Below, piece by piece: positions 1-64,000 of a DNA stretch of 64,000 nucleotides (the stretch's first letter is position 1; every line of letters begins with the position of its first letter). Source of the stretch: Azolla caroliniana (taxonomy: Eukaryota; Plantae; Polypodiophyta); the NCBI GenBank assembly GCA_043228905.1, contig JBHGNT010000003.1, positions 4,216,001-4,280,000 of the forward strand, given 5' to 3'. The notes beneath the pieces were generated by a model. It worked only from the letters and a program-made list of their open reading frames with translations. It searched no databases and was not told the DNA's origin. A program made the translations under genes and the position numbers.

Positions 1-3000
1 GCATCACACACTATATCCCAGATGTTTGCTGCAAAGCATCTCGCATATAAATAGCTATAATATCCTATAAACAAAAGAGTTACAAATGATCAGATTGTTA
101 TTTTTTTTGGTTTGATGGGCTAATAAATGAATGAAAAAGTGCAGAAAACCCGAAAACCCAAGTCTTCAACGACTAATTGCCTAAATCTTAAGTCTTCAAT
201 GACCATAAGCATTAGTTTCCTTCATACTAAGTAGAAACGGATGTCAGAAATACAGTCTATACTTTGCTAAGTAGCATTTTATGCTTCCCCTCTATCATTG
301 TCAGACATTTATTAATTCATGAATTGGTCATGCTATCTGATTTAACACACCAGCACCATAAGTAACCAAATGGTTGAACCTTGTCTGCCAATGAGTTCCA
401 TCCACATGTTTCCAACTACTATGTTTATGTTTCAATGAGGAAATGACAGAAGTAGTATCCTCAGCCATAAGAGGCTGCTCTGCAAAATAAGCTTGATCGA
501 TCATCGCATATAAAACCTACAAATCAACAGCAAAATGTCATGAGCGAAATCTAACTAGAACAGAAAATACACACGGGGAAAAATATCTGGGCAGCCTTGG
601 AAAAAGGTCTGATTCTACAAACGGACAAATTAGGAAAATTTTCAGAACATGATATTCTTCTAAGCGTGCTAATGGTGAAGATGATTCTCTTCCATCTTAA
701 TGCTGCAGTGAAGTCCACATTCTAGTTTTACCATAACAACTTGCAACTCAGATGTGCAAACAAATACCATTAGTGACTGTACAATATATGAACTGTGAAA
801 TGAACACCATAAATCAATGGAGATATGAAGAACAAGGCTTACATTATTCAAATAATCATTGAAAACATTTGTCAATAATGAAAGATAGATTTAATAACAG
901 AATTTGATAAAAAATCGTTGTTTCATGAATTATCAACAAAATAGTTTTGCAATAGATTTAGCAGAGATTCAATGTACAAATATACGTAAAATAAAGAAAA
1001 CAAAAGCCCAAAGAAAATGAAAGTGAAAACAAAAAACAAAAGCAGCACCACCGAGAATATCACTCATAAAAGTGCTAGAAATGTGGCTTTCACCAATTAG
1101 CCTACTCCATCAAAAAGCATCGCTACCCACAATACCAATGCATAGAAGTGTAGAAAACAAATCCTTCATCATCCTGTCATCCCTTAGTGGAGTCCAATTT
1201 AATGATAATAGTTTAATAACATTAATATTTTAATTCAGGAATGCCTCTTCTATACAACAAACGGGAAAGCAACAAAGCCTGCACTAGCAAAGAAGTTAAG
1301 TCCTAGTCATCTCTTCCTCTTCCCAATCACTTCTACTAATGCTTGTCATCTCCTATTTTATGTTTCCGTCTAGTGGCAGTATTTCTCTTCCACTCACCTC
1401 CTGATGACTGTTCGAAGTATCTTATTCATGATGAGTGAACATACTTGCCTATACCTATGTAAATACAAACAAAAAGGTTCAGATTGCCTTTGCGTTCCCC
1501 CCAGGGCTGGCCACTATGGTGTAAGATCATATTAAGTTCACATCTGCCCATGCGCAAAGAAAGAAAGATATATTAACGTCTTTTAAGAGGCCAAAAAGGC
1601 CTATAAGACCAAACAATAAAAAAATAATAAGGCCACCCAAAAAAAATGTAACAGAAACTACCATAAACCAAACATAGGCATACAGATGTGGACATAAAAG
1701 AAAGTAGTTATCAAAGCATATCCAATGCCTTCGCATAGAAATATAGAGCACACCAATACTTACCGAAAGTTCTAAATTTATTGCAAAGATTTATTTGCCG
1801 ATAAAGGAATATCAAACGAAGAGTGTCAACATAACTATTAAAGAAAATTGACCAGATACCTGTCGTTGTAGCTCAGTTGCAACGAACATGTTCTTAGCTT
1901 TCTTCATTGATTCGACAAGCTGCAAAGGAATTTCTTCTCCAGTTGAATAGTGTTTGGCAAATCCTTTTAGTACACGATGATCCCATGCATAATACCTATA
2001 AAAGAAACAAAATTTGGAATGTTTAGGAAAATTAAAGAAAAATGGGAAACATGGGATAGCAGAGAAAACTATCAAAAAGTGCAGAACATGTATGGTGTGT
2101 GGATGAGGGAGTGAGATGGTCAGAAATAGTGTTTCTAGTAACTATATTAAGTAAATAGTAATAATTGGCTCAGAATGTTATAAGCCCCCAGATGTGCAAA
2201 TAGAATCTCAAAAAAAGTCAAAGAGAGAGAACAAAAGTATAATGCTTCAGAGAAATGTAAATGGAAACAAATATACACTACATTAAATTAAATGATACTA
2301 TAATAAGAACTGGATGGTATTTAGAAAAAATCAACAATAAAGCTAAACAAGCCCTAGCAGTTATTAAGAGGCCTCATATTTTGCTTCATGTAAAAAGGAA
2401 ATAAGAAGTAGATGAAATGTGAGCACCTCAAATGCAAAAAATCGTCTGTCAAAAAATAGATAAACAATCTGTCTTTAGACCTTTGATCACAATCAATTAT
2501 GTGTATTGAAGCAAATTATGAAGCATGACAATTTATCCTTCCCTTATTTTTTGATTTTTCATGGCAAGTTGAAGATGCATACATGGAAGGATGTATTCCT
2601 AGGTGGTGAAAAAGAACAAGTATTGACATTTATTTATTGCAGTTTGGATTGATCCATTAGACTCAGACATTCAAGATCTCCCATGGGCTTTTCAATGAAG
2701 TCTGAAGACCAGCACCATTCAATAATTTGTATCCAACTTATCTACTCAACCACAGAGTTTGCACAATTAATGCCTCATGCACCAGGGTATGATGTAAAAT
2801 ATGTATTCTTCATAGCTAAGATTCAAGCATGTAAGACATACATACTCAAAAAGGTTTGATGGGATCTCTACAAAATCAAGTACAGTCCGTGTACCAGAGA
2901 AATGCTGATAATCCTGTAAGTATAATTGTAATTCAAATATTGTCCCCATATAATTTATACCCAAAAAATTGATACATACAGTGTGTGTAAGGAGTGAATG

Positions 3001-6000
3001 TAGCGCATGCCCAAACTCATGGAAAAGTGTTTCTACTTCCCAATGATTGAGAAGAGGACATGAAGATGTGTTGCTTGAAAAATTGCAGACAAGGGCAACC
3101 ACCTGTAAAACCCAGAAATATCAGAGCATTAGAAAGTAGCAATCCTACATCCCGTATGAATATGTGAAAAGATATACATCATGCAGTGTTGGTCCAATAA
3201 AGATGTGTACAAATCCAGCAAAATATATGGAAAGATAAGGAATGTCAAAATAGATAAATATTTCCAGGAGCAAATGACCTGTACTTGAGTCCTGTTATAT
3301 TATTAACATGATATATCAGCAATGAACTTTCCATAAACTAACATATAGTCGGTAAACAACCCCCGATCTAATTAGAAAGTTACTGAGACCTCAACTATAG
3401 GTGCTTTTTAGAAACAAGATTTAGACACCCTAGGATTGAGATGATATTACAGGTAGCTGATATTTGTCGTCTGCAATGCGTCTACCACCTTTCAATGCAA
3501 AATGTGCAGATCCAGGAAACTTCCCTTTACGAGAATATAGATCAAGATACAAATGTCCCAAATCACCCTGCGAGCAGCAAAATATTTAAAATCAAACATG
3601 TCTCCCAAAGAGACTTTGGAATTCTTAGAAAAAATAATATACATGTGGTCAAGGCATAACCAAATAGAAGTATCATGTTAAATTGCATGGGTAATATAAA
3701 AAATACTAAAATTAACTTAACTGGCTAGCCTTTGTATAACGGTACACATTGCACACAGTAACTGCTACAAAGAATCAAGTATATTTTCAGAGACGAGAAC
3801 TTTATTATTAAAACATAACGAGGCTACCTCATCAGAGTGTTGCAGTGTGAACTTCTGCACTCCTGGATGCCAACCCTCACCACGTGCAAGCGAAACTTCC
3901 TTTAACTTCACACCAAATAGTGATTGAGTAATTAGTTTTAGTCCTTCCACACACTGTTTCAATGGGAAAAATGATGCCACAACCTGAGACAAAAAGCCAG
4001 TGAAGTTGATACAAGGCCCATTGAAAACAAAGGAAGTTTGATTCATAAAATTCAAACAAAATAAATCTCACTCTAGCATTCAATCCCAATGACTGTTCTT
4101 TCATCAAGTTTGTATAATATGCCTCATCCCAAGCATCAATCCCTTCGAAAGATGAACCTTCAACCTGTTTTCCAAACTTTTCCAGCATTCTAAGTTCCTG
4201 AAAAATATGGATTGTCTTATCACCATGTGTAGATATGGTTATGATCGTTGCATGAAATTCAGTTTATATGAAATATGAGTGATCTATATATGTTTGTTTA
4301 ATGGCCACCCTATTCAGGATAATAAGAGTCAATAAATGTAAATTTTAATTAGCGGAAAAAAGCCATTTACAAAGCACTACAAAGTTAGCTTAAAATCTAA
4401 TCCGTACTAAAATCTGCTGGCAAAAGCTTTAGTCTAAAATAAATGTAGCTTTCAAGAGATTTAAAATCAGTGAAACCAACTACAATAGATCACATTTTGA
4501 GATCAGGATTTACCTACCAATTGATTGAATTTATCTATTGCCTCATTTGTTAATTGTATAATGCATCACCTCTATTCTAACTTGGTGGCATGTTTTCTAA
4601 GCTACAGGGATCCACATCACAATCATGCACCAGATTTTTCTTGGCTGGAGGATAACCTTTAGCATTCATATGTAATTCATGGGCAACCAGTTCACAGATA
4701 AATTTTGGAGGGGATGTGTTTATGGACACTGATTCAGTTCAGCTGTAGAACATCCCAAGAATAAAGTGCAAATATAGATTCCTTGGGTGAGTTTTGTACT
4801 CAGCATGTAATAACTTACAACAAAGGCATTCATGTACAAATCATGGATCACTGTCCCTAGGCAATCAATCAACATTTGCTGAAAGAAATATATAGTAACG
4901 TCTTTTAAGAGGTCAAAATGGCCTATAAGACCAAACAAGAGATTACATCTTAGGTGTTGTCTCGTCTTTGAGAACAAATCAAAATAAAATAAATATTACT
5001 CAGTATATATAAAAGTAAATAAGATAAAAACAGATGAGGGAATCTGGTTTTTGGCACATGCGAGATTCTCAAGTTAGATATATTGTAACTTTTGTCTTCG
5101 AAAGATCTCTAGCATAGGTCGATCCAGACTGTAGAGGTCTCAGAAACAAGGGAAGCACCTGTGATGGCAGGAGATAATGGCCTTTATCTGTCATGCACGT
5201 AGGCCCTGGCCCCATGGACCACGACCTCAGCACCCTTGTCAGATAAAGGCCATTATCACGTGCACGACAGATAAAGGCCATTATCTCCTGCCATTGCAGG
5301 TGCTTCCCTCGCTTCGGAGACCTCTCCATTCTGGATTGACCTATGCTAGAGATCTTTCGAAGACAAAAGTTACAATATATCTAACTTGAGAATCTCACAT
5401 GTGCCGAAAACCAGATTCCCTCATCTCTTTTTATCTTATTTACTTTTATATTTACTGAGTAATACTTATTTTATTTTGATTTGTTGTTCTCAAAGACAAG
5501 ACAACACTTAAGATGTAATCTCTTGTTTGGTCTTATAGGCCATTTTGGCCTCTTAAAAGACATTAATATATCTTTCTCTCTTTTCTTTCTTCTGCAGCCC
5601 TGTTTACTATTTCTTCTAGTTTATCTCTCCAGAAGAATTTCAGTTCTGATCTTGTTACTCAGGCTTGAGTGGCCTTAAACACCATCACTTAGTTTTATAA
5701 GGTTGACCAACAAATCCCTCTCTACTCAAAAAGAGTTAAAAGCATTTAGATGTCTTTGTAAGCCCTTTCAAGAGTCGGAGATCAACAAAATGTCATCAGC
5801 ATTAAATAATACTGCATGTCTACCCTTACTAAGCATGATTCTAAACCACCCAATCTTTTAGGGAACACAGTATATTAACGTCTTTTAAGAGGCGAAAATG
5901 GCCTATGATACCATACACCTGATTATTGTTTCGTCTTTGAGAACAATAAACCCAAATAAATATAAGTATTTTGCAAAGTGATCAAAATACCAGATAATCT

Positions 6001-9000
6001 CATTATCCAAGTCATAAACATTCTGAGCTTAAAAAGATAACTTACAACAAATGGAGTATACTTTGTCATCACTTCAAGTGGGAAAGAGAACACACATTGT
6101 CAAGTCATATTTACGGCATTATGAGTGAGAATCACCAAAGATGATCCAAAGGTAGGTAGGTGCTTTGTTCTGCTATATAAAACTGGATGCAGACACAAAT
6201 GATGAAGGATAAGGTCCCACAATGCTACCAATATCCAGGTCAGCATGACTACTACTACTACCACTCTTACTAAAGTACGCAACAATTATCTGACCAGTTA
6301 TGAAATTATCCTACGCTGATACCTTTCCCTTTCGGTTAATCATCTCTAAATCAGAATTATGTTTCTGAAATTACTTTTTAGGACTATGAAAATGTGTATA
6401 CTCACCTCATCTGCTTTTCCCTTGATCTTTTCGCTGAAGTCAATAAGAAAGGAGTTCACCACATCTGACGAAGCTGCAATTGTTGGGGCCAGATTGAACT
6501 CTGCAAATGAACGGTATCCCAAGTGCTGAAAACAAGCAAGAAATATTCAGGCTTGAAATCCCACACACAATTTGTATATGTAGGAACTTAGCATGATTTA
6601 AAAATAACTAGACCTGCGCAAATTCATGTCGAGAAGCTATAAGATCATTGAGTACCTCCAGGTTTTGCTTTGGCACACTATAACCATTTATGTATGTTTG
6701 TCTCCTTATCTATCCAAAAGATGAGAAAATAAAGAAGGCAAGTTATTGAGAATCTACACTACCGCAGTAGAAAGAAAGAAAGAAAGACATATTAAGGCCT
6801 TTTAAGAGAGCAAAATAGCACATGGGACAACTTTAGGAAAGAGATACCCTCTCTTAATTGGTTCATTCCCATAATATTCCTCAAAGAAACTTACATAAAA
6901 TAGTTCCTATAAAAGTTTTTCAAGATAAGCACATAGGTACATCAATCATGAAACTCTTGACATAATCATGTTTTCACAATAAAATACTCGATGTAAAGAA
7001 GATGGAACTCTTCCTCCCACCCAAGTCCCTACCTCTACTATTGGACGCATAGGAAGTTTTGACAATATATTTTGGCATCTAAATCTTTTAATTGACATGA
7101 AAACTCAATTTATATTAGCATGAAATATATAGGTTTATACCTCCTTGTCTTTGCACCATTTGAGAATGGAGAAGAGATTTTCAGAATCGGTAATGACTCT
7201 CACTCCATGCTGCATGGTTTTCAAATTTATCTCTCTCCTGGATAGCATTTTAATTGTGCCATCATTTGATCGACATATCGGCTTTGTCATTCGTTGTATG
7301 CATTTGGGAACCTTTGATACTGGAAAGATGTCGATATGGCCAGGATCCTCCAAGATGTTTGTAACAAACCTGGGATAGATCTATTTCAACCAGTGTGAAC
7401 AGGAAAAACATGGAAATAACAAATGTTCAGGATAGATAGCAGATCAAGTATACTTGCGCCCAAGATGAGTGATATGCAGGTTGAGCTGTTGAATCCGTTC
7501 ACGCTTTTCTGCATGTCAATTGAACCCCACATGAAATAATCATTCCTATTAACTGATATGGGTATCTCATTATTTCCACACTCACCATCAGAGAGATGAA
7601 CCCCACCCCTTTCAAACTCTACTCTATGTGTATATGCTGCCCGTTGGGCTTCTTCAGTAGTCAAGGTATTTGATCGTTCTACCTTGGCTATAGCATCATA
7701 AAGAATAGAATTTGTATTCAACTTCTGCAGATTATGTTAAACCAAGCAAAAAATCAAACTCTTACATGAATCCAAAAAGGTTGTATTGGAAAAACAATGA
7801 CACAGATTCTCTTGATGTTAGTGTAGATTTTGATAGCCATGGCAACTAAAACCAAGAATAAGATACTCAAGTATAATATCAGAAGTAACCTGCTCATAAT
7901 TGCACGAATAAGTAAGAAGAACCACTAAACATATGAATATAAGCATAAGTTAGCTGATGCCATCTCATCACAGCATGATAGTTCTCTAGTTTCCTAATTT
8001 ATGGCTTCGTCTCAGGCTCACATATCTAGCATTACATTTTTGTCCATGAGTCCCATCTTTACAATTTTATCATGTTTCGTTAAAACATGTCCATCTATGA
8101 TAGGATATACCACCATCGAGGAATGAAAGTGAAACATTAGGTTAGAATTTAAGTTCTCTAGTTTCCTGATTTATGGCTTCGTCTCAGGCTCACATATCTA
8201 GCATACATTTTTGTCCATGAGTCTCATCTTTGCAATTTTATCATTTTATCATGTTTAGCTAAAACATGTCCATCTATGATAGGATATACCACCATTGAGG
8301 AATGAAAGTGAAATATTACTTTAAAATTTAAGTTCTCTAGTTTCCTGATTTATGGCTTCGGGGACCAAAAATTCGAGTTCCTCTAGGATTTCCTTCCTGA
8401 TTCACAATAACAGCTGCGTTGCCATCAAATCTGAGAATCATTCCATTATCTCGTTTCATTTCCCTACGAGTTCGGACCACCACTGCTCTAACTACTTCCG
8501 ACCTTTTCAGAGGCATATTGGGTACTCAGGCTCACATATCTAGCATACATTTTTGTCCATGAGTCTCATCTTTGCAATTTTATCATTTTATCATAGAATC
8601 AATATTTGGTACTCATTTAAAATTTCCTAAAGAATAAACAAAAAATAATGATCATTAATGGGAGTATGAAAAAGAGAATATTAAATTGTCATAATGACCA
8701 CTGAATCCACAGTTTATATTAGTGATACCAGTGTACAGCCTGAAATAGATACTCACATTGAGATATTCATACATTCTCATTGATGCTTGACTAGATTCCC
8801 TTACAAAGTCTCTGCAAAAACAATTGACAAAGACGTGTTACAAAGTCTTTTCTTTCAAAATTATTACAATGGTTTCTAACAAGCGTTTGGAACATAGACA
8901 TCATGTTCTTATGTTAGTGAGTGATATGCAGCTCCTAAATATGCATACATTAATCATCAAACTATAATCTATATGATGCCTATGATTACAGGCAAACTAA

Positions 9001-12000
9001 AAAATGATAAAAGTGAGACCAATCATGCCTATGACACCCTTGTGATTGTCCCATACTTAAGATATTCAGGGAAGCTCTAATTAAGTTTTGTTCTTACAAA
9101 TTGCCTTCATAGAGTTGTCCTGAATATTGGGTTCTATATAAGGCAAGAAGGCCTATTGATTGTATTCAACCTTACCTCATTACTAACATGAGTATTAACT
9201 ATCGTAGAGCCCTAACACTCCTTCAAACGATCACACAACCTAGGTATTGAAGTTGCATTATGGAATCAAAATCAGCCAAATATAAAGACATGTAAGGTAT
9301 GCAAGGAAGGGCTAGTAGAGGATGAATATCACTTGCTTTTTACATGCTCTGCATATAGTGCAATTCGTAAAAGCTATGATGAAATATTAAGAGTGGGTGA
9401 TAACTTGAGTATCATACTAACAAGAACACCTCGAAGGTTGAGCTCATATTTGATGCCTTATTCGCACACCAAGACTTGGTGCTTCAAAGTATGAATATCC
9501 CTTCTTAGGAAGGAGACATACATCAAGATAACTTTTGTACTTAGTTCCTATGGATCAATATTGGCTTCTTTAAGGACACTAAAATATATCTATCTATCCT
9601 AATCAAATGACCTATCTAATGTAGAGTTTGCATACGACATGAGATGACACATAGCTTGATGACTGCCTGAAAGATTCTCAGATGATACATGCTAGCCAAA
9701 TTTTTGCAAGAAACACAAGTTTCCATAAATTCCTCATACAGAAATAATCAAACAAGCAAACCACCTTCAAATGTCTGGTAGCATGCAAAAGAAATAAATG
9801 ATGCTGAGAACACAGTTATGCAACAACTTGCAGAAAATGCAAACATTCAAGGTAACCATCAAATTTAAACGAATACAGCGAAAGTTTGAAGGAAAATTTA
9901 ATAAGTATTTCTTTCAGATTTCAGGTCGTTCAGTTGCAAAGTTGAATCCCGATATGCATCATTATTAGTTGAACTTTCTTTGCTGCATAAAAAATCTCAC
10001 AGGAAAATATAGCTTTTCGCTGCATTATAGTTTGGACTGGATGGCAGAAGCAACTTACAAATCAACGTGAGTATTTCTGCATAGTTCTGCAGAATCAATC
10101 ACTGTGCATACCTGCTTACAAAAACATCGCAGAGAGAAACTATGAATGGCAACACATTTAATACCAAGAAAGAATCATGCACTCATATAATATATTCATG
10201 ACATGAACTCTTCTTTTTTCACCCATTGGTAAGATTCTCACACTTAACAAAAATGAACCAATTGTGAAAAACAAATCGAATAAAAAATAGGAATGGCAGT
10301 GCCAGTGATTCAAGAAAGAAGAAAATAGTTCCAAACATAATAATGAGGGGGTGCTTCCAAATCATCAGTTGGAAAAATTTCCAAGCAATACATGTGTCAT
10401 CAATGGCATATTTAATCTTTTATTTTACTTTAAATTCTATAAAAACTGTGAGAAAATAAATTGTAACAGCACACTCTGAAAAACATGACTGAATGTCCAG
10501 AATCCGCATTTCCATTTCAGGACTGGGGATACAATTGATCTTTGCAAAAATCATTGAGTCAGTTAATAGACCATCGGCATGTCATTCTTGGTGCACTTTT
10601 TGGAGAAGGTTGGCAAAAATGTTGAGAGAGGAACTCCACACACTATTTTCTGATTTCACCCAAGACAAAGTTTCAGCAACATTTGTGGGTTCAACAACAT
10701 TTTTGTGCATTTTCTATCCAAAACTAGCCTGCATTGATTATGAAATTCCCAATTTCCTTCATATTCCATAGGATAGTTGGTTTCAGATTAGCAAAAGTGT
10801 GTGCTCCTTCTTTGTTGTTGGAGGTTATGGCTAGCACAATTTGATTAAAACAAGGATTCCCACTATCACCTACTATCTTCAATCTTTGTATAGATGAGAT
10901 ATTCAATTACATAGACATTGGGAAGTTCAGGAGCATGCTTAACAGAGATAGCCATACTGATATTACTAAATACTGATGAAACTGTTTTAATTTCCAATGC
11001 TCTGGAAGAACTACAAAAGCATCTACATGATTTAAAGTCATTTTGTGTAGATAAAAGTTTGTCTATAAACCTTTATAAAACTGAAGTGATGATGTTTAAC
11101 ATCACTCAGGCATGGGTAAGCATATCATCGTTGGAATTTTTATTGGGAGAGGAAAAGGCGCCATACACACGATCATAATATAAATCGGAGTAACATCCAC
11201 GAGGCCTCAGTCCTCCCTACAGGAGGCTGCTTTTATCTGACTCTATCATGGATATACAAACCTTGGTGCACTTGAGAGACAAAGCACATATATACAATTG
11301 CGAGGACAAAAAAACAATTGTGGTTGTTTGATACACTTGTAGCGCCAAGTCTTCTCTACAGGTAGAAACTCTGTGACTGAGCCTTCATGGGTCACATCGA
11401 TGGAGAGTTTTAGAGAGACCTTTAGCCTCGATAATTTCCTGCAATAAGGAGCTAAGCCCCAGGATATAATCCAGTTGGAGATGAGAATAACCTCAATATA
11501 GTCCAAGGCACTGTTCTAATCAATAATTATCCAATGGTTCTAATAGCTCCCTAAGCAAAAGTACTCACCATTGTCTTATATCATCAATATAGTCGAATGT
11601 CAAGATAATCATTGTTAGTTTGTTGAAATGCAAGAATGGTTTCAATCACATGGCATAATTATAAAGGCACTAGCCTCATTCTAATATAGCTTAGATTGTC
11701 AAAGTGGAGAAGAGCTAGTTATCCTAATTCAGATCATTAAATTGGATAAAAAAAGAATGTGGATCAGCCCCACAATGCCTCTTGGTAGGAAGATGGCCCA
11801 TTATAAGGCCCTCTCTTTACACCTGTCATGGGATGGATTTATCGTAAGGCCCTCTTATATGGACATGCATCTAGCTCATGAGCTCCATAGCGTGATAAGA
11901 CAGCTCACGACCTCCTCAAATTGATTGGAGAAAAACTTCATTTGAAACACTATAAACATTGTTATCTGAACATATTTGTGCTTCTAGGACCTCCATTTAT

Positions 12001-12835
12001 TGGTGCTACCAGAATACATGCCAGAAATTTCTAGAAAGGAGCAAAAAAAAGAAGAAGAGAAGGAAAAAAATTTGGAAGAAGAAACTAAAAAAAACACATT
12101 CTTACCGTGTCTGAGAGCTCGTCAAATAGCCTAATAGTTTCCATGGAAGGAGGCGTGGTTCTGATGGACTCAATCAATTCATCTGACCTGCAAACATAAG
12201 GAAGAGAAATAATTTTCCACAGTTTAGGAACCACCTATTATTGTGACTTTCATTCACAGTGATGGTTACAACACATTCATGTGAGATTTGATCACAATGA
12301 ATATTCCCACTACAAACTTTCATATGATCTCTTTTACCTATAAAATGTAACATCTACCATGAATAGAATGTTATCTCTCTTTTATCATCAAATTAAGTTA
12401 CATATATCAAATTGTTATACTTTGTTAGATAGTACTTTCAATTCCTCAGGGACGAGAGTTGGAAGAAACTCGTCGCAATTAGAATGCCGGTGGGAGATGC
12501 CACTTCCGGACAACATGTATGGAGGTTCATGCTTTATTTTTATTTCTATAGTAAGAAAATTTCCATATTTTATTTTATTCTACAGAAAAAGGAATTTCCA
12601 CACTTCACCTCTGCAATAAAAAAACAAAAGAAAAAGGAAACCATACTTCTCCTCTACAGAAGGAAGAAAGACGATGGAGGACATACCTTTCAATGGCTTC
12701 TTGCGCGAAGGTTTGGAAGCCAGTGGCAGACTTGAGGACTTGGTAGCCATAAAGGCCACCGGATTCAGAGGTTGAGAAGAGACGAAGGTTTGTCCTTTTG
12801 GCGATGGTGATGGCGATGGCGATGGCATGGCCCAT
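1..12835 (-). CDS. OCT1: Mitochondrial intermediate peptidase (peptidase M3A, MIP/Oct1); 3' end lies beyond the window
   Basis: GT-AG exons with consistent phases: 12687-12835, 12106-12187, 10059-10111, 8757-8811, 7586-7724, 7454-7508, 7141-7369, 6614-6709, 6406-6525, 4072-4197, 3828-3983, 3451-3567, 2980-3102, 2846-2913, 1860-1995, 351-516, 1-64. Motifs: [37 protein letters not shown], zinc motif [45 protein letters not shown]. Confidence 0.95.
1557..1760 (-). mobile_element. 3'-end fragment of an RTEX-like LINE in a MIP intron
   Basis: The minus strand ends in GGTCTTATAGGCCTTTTTGGCCTCTTAAAAGACGTTAATATATCTTTCTTTCT, matching the 3' end of the LINE at 19409-20664. The 5' boundary is approximate. 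Confidence 0.7.
4881..5590. repeat. Long inverted repeat (arms ~4881-5200 and ~5258-5590, loop ~57 bp) made of two head-to-head LINE 3' ends
   Basis: The arms are visibly reverse-complementary, e.g. GATTCTCAAGTTAGATATATTGTAACTTTTGTCTTCGAAAGATCTCTAGCATAGGTC against GACCTATGCTAGAGATCTTTCGAAGACAAAAGTTACAATATATCTAACTTGAGAATC. The mirror ORFs 5069-5329(-) and 5177-5389(+) encode near-identical peptides. Confidence 0.95.
5610..5860 (-). mobile_element. Degenerate LINE reverse-transcriptase fragment
   Basis: The minus strand reads [40 protein letters not shown] (YADD region). It is homologous to 10960-11160. Confidence 0.75.
5870..5970 (-). mobile_element. Short LINE 3'-end fragment of the same family as the palindrome arms
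   Basis: TATATTAACGTCTTTTAAGAGGCGAAAATGGCCTAT...TCGTCTTTGAGAACAA matches 4890-4980. Confidence 0.7.
6769..7080 (-). mobile_element. LINE 3'-end fragment with a (TTTC)n tail
   Basis: The minus strand ends in CTCTTAAAAGGCCTTAATATGTCTTTCTTTCTTTCTTTCT. The 5' boundary is approximate. Confidence 0.6.
7981..8594. repeat. Intronic tandem repeat with a ~175-bp unit and about 2.5 copies; the third copy is interrupted
   Basis: The unit GTTCTCTAGTTTCCTRATTTATGGCTTCG... starts at 7981, 8153 and 8332. Confidence 0.9.
8361..8525 (-). pseudogene. rpl14: Nuclear plastid DNA insert (NUPT): internal fragment of plastid rpl14
   Basis: The minus strand translates without stops to [55 protein letters not shown], which is recognisably plastid-type ribosomal protein L14. 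Confidence 0.9.
9040..9600 (+). mobile_element. 3' fragment of an RTEX-like LINE (CCHC region plus tail)
   Basis: Encodes [27 protein letters not shown] and ends in TTTAAGGACACTAAAATATATCTATCTATC. Confidence 0.75.
10500..11990 (+). mobile_element. Degenerate LINE ORF2 (RT) fragment in MIP intron 2
   Basis: [17 protein letters not shown] and [22 protein letters not shown] (a decayed LLYADD motif), with many stops and frameshifts. Boundaries are approximate. Confidence 0.75.
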
Positions 12836-12872
12836 TCTTCTTCTTCTTCTTCTTCTTCTTCTTCTTCTTCTT
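12835..12872. repeat. (CTT)n/(GAA)n microsatellite immediately upstream of the MIP start codon
   Basis: Seen directly in the sequence. Confidence 0.95.
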
Positions 12873-12919
12873 GCACAGACCTCAATCAGTCCTCATGCAC
12901 TCACTCACTTCTACATGGC

Positions 12920-13370
12920 ACATACATACATACATACATGCATGCATGCATGCATGCATACCATACCATACCATACATACGGACGTGACAATTTGCTACC
13001 AAATCATAAAGAGGCCTGGCTAGGGAATCGCGGCCACAGACAATGCAGGGCGCGTTTCAAAGGGCGCCTACGATCTGCATTGTCCCAAAAAAGCACGCGC
13101 CTTGCTCGTAACCCGGTTCTTACCAGCGTTTTTCACTAACCTGGCCCTGACTAACCTCTGTCACTGATAACCCGGCTGTCGGCTGTATCCATCATCTATC
13201 ACCAATAACTCAGCTTTGCCTCCTTCTACTACCATCAGTAACCCGACCTAATGACACATACATATACATACATACACATGCATACAAACACACTTATAAC
13301 CCATATATGTATACTAACTTACATAAATATGTACACATATAGACACATATTTGCATATATACATAATACA
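12920..13370. repeat. (CATA)n-type tracts (12920-12980, 13255-13370) flanking a GC-richer island
   Basis: Seen directly in the sequence. Confidence 0.8.
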
Positions 13371-14567
13371 ATCCATCTTATGGTTCCAAATAAAACATTA
13401 TGTAAGCTTATCCATGCCCTCTTGTGTGATTGATTGAGGCAAGTTCGCTCATTCGAGCCGACATTTAGTGCCTTACAAGCCAACTGCGAAGAATGATGCA
13501 AACAAAAAGATTTCGAGTCTGAAGAATGTAGACATCTTAGAATCTTGGAGTAAAAGGGGGATTCAAACATATATGTTTGTTTGTTTATTTCGAACTCGCG
13601 TCTCTACTTTATTTGTCTTTGTGTTTCATTCTATCCATTGGTACCACCAGAAACAAGATCATTGAAAACATCCGAGGGCATCTCCAAAGAAAGAGACCTT
13701 GTTATTGCCCTCAATAGTCAACATACTAATACGTAACACCAAAAAAGGGCATCCAAGAAGACTAACCCACCCACTTGTTGCTAAAATACAACCCTAAACA
13801 CCATAAAACAAGGGAAATGAAAAACACCCCCAAGACCTCTTTTTGTGAACATCCCCAAGTGCGCTTAGATTTCCCTTACACCTCAAGAATGTGTTTGGTC
13901 AACCCCCATGAAGAGAGCAACAACATGCTATTGATGCAAGCAACAATGTATGTGGGCCTTTCTAGAGCAATTACATGTGTACGACTCGTTTCTCAATTAG
14001 ACAATATCTTTGAGCAATTATATGTAATATATGGCCAATCTCACCGATTTCTGTGAGGATAGGAGAAACCTCAGGGGCATTCCGAGAAATAAAAGAAAAG
14101 CTAAACCAAAGAGAAAGATAAAAGCCAATGGCATTTTGAGAAACAAAATAAAAGCTAAAGCAAAGGGGAAGAAGAGAAACCTCAGGGGCATTCTGAGAAA
14201 TAAATGAAAAGCTAATAAATTCGTCATTTGGTCTGATAAGAAAGGTTATGGGATGTTAGAGAGACATATTCATGGTTTGTAATGGTATGAAGATGTATCT
14301 CTCTATGTAGATACGTAAAGATGACTTACAAGTTGTAATAGTGGTTTTTTTTACATTCAATTAATATAATTGTGTGATTTTACCAAAAGAAATAAAATAA
14401 AATAAAAAGAAATAAATGGAAAGCCAAACCAAGGAGAAAGAGAAATCTCAGGGGCATTCAGAGAAATAAAAGGAAAGCCAAAACAAAGAGAAAAGAGACC
14501 CAGCTTCAGATGCTCTGTTTTTCTGTGTGTGTTTGTGTGTGTGTAGGGTAGGGGTGGGGACTCATCC

Positions 14568-14569
<2 letters not shown>

Positions 14570-14611
<42 letters not shown>

Positions 14612-14616
14612 CAGAG
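14570..14616. repeat. (AG)n microsatellite upstream of the UBP27-like gene
   Basis: Seen directly in the sequence. Confidence 0.95.
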
Positions 14617-14671
14617 GAGATGGTGTACTTAATAATAGTACTAAGAAGAAGAATGAATTGATGCAGTGAAG

Positions 14672-17600
14672 ATGAAGGATCCCCTCAAGCTCACCACTCA
14701 CCACTACTTCTCCCTTTGGATCACTCTCCTTGGTGCAGCAGGGTCAATCTTCCTTCTTCGACGCCGACTCTCTCTTCCTCTTACGCCCCGCAAGCCTGGC
14801 CCCAGTCCGGCTCTTCTTCTTCTTCTCCGGCTCTCTGTCCCTGGATTGCGGAACCTGGGTAACAATTGCTTCCTTAATGCCATCCTCCAGGTCACGTTCT
14901 TACTCAGCTTCTTTTTCTAATTTCCAAGATTTTTTAAAATTATATGTATGTATTTATACGAACTGCCATGATTAACTTTTATGGAATCCACAAATTTGGC
15001 ATTGTTTGTATGCCTTTTCTATATTTCATTTTCTATGTCTAGTTTTGATGACATTTCCTTATAGCATATATATGATACATGTGTAGAGAAAATTTGTTCT
15101 AGCATATTGACACATGCATGATACGTAGGTGGTATCTCAATTTCCACTCATGTACCATTTATGTATCAACAGCATGCAATTATCGTATCTCCACACATAT
15201 CATGTATGTCTCAACGTATAAGAGCATTTCCACATGTATATTATGTCTGTGTTCACATCTAATTTCATCTTCACATGTATCATGTATGTATCCACATGCA
15301 CAATCATCAAAAGAATCCCCATATATGTGTGATGTATGTATGAGCATGCAAGATCACGAAATAGAATCTTCATATATGTCTCATGTGTGTGTGTGTGTGT
15401 GTGTGTGTATCAACATGCAAGGTCGATTAAAAACAACCTGATGCATGTAGCAACATGGAATGCCATCAATTTTTTATATCCATGAAATATTTGTTTCATT
15501 AGCATGTATGGAATGGACACCTTTGGTCTCTCTGCATAGCTTTACATAATTAATGCCATGTCAAATTTGATGTTCTGGCACTGTGATGCATACATGATAC
15601 ATGCATGTGGCAGATTTTGAAAGGGTCTTGTAAATATTCTATAGTTCTTGCCTCTGCCATGTTTTTGTAAGGCATTACTCAAGTTATGCCCCTTACATGA
15701 GTTTCCACATGTTGTCAAAGCCCTTGCCAAGGATGTATCTGATACTTTAAGGGTCAATGAAGAAGCAATCTAAATCGATTTTTTGTAGAGCTTGAAATCT
15801 CAAACATAAGCAAGGGACAAATATTTAGCAATTAGAAACTCAAATTTATCTGGTGGATAAATTTAAACTTCTAATTGGTTTTTATAATTTCTGTTAATTG
15901 GTTCACGTAATGTCCAAGGACATAATATTTGGTTTCTTCTGAAATATTGAATGTTTTCTGTGTCTTTTTTTGGATGTCCCTACCAGGCACTTGCAAGCTC
16001 TGAGGTGGTGCTATCCTATTTGCGGGGATATGAAAGAGACAAGGTGGTATCGTCATTTACTGGATTGGAGGGGAGCTGTCCAACGCTACCACTTACCGAG
16101 GCTCTTATAGATCTTCTAAGCGGTACCAAAGAATCTGACTCGAGAATTAGTTCTCTTAAACAATAGGTTTTTCTATTGATTTTGACCTTTCCACTTCAAC
16201 TTCCAGAACTGTCAATGCTTAACAATGAGTCATCTGTTGCAAGTCCACGTCATGTCATGCTTGCTCTCAAACAATATGCAAAACATTTCAACCTTTCATT
16301 ACAACAGGTTCATGCAGCTCTCCTTTTATTTTCTATACGTGCTATGTGTTACAGATTAATGTAACACACATAACCTTAATTAGCAGCCAATATTTAAGAT
16401 TTTTCTCGTCCTTTTCCATGTTTAAGCTATTAGTTATAGTTGTTTTCAGTAGATAGTAGACCCCTCCTAGTCTTCTTCATGTAAATATGAGGTTCTAACT
16501 TAGTCATTATATGATCAAATTTATTTTGATCACGATCCTAGTTGCTGTGTTGTTTTATCACAAGTTAACTTTTGAGAGTCTGAATGAGCATCAGGATGCA
16601 GCAGAAGCATTTGCTCATCTTATAGATGCATTACAAGAGGAGCGATCAATATGTTGTGAGAATCTTAGATCATACAAGGAGTCCTTTTCTAGTACTTTGG
16701 GGATGTACATGGATGGGAGTCCATTGAAGAGGATTGTGGAAAGTGATAGCAAGAAAGAAGGTACCTCGTTATATTGTTGGAAACCACAGTTTCAGTTTCC
16801 AATTGAGGGCACAATGGGAAGCACGCTTACATGTCAAAAGTGTGGATTTCAGGTCTGTTTTTTCATTTGTTATATTGATCTCGCTTAACAAGCAATATCT
16901 CTGCTGTCTAGCTATCCCTCTACCAGTGGTAAGGAACATAAAGGGTTTTTCACCTCTGGATTTCTGCTGCAGTTTTCTGTCATGTTCCAGTCTTTCCATG
17001 ATGTGCCACTTTCTCCTCCACAGTGGCCGGACGGTAACATTGTAAGATACTCCATAAAATTCTTGGGATTATCGGAACAATCAAATAGAAAGGAGTAATT
17101 ATCTTAAAAAAAATTTGTTCTGAAATTTTCAGGAAGTTGGATGCAGTTTAGAGGCTTGTTTACAGCGATTTACTGCCCCCGAACGCATCACTAATGTCAG
17201 GTGTAGTCAGTGCGCACATGTTCTCATTCTCAGCCTCCTAAAGCAAAGAGTGAATCCAAATAAGGTTTGAATATATTGCTTCTACTTTTTTCAACAGGAT
17301 TGTGAGTCGTGAAAATCTTGCCATTTTGGTAACAAATAATCACTAGCTTGTTTGTGTGGATATGTATGTAGGTTTTGATACAAAGTATTGAGCAGTGCAC
17401 CTTTGGTGATGATTGTCCTTGTGAAGATCTGGTGAAACAAGAGGGTGAAATATGGAGAAATGTCTATGTTAGTGCTTGGAAGCAATTAAGATTTGGTCAA
17501 TGTCCTCAGGTAGTATGCAAGGATTTGTATATGATTTTTGTCTTTTAAATTAAACAAAATTGTCTAGAAAATGTTTAGAAACTGGATTTGCTAAATGATC

Positions 17601-18782
17601 CCTGTTTTATTGATTCGTGTAGTTGCTTTGTTGTCAAGTGCAACGTGCTGTGATTAGTCGGACTGGAGAATTGATGAAATATACTGTAAGAGTGCATAGC
17701 ATCCCGAATCTATTAAACATGTAATTTATACTAAGCTAAGCTCTTTTAGATGTACTGATATTCCTGCTTTGGTTATGTGCATATTTCAGCATCATGTATC
17801 CTTTCCACTTGCCTTAGATCTTTCACCCTACCTGATGATGTCTTCATACTCTCAAGAAAAGCTTTCTTCCGCGTTCAATCCTTTGACTTTGTCAAGGGAA
17901 GCAGATATAGTACAGAAGTATTCCTTGCAGAAAAGGTCAATCGAAATGTTTGGTAGGAGTGATCCTTCTTTTTATAAGAGGCCATTAAGCACAGATGAGG
18001 CTAATTCTGATGACACACATCTGAGCATATATAGTGGAAGTGAAGACCTTTCATCGGATGCATCATCAGAAAGCATGAATGGGCAGTCCAGTGAAGACAA
18101 TTGGAAGGAGTCTTCTGATCATCGCTTCCAACCAGAGGACTGTAGCTCTTCCAATAGATATGGAGATCCGAGTTTTTGTGGTCTTCTGGATGGAGATCTA
18201 CCACACCTAAGATTTCAAAATCTCAGAGATTCTTCTGTTTTGTTTGATCCTAATATGATAAGGAACCAAACATATGATAATTATCACATTGATTCAAATT
18301 CTGCTTCAATGCTAGCTTTTGCTGATCCTGGTCACAAAGTTGTTTTTAACAGCTCCGATAAGCTAGCGAAAGATTATGAGAACCCAAATGATGTTAGGAA
18401 ATGGATGTATGAACTTGTATCTGTAGTTGTGCATAGTGGATCTCCAAAATCAGGGCATTACATTGTCTACAGAAGAGCAAAATTCAAGAGAGCAGCATAT
18501 ACACAGGAAGCTGAATGTTTGAGTGAGAGCATTATGGCCGAAGAGAATCCCTGCAAGACATGTAATGATCATCTGGACACCTCTATGGATAAATCCTGCT
18601 TTGATGCACTGAACAATGGCAATGACATCGGTGATTCTTTGCAGAAGTTTATTAATCAGGATGAGTTGATCATATGGTTTAGGGTTTCAGACTCTTGTGT
18701 GGATATGGTATCAGAGGCTGAAGTGTTAATGGCACAAGCAAGCCTACTTTTTTATGAGCGACAAATATGTGAGATGAAATAA
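14672..18782 (+). CDS. UBP27: Ubiquitin-specific protease (peptidase C19), UBP27/USP30-like, ~702 aa
   Basis: Exons 14672-14890, 15987-16122, 16207-16307, 16595-16852, 16973-17041, 17133-17264, 17372-17509, 17623-17685 and 17790-18782 sum to 2109 nt in frame. N-terminal hydrophobic anchor, Cys box GLRNLGNNCFLNAILQAL, QQDAAEAF, His box YELVSVVVHSGSPKSGHY, WFRVSD, ASLLFYE. Confidence 0.9.
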
Positions 18783-19371
18783 GTGGCAAACTGGTGCCGA
18801 CATCTTCATTTATTTGGAGCTCTGTTTCCAAGGTTAAGATTGCAAGAAGAATTCGACAATTTTGTTAGCTGGTCTAAATGGGGTTTATAAGATATGCATC
18901 TTTCAGTGAACTCCTTAGTGTTACATCAACACGCTAAAACTCGTTCTCTCCCTTTTTAACATTTGGCCATAAAAAATTATCGAAGGATGGTTTTGTATTG
19001 ATATTAAATCAATCAATGTATATTTGAGTTTGCCTATTCATGGTTCATTAGCACCATTCACATGTAGCTCACTAAGACTATGTATTCGAAGCGAGTAACC
19101 ATCAAGAGTGCTAATTGGAGCTAATTCTTACATTAGTTGTCTCTAATTGTGTAATGAATGCTTATTTACATATATTGTTTTATGACATTCCCTCAATCCA
19201 AATAGGCATCTAACCTAGTTTGAAAGACTCAATAGGGTACCAATGAGGACTAGAGAACTATAATTTATTCAATTCAATTGGAATATTGTTGCATTTGGTG
19301 GTGGATTGACAAAAGTAGGTTGTTGATCATTGACGGGGCATGGAAGTGCAGTTCATCATTTAGAGTTAAAT

Positions 19372-19408
<37 letters not shown>

Positions 19409-19412
<4 letters not shown>

Positions 19413-20664
19413 GGTCCCACATGACATTATTAGGGTTGAGTTCACTCTACCCCCTATGTTAGTAGAAGCACTTTTTCAACTTGTAGTCTTTATCCATAAG
19501 ATACATAACCAACCACTTGATAGAATATCCCATCAAGTCTTTAAGGCTTCTTGAGCATTGTATGAGTTTGGCTATACTAGCTCATGGTATGGCATGATGG
19601 TGAGTTGGCTTCTTGCCAACGGTCTAGACATTAATAACCTCCCCCCCCTTAAGTACGACCACACGACTGATAACACTTTAATCTCTCATGAGGACCGTAA
19701 TAAAGTAATACGCCAAGAAATATGGCAAATTTATACTCGGTATAAATGGATCACCCCACTAGAGCCACTCCCATCTAAAATGTTGTACTATAAGGAACAC
19801 TTTATGCACTTCTCTAAGTTAGGTTTTATCACGCGACCAAGATATCTAGATGTATTCTTACCACATGCACTAAGGGTTGCCATTGGTCAACTTAAAATAT
19901 CATCTCACCAACTTAAGATTGAGAATGGATGTACTAATGGAGTCCCTAGGGAGGAAAGGATATGTAGGTTATGCCACATAGAGATAGAGGATGAGTACCA
20001 TTTTACATGCAAATGTCCCACTTATGCCGAGATAAGGGCAAAATACCAAGACATACTTGGTTCCTCTCCCACCCTCCCTAAACTATTAGATACACTAGAT
20101 ATAAAGAAATTAGGTAGATACATCTTAGAATTGAAACAACACACAGAGAATAAGTTACAAAACGTTGATAATAATGTTGCTAATGTTTACCAACATGTAA
20201 CAAATGAAGTTTTTCAGGAACAGGGGGAGACAATGAATGTCGACATACCTGCTCCACTCGGGCTTTTCCTTGATGAAGCAGAAAATCAAAGCAGAACCAA
20301 ACACCCTTAGATGTCGGGTTTCAAAGCAACTCGATGAGATGTAGAAGCAATAAAGAAAATAAGGGAACGTGAACTACACCGCCTAGAAGCCATGGCTAGG
20401 GCACTCTATGCATCGGGACCATGGGTCACACCCACACCAAAAACTTTTGACCTCCCACTTCTTTTTGAGAGACTTGGGTGGAAATGAGATTAGGCTTAGT
20501 GCAAAGTTTTGTACACTACTAGAACTCTCTTAGCTTAAGCTATTTTCTTTTATTTTAGTTTTGATGATTGGATAAACACTCATTTTTGTTGTAAACCAAT
20601 TGTCTCATGGGCCAAATTTGGCCTTAGAAGACATTAATATATCTTTCTTTCTTCTTTCTTTCTT
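19409..20664 (+). mobile_element. 5'-truncated RTEX-like LINE (ORF2 C-terminus, 3' UTR, (TTTC)n tail) within a (CT)n tract
   Basis: ORF 19558-20310 contains ISSHQLKIENG..VPREERICRLCHIEIEDEYHFTCKCPTYAEIR (CCHC). The 3' end is GGCCTTAGAAGACATTAATATATCTTTCTTTC, and (CT)n lies on both sides. The RTEX clade call rests on motif style only. Confidence 0.8.
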
Positions 20665-20696
<32 letters not shown>

Positions 20697-20714
20697 CAAT
20701 ACACCCTTCAACTT

Positions 20715-21740
20715 TCATAGGTATGTTCTAACTCTATGTCTACCATAAAATATAAAAGCATTGTGCATGTCCCAAGTATGATGCAACCCAAAATGGGTAA
20801 ATGACCTCCATCTCTGATTTTTTATCAATATATGTGATTTGTGCAAATAACAACATAACAGAACTTGCCAAATAAGAGAAAATGTAACACCAAGTTGGAT
20901 AGGGAATCGAACATTGTATGAAATGATGAGTACTATCTTCCACTTGAACAATGCAAAAGAAGCAATTGTTTGTTGCTAGTCCATGTCTCTTTAGACACAA
21001 TTTCAAAGGCAAACCCCCAATCAATACTCTCCAAATGAAGACATTGACTACTAATTACAATTTAAAATGCCAACTATGTTTCAAGATTCGTCACATCCAT
21101 ACTTAGAGTTAAGTACCTTCCATTCTTGTTCAAAGCAATCAATGCCATAAAACTAGTCAAAACATGTTCCAAAGTTGTAAATGTGTTTTCATGCACCGCA
21201 TCCTTGGGGCCGTTTGTAAAAACCTTTTTTGGGGGTTTTCTACTTTGACGAAAACCTAGAGGATTCAATGGATTTACAACCTGTTCATGTCAAATTGAAG
21301 TCAAAGGGGTAATCCCTTATCTCTAAATTGTCATTGCCAACCAAGGAACTTTTTGAGACCCCTGCCTTGTTCTTAAACTAACTTACCAAGCGATCTCAAG
21401 AGTAGTGGAAAAACTATTACGTTGCATATTCCTTGCATTCTCCTTTGACTTACCTTTTACATGTTGCAAACCATTACTATTTGTTTTTTCTCCCGTAGTT
21501 ATAAGCACTAGATTTTGATTTAGCGAATCCACCAATTGATTTCCCTTATTCTAAGCCCAAAACTTCGAAGTGGGATATCCTTGTTACATGCTCCAAACGA
21601 TGTTCCTTCATCCATAATAGCCACAATTTCTGACAAATCAACATCTCCCCCAACTCTGTTACCAACCCCTTCATTAGGGAACTCCATAGACAAAGGATGA
21701 TTAACTTGGCATTCAACAATAAAGTAGGCCCCATTCGCTA
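20715..21740 (-). mobile_element. Degenerate L1-type LINE ORF2 3' region (zf-RVT)
   Basis: WRVLIGGLPLKLCLKRHGLATNNCFFCIVQVEDSTHHFIQC, with a fragmented reading frame. Confidence 0.7.
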
Positions 21741-21878
21741 GATGTTAAAGAGAAATAATGGCATATTTACGAGCCCTATGAGGTTCAAGGCCCGAAGGTG
21801 ACAATTTGAGTCCATCCCATCCTCTTTGGTTTAAGTACTCGGTGGTTCTGCTCCTATTTCACACACACGTGTGTATTC

Positions 21879-21881
<3 letters not shown>

Positions 21882-21935
<54 letters not shown>
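21882..21935. repeat. (CT)n microsatellite
   Basis: Seen directly in the sequence. Confidence 0.95.
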
Positions 21936-21940
<5 letters not shown>

Positions 21941-24900
21941 AAATCGATGTTATTATTAAAAATAAGATGATAATACAACTCTTGCTATCATTAGTAGTGA
22001 TACTCCAAGGGAAACCCTCTCAAGTGTTGTAAAATTAGATGACATAAGTCTATCTCCTCTTGGAACAACATCCCCCCCCCCCCCTCTCTCTCTCCAAGCT
22101 TCTTTGTATCTCATGTATTTTCACATATTTTCCATGTTTATTCATAGGTTCATGACAAATGGTGTACCTTTCATACTACATATTTCCTTGACGTCCATAT
22201 GCCAAGCGTTGACAATCATTTCCTTCATTGTAGGTGGTCTTCGCATTGTATTCATTGAAGTTAATTCATGCTTCTCTCTTTTATTGTGAGGAAAGTTTTG
22301 GCCTTGGTTGTTTTAGATACTATATCACCTTTGAGGGGTTGCTTCTTTTGGCCCTCTCAACATCTTCTTTGTAAAGAAAGGTGACAAAGAAAGCCATCAC
22401 ATAATAGTGAAGAAAGTTTGATCGTGCTAAGGTTTTAATTACACGAAATCTATCAAATATATAAAAGTGCAAATCTAAATGGCAATATATGAAAAAGGTG
22501 GGCCAACTCCAAACATCATGCGATGCTTCTCTTGAAGGTAAGCGTTTTTGTGTTTGACATTGATGTAAATAATTCAATTATGTTCTATAAAACAAGCTCC
22601 TTTAAGTTTGAAATTTGAAAGAATTGGAATTGTAGCTAGGTTATAGGTTATTTAAAAGTTTCATGCCATTTAATTACAAATTGTTGTGCATTTTTTTTCA
22701 TTCATTCTACCAGAATGGCCTCAATGAGATCTATGAAGCCGAGGTAAGCATCTTGATCTCAAAAGATGCAAACTTGAGATTTCGTTTGGTTGAGTTTTTA
22801 TTATTCATTTAATATACAACTTTCTTTGCATTCACTCCAACAAGATGTCCCCCAAGTTAACAAACTCCCATGCACAACTTGCAACTACAAAGGTCACTGA
22901 AAGATTCTCCTTCATTGAGGATGGCAACTATATTGCTCTCAACCACTAGTTTCCAAAAAGAGGCCATATTTTAAGGAGAAAGAGTTGCTTTGCAAGTTTT
23001 CATATTTCAAGGAAAGAAGGTATGTGTTTGCATGTTCTTGGATACGATCAATCGTTATGGACATGTGCAAACATGTCAAATACAAACCAAGCCATGAATA
23101 GATATCTTAGGTTTAATACATATTTAAAGGTGATAAACTTAGTTGTTTGCTAGTAAACCTAATGCAATTACTATAAATTAGAAATAGTTAATGCATTCAC
23201 CATTATATCATTTATATGTTGGTATCATGTGCAATTTGTTTTTGCATATCCACAAATAAGAGTATGTGCATATGCATGGAGGGATGGATGGGTATGTGTG
23301 CATATTTTTGTGCATGTGTGATGCATGCATGGATGCAGATGCGTGTGCCACTTTAAGGTGTCGTACTAGTAATGCAATGCATTTCTAGAAAGAAAAACGT
23401 GTTCTGTGTGCGCTTGATTGTAAGAGCATATACACGATATCTCTTGAGCGATTCACAAAAATAAAATTATAACGACAAGACATATACAATAGAACATTGA
23501 CCATGAAGTTCACGTAAAAAGAAACTGCAACAATGCTTCCAATAAATCATCTAAAGCAAATCCAAATGGAAAGTATAATAAAATAAAAACATTGAAAAGT
23601 ACTACAAATGTACCCACAAACCTAATGTCAAGAAGATTTTAATGAATGAAAATTTTTAGTACCCAAAGCTAACTAGAAACAAAAAGTACCTCACTATGGA
23701 AATTTATAAGGCGATCAACAAAGGTGTGAGTCAATTTGGTACCTTAAATGTGTAAAATCTAAGCCTTGAGGGTAATGTAAGCATGCTGTGTCTTGTTGTT
23801 GACTTTCCTTTAAAAATAATACATTCACTTTGATACGAAAACATGTTCTTGAGAATTTCAATGTAGGGTTCAGTGAATTTAATTTAAACTTTGTAGCCGA
23901 AAAGGTAACCACCCTCTCCCATTTAAGTGGGTATATGAGGAAACAATCAACTCGGTTGACATTGATGTATGTGTCTCTCTGTATGTGTAGAATTAAAGGC
24001 TAGTATATAGAAAAGAGTTTGGTGTTAATATATATATAATAACACAAGAGCAACTTGAGGTTGGAGACAAGTCAACACATTTTTCCGCCATCCACTTCAC
24101 TTCCCAAGTCACTAAAGCATGGCAATACATGATAGTGATACAATGTGAAAACATTGCATTTATACATTAGACACGGCACCTTTGATGTACCTATGAATGT
24201 ATGATTTATCTTGGTAAAACTCAAGAAATTTAATACATAAATGGGATCATGTAGTGGTTCTATGCCGAAGAAGAGGCAAATTTGTCTTGATCTCCTTCTC
24301 GTCTAGCTTTTTGCATCAGGTTTCTCCTACTTTCTTGAATTCCTCCCCCACCCCCTCCGTTGTTCGTTGACTCTTTATCCTCCTTTCTTTTCTTATCCAA
24401 TATGTACATTCATGATCCTTGCAACATTCACTTTGGGATAATCTGTGTTCACTTGCAATTTCAAAACACCTTGTTACATGTATGTGGTAGTCAAACTATT
24501 ACATTAGGAAAGCATTGATGTCAAAATTTTCCTTTAAAAGTAATGGGTGTAAACTATGCACATAACAAATTGGGCCCACTTAATTAGCGTAATTGCAGTA
24601 CATGAGGTCCAAATTAAATTCTACGATCATTTATATATCCCTCCAAACGAGTTATTGTGTTATATGGTTACAATGACTATGCAATATACGAACTAATAAA
24701 TACACATTTATCCCTTAATCACAATGTACATGTTTAACTAACTTTCTTATGAAACCGTTTTGACATGCAAATTTCTCCTAGTGATTTTTTGTTTGAGATT
24801 GCAAGCAAACGAGCATCGTTTTCTTCAAAAAGTGTAGGTATCATTGGAAGCAAAGTACATGTACTATTCAAATAAAGTATTTGGGTAGCTTTTTGGACAT

Positions 24901-26360
24901 ACTTTTATGCGTCTTGGTTAGCTTATCCTCACATATGAACATGTCTCGTATTTTTGCCAACTGACAAATCCAATTGTCTTATTTCATAAGTCATCATCTG
25001 GGTAATACTCTTATTGGCATGTGCGACTTTATGGCTGAGCCAATACATCATTCCGTATAAAGTTTGGTTATCTAAGAATCTTATGACGAAGCATAACAAT
25101 TGTACTCCCCTTTAGCTCATGCACATCCAAAGGAATATGAGTACTTTAAGACGTTCCTTCCAACTAAGCATCTAAAAAGTTCAATACATATTAGTTGGCA
25201 TCATCAGTTCATGGCATGCACTTACAATAATTTATCCATTTATACAAACATCAAATGCCAAGGTCTAGAACTAATTTAGCGATAAACTTATGAGCAAATG
25301 GTTCATGAGCACATGACATGATCATATAAGTAAACAACAAACTTTGAATGGTAATTAATAACTGACATATAGATCTAGGTGTAGTGACAACAATGTAAGG
25401 ACTGATAGTATTTTAGTATAATCCTATGCCAATCTGACAAACAAAAAAGAATGAAACTTTTACATGACATGCCATCCAGGAAACTATTTGGGTATTCGGG
25501 AAGGTTATTTAAATATGCCTATTACGTTTGAGAAAATAAAAAAGTCAAAGTTGAGGCTCTTAATAACAAGAGAATTAAAATCCATGAATTGGGATCAAGG
25601 AAATAATTATTTTCTTCATCACATTAGTGACATAATTGGAAATTTCATAATCACTAATTAGATCTGAGAAATATTATACATAACATTAATCTAAGAATTA
25701 ACATTGTTCTATAGTCATTTGATTGGGTATCATACTTTTGGGAAGCCTTGATTGATGAAACTCATTGGAGTCAATATTTTAATTGTCAAAGAATTTAATT
25801 GGACTATCCTCTTTAAATGTTTTGACATAATGTGAAACGAAGTACTACCCATCTGCACTATACAAAAATTCATCATTCACTCATACTTTGCTTCTCATTT
25901 CTCTAGGTTTCTCTCACATAGTCTCTCTCACACTCATTGTCTTGCATACTAATTCATAATTCACCAATACATTTTTGAAATAAGAGGACAAAACACATTG
26001 TATTATGTGGGTGTAAGCTCTTGGTCATATATATACAAATAGTCATATGTACCTTGGTTTCAACAAAGGAAAGATTATATGTTGTATGTTTTTCCTTCAC
26101 ATTGGGAAGCTAAGATTGCCATAAGCTTTACAATTTATACTAGGGTTAATTTACATTGATCACATAGTCCAAAAAATAAGTAAAGTTTTATCCTTCAGAG
26201 ATATGGTTAGGTCATGTTTTGTTGGCGATCACAAGACTGGCCTTGGCAAAACATGAGAACTAATTCACTAATTAACTCTCACGATCATGTTCGAATTCGA
26301 AGAAGAATGTTGGCATGAACAAAATAAGCCGTGGGATGTCTTGAGAAATATCTCTTCATG

Positions 26361-28508
26361 TCACATTGACGACAGACTCTCTAAAATGTCAGATGACGAA
26401 ATATCGAGAGGAGCATTCACATGACAGCTAACCCTTTCCTGTGCATGACAACTTAATGACCTATACTTGGATGTGGCATATATGTGTTGCATCATGTTGT
26501 TGTTATGTCCACTGAGATAAACCACAACTACACTAATGTCATCGTGGAAATTCCTTCTTGCCCCTGGCTTTATCTTCTTAAGCTCAGAGTATTGCAACGC
26601 ATATTTGCGAGCTGCCTGTTTGAGAGCACATCTCACGATTTTTCTTGCAATACCCTGTGCAAAAATAAAGCCATTAGTTGTGCATTGTATATTGACAAGC
26701 ATGGATGTGTTGAGAACTAGACAAATCACAACATGTCATGCCCAATATATGCCTAGGCAATATTTATGTAAATGTGTATGGTAAAATAGACTAGATGAAG
26801 CATGACTTACTTTTCTAGGGCCTTTTTGTACAATGTCTACTGCTTCTTGATCCGACATCATGTCCCAAAGCCCATCTGATGCGAAGATTAGGAAGCGATC
26901 CGTGGGGCTGAGCTCTTTCTCATACAAAGATGGCTCGGCCGACAACACTGGCTTGTCGAAAGTCAACGGAAGAACACCCGCATTGGACAAGAGAGGGTCA
27001 ACGGTGTTGAACTCTGGACTCTTCAAATACACGTCCCCTATAGATCTCGAAACCTATGGTTCATGAGAAAATCCATAGAGCTTGTTAAAATCAAATGCTT
27101 GGAAAAGCATGTGCTTTGGATCTCTATACTAAAAATTTTGTTTGCAACTTAACACTACCACCACTCACCTGGATGATGCCTTTGACTCTCCACACACCAT
27201 GTTTGAGTGTGACTATGTGCGAATCATGGGGGTGTTGTGCTTTTAGCTCCTTGCGGACCTCGGCATTGCTCGCATTGTGCTCTTCAGACAATCTCACTGC
27301 GATTACTTCATTTTTCTTCGGGCACAAAGTCCCGAGCACGACCCTTGAATCTCCAACGTTAGCGACATAGAGGCGGTTCCCGCATATCGCACCCACAAGG
27401 CAACATGATCCCACCGAAACCATCTTTGGCTTGACTCGCCAGAGCCGATGCACAAAGGCCAGGAACTCTTCCTCCATGGCATTGAAGGCTTTCATGAGGA
27501 CTTTAGACGATACGCCACCGGATTCTCTTGCAAAAACTGTGGAAATTTTCCAAGCCAATTAGAGATCTGTGCATGACTTAGCAGTTATATATGACTAGAT
27601 CGAATCGAATGACATAACATGTGGTTGTAACTAGAATCAGAAATCACTAACAATCCTCATATTAAATGTGGTTGTAAGTATAGCACAAATGATCACTAAC
27701 AATCATGCAATAACATATGGTTGCGAGTAGCATTACAAATGATTGCTAACAATCATGTGATAACATGTAGTTGTAAGTATAATGATCACTAACAATCATG
27801 CAATAACATATGGTTGTGAGTAGCATCACAAATGATCACTAAAAATCATGTGATGACAAAAATTTGTGAGTAAGATCACAAATGATCATTAACAATCATG
27901 CAATAACATATGGTTGTGGGTAAGCATCACAAATGATCACTAACAATCATGTGATAACAAAAGGATTTGAGTAGCATCACAAATGATAACATACAATCGT
28001 GCAATAACATATGATTGTGAGTTTGCATCACAAATGATCACTATGAATTCATGAAATGACATGTGGTTGTAACTAGCATCATGATCACAAATCACAAACA
28101 AAAACATGCCAAAAGGTTAAGTTCTCATAATTATCAATCAGTCTTACATTCGATCTTGGGGAAGAGGCGGTGGGAGATGAAGCGGGACGCATCGGGGCCT
28201 CCGTGTCCATCATAGATTCCGATGAGGGTAGCGTACGGGCCGACCTTGACCTGGCATTGGTCTTCGAGAGAGGCATTGGCTTGAACCACGGCCACGGACA
28301 AATCACCGGCCATGTGGTTGGACGCCGTGTGCTGCTTATACGCGGGCTTGTACAAATTAAGATCTTTATGCCATAGGAGCGCGTCCGGCTGATCGTGGAT
28401 TAGGTTAATATGGAGGTAGTTATCGATCGCCTTGGCGGTTAATGCGCCCGGCTGGCGTAGGACATAGTGCTCTATTACCTTCCAACATGTTGAGAAAAGT
28501 GTGACCAT
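26361..28508 (-). CDS. Protein phosphatase 2C, clade D-like, ~421 aa
   Basis: Exons 28148-28508, 27169-27536, 26811-27053 and 26361-26654 sum to 1266 nt. Motifs: [93 protein letters not shown]. Confidence 0.95.
27610..28090. repeat. ~50-bp minisatellite, about 9-10 diverged copies, in PP2C intron 1
   Basis: Approximate consensus TAGCATCACAAATGATCACTAACAATCATGCAATAACATATGGTTGTGAG, arranged head to tail. Confidence 0.9.
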
Positions 28509-29689
28509 ATTTGTTGGTGTGGTAGGGTTTTTTTCAATCTTCTTTTTTCTAGTAGTGGTTAACTTAGTTCAAATCCCCTCCTCCTTTTCTTGCTGTAGAT
28601 TCCTTTTACCTTCCTTCCCTAGAATTTGGAAGCTTTAATGGATCAGATTAATACTAGATCTGGTTTGATTGATTGATTGATAGTGGGAATTAGGGTTGGA
28701 TTCTGGTTGATTGATCGATAGATCGATGGATGGGTTGGGAGTTTTCATAAATATAGTGGATTAGGGTTGGATTATTGGATTAGGGAGGGAGGGGAAGAAG
28801 ATTAATGAGGAGATGCAGGGATTTAAGAAGCAGGAAGATGCAGCAATTAGAGATCAATTGATCAATTGATTATCAGATGGAACAGAAGCAGAAGAAGCAG
28901 AGATCAGAGAGAGAAAGAGGAGAAATGACGAGGAAGGATGGGCGTCCTCAGAAATATATCTAATTTTAAATCATTAAATCAAAATCCGAAATTAAAATTG
29001 GGAAAATTAAAGTCAGAAAATTAATCGGTGACGTGGAAAAGCCGGAAATCAAGCCACTCAATCAATAAAAATAAAAATAAAAACTTTTATTTAATTTAAT
29101 TTATCTGGATAATTATTCTAAATTAAAGAAAAAGCAAATTTCGCACGTGTTTACGAATGTGGGCGTCTGGGATTTTTTGCTTTTTTGTTATTTATCGAAA
29201 ATAAAATGGGATTATAGAAAAATAAAGAAATAGAATAACCTCAAACGAATAAAGTTATAAAATTATAAAAAATAAAAATATGTAGACGAACATATGCATA
29301 AATAAAGAGATTAAATAAGTTAAAAAATAAATAAAAAGACAGACACATATAAATTAAATAAGAAATTTAAAAATTAAATTAAAAATAGAAACAATGGAGA
29401 ATTAACTGGATTAAATGGGGTTTCTTAAATAAATTAAATACAGAATATATATATATATATATATTATATTGAGAATTAATTGGATTAATTGGGAATTTTA
29501 GCAAAATTACAAGATTGGCCCTGCCGTGGATAACGGAACAGAACAGAATTGTACGACTTCTTCTTCTTCTCTCGTTTCTGTCATCGTGCTCATCGTACCC
29601 CGCAAAAACCTTTGACTTTGATTTTTCTATGATATTTTTATGTAACAAAATTAATGAACTATATAGAAAGTAGCGATTGGATTTAGTAT

Positions 29690-30070
29690 GTACACATGTA
29701 CGAATATGTACGTACGTGTGCATCTGTGTATGTCTTTACTACGTAGTTATGTATGTATGTATGTATGTATGCATGTGTGTGGTGTGTATGTTTGTATGTG
29801 TGTGTATGCATGTATGTATGTAGTTATGCATGTATATATATGAATGTCGTATGTGTGTATGTGTACGTACGTACGTATGCATTCATGCATGCATGTGTGT
29901 GTGGTGTGTATGTCTGTATTTATGTTTGTTTGTTTGTGTATTATGTATGCATGTATGCATTCATGCATGCATGCATGCATGCATGCATGCATGTGTGTGT
30001 GGTGTGTATGTCTCTGTCTTTATGTTTGTTTGTTTGTGTATGTATGTGTGCATGCATGCATGCATGTATC
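29690..30070. repeat. Compound (TATG)/(TG)/(TGCA) low-complexity tract
   Basis: Seen directly; it is the source of several spurious ORFs. Confidence 0.9.
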
Positions 30071-33000
30071 ATCTCTCGATTGCTTCACTATGTTCACACC
30101 TCTCTCATTCTTTGACTCCTCAACAACTGGCTGAGCCCATTGTAATTTGTTGGTTGTAGCCTAACGACAGTTGATCGGCATATACCATTATTTAATGGGC
30201 GAATAAGCTTGAAGCCTTGCTATGTCACTGGCCCCTTGATACATGCCTCCCCCTGTTGCATGTCTTGACTAGTAGGTGTCCCTTCCGTCCTGTTAGCTCC
30301 TCGTCATACCATTGATAGTGAGTGAGAAGGACCCTACCACATAGGCACATGTCCATGAACATGGCACAAAGTGCTCTTGTAAACAAGAAACATAATCGTC
30401 GTGAGTATGTTCATGTGCTCTCTTGCACATGCAACCTGGCTAGTAGGTACCCTCCTCCCCCCCTCGTTGCACACATCCCTAGCTAATGAGTATTTCACAC
30501 ATCACTACATCTACAAGTTTATCATGCTAGGTTGTATACATAACTCTTTATTCTTGTGAACCATCACCCGCCCCCGCCCACTTGGTTGGTTCATATCCCC
30601 TTGAGGACGACGTGCTTCCCAAATTTCATGATGTCTCTCGTTGAGACGTAGAAAAGAGAAGTAGATGGGAAAATTTAGTCGCAATCAAGATCTTGCAATA
30701 AAAAAAAAATAGAAGTTTGTCTAGCCCATCACGGGTTGCTTGCTCCCCATTAAGGGGTAACGTTGTTTAATTATTGAACATTAATAACGAAAGGGAGGCT
30801 CTTTTTGAATTAAGAATAATATAAAAACACTAAAAACATAGTGTGCGTGTTGAATTCTCAAACCTACCACATCCACTTGCATTACATTTAGACCTTAGCG
30901 TGTTGAAGCTCATTATGGATGAGCACAAAGAAGGAAGGGAGTCTCTTAATTCTAGCATACAAAAGAAAATTCCATGAAAACCTTGTTATCTATATCTCCT
31001 CATCATGAGAGCATGAGTTATTATTTTTACCTCCAAGCTCCCAAAATGGATTTAAAACAACTCGATTTACATGTGAGAGGGATATTTTCTTTGTTTTCAT
31101 GTTAATGGCACCGTAAAAATGTAACCATCTTCGTAAGAAAACGATAACGTGCACCATATTGTATTATAGGTTTAGGTTGATTCGCAATGCACATTGACAA
31201 AACAAACCCTATGCATTAAAAGTTCTTACCATGTTATGCCTTATGAATGTCCTTTGTTCAAGCCTAGTTTTTTGCAACATTCATTTAGGTATATCTACCT
31301 CTCCCAAATGCATGCCCAAATGCATTTTCACCTACTCTTTAGGAAGATGGCAAGCAAGGAGAGACAGGTGACAAACTTTCTCTTGTAAGGTCATCATATA
31401 TTGTGCCTTTCCATTTTTTTCAACCTACACAATCTTGTACACCCACAATGGCCTTACATGAGAAATGCTCTAAGCTTTCAATTGAAAGGTCACATAAAAG
31501 GAAAACTTACATGGAAATCGGTGAGCCTTGCAACCAGAGTGTTCAAAGGCAATTTCTTTTGACAAAAAATACTTTTTTTTTCTTCCTACTTCAACATTAT
31601 TGTATTAAGCGATAAAAACACAATGACACATACAATGACACATACATTTAGAAAAGTTATCATTGTGACATAGAATATATGCATTATTAATAACAATGAA
31701 TAGTAAGTTTACGACAATATTTTCTCATGGCATGTTGTGTCAATTACTCAATAAATTATAATTCTTTGATATAGTTATTCAAAAGCTGTGGGCGTAGAAC
31801 ACTATGTACTAAAATACAAGGTGAAAGAATGCCCGTAATGTATCACACGAGTGAACACACATGATACTAAATATGTAGTTTCCTAGCATTAAAATGCATG
31901 CTTGCGTTCTCTAAATATGCAACAAGCCAAATGTGGAAAGATGATGTCCTCATCACTATAGTTTAGAATGTGTAACCTAATGTTGCCATATGCAAGTCTC
32001 AAGTATCAAATTTTAGAATTTATGTTGATTAAAAAATTCTACATGTTTCTCATTCAATTTCACTTGGGTTGGTGTTACTGAGGTAATTTTCACAGCTTGA
32101 GGGTTGAAAATGATAGCTTTGGATGACAAAAGGCTATGTCAATACAAAATAAACATATACATATGCTTCCATTGTTTGGAGTGTTGAATAAGTCTATACT
32201 TGTGTGCCTGCCATGCCAGATACATGTGAATGGTGTCATGCATGTGAATGGAAATTATGAAATCATCAAGAATAGTTTTCCAACTCACTAATATTTTAGA
32301 AAACAACTTGTGCACATTCCATAGAATATAGTGAAAAACTATCCTAATGTCTTATTTGTTTAGTTATAACATTTATGTGTCATCATTAATGTTGAGGCAA
32401 GAGTGCGAGGGGTCAACTCGTGAAAAATGTGAAGTGTGCAATTCGTAATATCCAGCAACCATGTGACACAATGTTGATATGGTTGTTAACCACAATCCAA
32501 TTAAAGAATGAGACGTGATAAGTGCAATAATATCACATACCCAATACTAGTACTTATGATGTGCATAGGTGGACTAACGATATGCATAAGTTGACCAAAG
32601 AAAATAACGTGTCTTATAGGAATGTCTTAAGTATAATGATCTTGCAATACTAATCCTTATGAAATGGTTATGAATAGCCTAAAACAAGGGACGTGTCTTG
32701 TCACAACGTATAAAGCACAACATTCCTACAAAAGTTGCAATCAAGAGTTCAATAATCATCACTCTCATGTTTAATCTATTGGATTTGATGAAATTGTTTC
32801 ACATCATGTCCATTGCATACTGATGTTGTATTTGGTTACTACAATTTACAATATAAGCTTGTCAATGTGAGTAGACAATTAATGATATAATGTTAATTCG
32901 TGTTTAGGTGCTAAAAAGATGGAAATTTATCCTTGTTTTGAAAATTATTGTAGCTTTGACCTTTGACACAATTTATCTTTGTTTGATTATGCTACTTGAA

Positions 33001-33375
33001 AGTGAAGGTGTAAACTAAAAGATTAGGTTTTGAGTTCTCTTGAACTTTTTGTAATATTTCTCCCATCGAAAAGCTCTCTAAATACCTTCCCCTTTTAAGA
33101 ACAATGACCTATGTAAGGTAAGTTCTTCTTCAAAATTGAATCTATTGGAGTTCTTCCCTTTTGTTTTCCTTTCTTAGTCAACTTACCTTAGTGCTAAGCT
33201 ATTAGCATATCGAGATAAGGTTGTTAGTTTCAAGTCTAACTTTCACATATGTATCACTCTAATATGGCTCAATTGATCTATTTTTTCATTGTACACAAGA
33301 ATCTTGACTATGGCTATCAACTTGGGGATCCCAATCAGGATCCTATTAACTTCAAGAACTCGTATAAAAGGCCAA

Positions 33376-34293
33376 CTCAAAAGGCAAACATGATGTCTGT
33401 TGGTAGACAGGTCCCTCCGGATGGGAAGTGAGAAGACCAGTGCCGACGAACAAACTCGGCCGAGGCCGAAACGGTATGAACCGGATGTGGAGTACCCGAC
33501 TGCGGAGAGTCGGATGGTGTAGACCCGGTATGAACCGGATGTGGAGTACCCGACTGCGGAGAGTCGGATGGTGTAGGCCCGGTATGAACCGGATGAGGAG
33601 TACCCGACTGCGGAGAGCCGGATGGAGCCCATCGAGGCTACATTTGTAAATAGCCGAAAAGTCATATTAGTATAAATATGACTTAGGGCAAAACCTTTTT
33701 AGTTGTAGTTGTAGTGTGTGTGGTGTTGTGATTCTTTGTTGTTGGTGCAAGAAGAAATCAGAGCACGCAACTGTACAGAGAGAGAGAGAGAGACGAGGTC
33801 GTTGCCTCTGTTGTAACCGCCGTCTGTGGCGAAGATCCGAGAGCACAAGGTTGTTGCCTCAGTGATCTCACTGTTGTATATTTCTGCATAGTGACAGTTT
33901 GCAGCTTGTGGGCTGCCGTGGTTTTTTCCCTATTTTGGGGTTTTCCACGTATACCTCCTGTGTACCATTTCTCCTCTTTTGTATCGCGTTTCGTTACCTG
34001 TTTTTCTGTGTATGTAAAGAATCTCGGTTGTGGCCGAGCGTTGGACATAAGGAACGTCAAGTTCTCAACAATGTCTTACCAAGTCACATAATTTGATCTC
34101 CTCTTGTAATAACATCTTGAAAGTTTCCAACAACGAGAATTCTCAAAGTAATCTACTTTTTTATCTTCTTATACTCAAAAGGCAAACATGATGTCTTACC
34201 AAGTCACATAATTTGATCTCCTCTTGTAATAACATCTTGAAAGTTTCCAACAACGAGAATTCTTAAAGTAATCTACTTTTTTATCTTCTTATA
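33376..34293. repeat. 120-bp tandem duplication; the first copy is split by a solo LTR
   Basis: The unit CTCAAAAGGCAAACATGATGTCTTACC...TTCTTATA is intact at 34174-34293 and split into 33376-33397 plus 34071-34173. Confidence 0.9.
33398..34070 (+). mobile_element. Solo LTR (673 bp), Copia-type
   Basis: TGTTGG...CAACA termini, 5-bp TSD ATGTC (33393-33397 and 34071-34075), internal ~54-bp CCGG-rich repeats and a TATAAAT box. The same LTR start adjoins Copia RT/RNaseH at 35515-36130. Confidence 0.9.
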
Positions 34294-35089
34294 TGTTGTT
34301 GAACCCCAAATTGTGCTTGAAATACAATGACTTTTTGCAAACGCTAATTATGCCATAACTTGTAATACCTTAGGAACGCAAAAATAGTTTGTAAGTGTGA
34401 TGAAAGTTATTTGGACTCCACTTATGCAAAGACCAATTGGAACATGGGTTTTGAAACCAAAGTTATAGAACTGCATATAAATGTTTTGCAATAGATCTTG
34501 CCACCAAAGAAGTGATAAATAGATGCCAACCATGTTTCGCCAACATTGTGCAAAAGAAACACATTTCACCAACAACATTCCTCTTTCCTAAGGTATCTCC
34601 TAAGTATAATTCCCCAACCATATTTGGATAGATAAACACAAAGTAGCTAAAAATGGAGACGGGAATGATAATACACTTGCACAAGAGGTTGCCACCAAGT
34701 TATGAGCTTTAGAATTCCCCTTTCTCTTGTAGCCCTTTCTACCACCCACATTGCATGCAAATATATTAATTGGCTTATGAAAACATCATTTCTTTTTTAC
34801 CTTGGCAAGCCTCCAAGTTATTGCAAATGTGTGGTCAACAATCAGCCTTAGGTGAAGAGTTAAGACTCCAAAACATTAGTTGCTCATTGCAAAGATGGTA
34901 GTCATTGTATCCTAGACCAAATATGTGAATAACTTATAGGAAACCAATTCTCGTCCAAACTATTCCAAAATTTTCTTATCATCTTGTATTTTAATCAATC
35001 CAAATTTATTTTCCGAACTATGAAAGATGCTCACCCCGCAAGGACTCCAACTTGGAAATGACTGTTGGAAAATGCTAATGCGGTTACAT

Positions 35090-38040
35090 TGTCGTAGTGT
35101 AATTCGCACACTACGTGAAAAATTACATTTTTGGTTTCTCCGGATAGGATATGGAGTACCCAGTGAGAACCGGAAGGAAGAACCGATGAGGACCGAAACC
35201 GGTAAGGAGACCGGCAAGAGCCGGATGAAGAAGGCCGGTGAGAGTTGGTGAGAAACGGACGAAGAGGACCGGTAAGAAGGATCCGGTAAGAACCGGATAA
35301 AGAAAACCGGCGAGAACCGGCAAGAGCCGGATGAAGAAGGCCGGTGAGAGTCTCTCACCAGATGAAGAGACATATTTGTAAATAGAAGAAAGTATAAAAT
35401 TATATATTACATGCATAGGGCAAGATTTGAACCTTGCACCTCCATGTTAATAATGTTAAGCCTTATCATTATACTAGCGTATTATGAATTTTAAAGTTAT
35501 ACTAGCGTATTATAAGATATGCTTCGTCTGGGAATGGTAGTCCGCATTCTTAGCAAGATGGATGGCACTTTGACTGTCGCAATAGAGCCGGTATTCATCT
35601 TGCCGGATACCGAGCTCTCCGATGAAGTCCTTCATCCATAATATTTCCTTGCCGGCTTCCACAGCCGCCATGTACTCCGCCTTCGTGGTTGACAATGCAA
35701 CCGTCTTCTGCAGCCTCGACTGCCACGAGACAGCTCCCCTTGCATATGTCATTCCATACCCGGATGTAGACCGGTTGGTATCCACATCAGTTGACATGTC
35801 CGAATCGGTGAAACTGTTGAGTTGAGGTTTTCCGGAGCCGAATCAGAGACACATATTTGAAATGCCCTTCAAATACCGGAGTATCCATTTGACCGCGTTC
35901 CAGTGCTCCTTGCCGGGATTGCTCATAAACCGGGTACTCCTCATCCGGTTCTCACCGGGTCTGCACCATCCGGTTCTTCGTAGCCGGGTACTCCTCATCC
36001 GGTTCTCACCGGGTCTGCACCATCCGGCTCTCCGTAGTCGGGTACTCCTCGTCTGGATTCGGCCTCGGCCAAGTTTGTTCATCATCACTGTTCTTCTCCC
36101 TTCCCATCCGGAGGGACCTGTCTTCCAACAAAAAGTACTTGGTGTTAGCTCGGGAAGATCTCACAAATCAAGTAGAAGGTCGGGCGCTACGAAGAAAAAC
36201 GTGTTCTGCGGTATGTCAATTTCTTTTGGAAGAAGTGTTTTGCAGGTACGGGTGCGTAGGACAAGTGATTGCGGATCGGGGAGAACTTGACTCTAATAAA
36301 GCTAGGGGATTCTTCGCCAAACATGGAGTTCGGTTAACACTAACAACGGCATACAATCCGGAAGCCAACGGGAAGGTCGAGTGAGGACATAGTCCGATCG
36401 TCAAAGCACTTGCCAAAGCATGCGACGGAAGGGTGATGGATTGGCCGCAGATGCTCTCATATGCACTATGGGCGGATCGGACAACGCATAGCTCCGTAAC
36501 CAGTTATATGCCAGCAGAACTTATGACCCGACAAGCACCGGTAATGCTGACGGAAACCGCAATCGCGACATGGACAATGCTACGATGGAAGGAAGAGATG
36601 AGCCGGGAAGAACTACTAGCGGTCCATATACGACAACTGGAGGGAAGACCGGAAGATGTAGTGGAAGCGTCATGCCGACAACAAGAAGCGTGACTCCAGA
36701 ACAAAAGCCGGTTCGACACCAAGCACCGACTACGACCATGGAAGATTGAAGAAGGAGATTGGGTGATTGTCTATGACAGTAGTTTGGATCATCAACATAC
36801 AATGGTACGAAAGTTCACAAAAAGGTGGTTCGGCCCATATGAGGTTCGGAAAGTTTTCGACAACGGAACTTACCGACTATGTGAGTTGGATGGAACGATG
36901 ATACGAGTGCCTATAGTCGGGAAACGGGTGAAGATTTTCAAGAAGCGGACTGAAGAAGAACCCTATGTGATCCTAGACAAGACCGACAAGAAGGAGCAAT
37001 CAGACGAAGATCGCGGTGATGCGGAAAGCGAGGAAAGTGGATTACAACTCATAGTCGAGTTAAGGGGAGAATTGGAGGAAGTTTCGGATGAAGGTGAATA
37101 GCAAGCATCGGGGACTTCGGCACATACCAGAGGATGTGCGGGTTCGGCGGGGGCGAGTGTCGTAGTGTAATTCGCACACTACGTGAAAAATTACATTTTT
37201 GGTTTCTCCGGATAGGATATGGAGTACCCAGTGAGAACCGGAAGGAAGAACCGGTGAGGACCGAAACCGGTAAGGAGATCGGCAAGAGCCGGATGAAGAA
37301 GGCCGGTGAGAGTTGGTGAGAAACGGACGAAGAGGACCGGTAAGAAGGATCCGGTAAGAACCGGATAAAGAAAAAACCGGCGAGAACCGGCAAGAGCCGG
37401 ATGAAGAAGGCCGGTGAGAGTCTCTCACCAGATGAAGAGACATATTTGTAAATAGAAGAAAGTATAAAATTATATATTACATGCATAGGGCAAGATTCGA
37501 ACCTTGCACCTCCATGTTAATAATGTTAAGCCTTATCATTATACTAGCGTATTATGAATTTTAAAGTTATACTAAACTTTATCCCATGTAAAATTTCTAG
37601 ACATGCATGGTACAAAAAGTTATTCATGCATAGACACTCAAGTTAAAAAGAAAAGATGAGATAGAAAGCTAATCATGCACATGCAGTGTGCATGAAAACT
37701 AAAGAGAGGAAAAGCATGATGCTTGCATGTGATAAACTTAGACTCTTCCAACACTATATAATGGAAAGAGAGAAAGATGTATAGAAGTTGTTGATTATTT
37801 TACAAGGGTTGATTAATATAATATAATCGTGGGATCCACGAGTTTGCTAACTATTTTTCTCTCTTAATTTGAGTACTCACTAATACACTATACTCGTGGG
37901 ATTCACGAGTTTTTCATATCTTTCTTTCTTACAATATATTTCGTATTCTTAATTGCCTTAGAATTTTCTTTCCTCCTAGTCCAAAACCCTAGCGGTTCCC
38001 ACCCGACTCACGCAACGATCCGGAGCCATAAGGCACGACA
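35090..38040 (+). mobile_element. Internally deleted Ty3/Gypsy LTR retrotransposon: truncated 5' LTR 35090-~35510, integrase 36131-37101, PPT, complete 3' LTR 37158-38040
   Basis: The 3' LTR runs TGTCGT...ACGACA. The two LTR copies are nearly identical over ~415 bp. PPT GGCGGGGGCGAG at 37146-37157. Integrase motifs AREDLTNQVEGRAL, IADRGE, YNPEANGKVE*GH, WFGPYEV. Apparent 4-bp TSD ACAT/ACGT. Confidence 0.88.
35515..36130 (-). mobile_element. Inverted, deleted Ty1/Copia remnant: ~200 bp of LTR start fused to the RT end and RNase H
   Basis: The minus strand starts TGTTGGAAGACAGGTCCCTCCGGATGGGAAG at 36130 (same family as 33398), followed by RFMSNPGKEHWNAVKWILRYLKG and RSTSGY..GAVSWQSRLQKTVALSTTKAEYMAA..LYCDSQSAIHLAKN..HSQTKHI. 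Confidence 0.9.
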
Positions 38041-39170
38041 ACGTTTCACTTACTTTAGGCCAAGAAAAGGGGTCAATTGGGCCCCCCAAACGGGATGGAT
38101 TCTAAACATGGATCTCAAACCTAGGTTCTCCCAGTGCATCCATGTGGAAGGCATGGTGTGACATTAGACGAGGGCTCAAGTGTGATCAATTATGTTCCAA
38201 ACATGCCTGGCTCAGTCAACGTATCCTATGGAACCCATGTATCAAGGATGAATCTAATCAACTACTGGGATCACGTAAGGGGTTGTCATGGGGATACATT
38301 GCAGAAGGTCCAGGAAAAAGTATAGAATGTTGGCGACGGTTTATGTCACTACTACTACAAGATCAAGCCAACATACTCCATGGAATTAAGGGCGGATGGA
38401 CTATGAGATCGGGAATCATTAACGCTCTACTGATTAGGCAAATTGCTACTCAAAGGACGACAATGGAGAAATGGATAGGCCACGAGGAGGAGGGATTTCT
38501 GATCCCAAGAGGTAGGGGAACACCAGACAGGATCGAAGGCTTTGAATTGCGAGACACTGAGACACCATCACAGAATAACGCAATTCGAGTACTCGCGTAT
38601 ACTGGTCATAAATGGATTGTAGATCCTGATCCACTCAAAGTACAACCCGATTGGCACATGTGTACTCATGAAAACACATGGCTACGTAAGGTCAGTTGGG
38701 ACCCTTTGCAATGGACATGGCAGGATCCTTACGCGGGGCAATGAAGCAAACCCATCCCTTTTCTTCCAATTCACAACGAGATTGGGTCGCCTTATTCTAG
38801 CAGCTCAAACCACCCGAGAGCCGGATGCTGCGAAGGTTTGGCACATATTTCAAGTTCCTCCCACAATTATCACCAAGTTTTGGCAGAAAATCTGGAAACA
38901 ACAACACGCGAGGCAAATTACCACGTTCCAGTGGCTATTAATACATAAGTCCCTACCGATGGGAGCATGGCAACGTGGGAACCTTAGGTCTCCTAATTGT
39001 GTAGAGTGCCCACATGCAGTAGAATCAATATGACATGCTCTATGGGACTGCCCAACGTCCCATCGAATATGGCGGGGGGTTGGCCGCTTGTTGCAATTAT
39101 GCCAGGTGTAAGGCTCCATCAAGTGGGGAAATATATGTTGGCTATCATGGCAGACCCCTTACACAGGCAG

Positions 39171-39621
39171 TGTCGTGACTTGAGAATAGGAGAGAGAAAA
39201 ATAAGATGACAATAGAAGGTAGAGAGAGAGAGAGAGAGAGAACACTAGAAATAGAAAGAGAGTTTATATTATAAGAGAGCAAGGATTACAAAGAGTAGGC
39301 TAAGGGGCTACAAACTGGTGTTGAACCGAATGAGTTGTGATGAATGTATAAACACCTATTTATAGGTCCTTATGGAGTATTCTAGAATGTTCTAGAATAT
39401 TTTAGATATTTATGATATTTAATATAATCATGGAATATCCTAGAATGTTCTGGAATACTCTAGAATGTCCTAGAATACTCTAAATATCTTGTAATAACTA
39501 ATAATACATATATTATAACTATACATCATATATGTTAGTATAATGGTTAAAGGTTTAACATATAGACCAAGACGTCTTGGGCTCGAATCCTTGTAAGGCC
39601 AAAATGTATGTCGTCATGACA
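39171..39621 (-). mobile_element. Solo LTR (451 bp) carrying a tRNA-like module
   Basis: Terminal inverted repeats TGTCGTGAC...GTCATGACA and a 5-bp TSD GGCAG (39166-39170 and 39622-39626). A CCTATAAATAGG box on the minus strand at ~39355 sets the orientation. Confidence 0.88.
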
Positions 39622-40949
39622 GGCAGATACGAGCATTAGGAGGAGGGGATGACTTTGGTGATAAAAGCACAAGACGTTTCTTTCTCCACCAGCGGCAATG
39701 TCCACTCAACTCCTCTTAATGACAAAGCTCAAGCTGTGTTGGAATTGGTCAGCCCAATAACTCTTTGGATTCTATGGAAACAACGGTGTAAATGAGTCTT
39801 CTCCAACCAAACCGCGCATCCAACAAGGCTACTACAAGGGATATGGAATGAAATTGTAGCGACTCTAAAGAGCCAATATGATGGCCTCAAGGGCGGCTCC
39901 GATGAAGTTGAACGACAACGAATAACCTTCATCCAACAATGGTCGTCCTCTCCCTTGCTTGAGTTAGTGGACATCCACATAAGATGGAACTATCGCGTCC
40001 CTATAGGGATTTGTACATAATCGTCTCATTTGTAAAATTTTATAGCTAATGGAAGGAGTTTTTTTTGGGGAAAAAAAAAAGATGCTCACCCTCCATCCCA
40101 ATGTGCTAAATGATTAGCTACCATTAACCTTGGATATTTAATTTGTCTATCACAATTCACAAAATTTCACTAAGAGGTTGCAAACTTGCAACTTAATCTC
40201 TTCTTTCTCAATAAAAAATATTTGCTAGATCTCTTGTAATTAGCCTAAATGTCAGGGGGAAGTTATTAGACTACAAATACAACGCCTTGGGTTTAAGGTT
40301 TGACTTTCACACATTTTTATTTCATCATGCATATTATTTTTTAACCTAATAGAGGCTATTGTTGAGAGTCTAGTTTGAACGCATGCCAACGTGATCTTTT
40401 CTAGACAACCTTACCCATAGCGGTAAGTTATTATATTACTAACACACGGCTTAAACCATAATAGTTTGGTCTTTATTGTACAACCTTACTCTTAGTGGTA
40501 AGTTGTTAAAGTGCTAAAACAACGTCTTGGGTTCAAGGCTCGACTTTTACACTTCTTTATTACACGATACATATTTTTTCTTATAAATCTATTAGATGCA
40601 CTGTGGAATGTATGGGTTGAACACATGACCCATTTGTCTTCGCTAGACAACCATACTAAGTGGTCTATCCCTTAAAAGCAATCTACATGTTAAAACAACA
40701 TGACAACCCAACAAGCCCTTTTTAAGTCTACAATAATAGTGGAGAGGGATCTTATGACTTTTATGGAATTGTAAGATGACCTAACATAAATGTAGTTGCA
40801 AGACAATGGGCTCATACAGTGCCTTGGATGTATGGACTACGAAACCAAATTTCCTTTCATCATTCATCGTTTTTTTTTTCCAAAACAAAATATCCTTCCA
40901 TTAGTTTTAAAAAACCTATCAAGTACAAACTACAAAAGAGATGAATGAG

Positions 40950-42110
40950 AAGAGGAAAAAGGACTATCCCAATGACGAGCCATGGATCCTGCCGCCTACT
41001 TTCATCATACCAGAAAATGTCATCATAATAATTAGACACCTTACACATGCCTTCAAGGATAGAGTTGTATAACATCGTCATTCTTATCCTACTCAATATA
41101 TCCCAATAACATGGCAAGCCGTTGTATCATATCTCCTCGAATCATATGTGATAAATGGCGACCTTCAACTTGCCTTCATTACATAAGACTTTGCAAGTAT
41201 AATTATTCGTGATCGCTCCAACATGTATGCTATCATCAAAAGTTTCATCATGTATTAAAACCGTAGGTCCAATCGAAGCTTCAACCATTACTTCACAACG
41301 TCTTGTATATCCTAAGTAAACAAGCTTCCAACCTGGTTCTATATTCCCTCCATTCTCTTGAAACTACCTCGTATACATGAAGACAATGAACCACTTGCAT
41401 GCTCACACAACTTCGGAGAACCATAGCATGCAGAACATTCTTTAAATTACATCGTTCTACCACATCCACTCCTTGTTGGAAATGAAAACCTTGATCCTTC
41501 CTATTAGCATTACTTTCGGAACATCCTAAGGATCACCCATTTCTTTCCACCAGCAATAAATTCTCAAACTGTGCTCATGCTTCAATTATTGCTCCACCTT
41601 TACAGTACCAATCTCCACTGATCCATGCTCAACATATCTTGTAACAGATGCATTTCACAAGAGAATATGTTTGTTTGGAAGAATATCATTTACATCTTGA
41701 ACTGAAGCATTACATATCCAACAAAGCATTCCCAAGCTCAATATTGTCTTCTAACAGCCTCTTACTCATAATTTCGATGTGATTTTCTATGCATGCCAAT
41801 CACTCTTTCACTGCCACCTTGGCAAACTTCTCAAGGCCAAAATCAGTGCATCCCACATCCTTGTATCTCGAAATCAAAGTTAAAAATATTTCTTATACCT
41901 CAACAAGTAAACCACAAGAAAAATCTCTGTTGAGCCATGATCCACCTATCCACATATAGCATATGTCCAACAAAGCCTTTCCAAGCTCAATATTGTCTTC
42001 TAGCAGCCTGTTACTCATGATTCCATTGCGAGGTTCTGTGCCTATTAACACTCCTACAATGCCACCTGCTGGTAATATCCTGAAATTAGTGCATTTTTAG
42101 AAGCCATAAC
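40950..42110 (-). pseudogene. Decayed PPR gene fragments
   Basis: Minus-strand remnants SKRLLEDNIELGNALLDM*, RLLEDNIELGKALLDI and LYNSILEGMCK, with numerous stops and frameshifts. Boundaries are approximate. Confidence 0.6.
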
Positions 42111-42269
42111 CTGAACCGGAAGTCCCTCTTTCCTCATAGGTAAAGCACACAAGATGAGGGTCATATGGCGGCCTTATTGCGTCTTCCATTACTGTCTCCA
42201 CACAAAGAAGTTGCATCGTGAAACACCATCCTTCTTCAACCTGCTCATAGTTAGCTATACGTACAACGT

Positions 42270-43640
42270 GCTACCAATTGTCTCCATTCATCCTCCCCAG
42301 AAAAAAGAAAAAGAAAAAAGAAGAAGAAAACCACTCCCCAAATTTGAAAAGTAAATGAAACATAATCTATCCTTCTTGTCACTCCCTAGAACTACTTCAA
42401 CATCCTTTAACATCATCTATCTCTGCCCCAAAGTAAAAAGATTTACTCATAAGGATGGCTTCCCCAAGCAAAGCCAAACCACTCTTGTAATTTCCACTTT
42501 CAATGTACACAAAGTAGTTGCATCTTGAGACAGTCTTCTATTTTCCACATTTAACCTGCTTGTAAATAGCAAAACATAAGGCATGGTACCAAATGTATAC
42601 ATCCTAGTACAATACCTTTTGACAGTTTGTCTCCACTCATCCTCCCCAGAAAAATGAGAAAACCACTCCCCAACTTTGATAAGTCATTGAAACATAATCT
42701 AGCCTCCGTGTCACTCCTAGAACTGCTTCAACATCCTTTAACATCATCCATCTTTGTCACAAACACGAAGCAAAAATATTTTCCCCCATAAGGATGGCTT
42801 CCCCAAGCAAAGCCAAAACACTCTTCTAATTCCACTTTCAACGTACACAAAGTAGCTGCATCTTAATGCAGTCTTCTATTTTCCACATTCAACTTGCTCA
42901 GAGTCAACAATACATAAAACCTACTATAAATGTATACATCTTAGTACAATACCTTTTGACAGTTTGCCTCTGCTCATCCTCCCCAAAAAAATGAGAAAAC
43001 CACTCCCCAAATTTGAAAAGTAATCGAAACATAATCTAGCCTCTCTAGCACTCCCTAGGATTGCGTCAACATCCTTTTACATCATCCATATTTGTCACAA
43101 GCACAAAGCAAAAAGATTTTCCCATGAGGATGGCTTCCCCAACCAAAGCCAAACCAGTCTTCTATTTTCCACTTTCAACGTGCACAAAACAGTTGCATCT
43201 TAAGACAATCTTCTATTTTCCCCATTCATACATAAGACATGCAACCAAATGTATACATCCTAGTACAATACCTTTTGACAATTTGACTCCAATCATCCTT
43301 CCTAGAAAAATGAGAAAACCACTCCCCAAATTTGAAAAGTTTGAAACATAATCTAGCCTCCCTGCCACTCCCTAGAACTACTTCAACATCCTTTAACATC
43401 ATCCATCTTTGTCACAAGCACAAAGCAATAAATAAATAAATAAATAAAAATAAAAAAATCCCATAAGGATGACGTCCCCCAACAAAGCCAAACCACTCTT
43501 CTATTCTCCACCTTCAACCTACTCACATTCAACCTAATGCCAAATGTATAGCTCCTAGTACAACACCTTTTAAGAATTTGTCTCCACTCATCCTCCCTAG
43601 AAAAATGAGAAAATCACTCCCCAAATTTGAAAAATAAATA
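42270..43640. repeat. ~330-bp tandem repeat, about 4 diverged copies
   Basis: The anchor CACTCCCCAAATTTGAAAA (or a close variant) recurs near 42332, 42664, 43001, 43320 and 43615. AGGATGGCTTCCCC and CAAAGCCAAA recur in each unit. Confidence 0.88.
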
Positions 43641-45100
43641 AACCCCACCATTGAATAATTATAGTAAATGCTTGATCTAACACCCTCCATCAACTATAGA
43701 AGAAACTAATACGAAATAAGTTATAATAAAGAATATTATTTAACATAAACCTCCATGTCACTCCATAGAAATGCTTCATCACATCCACTCACTATCCATT
43801 CTAATAGTACTAATAAATACTTCATCCACGCTCACCATCTGTCCATGGTACCTGTCCAACGACATTGCTTCATAATCCATTAGGTAAGTAACAAAACCCG
43901 CCGAAAAGTATCAAACAATACAGATTACATTGAATAGAAATATATAAATACCTCCCTATCACACCATAGCAACACTTCTTCCTTCCATAGCAACATCCTT
44001 CTCCAACAATGAATAGAATTATTATGTTTATCAAAAAGTTATATTCTTATGTGCCGGAAGTATATTCCATCCCAACTTAAGACTGAAATAAGAAAGGACT
44101 AGGCGGAGGAAACAACCATCGTGGTGGCACATTCATCATTCATCGTTATTGTGGTATTCCATAAAGGCCATCAACAAGGACTCATTTTTCGTACTCCAAT
44201 TCTACTATAGCCCAATACACAAGGTATTGAGTTACTAATTTGTGCCATAGGGAAGGTGAAGTTTTATAGTTTGAGCAATGAGCCATGTAAGGAATGTATG
44301 CTTATTCTCCTCCTCCAATGTGTGCATAGAAAGATCATGTCCCACAAAAAATACATCAACATTTCAAAACTATTCCGCATCAAAATAATAAATGTGTTTT
44401 TACAAACATTACTAAATGTACTATTTTTTTTAGGGTATATGCATGGGCATACAATAATTTGTCCCTATATAAAACCTATTCGATAGTTTTGAAAACAAAT
44501 TTGGACTCTATCAAACTAGATAACTTGGAAAACACGATTTTAAAATGTGTCCATATGTTCCTCTATAAGGTAATTATACAACTCACAATTACTAAGTGGC
44601 TACACATTTACTTGCCACATCACTATTATATACAACTCAAAAGCCCGTCAGTGGTGATTATGCTTGTCATATAATTTCCTTTTATTGAAAGAAAATATAG
44701 CGTTTGTTCCTTACAATCATAGTTAATTCAAAACTTGAAATGTGTCCATATATTGAGCTTCTAGATGTCAAAAGTTAGAAGTTTGTAAAACATAGAAAAC
44801 TATCAAATGATTTCATAATTCTTTCATTCCAATGTAGAACAAGGAAAATCACTGACTCCATTATATCATGATTGTTGAAGCATAGCACGAAATATGGCAT
44901 TTTCATAACAAAATTTAGCCATGTTTATCGTTGTGCTTGCCGTAAAACTCCTATTGTTTGTTTTTCATTACAATTGTATTCTACATCTTGTTGCACATTA
45001 TTATTGTACACGTTATCTATGCAAACTTTACATTTTGAAGTTGCTGCTTTCTTTTAATGCCGAAGAATTATATAAACACGAGAGAAATGCACAAGTAAAT

Positions 45101-46783
45101 CTACACAAATCTGGTATTACTCGTATTGTTAGCTTCCATATATATGTTACACATACAAACATAGGCTACAGTTTTCTTGTCATCAAGTTGCATTGCCAAT
45201 TCAAATGCATCTCTGGCAAGGTCTACATTTTTCCACTTTCGACAAGCACCAAGCAAAGCAAGGCATGTTTCCATATTAGGATGAGATGTCGTAACCCTCA
45301 TTGTTGCGACTGCTCTGTCTAATTGCCCTGATCTACTGAAAAGATCGACCATGATAGTATGGTGTTTGAGGTCTGGGGCAATACCATACACTCCACTCAT
45401 GAACTCAAAGTATGTTTGACCTTTATCTAGATGGCCTTCATGATTACACGCATTTAAGAGACTTATGAATGTAATGGAATTTGGAAGAATGTCATCTTCT
45501 CTCATTTTATCAAAAGTATAAAGAGCCTCTCCAAAATTCCCTAGTTGGGCATATCCTGTAATCAATGATGTCCAAGAGACTACATTTCGGGTCGGAAGCT
45601 TATCAAACACTTCTTGTGCTTTTGCAAGTAAACCACATTTGACATACATATCGATAAGCGCATTGCCGACAATTTGATCTGATTTGAACCATCCTCTTTG
45701 TTCAATGTGGTCATGCATTTCTTTGCCCTTCTGTGAGGCTCCAATGCTTCCACAAGCTTTCAAGCTTGATGCGAGTGTTACACTATTCGGAGTTATACCT
45801 TCAAGTTTCATCTGATCAAAACACTTCAATGCTTCCTCACCACGATCATTTTGTGAATACCCAGCAATAAGAGCTGACCACGACACAACGTCTCTTACGT
45901 GCAGCTTGTTGAACACTTTTCTTGCTTGACCTAGCATGTGGCATTTGACATACATATCAACTAAGGCCGTGCCGACCATAAGGTTGTTCTCTACTGGTCC
46001 AATCCTTTGAATTTGAGTATGTATGGTTCTACCTCTTTCACAATCGCCAATGATTCCACATGCTTTAAGGCAACATGCAAACGTGATTACATCCGGAGTT
46101 ATACCTTCAAATTGCAGTCGATCATAGCATTCCAACGCTTCTTCAGCATAGCCACATTCTACGTATCCCACTATCAATGCATTCCAAGACACTATATCCC
46201 TACTCGGAAGCTTGTTGAACACTTTGTGTGCTTCTTCACGCAATCCACATTTTGAATACATGTCTACAAGTGCATTGCCAACAAATTGATTCGTTTCAAA
46301 GATCCCTATCTTCAAGACATCTGCGTGAATATCTCGACCTTTGTCCACATCTTTGATGCTAGCACAAGCTTTCAAGGTGCAAGAGAAGGTGATGCCATCA
46401 GGAAGGATCACTTGGTTCCGCATTTCTACATAGCAATCCAATGCAAATTTTCCTTGGTCATGTTGTGAATACCCTCCAATGAGCGCATTCCATGAGACCA
46501 CATTCCTCACCGGAAGCGAATTGAACACTTCTCGAGCTTGTTCAGTAGCACCACACTTGGCATACATGTCAACAATGGCGGTGCCAATGAACAAATTTCC
46601 CGACAACTTTGTTTGTACTGTGTACTCATGTATCTCAAAACCCATCTCTTTATCTCTAAGTTTAGCACAAGACTTAAGTAAAGAGAGAATAATGTGTTCT
46701 TTTACGGGGTAGACCACATCATGACCATTTCTTTGCATTTCCTTGAGAAATCTGAGGACTGCATTTGATTTATCACACCTCAT
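45101..46783 (-). CDS. PLS-class pentatricopeptide repeat protein with an E-type extension and no DYW domain (560 aa)
   Basis: Uninterrupted ORF with repeated GNALVDMYxKCG / DVVSWNALI / PDxITF motifs, then PDLKHHTIMVDLFSRSG, ALLGACRKW and AYVCMCNIY. The true start is uncertain. Confidence 0.92.
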   Translation of the reverse strand: MRCDKSNAVLRFLKEMQRNGHDVVYPVKEHIILSLLKSCAKLRDKEMGFEIHEYTVQTKLSGNLFIGTAIVDMYAKCGATEQAREVFNSLPVRNVVSWNALIGGYSQHDQGKFALDCYVEMRNQVILPDGITFSCTLKACASIKDVDKGRDIHADVLKIGIFETNQFVGNALVDMYSKCGLREEAHKVFNKLPSRDIVSWNALIVGYVECGYAEEALECYDRLQFEGITPDVITFACCLKACGIIGDCERGRTIHTQIQRIGPVENNLMVGTALVDMYVKCHMLGQARKVFNKLHVRDVVSWSALIAGYSQNDRGEEALKCFDQMKLEGITPNSVTLASSLKACGSIGASQKGKEMHDHIEQRGWFKSDQIVGNALIDMYVKCGLLAKAQEVFDKLPTRNVVSWTSLITGYAQLGNFGEALYTFDKMREDDILPNSITFISLLNACNHEGHLDKGQTYFEFMSGVYGIAPDLKHHTIMVDLFSRSGQLDRAVATMRVTTSHPNMETCLALLGACRKWKNVDLARDAFELAMQLDDKKTVAYVCMCNIYMEANNTSNTRFV

Positions 46784-48673
46784 GCATTCATGGATGAAGG
46801 AACTCGCTGCTCAAGGAAGACTCTGTTCTGTTCTGTTCTGGGAAAGAGAGAACCCATTGAAGAAGAAAGAGCATATATCAAAACAGTTCCTCTTATTGGC
46901 TTTCATCTCCTTGAAGTGTGAAACAATCCCCCAAGAAAGGTTTCCTTTAGAAACATGTCTCTCGGAAACTTCAAATCTTTTTTCGTTCATCCGGACATCG
47001 GTTTTCATTCATTTTAATTTACCTGCTGCCCTTCATGGCTTGTGGATAACAAAACCGAACCATTGGCAACCATATGTTTCTTTGTCAATTTTCTTTCATG
47101 ATCCGATATGTTGAGATTCCTCTTCTCCAAACGAAAGAAAAGTCACTAAATTGTGAGAGAATGTTAGTATTTCTTTAGAATTTAGAGAAGATCTTTGTCT
47201 TCTAGAATTGTCACCACATTGGCCATATGATATACTTGTGGAGAGAATATAACCCACTTTTATGCTTGTTGAAACTTCGAACCGATGTAACAATCATTCA
47301 TCATTTAATACGCATCATTGTTGTACAAAATGGTAGATATGGTTTTCTTGTTAGGACTTGACGCCGAAGGGTTTAGGAAAGGGATCCAATGCTTTGTTTG
47401 AAGAGTGTTTCTTTGACTATAAGTTCCTTGCAAATAAGCCAACTCATCTATATCAAAAAATGTTTGTTTAGTTCCCATCCTAAAAGCATCAATGGATCAT
47501 TTCAATACGCATGCTCAAATTTGGGCACGAGTATAATGTGTAATACAATTTATTATCCTAATGTGCAACAAGTGCCACATACCTCTCCTCCTGAGGTGTG
47601 TGCCTAATCACTATCACAAAACTGACTACCCAACGTATGGTAAAGATTGTGGTATATTTGCATAAAAAAAACTAGGACCTAAAAATTGTTGAGCTTATGT
47701 AGATATATTGATACTAGAATAAAAATAACTAGGGCTTGTTTATACCCAATGGCTATTTTTCAAGGATTTTCTTATGTTTACATTTGAGTGGGGTAGGTTT
47801 GCCCATTTTCACAACAAAATAAGGGATTTCAAGTATTATCTATAAAAAATACACATACAGTTTTCCTCAATTCATATTTGCAAATTGCAACCATTCTTGA
47901 ATTAATTGTGCCATCAATTAGGCTTTTCATCTTTTGTTGTGTCAATGTGAGTTTTTCAATTTAAAAGCATCTCTTGTATTGCTACTATCCCAATCAAGCC
48001 ATGAGTAGACACAATCTCTTTGCATGAACCTTGAGTACTCACACAACTTTCATCTCATTCGTTAATTCACTTCTTGAGGCTTCAAATGTAGTTTTGCTTC
48101 ACTTCATGACTTTGTTCAGATCAACGTGAATAATTCCTTTACAGAAAAATAACACAACAAAGAACTCTACATAATTTACAGAAATTATTCCAAGATCTTA
48201 TAGCGAGGATGCTTCATACAGGATATTTGGAGAAACTTCAAATGCCTAAGTTTAGACCATTTAAAAAACTAGATATGTAGCATTAGCTTGTATGTGACTA
48301 ATTGAAGTTCGCTCTGTAATAACATGTCTTAAATATTCGTGTAGAATATGTATTATCAATTTAATTCCACATTTAGAGATAATCTCTTCATCTTAACCTA
48401 TACTTTACATACAATGGGTTGCTTTCCCACACATGTGCACATGTTCCGAAAGAGAAACTACCTATTCATTTCTTGCACACCCTCTTTTTGTCAGACAAAA
48501 TAAAAGTGTCATTCAGCTGTAAACAGGAGCTTAATTTTTAAGAATATGAATTACTTTCTTCTTCTCATTTTTCTTTGGAGATGCAAGAAAAGAATGAAAT
48601 CATTCTTAATATGTATGATTTTCTACATATATTTGTAAGACATTTACTGAGTTCAAAAATCTATGCATAGTTC

Positions 48674-51600
48674 TCAATATGATGTAAAGGAGTTCTGATA
48701 TTCCTCTTGTTTTCTTTTGAGAAATTCCTTGACAATAGCAACTGACCCACTAAGAACAGCTGTGCCATTCTCCATGTAAACAGCTCCATCTGCATAATCT
48801 AATTCCTCGAGTCGATGGGTAACCCACAATGCAGTCACTCCATCCAGTCCATCCACAACCCTCCTCACTGCTTCTATCACACCCATCTGAACAAAGGTTT
48901 TCTTCACTTTGAAACATTAAATAATTACAGAAATGAAAGAATTAAATAGCTCTATATGACCTCTGTGGATGTTTAACTGATTTGGGGTCTTCACTTAATC
49001 TGTTGGTTATATAAACATGTGAAAGGTTTCACATATGCGTATACACATTCTCCTTATGGAACACAAAGAACATCAACAATTTGTCGAAAGATGGTTTTCA
49101 CCTGATCTCTTTCATCAAGAAAAGTGGTCAGTTCATCAAGAAGTAAAACTTTGCTCATCTCAGCCAATGCACCAGCGATAGCAATGCGTTGTTTCTGCCC
49201 ACCACTTAATGTTTGCACTGGTCTCTACACAAAAGAATGATGATATACATAGCTAAATTCATATCTTCAAATCATCTATTGATATATATATATATATGCA
49301 AACACCATTCTATAACCCAAAATCAGCCATGACTTCTGAAGCAGAAAATAAAACTTAAATTCACATTCCCAAATTTCACAACACATTCTAAAATCTAATC
49401 TCATGATGGAGAAAGAATGGATATATTTTTTTACTTGGAGATATTCAGACATCCCGACGGCTTCCAGTGACCTCATGACTCTATCTCTCACTTCTTCTTG
49501 AGAAAGTTCAAGGTTACCAAGCCCAAACGCAACATCAGCTTCAGCTGTAGGCATTACAACCTGAAGAAAACACATACCATACGTTTTCATAGGAGGTATC
49601 ATGCAAATAAATTATAAATTTGGAAAAATTGTAGCGTAAAATATTTACTAAAAATGGTCCTAAGATTTGGTTGGGTTGGATATTCCCACACCTGATGGTC
49701 AGGATTTTGGAACACAAAGCTTTTGGGTTCTCGGATAAATAGATCCCCTGATGTAGGTTTCAAGAGCCCAGCCAATGCCTGTCTTTTTCATGTTAGATCA
49801 TAAAGTTTTTACATTGCCTGTGTGTACAAATTATTGTATATCAAAAGATGATCTAATGGTGCGACAGAAAAACCGACATATTTTTTCTATATAAACACTG
49901 TTTCACTTGAAGACAATCCAAATTATCAGTATTTGGCATCAACATACATTTCATGGCCTCTGACATAAAATTGAAACAGCTAACATTTTCCAATCCACGT
50001 TTACATTTAAAAACCATTTTATCCTTACACTTTTTCTACTATATGAGGTCGCTTTAGGGAGTTGTGGCACAAATTCCAACAAAAGTTTACACAATACAAC
50101 CCACCCCATAATCAACATGCAAACATTTTCCCAACCATAAAAAAACAGAAACCTTGAAATAATGAAATAATTGAAGCCTATTTATTTGAAGATATTCATA
50201 ATAAAAAAGATTATCATAGTAGACCATCAAGAGAAACATAGCTAGGGCTAACATCATTCTCCAGAAGACTTTTAATGAAAATGTTCCATGGGAAACAAAG
50301 CTAACAAGTGAGTTGCCATTAATTAAGTGATACAAGAAGATGGCCTTGGCAAATAGCAAGAAACCATATCAGCTGAGAACTCAGATATTAATAGCTACTA
50401 AAAATGTAATGAGAGATTCAAGAAATTAGAGTAGGAGAGACACAAAATCTAGAATGAAATGATTTGCCTTAGAATTTTCAATCAGAATACTACAGTACCA
50501 GGCCTCTTAATTTAGGCTCATTGAAAGGTGTGGCGTGACTTCATCAATGATGTCATTTGAAATCACTCAATTCTCTTGTGGTAGATATTTAATGCATTGG
50601 CTTTGAGTTTCCTCCATTACCATTTTGTGGAAATTCCTTTTGTACCTTCTCTGAATAGATTTATTTAGGTTATGCAGGGAGTTTTTCTATCAAGGGCATA
50701 TGCAAATACTCCGAAATAATGTCACTGTACATTGAGCCCACAAAGCACAAATATGCGGGAGCATCAGAACGCTGCTAGATACACCACAAAATAATGTTGG
50801 AATTTTGGAAACTATAATTAAAATAATTATTTGTTGGAATGTCTACTTCATTACAAGGCAGCATTTCCAGCATGCCATACTTGGCCAAGATCCCACATGT
50901 GGTAATCCTGTATGCACAGCCCATCCCTCTGAAAATAAGCAAACGACTTGTAAGTGCACATCCAAAAACCCGTCTGATCATTCCCATGTTTTCCAAGAGT
51001 TAGTTTCATGGTGAATTCCTAGATACCATTACAAGTTTCAAACTCTTCTTTCTCACCAAAACATAAGCTAAACAATTTGAAGGCAAAGGGCATCCTCGTT
51101 ATTTTCCTATTACATTCATCACATTATTGCATACGTTTTCCAAGAGATGAGGGAAGATGAATGCTACAATTATTGTAAAATACTGTGTAGGATTCTCAGA
51201 AAATAAGAGAAGTTGATGGTGAATTGAACCATTCAGCCAGGTATCATTAACTGAACTTTTCCTAGCACTATTGCATTGAACTCTGGAAAGTGAGGGCACT
51301 CTTCCCCATCAATGTTTGATAAGTATGTTTTATTTTGTGGGTTTCATTAAAACAGAGGCAAACGGATGTTTTAAACAAACTCCAAGTTTTGAATGTAAAT
51401 TATCAAAAACATGACCTTTATTTTTTTAGGAAATCAAAGGTTTCCCAAAACTTCAAAATGTTGAGATATCGATCACTAAATCATTTTCAAACTAATTGTT
51501 TAGGTGAGGGTAAACTCTAAAAACATGTCAATGTCACAAAACATATTTTTCACAAAAACAGATGATATTACTAGATCCTGTTAAATGAAATGAACCATGT

Positions 51601-52001
51601 GAAAAAACAAGCGATGATGATTTGAGTGTATATGAGAGAGAGGGAGGAAAAGTACCTTGAGAAGGGTGGATTTTCCACATCCATTGGGGCCAAGAAGCAT
51701 CCAGAGCTCACCTTCCGGGATGCTCATACAACAATCTCGGAGGATAGGAATGGCTCTTGAATCCCTCTTGAAACTCAGATGCAAGTGTTTCACATCAATG
51801 GCCACTCCCTTTTTACCTTCAAGATATGCGAAACAAAGAGAAAGAACAACAATCTCTCTGTTCTCTCATTCAATCAATCAATCAAGCAATCATCCATTCA
51901 TTCATACCATGTGTAATAGCAGAGCTTGGGAGGGTGGAGGCAGCAGTGCATACACTCATCCTCTGTGTTGGTCCAACAGAGCATATAATTGTGCCCATCA
52001 T
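48674..52001 (-). CDS. ABCI10: ABC transporter I family ATPase, ABCI10/NAP13-like (ECF/CbiO type), ~267 aa
   Basis: Exons 51908-52001, 51656-51816, 49692-49778, 49435-49560, 49102-49224 and 48674-48886 sum to 804 nt. Walker [59 protein letters not shown]. The Ser/Thr-rich N-terminus resembles a transit peptide. Confidence 0.92.
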
Positions 52002-53369
52002 GTCTTCTTCTCTTCATCACCAGATGTTCCTTCCATAATTCCAGTCCCCTGTTTCTCTTCTGTACTCCAAAAGCCTATTTCCTTTAGATCTCCTCCCCAG
52101 GGCATATACCCTCGAGGTTTTGGTATTTCTCCGAATGCCCTCGAGACCGATCTTCTACGGCACAAACCATCAGGTCCGTTACATAAAACATAGCCCACAA
52201 AATTATGTGTTGGATGATGTCTATTCAATTCTTGTCTTCTCGCTTTTGTATGTGCATAAAAACCTTATGCTAGTATACCTTCGCTATTTGAAATATCGAA
52301 TCCGAAGAAAAGAGGTTAGCCTCCTCACCGATCGAGTCTCAGAAAAAACATCTTAAGATGCTCTAATGAAGAGGGTAGTTATGTAGTCCAATCCCCTTTG
52401 TATGGCTCGATGCATAAAGGCTCCTAGACCACCCTGCGTTTCCACGTGTTATAAGTCCTTTATGTGTTTGCCCTAGCTCCTAAGATAATAAGTTTCCTGA
52501 TTGTCCCATTAAAATTAGTTGTAGAATTGGTCCATACGGTTATATGCCTATAGCATAAACACATAATGAGACACACATTGTGCGTAGCTCACATGCATAA
52601 CATGTAGAAGGAAAAAAAATGTGAAACCTCAAGTCTTCTTTGCTTTGCCCCAATCATTCTCCTCCCAAGCACATTCTCGATCAACCCCTTCCTTCAAACA
52701 ATTGAATGTTCCCAAGAAAGGGATTGGTTTGGGCAATGTCGCTAGTGCATGATATTTTTTAAGAGATTTTGTATTGATTTAGAGGATCCGAGTTTGTTTG
52801 ATATGGTGGTGGTTCTACAAGCCGAGAAGGTTTGGTGTGTTGCGATTTTCAAAGAGGAGAATACTTTGGCATTGGATGCATGAAAAAAAGATGAACAACC
52901 CAAGTCAATGCGTTGCATGTCCAACCATTTCTCTCTCCCTCTCTCTCTGTGTATGTAAGTAATGGTTTTCATTACAAAAGAAAAAACATTATCATGACTA
53001 ACTTACAACAAAGTATAGAGACCCTGAGAGAAATTGGACAACGATGACAACGACAACAACAAACGCAATCCCACCCTACATAGCAATTTAGAATGTCAAA
53101 TATGAATATATGTGACATTGCAATTTTCTCTCTCTTCATGGTTGAGAATCCATGACTTCTCTAGCGCTGGCAATTGCATCAAAAGAAGTCCTTTTAACTT
53201 TACAAACATATTTTCTCGCCCCCAAATTGCAAATCAATGAGGGCATTTTATGGTTGAGTTGTCCTAAGAAAAGAAATAATGCAAGTGGAAACTGTGCATG
53301 AAGAGCTTGCAAACCATGATCAATTTCTCTCTCTCTCTCTCTCTCTCTCTTCTCCTTCCACTTAGGTAT

Positions 53370-53455
53370 TGTCACGATGACATATATAATTGGCTCACAA
53401 GGATTTGAACCCCCAACCTCTTGGCATACGTTTCAAATCTTTAACCATTATGCTC
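53370..53455 (+). mobile_element. ~85-bp LTR-end fragment (terminus plus tRNA-like module) related to the solo LTR at 39171-39621
   Basis: TGTCACGATGACATATATAATTGGCTCACAAGGATTTGAAC...TTTAACCATTATGCT aligns with the minus-strand start of that LTR, TGTCATGACGACATACATTTTGGCCTTACAAGGATTCGAGC...TTTAACCATTATACT. Confidence 0.75.
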
Positions 53456-53834
53456 TCTCTAAGGGAAATGGCCAAAACATACTGAGGGTATTCTGGGAAA
53501 TAAGAAAAAGCCCAGGGGCATTTCTTGCAAATACACTAAACACCACCCACCATGGCTGCATCCACTGTGAAGCTACCTACAAATTCTTCTTCTGCATCGA
53601 GAGGGAGAGAGTGAGAGAGACACGCACACAGAGAGCGAGAGATAGAGATACATAGAGAAAGAATCTGTATATTTCCGTTCAAACTTGAACTTCCCTAGAG
53701 ATAGAATCATTCTGTTTTCTCGCAGATATTGGGAATCCCTAACTCCTCTAAGGGAATTTGGGCAATGCGAGTTTCCTTGTATTTTCTTGCAACCCGAACT
53801 TGTCACACAAGAAATAAACGGTAATTCAATGTAA

Positions 53835-54038
53835 ACATGTGAAACCCTAAGTTTTCCTCTCAAAAGAAAAAGCTGGATTTGAAATGGACACATGTGAAAC
53901 CCTAATAGGTTGATGTCAGAAAAGCACTGAAGAAGCAATGGAAACCTGTGAAACCCTAACTGGCCACATAAGAAAATCACCATATTTGTATGATAATATG
54001 TGAAACACTAGCTATGTTGACATGTGAAAGAAACCTAA
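53835..54038 (+). promoter_or_regulatory. Cluster of TGTGAAACCCTAA motifs (telo-box core AAACCCTAA) upstream of the PPR ORF
   Basis: Exact copies near 53838, 53893 and 53947, and degenerate copies near 54000 and 54023. Function is inferred only. Confidence 0.45.
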
Positions 54039-54112
54039 CTTTTTAAGGGGGTTTATGGAGATTTGGATAACAAATTGGGGTGAGAATTGCAGGATTAAGC
54101 AATTCTGTGATT

Positions 54113-56341
54113 ATGTGGAAGGGAGTAAGCATAGCAGAAGCATTGCAGAAAATTGAGGAGTTTATCTACTTACTGCAAAAATGTAGAAAGTTGAAAGATT
54201 TGGCATATGCCCACCGACTGCATTTATGCATTCAGAATTTCTCAGAAAGAAAGGCATATGAATATCTTGGTAATCACATTGTGCCGATGTTCATTGAATG
54301 TGGGAGCATTTTTTATGCCGAGGAAGTATTCTGGAACCTTCTTTCACCGAATGTACATGCCTGGACTTCTCTAATTGTTGGCTATGTTCTTCATGAAAGA
54401 AGTTCTGAAGCTTTTGATTTATACCAAAAAATGCAAGACAACGAAGTATACCCAAGTGGTCACACCTTGGTAGCGTTGGTTAAAGCTTGCATTCAGATTC
54501 ATGATGTTCGGAAAGTTCATGATGAAGTGGTAAGAAAAGGATTTGAAACTGATGTTTTTGTTGGTAGCTCCCTAATAGATAAATACATAAAGTATAATTC
54601 ACTTTCGGAGGCACTCCGGCTTTTCGATTTGTTATCGGTTCGAAATGTAGTAACATGGAACGTGCTCATCGCAGGATATGCAGAGCAAGATGGATTTAGT
54701 TATGAAGCATATAACTGTCTTAAGCAAATGGAGTTGGATGGTATTTGCCCTGACGATGCCACATTCCTTGGCATGTTGAAAGCTTCTAGTGCAATAAAAC
54801 ACATTGAGGGCGGTAGAATATTGCATACTGAAATCTTACTACGGGGACTTGAAAGAGAGATTTCTATTGGAAATACTCTCATTGACATGTATGCTAAATG
54901 CGGATATATTTCAGAAGCACGATTCATCTTTAAAAAGATGTTGATGCGGACAATGGTGTCATGGAATGCAATGATTGGAGCATATATCGAGCATGGCTTT
55001 GATCAAGAAGGACTAAACTGCTTTTATCAGATGGAAAGTGACGGATGTGCTCATAATCCGGTTACATTGGTGTGTGTATTGAAAGCATGTATCAACTTAA
55101 ACGTATCTCATAGGGGGAAAGAAATTCACATAGAGATGATGCAAAAGGGATATGAAAGAGAAAGTGTTCTTTGTAGCAGACTGGTTGATGTGTATGCGAA
55201 AAATGGTTTGATGGAAGAAGCATGGGCCACCTCATGTGAGCTACCATTCCGAGATGTAATCTTGTGGAATACATTAATTTCAGGTTATGCTGAACAGGAT
55301 CCAGGCTCTAAAATGCTTGAATGTATGGAAAAAATGCAGCTTGAGGATGTTTCCCCAAATAATATAACATTTGCAAACATGCTAAAAGGTTGTTTTAAAT
55401 GTGAATCGTTAGATAAATGTCTAATGCCACTACATATAGAGATAATAATGAGAGGCTTTGATGAAGATGTCTTTGTTGGGAGCAGCTTAGTAGACATGTA
55501 TGTTAAACATGGATCGCTATTGGAAGCAAAAATAATCTTTGATAGACTTCTCAGTAAGAATATAGTATCGTGGACTGCATTGATTTCAGGTTATACTGAA
55601 TATGGATGTAATCAAGAAGCATTGAAATATTTCTATCAATCAGAGTGCCAGGGTATTTCTCCAAATTCTGTAATGTTTGCCTCTGCTTTGAAGGCATGCA
55701 ATAATACTGGTTGTATCAAGCAAGGCCAGAACTTACACACAAAAATAGTAGAAAAAGGCTTTGATCACGAGGTGGTTCTTGCTAACACACTAATCGATCT
55801 TTATGCAAAAGGTTGTTCACTTGAAGAAGCATATAAAGTGTTTCAAAGAATGCCTATTCGAACAGTTGAGTCATGGAATGTAATGATTAAAGGATATGGT
55901 ATGAATGAGGAAGGGAAAATGGCTATACAGCTATTCAAAGAAATGCTAGATAATGAAGTTCAGCCTAATGATATAACATACACTTGCATTCTAAGTGCTT
56001 GTAGCCATGGAAGTTTGGTTTCAGAGGCTCGGGTCATTTTTGAAAATTTCAATAAACGATACAACAATATTCCACCTCTAGATACATATGCTTGTATGGT
56101 TGATGTTTTTGCACGCTCAGGGAATCTGCATGAAGCCGAGAAATTGCTCAAAACAGTGCCATGTTCTCCATCTCTAGACATGTGGTTTGCTTTATTTAGT
56201 GCATGTAAAACGCATGAGGATGTGGACGTAGGGTATAGGTGCTTTGAGCAGCTGAAGAATATGAACCCAAAATATGATGCACCTTATTTCCATTTCCAAG
56301 ATGTTTATGAATGTGCTCAAGTGTCTCAAGGTGTTACATGA
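54113..56341 (+). CDS. PLS-class PPR protein with an E-type extension and no intact DYW domain (~742 aa from the first ATG)
   Basis: Single long ORF with repeated GSSLVDMYVKHG / NVVTWNVLI motifs, ending in YACMVDVFARSG..WFALFSACKTH..DAPYFHF. A possible acceptor TTGCAG at 54092 suggests an upstream exon. Confidence 0.92.
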   Translation: MWKGVSIAEALQKIEEFIYLLQKCRKLKDLAYAHRLHLCIQNFSERKAYEYLGNHIVPMFIECGSIFYAEEVFWNLLSPNVHAWTSLIVGYVLHERSSEAFDLYQKMQDNEVYPSGHTLVALVKACIQIHDVRKVHDEVVRKGFETDVFVGSSLIDKYIKYNSLSEALRLFDLLSVRNVVTWNVLIAGYAEQDGFSYEAYNCLKQMELDGICPDDATFLGMLKASSAIKHIEGGRILHTEILLRGLEREISIGNTLIDMYAKCGYISEARFIFKKMLMRTMVSWNAMIGAYIEHGFDQEGLNCFYQMESDGCAHNPVTLVCVLKACINLNVSHRGKEIHIEMMQKGYERESVLCSRLVDVYAKNGLMEEAWATSCELPFRDVILWNTLISGYAEQDPGSKMLECMEKMQLEDVSPNNITFANMLKGCFKCESLDKCLMPLHIEIIMRGFDEDVFVGSSLVDMYVKHGSLLEAKIIFDRLLSKNIVSWTALISGYTEYGCNQEALKYFYQSECQGISPNSVMFASALKACNNTGCIKQGQNLHTKIVEKGFDHEVVLANTLIDLYAKGCSLEEAYKVFQRMPIRTVESWNVMIKGYGMNEEGKMAIQLFKEMLDNEVQPNDITYTCILSACSHGSLVSEARVIFENFNKRYNNIPPLDTYACMVDVFARSGNLHEAEKLLKTVPCSPSLDMWFALFSACKTHEDVDVGYRCFEQLKNMNPKYDAPYFHFQDVYECAQVSQGVT

Positions 56342-59300
56342 AGAGGAGAATATCTGGGGATAAAAGAAAGTTGTGAAGAACAATGACAATTATAATGTGG
56401 ACAAAAGATGAGACAAATGATGACCGATCATTTTTCATAGGTAAATGGGATGCGGACAATGCCAAATGTGGTAAATGAGGCAAGGGATTGCTTTCATACC
56501 ATGGCTAGCTAGAGTTTATTGCTAAAGATGAATTTAGTGCAAGCGTCTTTCCCGGTGAGAGGTGTTCTTTGCATTGTACTACTACAAAGAAAATTAAATT
56601 GTACAATCTTATAGTTTCTCATATAGCAAGGCTTCTTAATTTGTACAGAGACATTAGAACCCGTGTTCTATGGAATATGCACCATAGCGTTAGATCATAC
56701 ATTGATCTGATATTGGTATTCATGTACCATTATGACTGCCTAATGCACGCTATAAGTGGCAAGATTGGCTTGGTTCGTGTGCTACTTGTTTAAATGTATT
56801 AATCTAGTGAAGTTGCACAATTGAAAAGATTAACATTATACAGTCAACGCGTGGGTGATTAAGAATCTCAAAAAACCATTAATCACCCATAAAACTTGAC
56901 AAGTCCATTCTAAAGTAATAACATCTTGGCGACATCAAAATTTATATATCTTCTGAAATACACAAATAGGGGGATTACAACTTCACAAGGTTGAATTCAC
57001 AAGTTGAAGATAAAACGGACGTTCCAAAAATGCCAAGGAGAATACAGGATTGTGAACAATGGAAGTGCATGATAGATCAAATTGTCAACCTCTTGCTCAT
57101 GGTGGATATGCTTGAAGAAGACTAGCTGGCTTTCAGAGTAGGCACTGAAGGATTCGAGGTGGGAAAATTCTATGAAGTTATTGTGGGTACTATACCATGG
57201 ACTTGGTAAATAGACCAAAAAAGGTCATTGTGATGAAGGCCTAGAAAACCAAGTTCCCAAGTTTATTGAACCATGGGCAAATAGAAGACAAGAATAATAA
57301 TGAAAGAGTGTGTATTATATAAGTGAGCAATTTTTGAGGAATCATTTGGTCTGATTGCAAGGCCCAAAAGTATTTGAACAGTTGTAAAAAGGAACATAGT
57401 TGTAATTTAGTCAATAAGGGAGAAGTATAAAGCTAAAGCTATAAAGCTTTTACAAAGGTTCTCCCAAGAGCTAAAGCTTAAGCCTCACTCTCTCTCTCCC
57501 TTAATCATTATGCTAATTTGTATCTCTAATAACTTGTAAGTATCTAAGACTACAAATGGAAAGCCAAACCAAGTTGGAGACTTCTTGTCTCTTTATTCTT
57601 TTATCAAATGCTTAGAAACATCTTATAGTCTCTTCATGGTTAAGTATAAAGTTAGGTTTTTTATGTTGATTAGGTTATAGATTGCATTTAGAGTTGGTTT
57701 TTGTAGTTATTCTATGCATAAGTAGCTTGAGGGTGATTGAAATTCACCCTCGCTTGTTTCCCTTACAAAAGGGTAGATGATGGTACATCCCCACACACCA
57801 TCCTTGAGGTAGTTCTCAAGAACTCTTGAGTAAGAAGTAGCTCTCCCTCCATAAGGATATCAAAAGATTAGTATAACAAAGCCTTTATTCATTTTATGAA
57901 CATTAGTATATATCTTTTGAAAGTTTTGTAAATCAATTTACTAATATATGTTTGTTAATTTACCCAACATTTCCCTTCAAGTGTTAGCATGTCAATGTTG
58001 AGATAGAGCCATAGAGGTTTTATACAAAGAGAGATCGATGGCATGATGGCACAATACACAAAGACCATTCATGTGAAATTCCTCTTATTATAAACTCTTG
58101 TATTTGTAAATGTTGAAGAGTTTTCTAATAGCAAAGTAGTAAACAAATATAAATATCAACTTACATTTACAAGTATTTAAACCCAATCAAGTATGTCTAA
58201 CATTAAACAAATTTGAGGGTATCTTTACGATTTTTAATCTCATGATTTCAAGAAATAAGGAGAGATAAAACAAATAAAGTAAAGTTTATGACAACAAAGT
58301 GCCATTAGAAATATAATAAAAAAATGATTATAATGTATACCTATTCCATTATAAGGCTCATTTATAAGAGAGAGCTCAAGAAATAAAATAAACGATGATA
58401 ATAAGGTATACCTAGTTCCGATAGGGATGTGATTAGCATACTTTTTGTGGAAGAGAATTAAAAAAAAGGTAAGAGAAGGAAAAGTTCCCAGGAGAATTGG
58501 AACTTAAGTTTCATGAGATTTGTGTCTTTTTTAGTTTAACTTTCATGATTCAGATTCTCTTTAGCAGGTTTTTGATTATTATCCTGAGGAGCTAATCTCG
58601 ATCCTTAAGTGTTAAGCCCTTTTAGGATTCAAGCCCTTCATCCTTATGAAAGTCAAGCATGCGACATTTATGTGATTATCAAAAGTTTCAACCAACTTAG
58701 TTCATAGTAGGAAAATATTGTTAAATTCATAAACCTGTTCCCCTTTCCCAATGAGCCAATATTGTTCTCTTATAAGAAACCATATAAACCACCATTTTCC
58801 CCCTTCATGATTAAAACAAAAGTGACACAAATCAACACATTCTCGTAAAATTGTAAAAGCAATAACTAAGTTAAGGATATTCCTTTAAATGTTATTTCTC
58901 CGGGATTCAAGGAGAAAAGAAAAGTCACATAACATATCAAGGTCAATAACATATTTTATTGCTCAAAATTAGTGTAAACAAATTGAGACAACAGACGATG
59001 TTAGGGTTTGACAAACACTCTAAAAGTTTCCATCTCCAATCCATTTAAAACTTGCTGGAAAATTCAAATCTCAATAAACATTTTTTCAATGTCTTGGATG
59101 GATTTCAAATCCTAACAATGTCATTTCAACCCACCTCAAGTTCACGTCATTGTTTTCCATGCTGGTGAGTGTGACGAATGAGAAACGTAATCATGACATA
59201 TCGCAAGAAGAAAATAAAGGAAAAGACAATTACGGTAGTGCCTTACATATGACTCCCAAAGGAGTTGTATTCTTTGTGGTTTGAAACATGTAGAATCAAC

Positions 59301-59784
59301 CCAAAGCTCATATGAATATTGTGTTTTAGTTGCATAACATGCGAAAATACCCTCGTGATTCCTATATCGTTGACCTTATCTACCAAAAGCAAGATCATAT
59401 ATGCTCCTCTTAAAACAAGTCTAGGTTTTCATTGACCTAAGCTACTCACATACATGGAAAACCCAAACACGCTCAAAAGTAAAAAGCGAAGATCTTGACT
59501 CGCAAGAGTGTGGCTTGAGTGGGAAAAAAAATGGAGTCCTAAATTTGAATTGCGTGAACGACGAAGTGGATGGAAAACGGGCACGTACCCTAGTAAAACA
59601 ACGACAAAATGCGTGTGCGTGTGCATGCGGTCCCGCTAGACTATGTATCTCGAAACGAGAGAGAAATGGTGTGTGAGAGAGTGTGCAAGGGTGTGTGCGT
59701 GTGTGTGTACGGGTGCGCTCACATGTGTTCCTATGGTACTATCCTTAGAAACTAGGCCACAAATTGGGCGGAACTCCGTGCACA

Positions 59785-59878
59785 TGTATACATGTATATG
59801 TATATGTATGTATGTATATGTATATATGTATTTGTGTATGTATGTATGTATGTATGCATGTACATATATGTATGTATG

Positions 59879-59921
<43 letters not shown>

Positions 59922-59995
59922 GTATGTATGTACATATATGTATATGTATATGTATATGTATGTATGTATGTATATGTATATGTACATGTATGAAT
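59785..59995. repeat. (TATG)/(TATATG) low-complexity tract
   Basis: Seen directly in the sequence. Confidence 0.92.
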
Positions 59996-60067
59996 GTGAT
60001 GGAAAAGGGTTAGGACCCAAACAAAGTCATACAAAGACACATTCTTGTCATGTCTAGGATGTCATGT

Positions 60068-60106
<39 letters not shown>

Positions 60107-60668
60107 TTGATATAGTCTTTTTCCACTATGTATGTAGTAGTGGTTGGTACTTGAGAAAAAAAGGAAGATAATCAATGACCTCACCCACATACTCACACAC
60201 CCCCTCACATATATATATGACTCATTAACTCATTACATCTCATCTCAACCATCAGAACATGATCCATACTCATCACTCAACTCATTCATCCCTCACTAAT
60301 CTCACTCACTCACTCATACACACTTTAATTCAATTCCCTCTCTCTCTCTCTTAATCACCCCTTAATCCTCCCTTAATCACAATTTGAATACCCTTTAATT
60401 GAATCCATCCCTCTCTTTTAATCATCCCTTTCATCCCTCATCCTCTCTTGGTTCACTCCCTTATTGCACTGAATCCATGTCTTCTAAACACTCCATCCTC
60501 CCTTAATCCTCTCTTAATCCCATCCTTAATCCTCCATTAATGACCTTTCAATTCTCCATTGACCCTCTCCCAATCCTCTCTCGCTTGCACATCTCCATAG
60601 TGATTACTTAACCCCCACCCCACTCCCACTAATCCTCCTCCTCCACCCTTCTTAATCTTTGTTTTTGC

Positions 60669-63600
60669 ATGGACCACTCTTACAGCACCTACAATCCTAA
60701 TGACTTTAGTTACTTCCATAATCCAATCCACGAGCCTCCTCCTCAGGATGATCTATGGCATCATATGGAACCCTATAACCTTAATCATCTCGTGATTAAC
60801 CCTATTAATCCTTCCCCCAATCTTCTTAATCCTGTCTCCAAACTGTGCCAGGAATTGATCCAGATGTGCCATTGCTCCTACTACTGCATTTGGAAACCTT
60901 CCCCTGCCTCTACCCCTAGCTCATCATCATCATCATCTCTGCAACCTAACGGGTAATGCCACTTAACCCCTTGAATTTGGGCAAGCATGCCATCAATAAG
61001 GCTAATTCATCCGCCGATCAATATAATTAAACTGCTTAATCCACTAATCATACTTATCCAACTTCTAATTAAGCCACTAATTGCCCACTAATTACATTCA
61101 TTAACTACCCACTGAGAAGTTGACTCATTAGGTACCCTGAATGCATTCATACATATCAATCCATTAAATGTACTCATTGAATACTAATTAACTTGATTGT
61201 CATATTAATTAATTACCAAACTACACACTAAACACATTCATTGCTCCCCACAAGAAACAGGATTCATTAGGTACCCATTAACACATAATGCATTATCTTC
61301 CCATTAACACTGTCATTAGCTGCGCAAATACCAATCAAATTTAACTTAATCATGTAACTAATCATTTGCACGTTAACCAACTCCTAATAAACACATTCAT
61401 TGACTTGTGCTTAACCATGGAGCCGATTCCATTAAAAGTCCATTCAATCGTTTCAATAACCATAATTTGTTGCCCTATGATTCAATTTAAATTCCTTAAT
61501 TCAATCCATAAAATATTTAGCCAATTCATCATAATAACTTCCTTAATGAATCTCTTCTGCTAGACTATTTATCATAGATTATAAATACATTCAATGATTC
61601 GATCTAATTGTTTTGTTTTTTTATGCAGGATGATATATAATGGTGGTGATGTAAATGCATTGATTCAAGACAACACAGAGTCAACTAAAATCAAGCTTCT
61701 CCTACAAAGATACGAAACACAACATTTCATTCCATCATCTGAAACGGGGTAAACTAGAACTAATTAAGACTCATTAATTAAGAATCAGCCATCCTTAATT
61801 GGCCCACTTAATTATAAATTTTTAAGTCCATTACTAACTTATAAGGTGTCACATTAGCTAGTTGTAATTTGAAGCAACTGATTTTTGTAGATTGGCTGGA
61901 GTTGCGATGGAATCTAGAAAGTCACAATTCTCTTATGTCCATGACATTATAGGTCCAACTCATCAAATCTTTAAGGTGATTATTGCTGAATCAAGTTAAC
62001 TCCATGATCTGTGCTAGCCAATCAATCCTAATGAACCCCAGGAGCAGTGGCTATCAAGAGTAATAATTAACCCCATGATTAGTTTTAATTAAGCATAATG
62101 TATTCTCTCCTGGACTGACAATTTTGTCTCTAATTGTTTGTTGAATTGGGTTGCTACTGATTCAATGGGGAAACAAAAATAAATAAATCAAATTCAGGAT
62201 GCTTCCATCCAGGTAATAAAAAATTGAATGAACAGAATTTAGTTCAATTTTTGTGTACACACATTGATTAAATTTGAATGATGCTCTTCAGAATTGTGAT
62301 CAGTGAATTTAGTCTCTAATTAGTCTTATATTTCCATGGCAGACCTTGCTATGGGTACCCTTCCATGAAGGTGGACAAGTTATGGAGCTTGGCACCACAC
62401 ACTTGGTATGTTATTGTTCCTTCTCAGTCCTTTCCTAACTGTATATACATACGTACATACATACATAGACATAGATACATACATAGATGGATGGATAGAT
62501 ACATACATAGACATAGATACATACATAGATGGATGGATAGATACATACATAGACATAGATACATACATAGATGGATGGATAGATAGATAGATACATACAT
62601 ACATACATAGACATAGATACATACATACATAGATGGATGGATGGATAGATACATACATACATACATAGACATCGATACATACATACATAGATGGATGGAT
62701 GGATAGATACATACATACATACATAGACATCGATACATACATACATAGATGGATGGATGGATACATACATACATACATACATACATACATACATACATAC
62801 ATACATACATACATACATACATACATACATACATACATACATACATACATACATACATACATACATACATACACAAACATAGATACATACATAGATGGAT
62901 GGATGGATACATACATACATACATACACAAACATAAATATACACAATGATACATACATACATATATGCATCTATGTATACATATACACACATAATATATA
63001 TACTTCAATCTCCACCACAACTCTCATTGTACATCGTCCCCTTCCCAATAGGGTAAGTGTCCGTCCAGTGGGTACCATGTGTCCGTCTTGTGGGTGCCTC
63101 ATGTTCGTCCCCTTCAGTGTATCTCAATCTCAATGTTATGAGCAAATTAATCGGTGGTGTGTCATGAGGACATGGGGGGGTTTGTCGTCCCTTGCCCTAA
63201 AAGAACCCACACTAAGCTCATCATGTTTGTTTGCGAAATCACAATGTCACTCAACCATAGTTACATTGGTTCATAGAATAATAGCTAAGGTTAGTTGATT
63301 CTGAGTGAAGGTCAAATGAACAATTGGCATGATCCCATCACACTACCTTTGTAGAGAAATGAAGTTCTTGATTATGAGTTGAAACCAACCCATTGCCCAA
63401 TTATACCTCACCTCTATAGAATCATTTGATGTTAAAACACTACATAGGAATACAATGGATCAATAGCTCATTAAATGTTCTTATTGTAATGCTAATTGTA
63501 GGTGCAAGGGATAGATGCCTTGTTGGATCAAGTATATATGTTCCTCAAAGGACAAACTCGTGGAGAGAGTATGGTAAAGAGCACGAACAACTCAGATCAT

Positions 63601-64000
63601 ATGGTTGATTTTGACACAAATTTGTTTTGCTTGGACACGAATACATCGGTAAACATAACTCCATTTGACCTCATGGACACCCTCGAAATGCCATTCAATC
63701 AACCCAACCCTTCCATCGTTGATTACAATTTTCCTCACAGTCATGATTCCAACAATATTTCCATCATTGATTTGTTTGAACACACTAATGATAATTCTTT
63801 GTATATTAACAATAACAAGTCGCCGACTCAATTAAATTATGATGACCAACTCTCCATCGACCACATACAATCACTAGTTAGTTTTGCACCTAGTTTGGAA
63901 CAAACCCATGACCTTCCTACATTGGCTAATGTTAATCAACAACAATATTTTCATAATGATGCTCCACATCACGTTAGCTCTACAGAGGATACATTTGACA
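60669..64000 (+). CDS. bHLH-MYC_N-domain transcription factor (N-terminus resembles bHLH041/R-type); 3' part lies beyond the window
   Basis: Exons 60669-60952, 61629-61748, 61891-61975, 62198-62212 (DASIQ), 62343-62405 (TLLWVPFHEGGQVMELGTTHL) and 63502->64000 (VQGIDALLDQVYMFL..., open to the edge) have consistent phases. Motifs CSYYCIW and GLAGVA. The bHLH domain itself is not visible. Confidence 0.75.
62445..63000. repeat. Compound (CATA)/(GATG)/(GATA) satellite with higher-order ~36-48-bp units, in a bHLH intron
   Basis: Seen directly in the sequence. Confidence 0.92.

What the first reader, a model, noticed from the sequence alone, without database searches (positions are those of the whole stretch)
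35418..53455. tRNA-like Pol III promoter module embedded antisense in the U3 of two different LTR families
Seen: four copies of a ~65-70-nt module with A-box and B-box at tRNA spacing (~44-45 nt). (a) Solo LTR, + strand: TAGTATAATGG at 39536 and GGCTCGAATCC at 39580. (b, c) Both Gypsy LTRs, - strand: TAGTATAATGA (37546 and 35476) and GGTTCRAATC (37503 and 35433), inside a GCAAG/CTTGC T-arm-like stem. (d) LTR fragment at 53370, - strand: GAGCATAATGG and GGTTCAAATCC. In every copy the module is antisense to the inferred LTR direction, and in the two full-length LTRs it lies upstream of the TATA-like box. The anticodon arm is not conserved but the boxes are. Known: Cassandra TRIMs carry 5S rDNA in their LTRs, and from memory tRNA-like LTR segments have been reported in non-autonomous families (Helenus). 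Inference: here the module also occurs in LTRs flanking Gypsy integrase sequence and across distinct families. It may be a maintained TFIIIC/Pol III site that drives antisense RNA or acts as a chromatin boundary.
Basis: partly seen in the sequence, partly recalled or inferred. Interest (0 to 1): 0.8.

Follow-up and report, generated by a model that had tools for sequence, protein, structure and literature searches.

The report
Backward tRNA promoters inside retrotransposon LTRs
Many protein-coding jumping genes in this plant genome carry, in thousands of copies, a backward-facing remnant of a tRNA gene that keeps its promoter boxes but not its fold, just upstream of the element's own promoter, and it likely binds the tRNA-gene transcription factor and so would shield that promoter from silencing.

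Summary
Real, and larger than the finding. All four A/B-box modules are at the stated places. They are fixed parts of the LTR (30/30 and 29/29 copies), antisense to gag-pol and in U3. The two families belong to distant Gypsy lineages: Phygy-like (tRNA-Trp primed) and Tcn1-like (self-primed, chromodomain). Copy (d) is an older fragment of family (a), not a third family. A strict two-box pattern matches 3,402 places in the genome (control 0). In samples chosen without regard to the module it occurs in 20/30 Tcn1-like, 4/30 Phygy-like and 0/30 iMet-primed, mostly Copia, LTRs. Across 22 variants only the boxes, their spacing and the variable-loop AGGT are kept; stems and flanks fall to background. 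It is not Helenus, which is non-coding and sense-oriented. Best reading: a TFIIIC site acting as a barrier 114-241 bp outside the Pol II TATA (0.45). Binding and transcription are untested. Against: no within-family constraint, a weakened B box in young family (a), and abundant module-less families. The scan noted chromovirus LTRs with tRNA boxes in another genome (e1-10420520). My ten literature searches found no report of this arrangement.

The parts
35090..35504 (+). F1 (Phygy-like Gypsy) 5' LTR, truncated at its 3' side
   Evidence: 98.8% to 37158-37574; family LTR is 868-899 bp
35423..35476 (-). module (c): A box 35466-35476, B box 35423-35433
35516..36132 (-). inverted Copia RNase H and LTR piece that replaces most of the F1 interior
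   Evidence: 92% to the Copia element in L033; frame; L033 Copia domains
36130..37157 (+). F1 integrase 3' part (interrupted) and polypurine tract
   Evidence: 92.5% to full-length family member L031; rve hit E 1.5e-4
37158..38040 (+). F1 3' LTR, 883 bp, TG...CA
37493..37546 (-). module (b): A box 37536-37546, variable-loop AGGT, B box 37493-37503; first T4 run 23 nt after the B box
   Evidence: present in 30 of 30 family copies
37752..37763 (+). TATA-like box of the F1 LTR (inferred), about 206 bp inside the A box
   Evidence: function not tested
39171..39621 (-). F2 (Tcn1-like chromovirus) solo LTR, 451 bp, with a 5-bp target site duplication
   Evidence: family interior has gag, RT, RNase H, integrase and a chromodomain-region match
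39536..39590 (+). module (a): A box 39536-39546, B box 39580-39590 with C in place of the invariant T54
   Evidence: older subfamily and contigs of two public runs have T
39355..39365 (-). TATA box of the F2 LTR, 171 bp inside the A box
39321..39331 (-). self-primer (11 nt complementary to the sequence just after the 5' LTR); marks the inferred start of R
53370..53455 (+). 5' fragment of an older F2-subfamily LTR holding module (d) on the - strand (A 53445-53455, B 53401-53411)

Best explanation
These Gypsy LTRs carry in U3 an outward-facing, tRNA-derived A/B-box module that is likely kept as a DNA binding site for TFIIIC (with TFIIIB), which would hold chromatin open and block silencing or read-in transcription next to the element's own Pol II promoter. 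Shown: the module is fixed in the LTR, antisense, upstream of the TATA-like box, present in coding families of two distant lineages, and conserved only at tRNA promoter and loop positions. Inferred: it came from a tRNA or tRNA-derived SINE, was fixed in an ancestral LTR and spread partly by LTR swapping. Also inferred: the outward orientation puts TFIIIB on the AT-rich side facing the TATA and points any Pol III transcription away from the Pol II promoter. Untested: binding, transcription and barrier activity. It helps but is not required, since many families lack it.
For: Fixed in 30/30 F1 and 29/29 F2 top-scoring copies (L068 dropped as split). 3,402 exact two-box matches and 3,966 AGGT+B-box matches pointing at an LTR start, controls 0 and 1. 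Sample chosen by PPT alone: 20/30 antisense, 0/30 sense. By family, B box beats shuffles (p<0.05) in 8 of 9 and A box at 43-44 nt (p<0.01) in 6 of 9; two families keep the B box only, as expected if TFIIIC binding is the core (families are my grouping). Across 22 variants, pairwise identity is A 0.70, B 0.80, middle 0.32, flanks 0.32-0.36. AGGT at B-8..-5, which was not in the search pattern, is kept in 21, 18, 20 and 22 of 22. Stems are not kept (acceptor 0-4 of 7 pairs; no RF00005 hit), which favours DNA recognition over a folded RNA. A box to TATA-like box is 114-241 bp in 10 LTRs, while B box to LTR edge varies from 15 to 689 bp. L182 and L200 have a further module downstream of the TATA, also pointing outward. 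Contigs of another coded organism cover the B-box region and join it to the LTR start across the GC-rich repeats. Precedent: tDNA barriers in fission yeast (PMC2040200, abstract); TFIIIC sites stop read-through Pol II in budding yeast (PMC4228148, abstract).
Against: No binding, expression or chromatin data. Within families the boxes are no more conserved than flanks (F1 B box pi 0.10, windows 0.02-0.08; shared changes at 2 and 3 of 13 key positions). The young F2 subfamily spread with T54 replaced by C, and several of its copies also changed G52. 26 of 30 Phygy-like LTRs sampled by PBS, including the commonest groups, lack it. Box identity among the 22 variants is partly built in by the search, and 2 of the 22 (G3, L021) are not shown to be in LTRs. 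The fission-yeast barrier is orientation-independent (PMC2040200, abstract), so barrier activity alone does not explain the strict orientation. A strong Pol II roadblock in the 3' U3 would hinder the element's own RNA (inference). Some TATA calls are by eye. The plant barrier review passages cite TFIIIC barriers only for yeast and animals (PMC9540200).
Confidence: 0.45

Rival explanations
1. The module is an active Pol III promoter and its antisense RNA is the selected product (copy-number control, small-RNA source, or outward transcription into the flank).
For: Both boxes are kept at 43-44 nt spacing in 20 of 22 variants. The 40 nt upstream of the A box is 68-90% AT. A T4 run lies 22-47 nt after the B box in F1, G4, G6 and L182.
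Against: No T4 run before the LTR edge in the four Tcn1-like LTRs, and 305 nt away in G1, so no common RNA end. The RNA body is not conserved. Two families keep only a B box.
Confidence: 0.18
2. It is a neutral relic: an old tRNA or SINE insertion fixed in an ancestral LTR and carried along or swapped between families.
For: No within-family constraint. Degenerate B box in young F2. Most Phygy-like LTRs lack it. LTR swapping is suggested by G6, whose F1-type LTR sits on a gag that groups with module-less elements. A SINE-like repeat with the same kind of head exists (G3).
Against: Neutral decay would not spare the boxes, spacing and AGGT while the middle and flanks fall to background. It is kept across Tcn1-like families whose integrase regions match F2 at only 45-71%, and in two lineages with about 28% RT identity.
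Confidence: 0.17
3. It works at RNA level: the element RNA carries tRNA-complementary loops in U3 that pair with a tRNA and aid strand transfer or packaging, as reported for HIV-1 U3-R (title seen in the reference list of PMC11241228; content recalled) and the Ty3 bipartite PBS (recalled).
For: Explains the antisense orientation and the conserved variable-loop AGGT, which lies outside the textbook boxes.
Against: The module is most common in self-priming elements that need no tRNA primer. In tRNA-Trp-primed families it is no closer to tRNA-Trp than in self-primed ones, and Trp was the best match in 0 of 20 variants among the 13 tRNA types held. Sense copies exist in L182 and L200.
Confidence: 0.12
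4. The module is a landing pad that attracts Pol III-targeting retroelements (reading of e1-10420520 for another genome).
For: 2 of 70 copies (L156, L168) are interrupted by other sequence 8-9 nt upstream of the A box.
Against: The other 9 breaks are scattered; 0 of 52 distinct tRNA upstream regions matched the TE-rich loci held.
Confidence: 0.05

Closest known systems
Helenus / TRIMp3 (Kojima 2024, PMC10886601; parts 1-4 of 6 of the text and supplement passages read)
   Same: tRNA-derived sequence inside LTRs, conserved around boxes A and B, not a functional tRNA.
   Different: Helenus is 311-1263 bp and non-coding. In the supplement sequences I saw, including Selaginella Helenus-1_SMo, the tRNA part is in sense, as the element's own promoter. 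Here it is antisense, in U3 upstream of a TATA-like box, in elements of about 5.7-8 kb with gag-pol. The paper argues autonomous partners must use Pol II and are unlikely to share long LTR stretches with TRIMp3. It also says 'not a few LTRs' in Repbase resemble tRNA and kept only TRIMs, so unreported coding cases may exist.
Cassandra and Ajax TRIMs (as described in PMC10886601)
   Same: Pol III internal promoter captured in an LTR.
   Different: 5S-derived and non-coding; Cassandra uses it to transcribe the element.
tDNA barriers and extra-TFIIIC (ETC) sites (PMC2040200, PMC4228148, abstracts)
   Same: A/B or B-only boxes acting on neighbouring chromatin and Pol II transcription: the proposed way of working.
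   Different: Those are host chromosomal sites shown by experiment in yeasts; here the site is carried by mobile elements and nothing is tested.
Phygy and Tcn1 lineages of plant Ty3/gypsy (Neumann 2019, PMC6317226, passages)
   Same: F1: 4-bp NCGN target duplication, tRNA-Trp PBS, no chromodomain match. F2: self-priming, chromodomain region, fungal relatives.
   Different: The passages read mention no tRNA-like LTR segment; nor do those of the Tcn1 paper (PMC2864245).
tRNA-Lys3-like sequence in HIV-1 U3-R (Piekna-Przybylska 2010; title only, in the reference list of PMC11241228)
   Same: tRNA-gene-like sequence in the U3 region of a coding retroelement.
   Different: There it matches the primer tRNA and aids strand transfer (title; details recalled). 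Here it is not primer-specific and occurs in self-primed elements.

Membership tests
Helenus / TRIMp3 | short, non-coding TRIM | tested here: not met
   F1 and F2 families have gag, RT, RNase H and integrase between LTRs 5.3-6.9 kb apart; G4 and G6 are shorter (2.5-2.8 kb spacing) with no RT or integrase match inside
Helenus / TRIMp3 | tRNA-derived sequence in the LTR with conserved boxes A and B | tested here: met
Helenus / TRIMp3 | tRNA part in sense, able to transcribe the element | tested here: not met
   antisense here; sense in the Helenus sequences seen; L182 and L200 have an extra sense copy
Helenus / TRIMp3 | Pol III transcription | not testable with these tools
   needs stranded raw reads or ChIP
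Cassandra / Ajax | 5S rRNA-derived LTR segment | tested here: not met
   no 5S hit in Rfam scans; A/B spacing is tRNA type
tRNA gene (RF00005) | cloverleaf fold | tested here: not met
   no ARAGORN or Rfam call; acceptor stem 0-4 of 7 pairs
Independent SINE insertion | polymorphic among LTR copies, with own tail and target duplication | tested here: not met
   fixed in 30/30 and 29/29 copies; no tail or duplication seen in the aligned flanks
Phygy | 4-bp NCGN target duplication | tested here: met
   5 of 30 F1 loci are solo LTRs with a perfect 4-bp duplication, all NCGN
Phygy | non-chromovirus using a tRNA primer other than Met | tested here: met
   PBS complementary to the genome's tRNA-Trp; no chromodomain-region match in 4 of 4 elements
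Phygy | placement with REXdb Phygy on an RT-RH-INT tree | not tested
   reference sequences not held; label is 'Phygy-like'
Tcn1 | self-priming instead of a tRNA PBS | tested here: met
   11-13 nt complementarity to the LTR 33-34 nt after the TATA in 3 of 3 elements
Tcn1 | chromodomain; kinship with fungal Tf1/Sushi group | tested here: met
   C-terminal match in 6 of 6 elements to a relative that carries PF00385; named fungal hits at 48-50%
Tcn1 | placement with REXdb Tcn1 on a tree | not tested
   label is 'Tcn1-like'
tDNA barrier / ETC site | TFIIIC occupancy and block to heterochromatin or Pol II | not testable with these tools
   motif evidence only

The most novel reading that the evidence does not exclude
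Coding LTR retrotransposons of non-seed plants carry their own tRNA-gene-type insulator: a TFIIIC/Pol III module in U3, kept under selection and exchanged between a chromovirus and a non-chromovirus lineage, which brackets the Pol II promoter and fires outward. That would scatter thousands of mobile tDNA-like barriers through the genome and give the first natural plant test of TFIIIC boundary function.
Probability: 0.3. Interest if true: 0.85.

Novelty: new variant of a known kind. Interest (0 to 1): 0.63.

Why it matters
Pol III promoters in LTRs are described for short non-coding TRIMs, where they transcribe the element. Here the module faces the other way and sits in coding elements that have their own Pol II promoter, so it must do something else or nothing. 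If it binds TFIIIC, it is a cis-acting anti-silencing device built into the LTR. It would also spread thousands of TFIIIC sites (3,402 strict matches) through one plant genome and make a question open in plants directly testable: do tDNA-type barriers work there? Module-bearing and module-less sister families, and a young subfamily with a weakened B box, are ready-made controls.

Tried and rejected
Functional tRNA: rejected. Polymorphic SINE insertion: rejected. Within-family conservation test: negative, low power at about 5% divergence. Expression: no RNA holder listed; only contigs could be laid, which show neither strand nor level; uncovered bins there are not used as evidence. General feature of LTRs: rejected; 0 of 30 iMet-PBS LTRs (26 with a Copia gag match) had an antisense module. 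General feature of chromoviruses: not supported; 80 metagenome loci at mostly 39-61% identity gave 8 scattered weak hits in 460 kb, and only L273 (by eye) and possibly L321 show an antisense B box near the LTR start. A sense B-box-like word in Phygy-like U5 is part of a conserved U5 motif that varies at box positions, so it is not counted. Primer-tRNA pairing: not supported. Landing pad: not supported. The gag tree is a quick tree of 31 of 38 rows (7 gave no usable match), with long-branch warnings; it cannot give one origin or an order of events. In one search the sense control used a stricter threshold than antisense; one search repeats it on equal terms and is the figure used. The HIV-1 U3 paper is not held.
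Full report
Observation. All eight box motifs lie at the stated coordinates with A-to-B spacing of 43-44 nt. A loose pattern expects 1.6 +/- 1.2 such sites per window and finds 8; the four named ones are in LTR sequence. ARAGORN and Rfam call none of them a tRNA.

Anatomy in the window. Copies (b, c) belong to family F1. Its 3' LTR is 37158-38040 (883 bp); the 5' copy starts at 35090, stops at 35504 and is followed by an inverted Copia piece, then the F1 integrase end and PPT. Copy (a) is in a 451-bp solo LTR, family F2, with a 5-bp target duplication; its element sense is the minus strand. Copy (d) is an ~83-bp 5' fragment of an older F2 subfamily. The window therefore holds two lineages, not three families.

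Which elements. Full-length F1 members have LTRs about 6.5 kb apart, with RT, RNase H and integrase matches. They have a PBS complementary to the genome's tRNA-Trp, 4-bp NCGN duplications in 5 solo LTRs and no chromodomain match. These are Phygy features in Neumann 2019 (passages). F2 members have LTRs 5.3 kb apart with gag, RT, RNase H and integrase, a chromodomain-region match and self-priming: Tcn1 features. RT identity between the lineages is about 28%. These lineages suggest a non-seed plant; I did not place them on a reference tree and did not establish that any copy is competent. The self-primer marks the inferred start of R at nt 291 of the F2 LTR, so the module at nt 42-86 is in U3.

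Spread. The module is in 30 of 30 F1 and 29 of 29 F2 best-matching copies (one split copy dropped; these are biased to full-length LTRs). A strict two-box pattern has 3,402 matches in the 523-Mb genome and its reversed control 0; AGGT plus B box pointing at an LTR start has 3,966 against 1. Among 20 regions fetched around first matches, modules inside paired LTRs were antisense to gag-pol or to the PBS direction. Exceptions in kind were a SINE-like repeat, whole tRNA-Arg copies in a third lineage, and extra sense modules in L182-type LTRs.

Samples chosen without the module. By PPT plus LTR start (Tcn1-like): 20 of 30 antisense and 0 of 30 sense within 150 nt. By tRNA-Trp PBS (Phygy-like): 6 of 30 automatic hits, 4 inside the LTR once ends were mapped (the L175 boundary is inferred). 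By iMet PBS (26 of 30 with a Copia gag match): 0 of 30 antisense, chance rate 4 of 180. So it is near general in Tcn1-like, a minority in Phygy-like and not seen in Copia. On a quick gag tree the Phygy-like carriers fall in three deep groups plus one apparent LTR swap.

Other organisms. Contigs of a run labelled as another organism cover the F1 LTR start and B-box region and join them across the GC-rich repeats. On F2, 18 contigs of that run and 1 of another read T at 39582, the canonical B-box base. One metagenome relative (L273, 59% pol identity) shows an antisense B box near its LTR start by eye; more distant chromoviruses, many probably fungal, do not.

What is conserved. Within families, nothing special: box diversity equals or exceeds flanks, and shared changes hit key positions. 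Across 22 variants (20 in LTRs, one SINE-like, one of unknown context) pairwise identity is 0.70 in A, 0.80 in B and 0.32-0.36 in the middle and flanks; spacing is 43-44 in 20. The boxes were partly selected for by my search. The variable-loop AGGT was not, and it is kept in 21, 18, 20 and 22 of 22. In the unbiased Tcn1-like sample the B box beats shuffles in 8 of 9 families and the A box in 6 of 9. Stems are lost and Rfam finds no tRNA in 14 further loci. The source tRNA cannot be named; tRNA-Arg(TCT) is most often closest among 13 types held.

Mechanism. Keeping the promoter positions and losing the fold points to DNA recognition by TFIIIC (inference from established Pol III type 2 promoter biology). 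The A box lies 114-241 bp from the TATA-like box in 10 LTRs, while the distance to the LTR edge ranges from 15 to 689 bp. In L182 and L200 a second module on the other side of the TATA also points outward. I read this as a self-carried barrier or open-chromatin anchor, like yeast tDNA barriers and TFIIIC roadblocks (abstracts), at 0.45. An active antisense RNA (0.18) lacks a common terminator. A neutral relic (0.17) fits the missing within-family signal, the weakened B box of young F2 and the success of module-less families, but not the cross-family pattern. RNA-level tRNA pairing (0.12) explains orientation but not self-primed carriers. A landing pad (0.05) is not supported.

Comparison and novelty. 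Helenus is the nearest described kind, but it is short and non-coding, and carries the tRNA part in sense in the sequences I saw. This is therefore not Helenus, though it probably shares the mode of origin. Ten full-text searches (listings seen, with passages of PMC13570524, PMC2864245 and PMC9540200) found no report of antisense tRNA-type boxes in U3 of coding plant Gypsy elements. The library lacks most subscription papers, Repbase entries and bioRxiv supplements, and Kojima notes that 'not a few LTRs' resemble tRNA, so prior unpublished annotation is possible. Earlier notes of this scan describe tRNA boxes in chromovirus LTRs of another genome (e1-10420520) and antisense tRNA relics inside coding elements elsewhere (e1-9749190, e1-7124041). 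These are unchecked leads and are not counted as support.

Verdict. Observation confirmed; interpretation partly supported; new variant of a known kind; interest 0.63. The distribution and cross-family conservation are solid. The function is inferred and awaits ChIP, stranded RNA data and reporter tests.

Noticed in passing
window 39321-39331; L069, L134, L135: F2 and G2 families self-prime: 11-13 nt after the 5' LTR pair with the LTR 33-34 nt after the TATA.
   Followed up: yes
L182 and L200 LTRs (L144 by eye): A second, sense A/B module lies downstream of the TATA-like box; L182 has two antisense and one sense module.
   Followed up: partly
L076 1252-1569, L079 1219-1569: A ~320-350 bp repeat starts about 16 nt before an A box and has no LTR or protein match nearby: a SINE-like family, 2 copies seen.
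   Followed up: partly
L144 4929-5004, L145 4838-4913: Whole tRNA-Arg(TCT) copies lie 540-650 bp upstream of RT in a third Gypsy lineage. They may relate to the scan's notes on tRNA-Arg ends replacing the PPT in this genome.
   Followed up: no
L140 (G6): An F1-type LTR sits on a gag that groups with module-less elements, suggesting LTR swapping.
   Followed up: partly
L156, L168: Other sequence interrupts the LTR 8-9 nt upstream of the A box, in 2 of 70 copies tested.
   Followed up: yes
window 35516-36132; L033: Copia LTRs and F1 LTRs share CCGG-rich repeats (71-81% over 130-200 bp); an inverted Copia piece replaces most of the window's F1 interior.
   Followed up: partly
L173-L201, last ~65 nt before the PBS: Phygy-like LTRs share a strongly conserved U5 motif in 28 or so of 30 copies by eye; role unknown.
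   Followed up: no
window 38106-39033: Interrupted frames with a zf-RVT match (E 2.4e-4), probably a LINE remnant into which the solo LTR inserted.
   Followed up: no
G000 C8:17.80-17.82 Mb, C16:4.99-5.11 Mb; L102, L119, L120: tRNA genes occur in tandem arrays (Trp, Lys/Asn, Ile, Arg).
   Followed up: no
window 4973-5485 and 42316-43668: A 228-nt inverted repeat pair, and a ~337-bp unit repeated four times.
   Followed up: no
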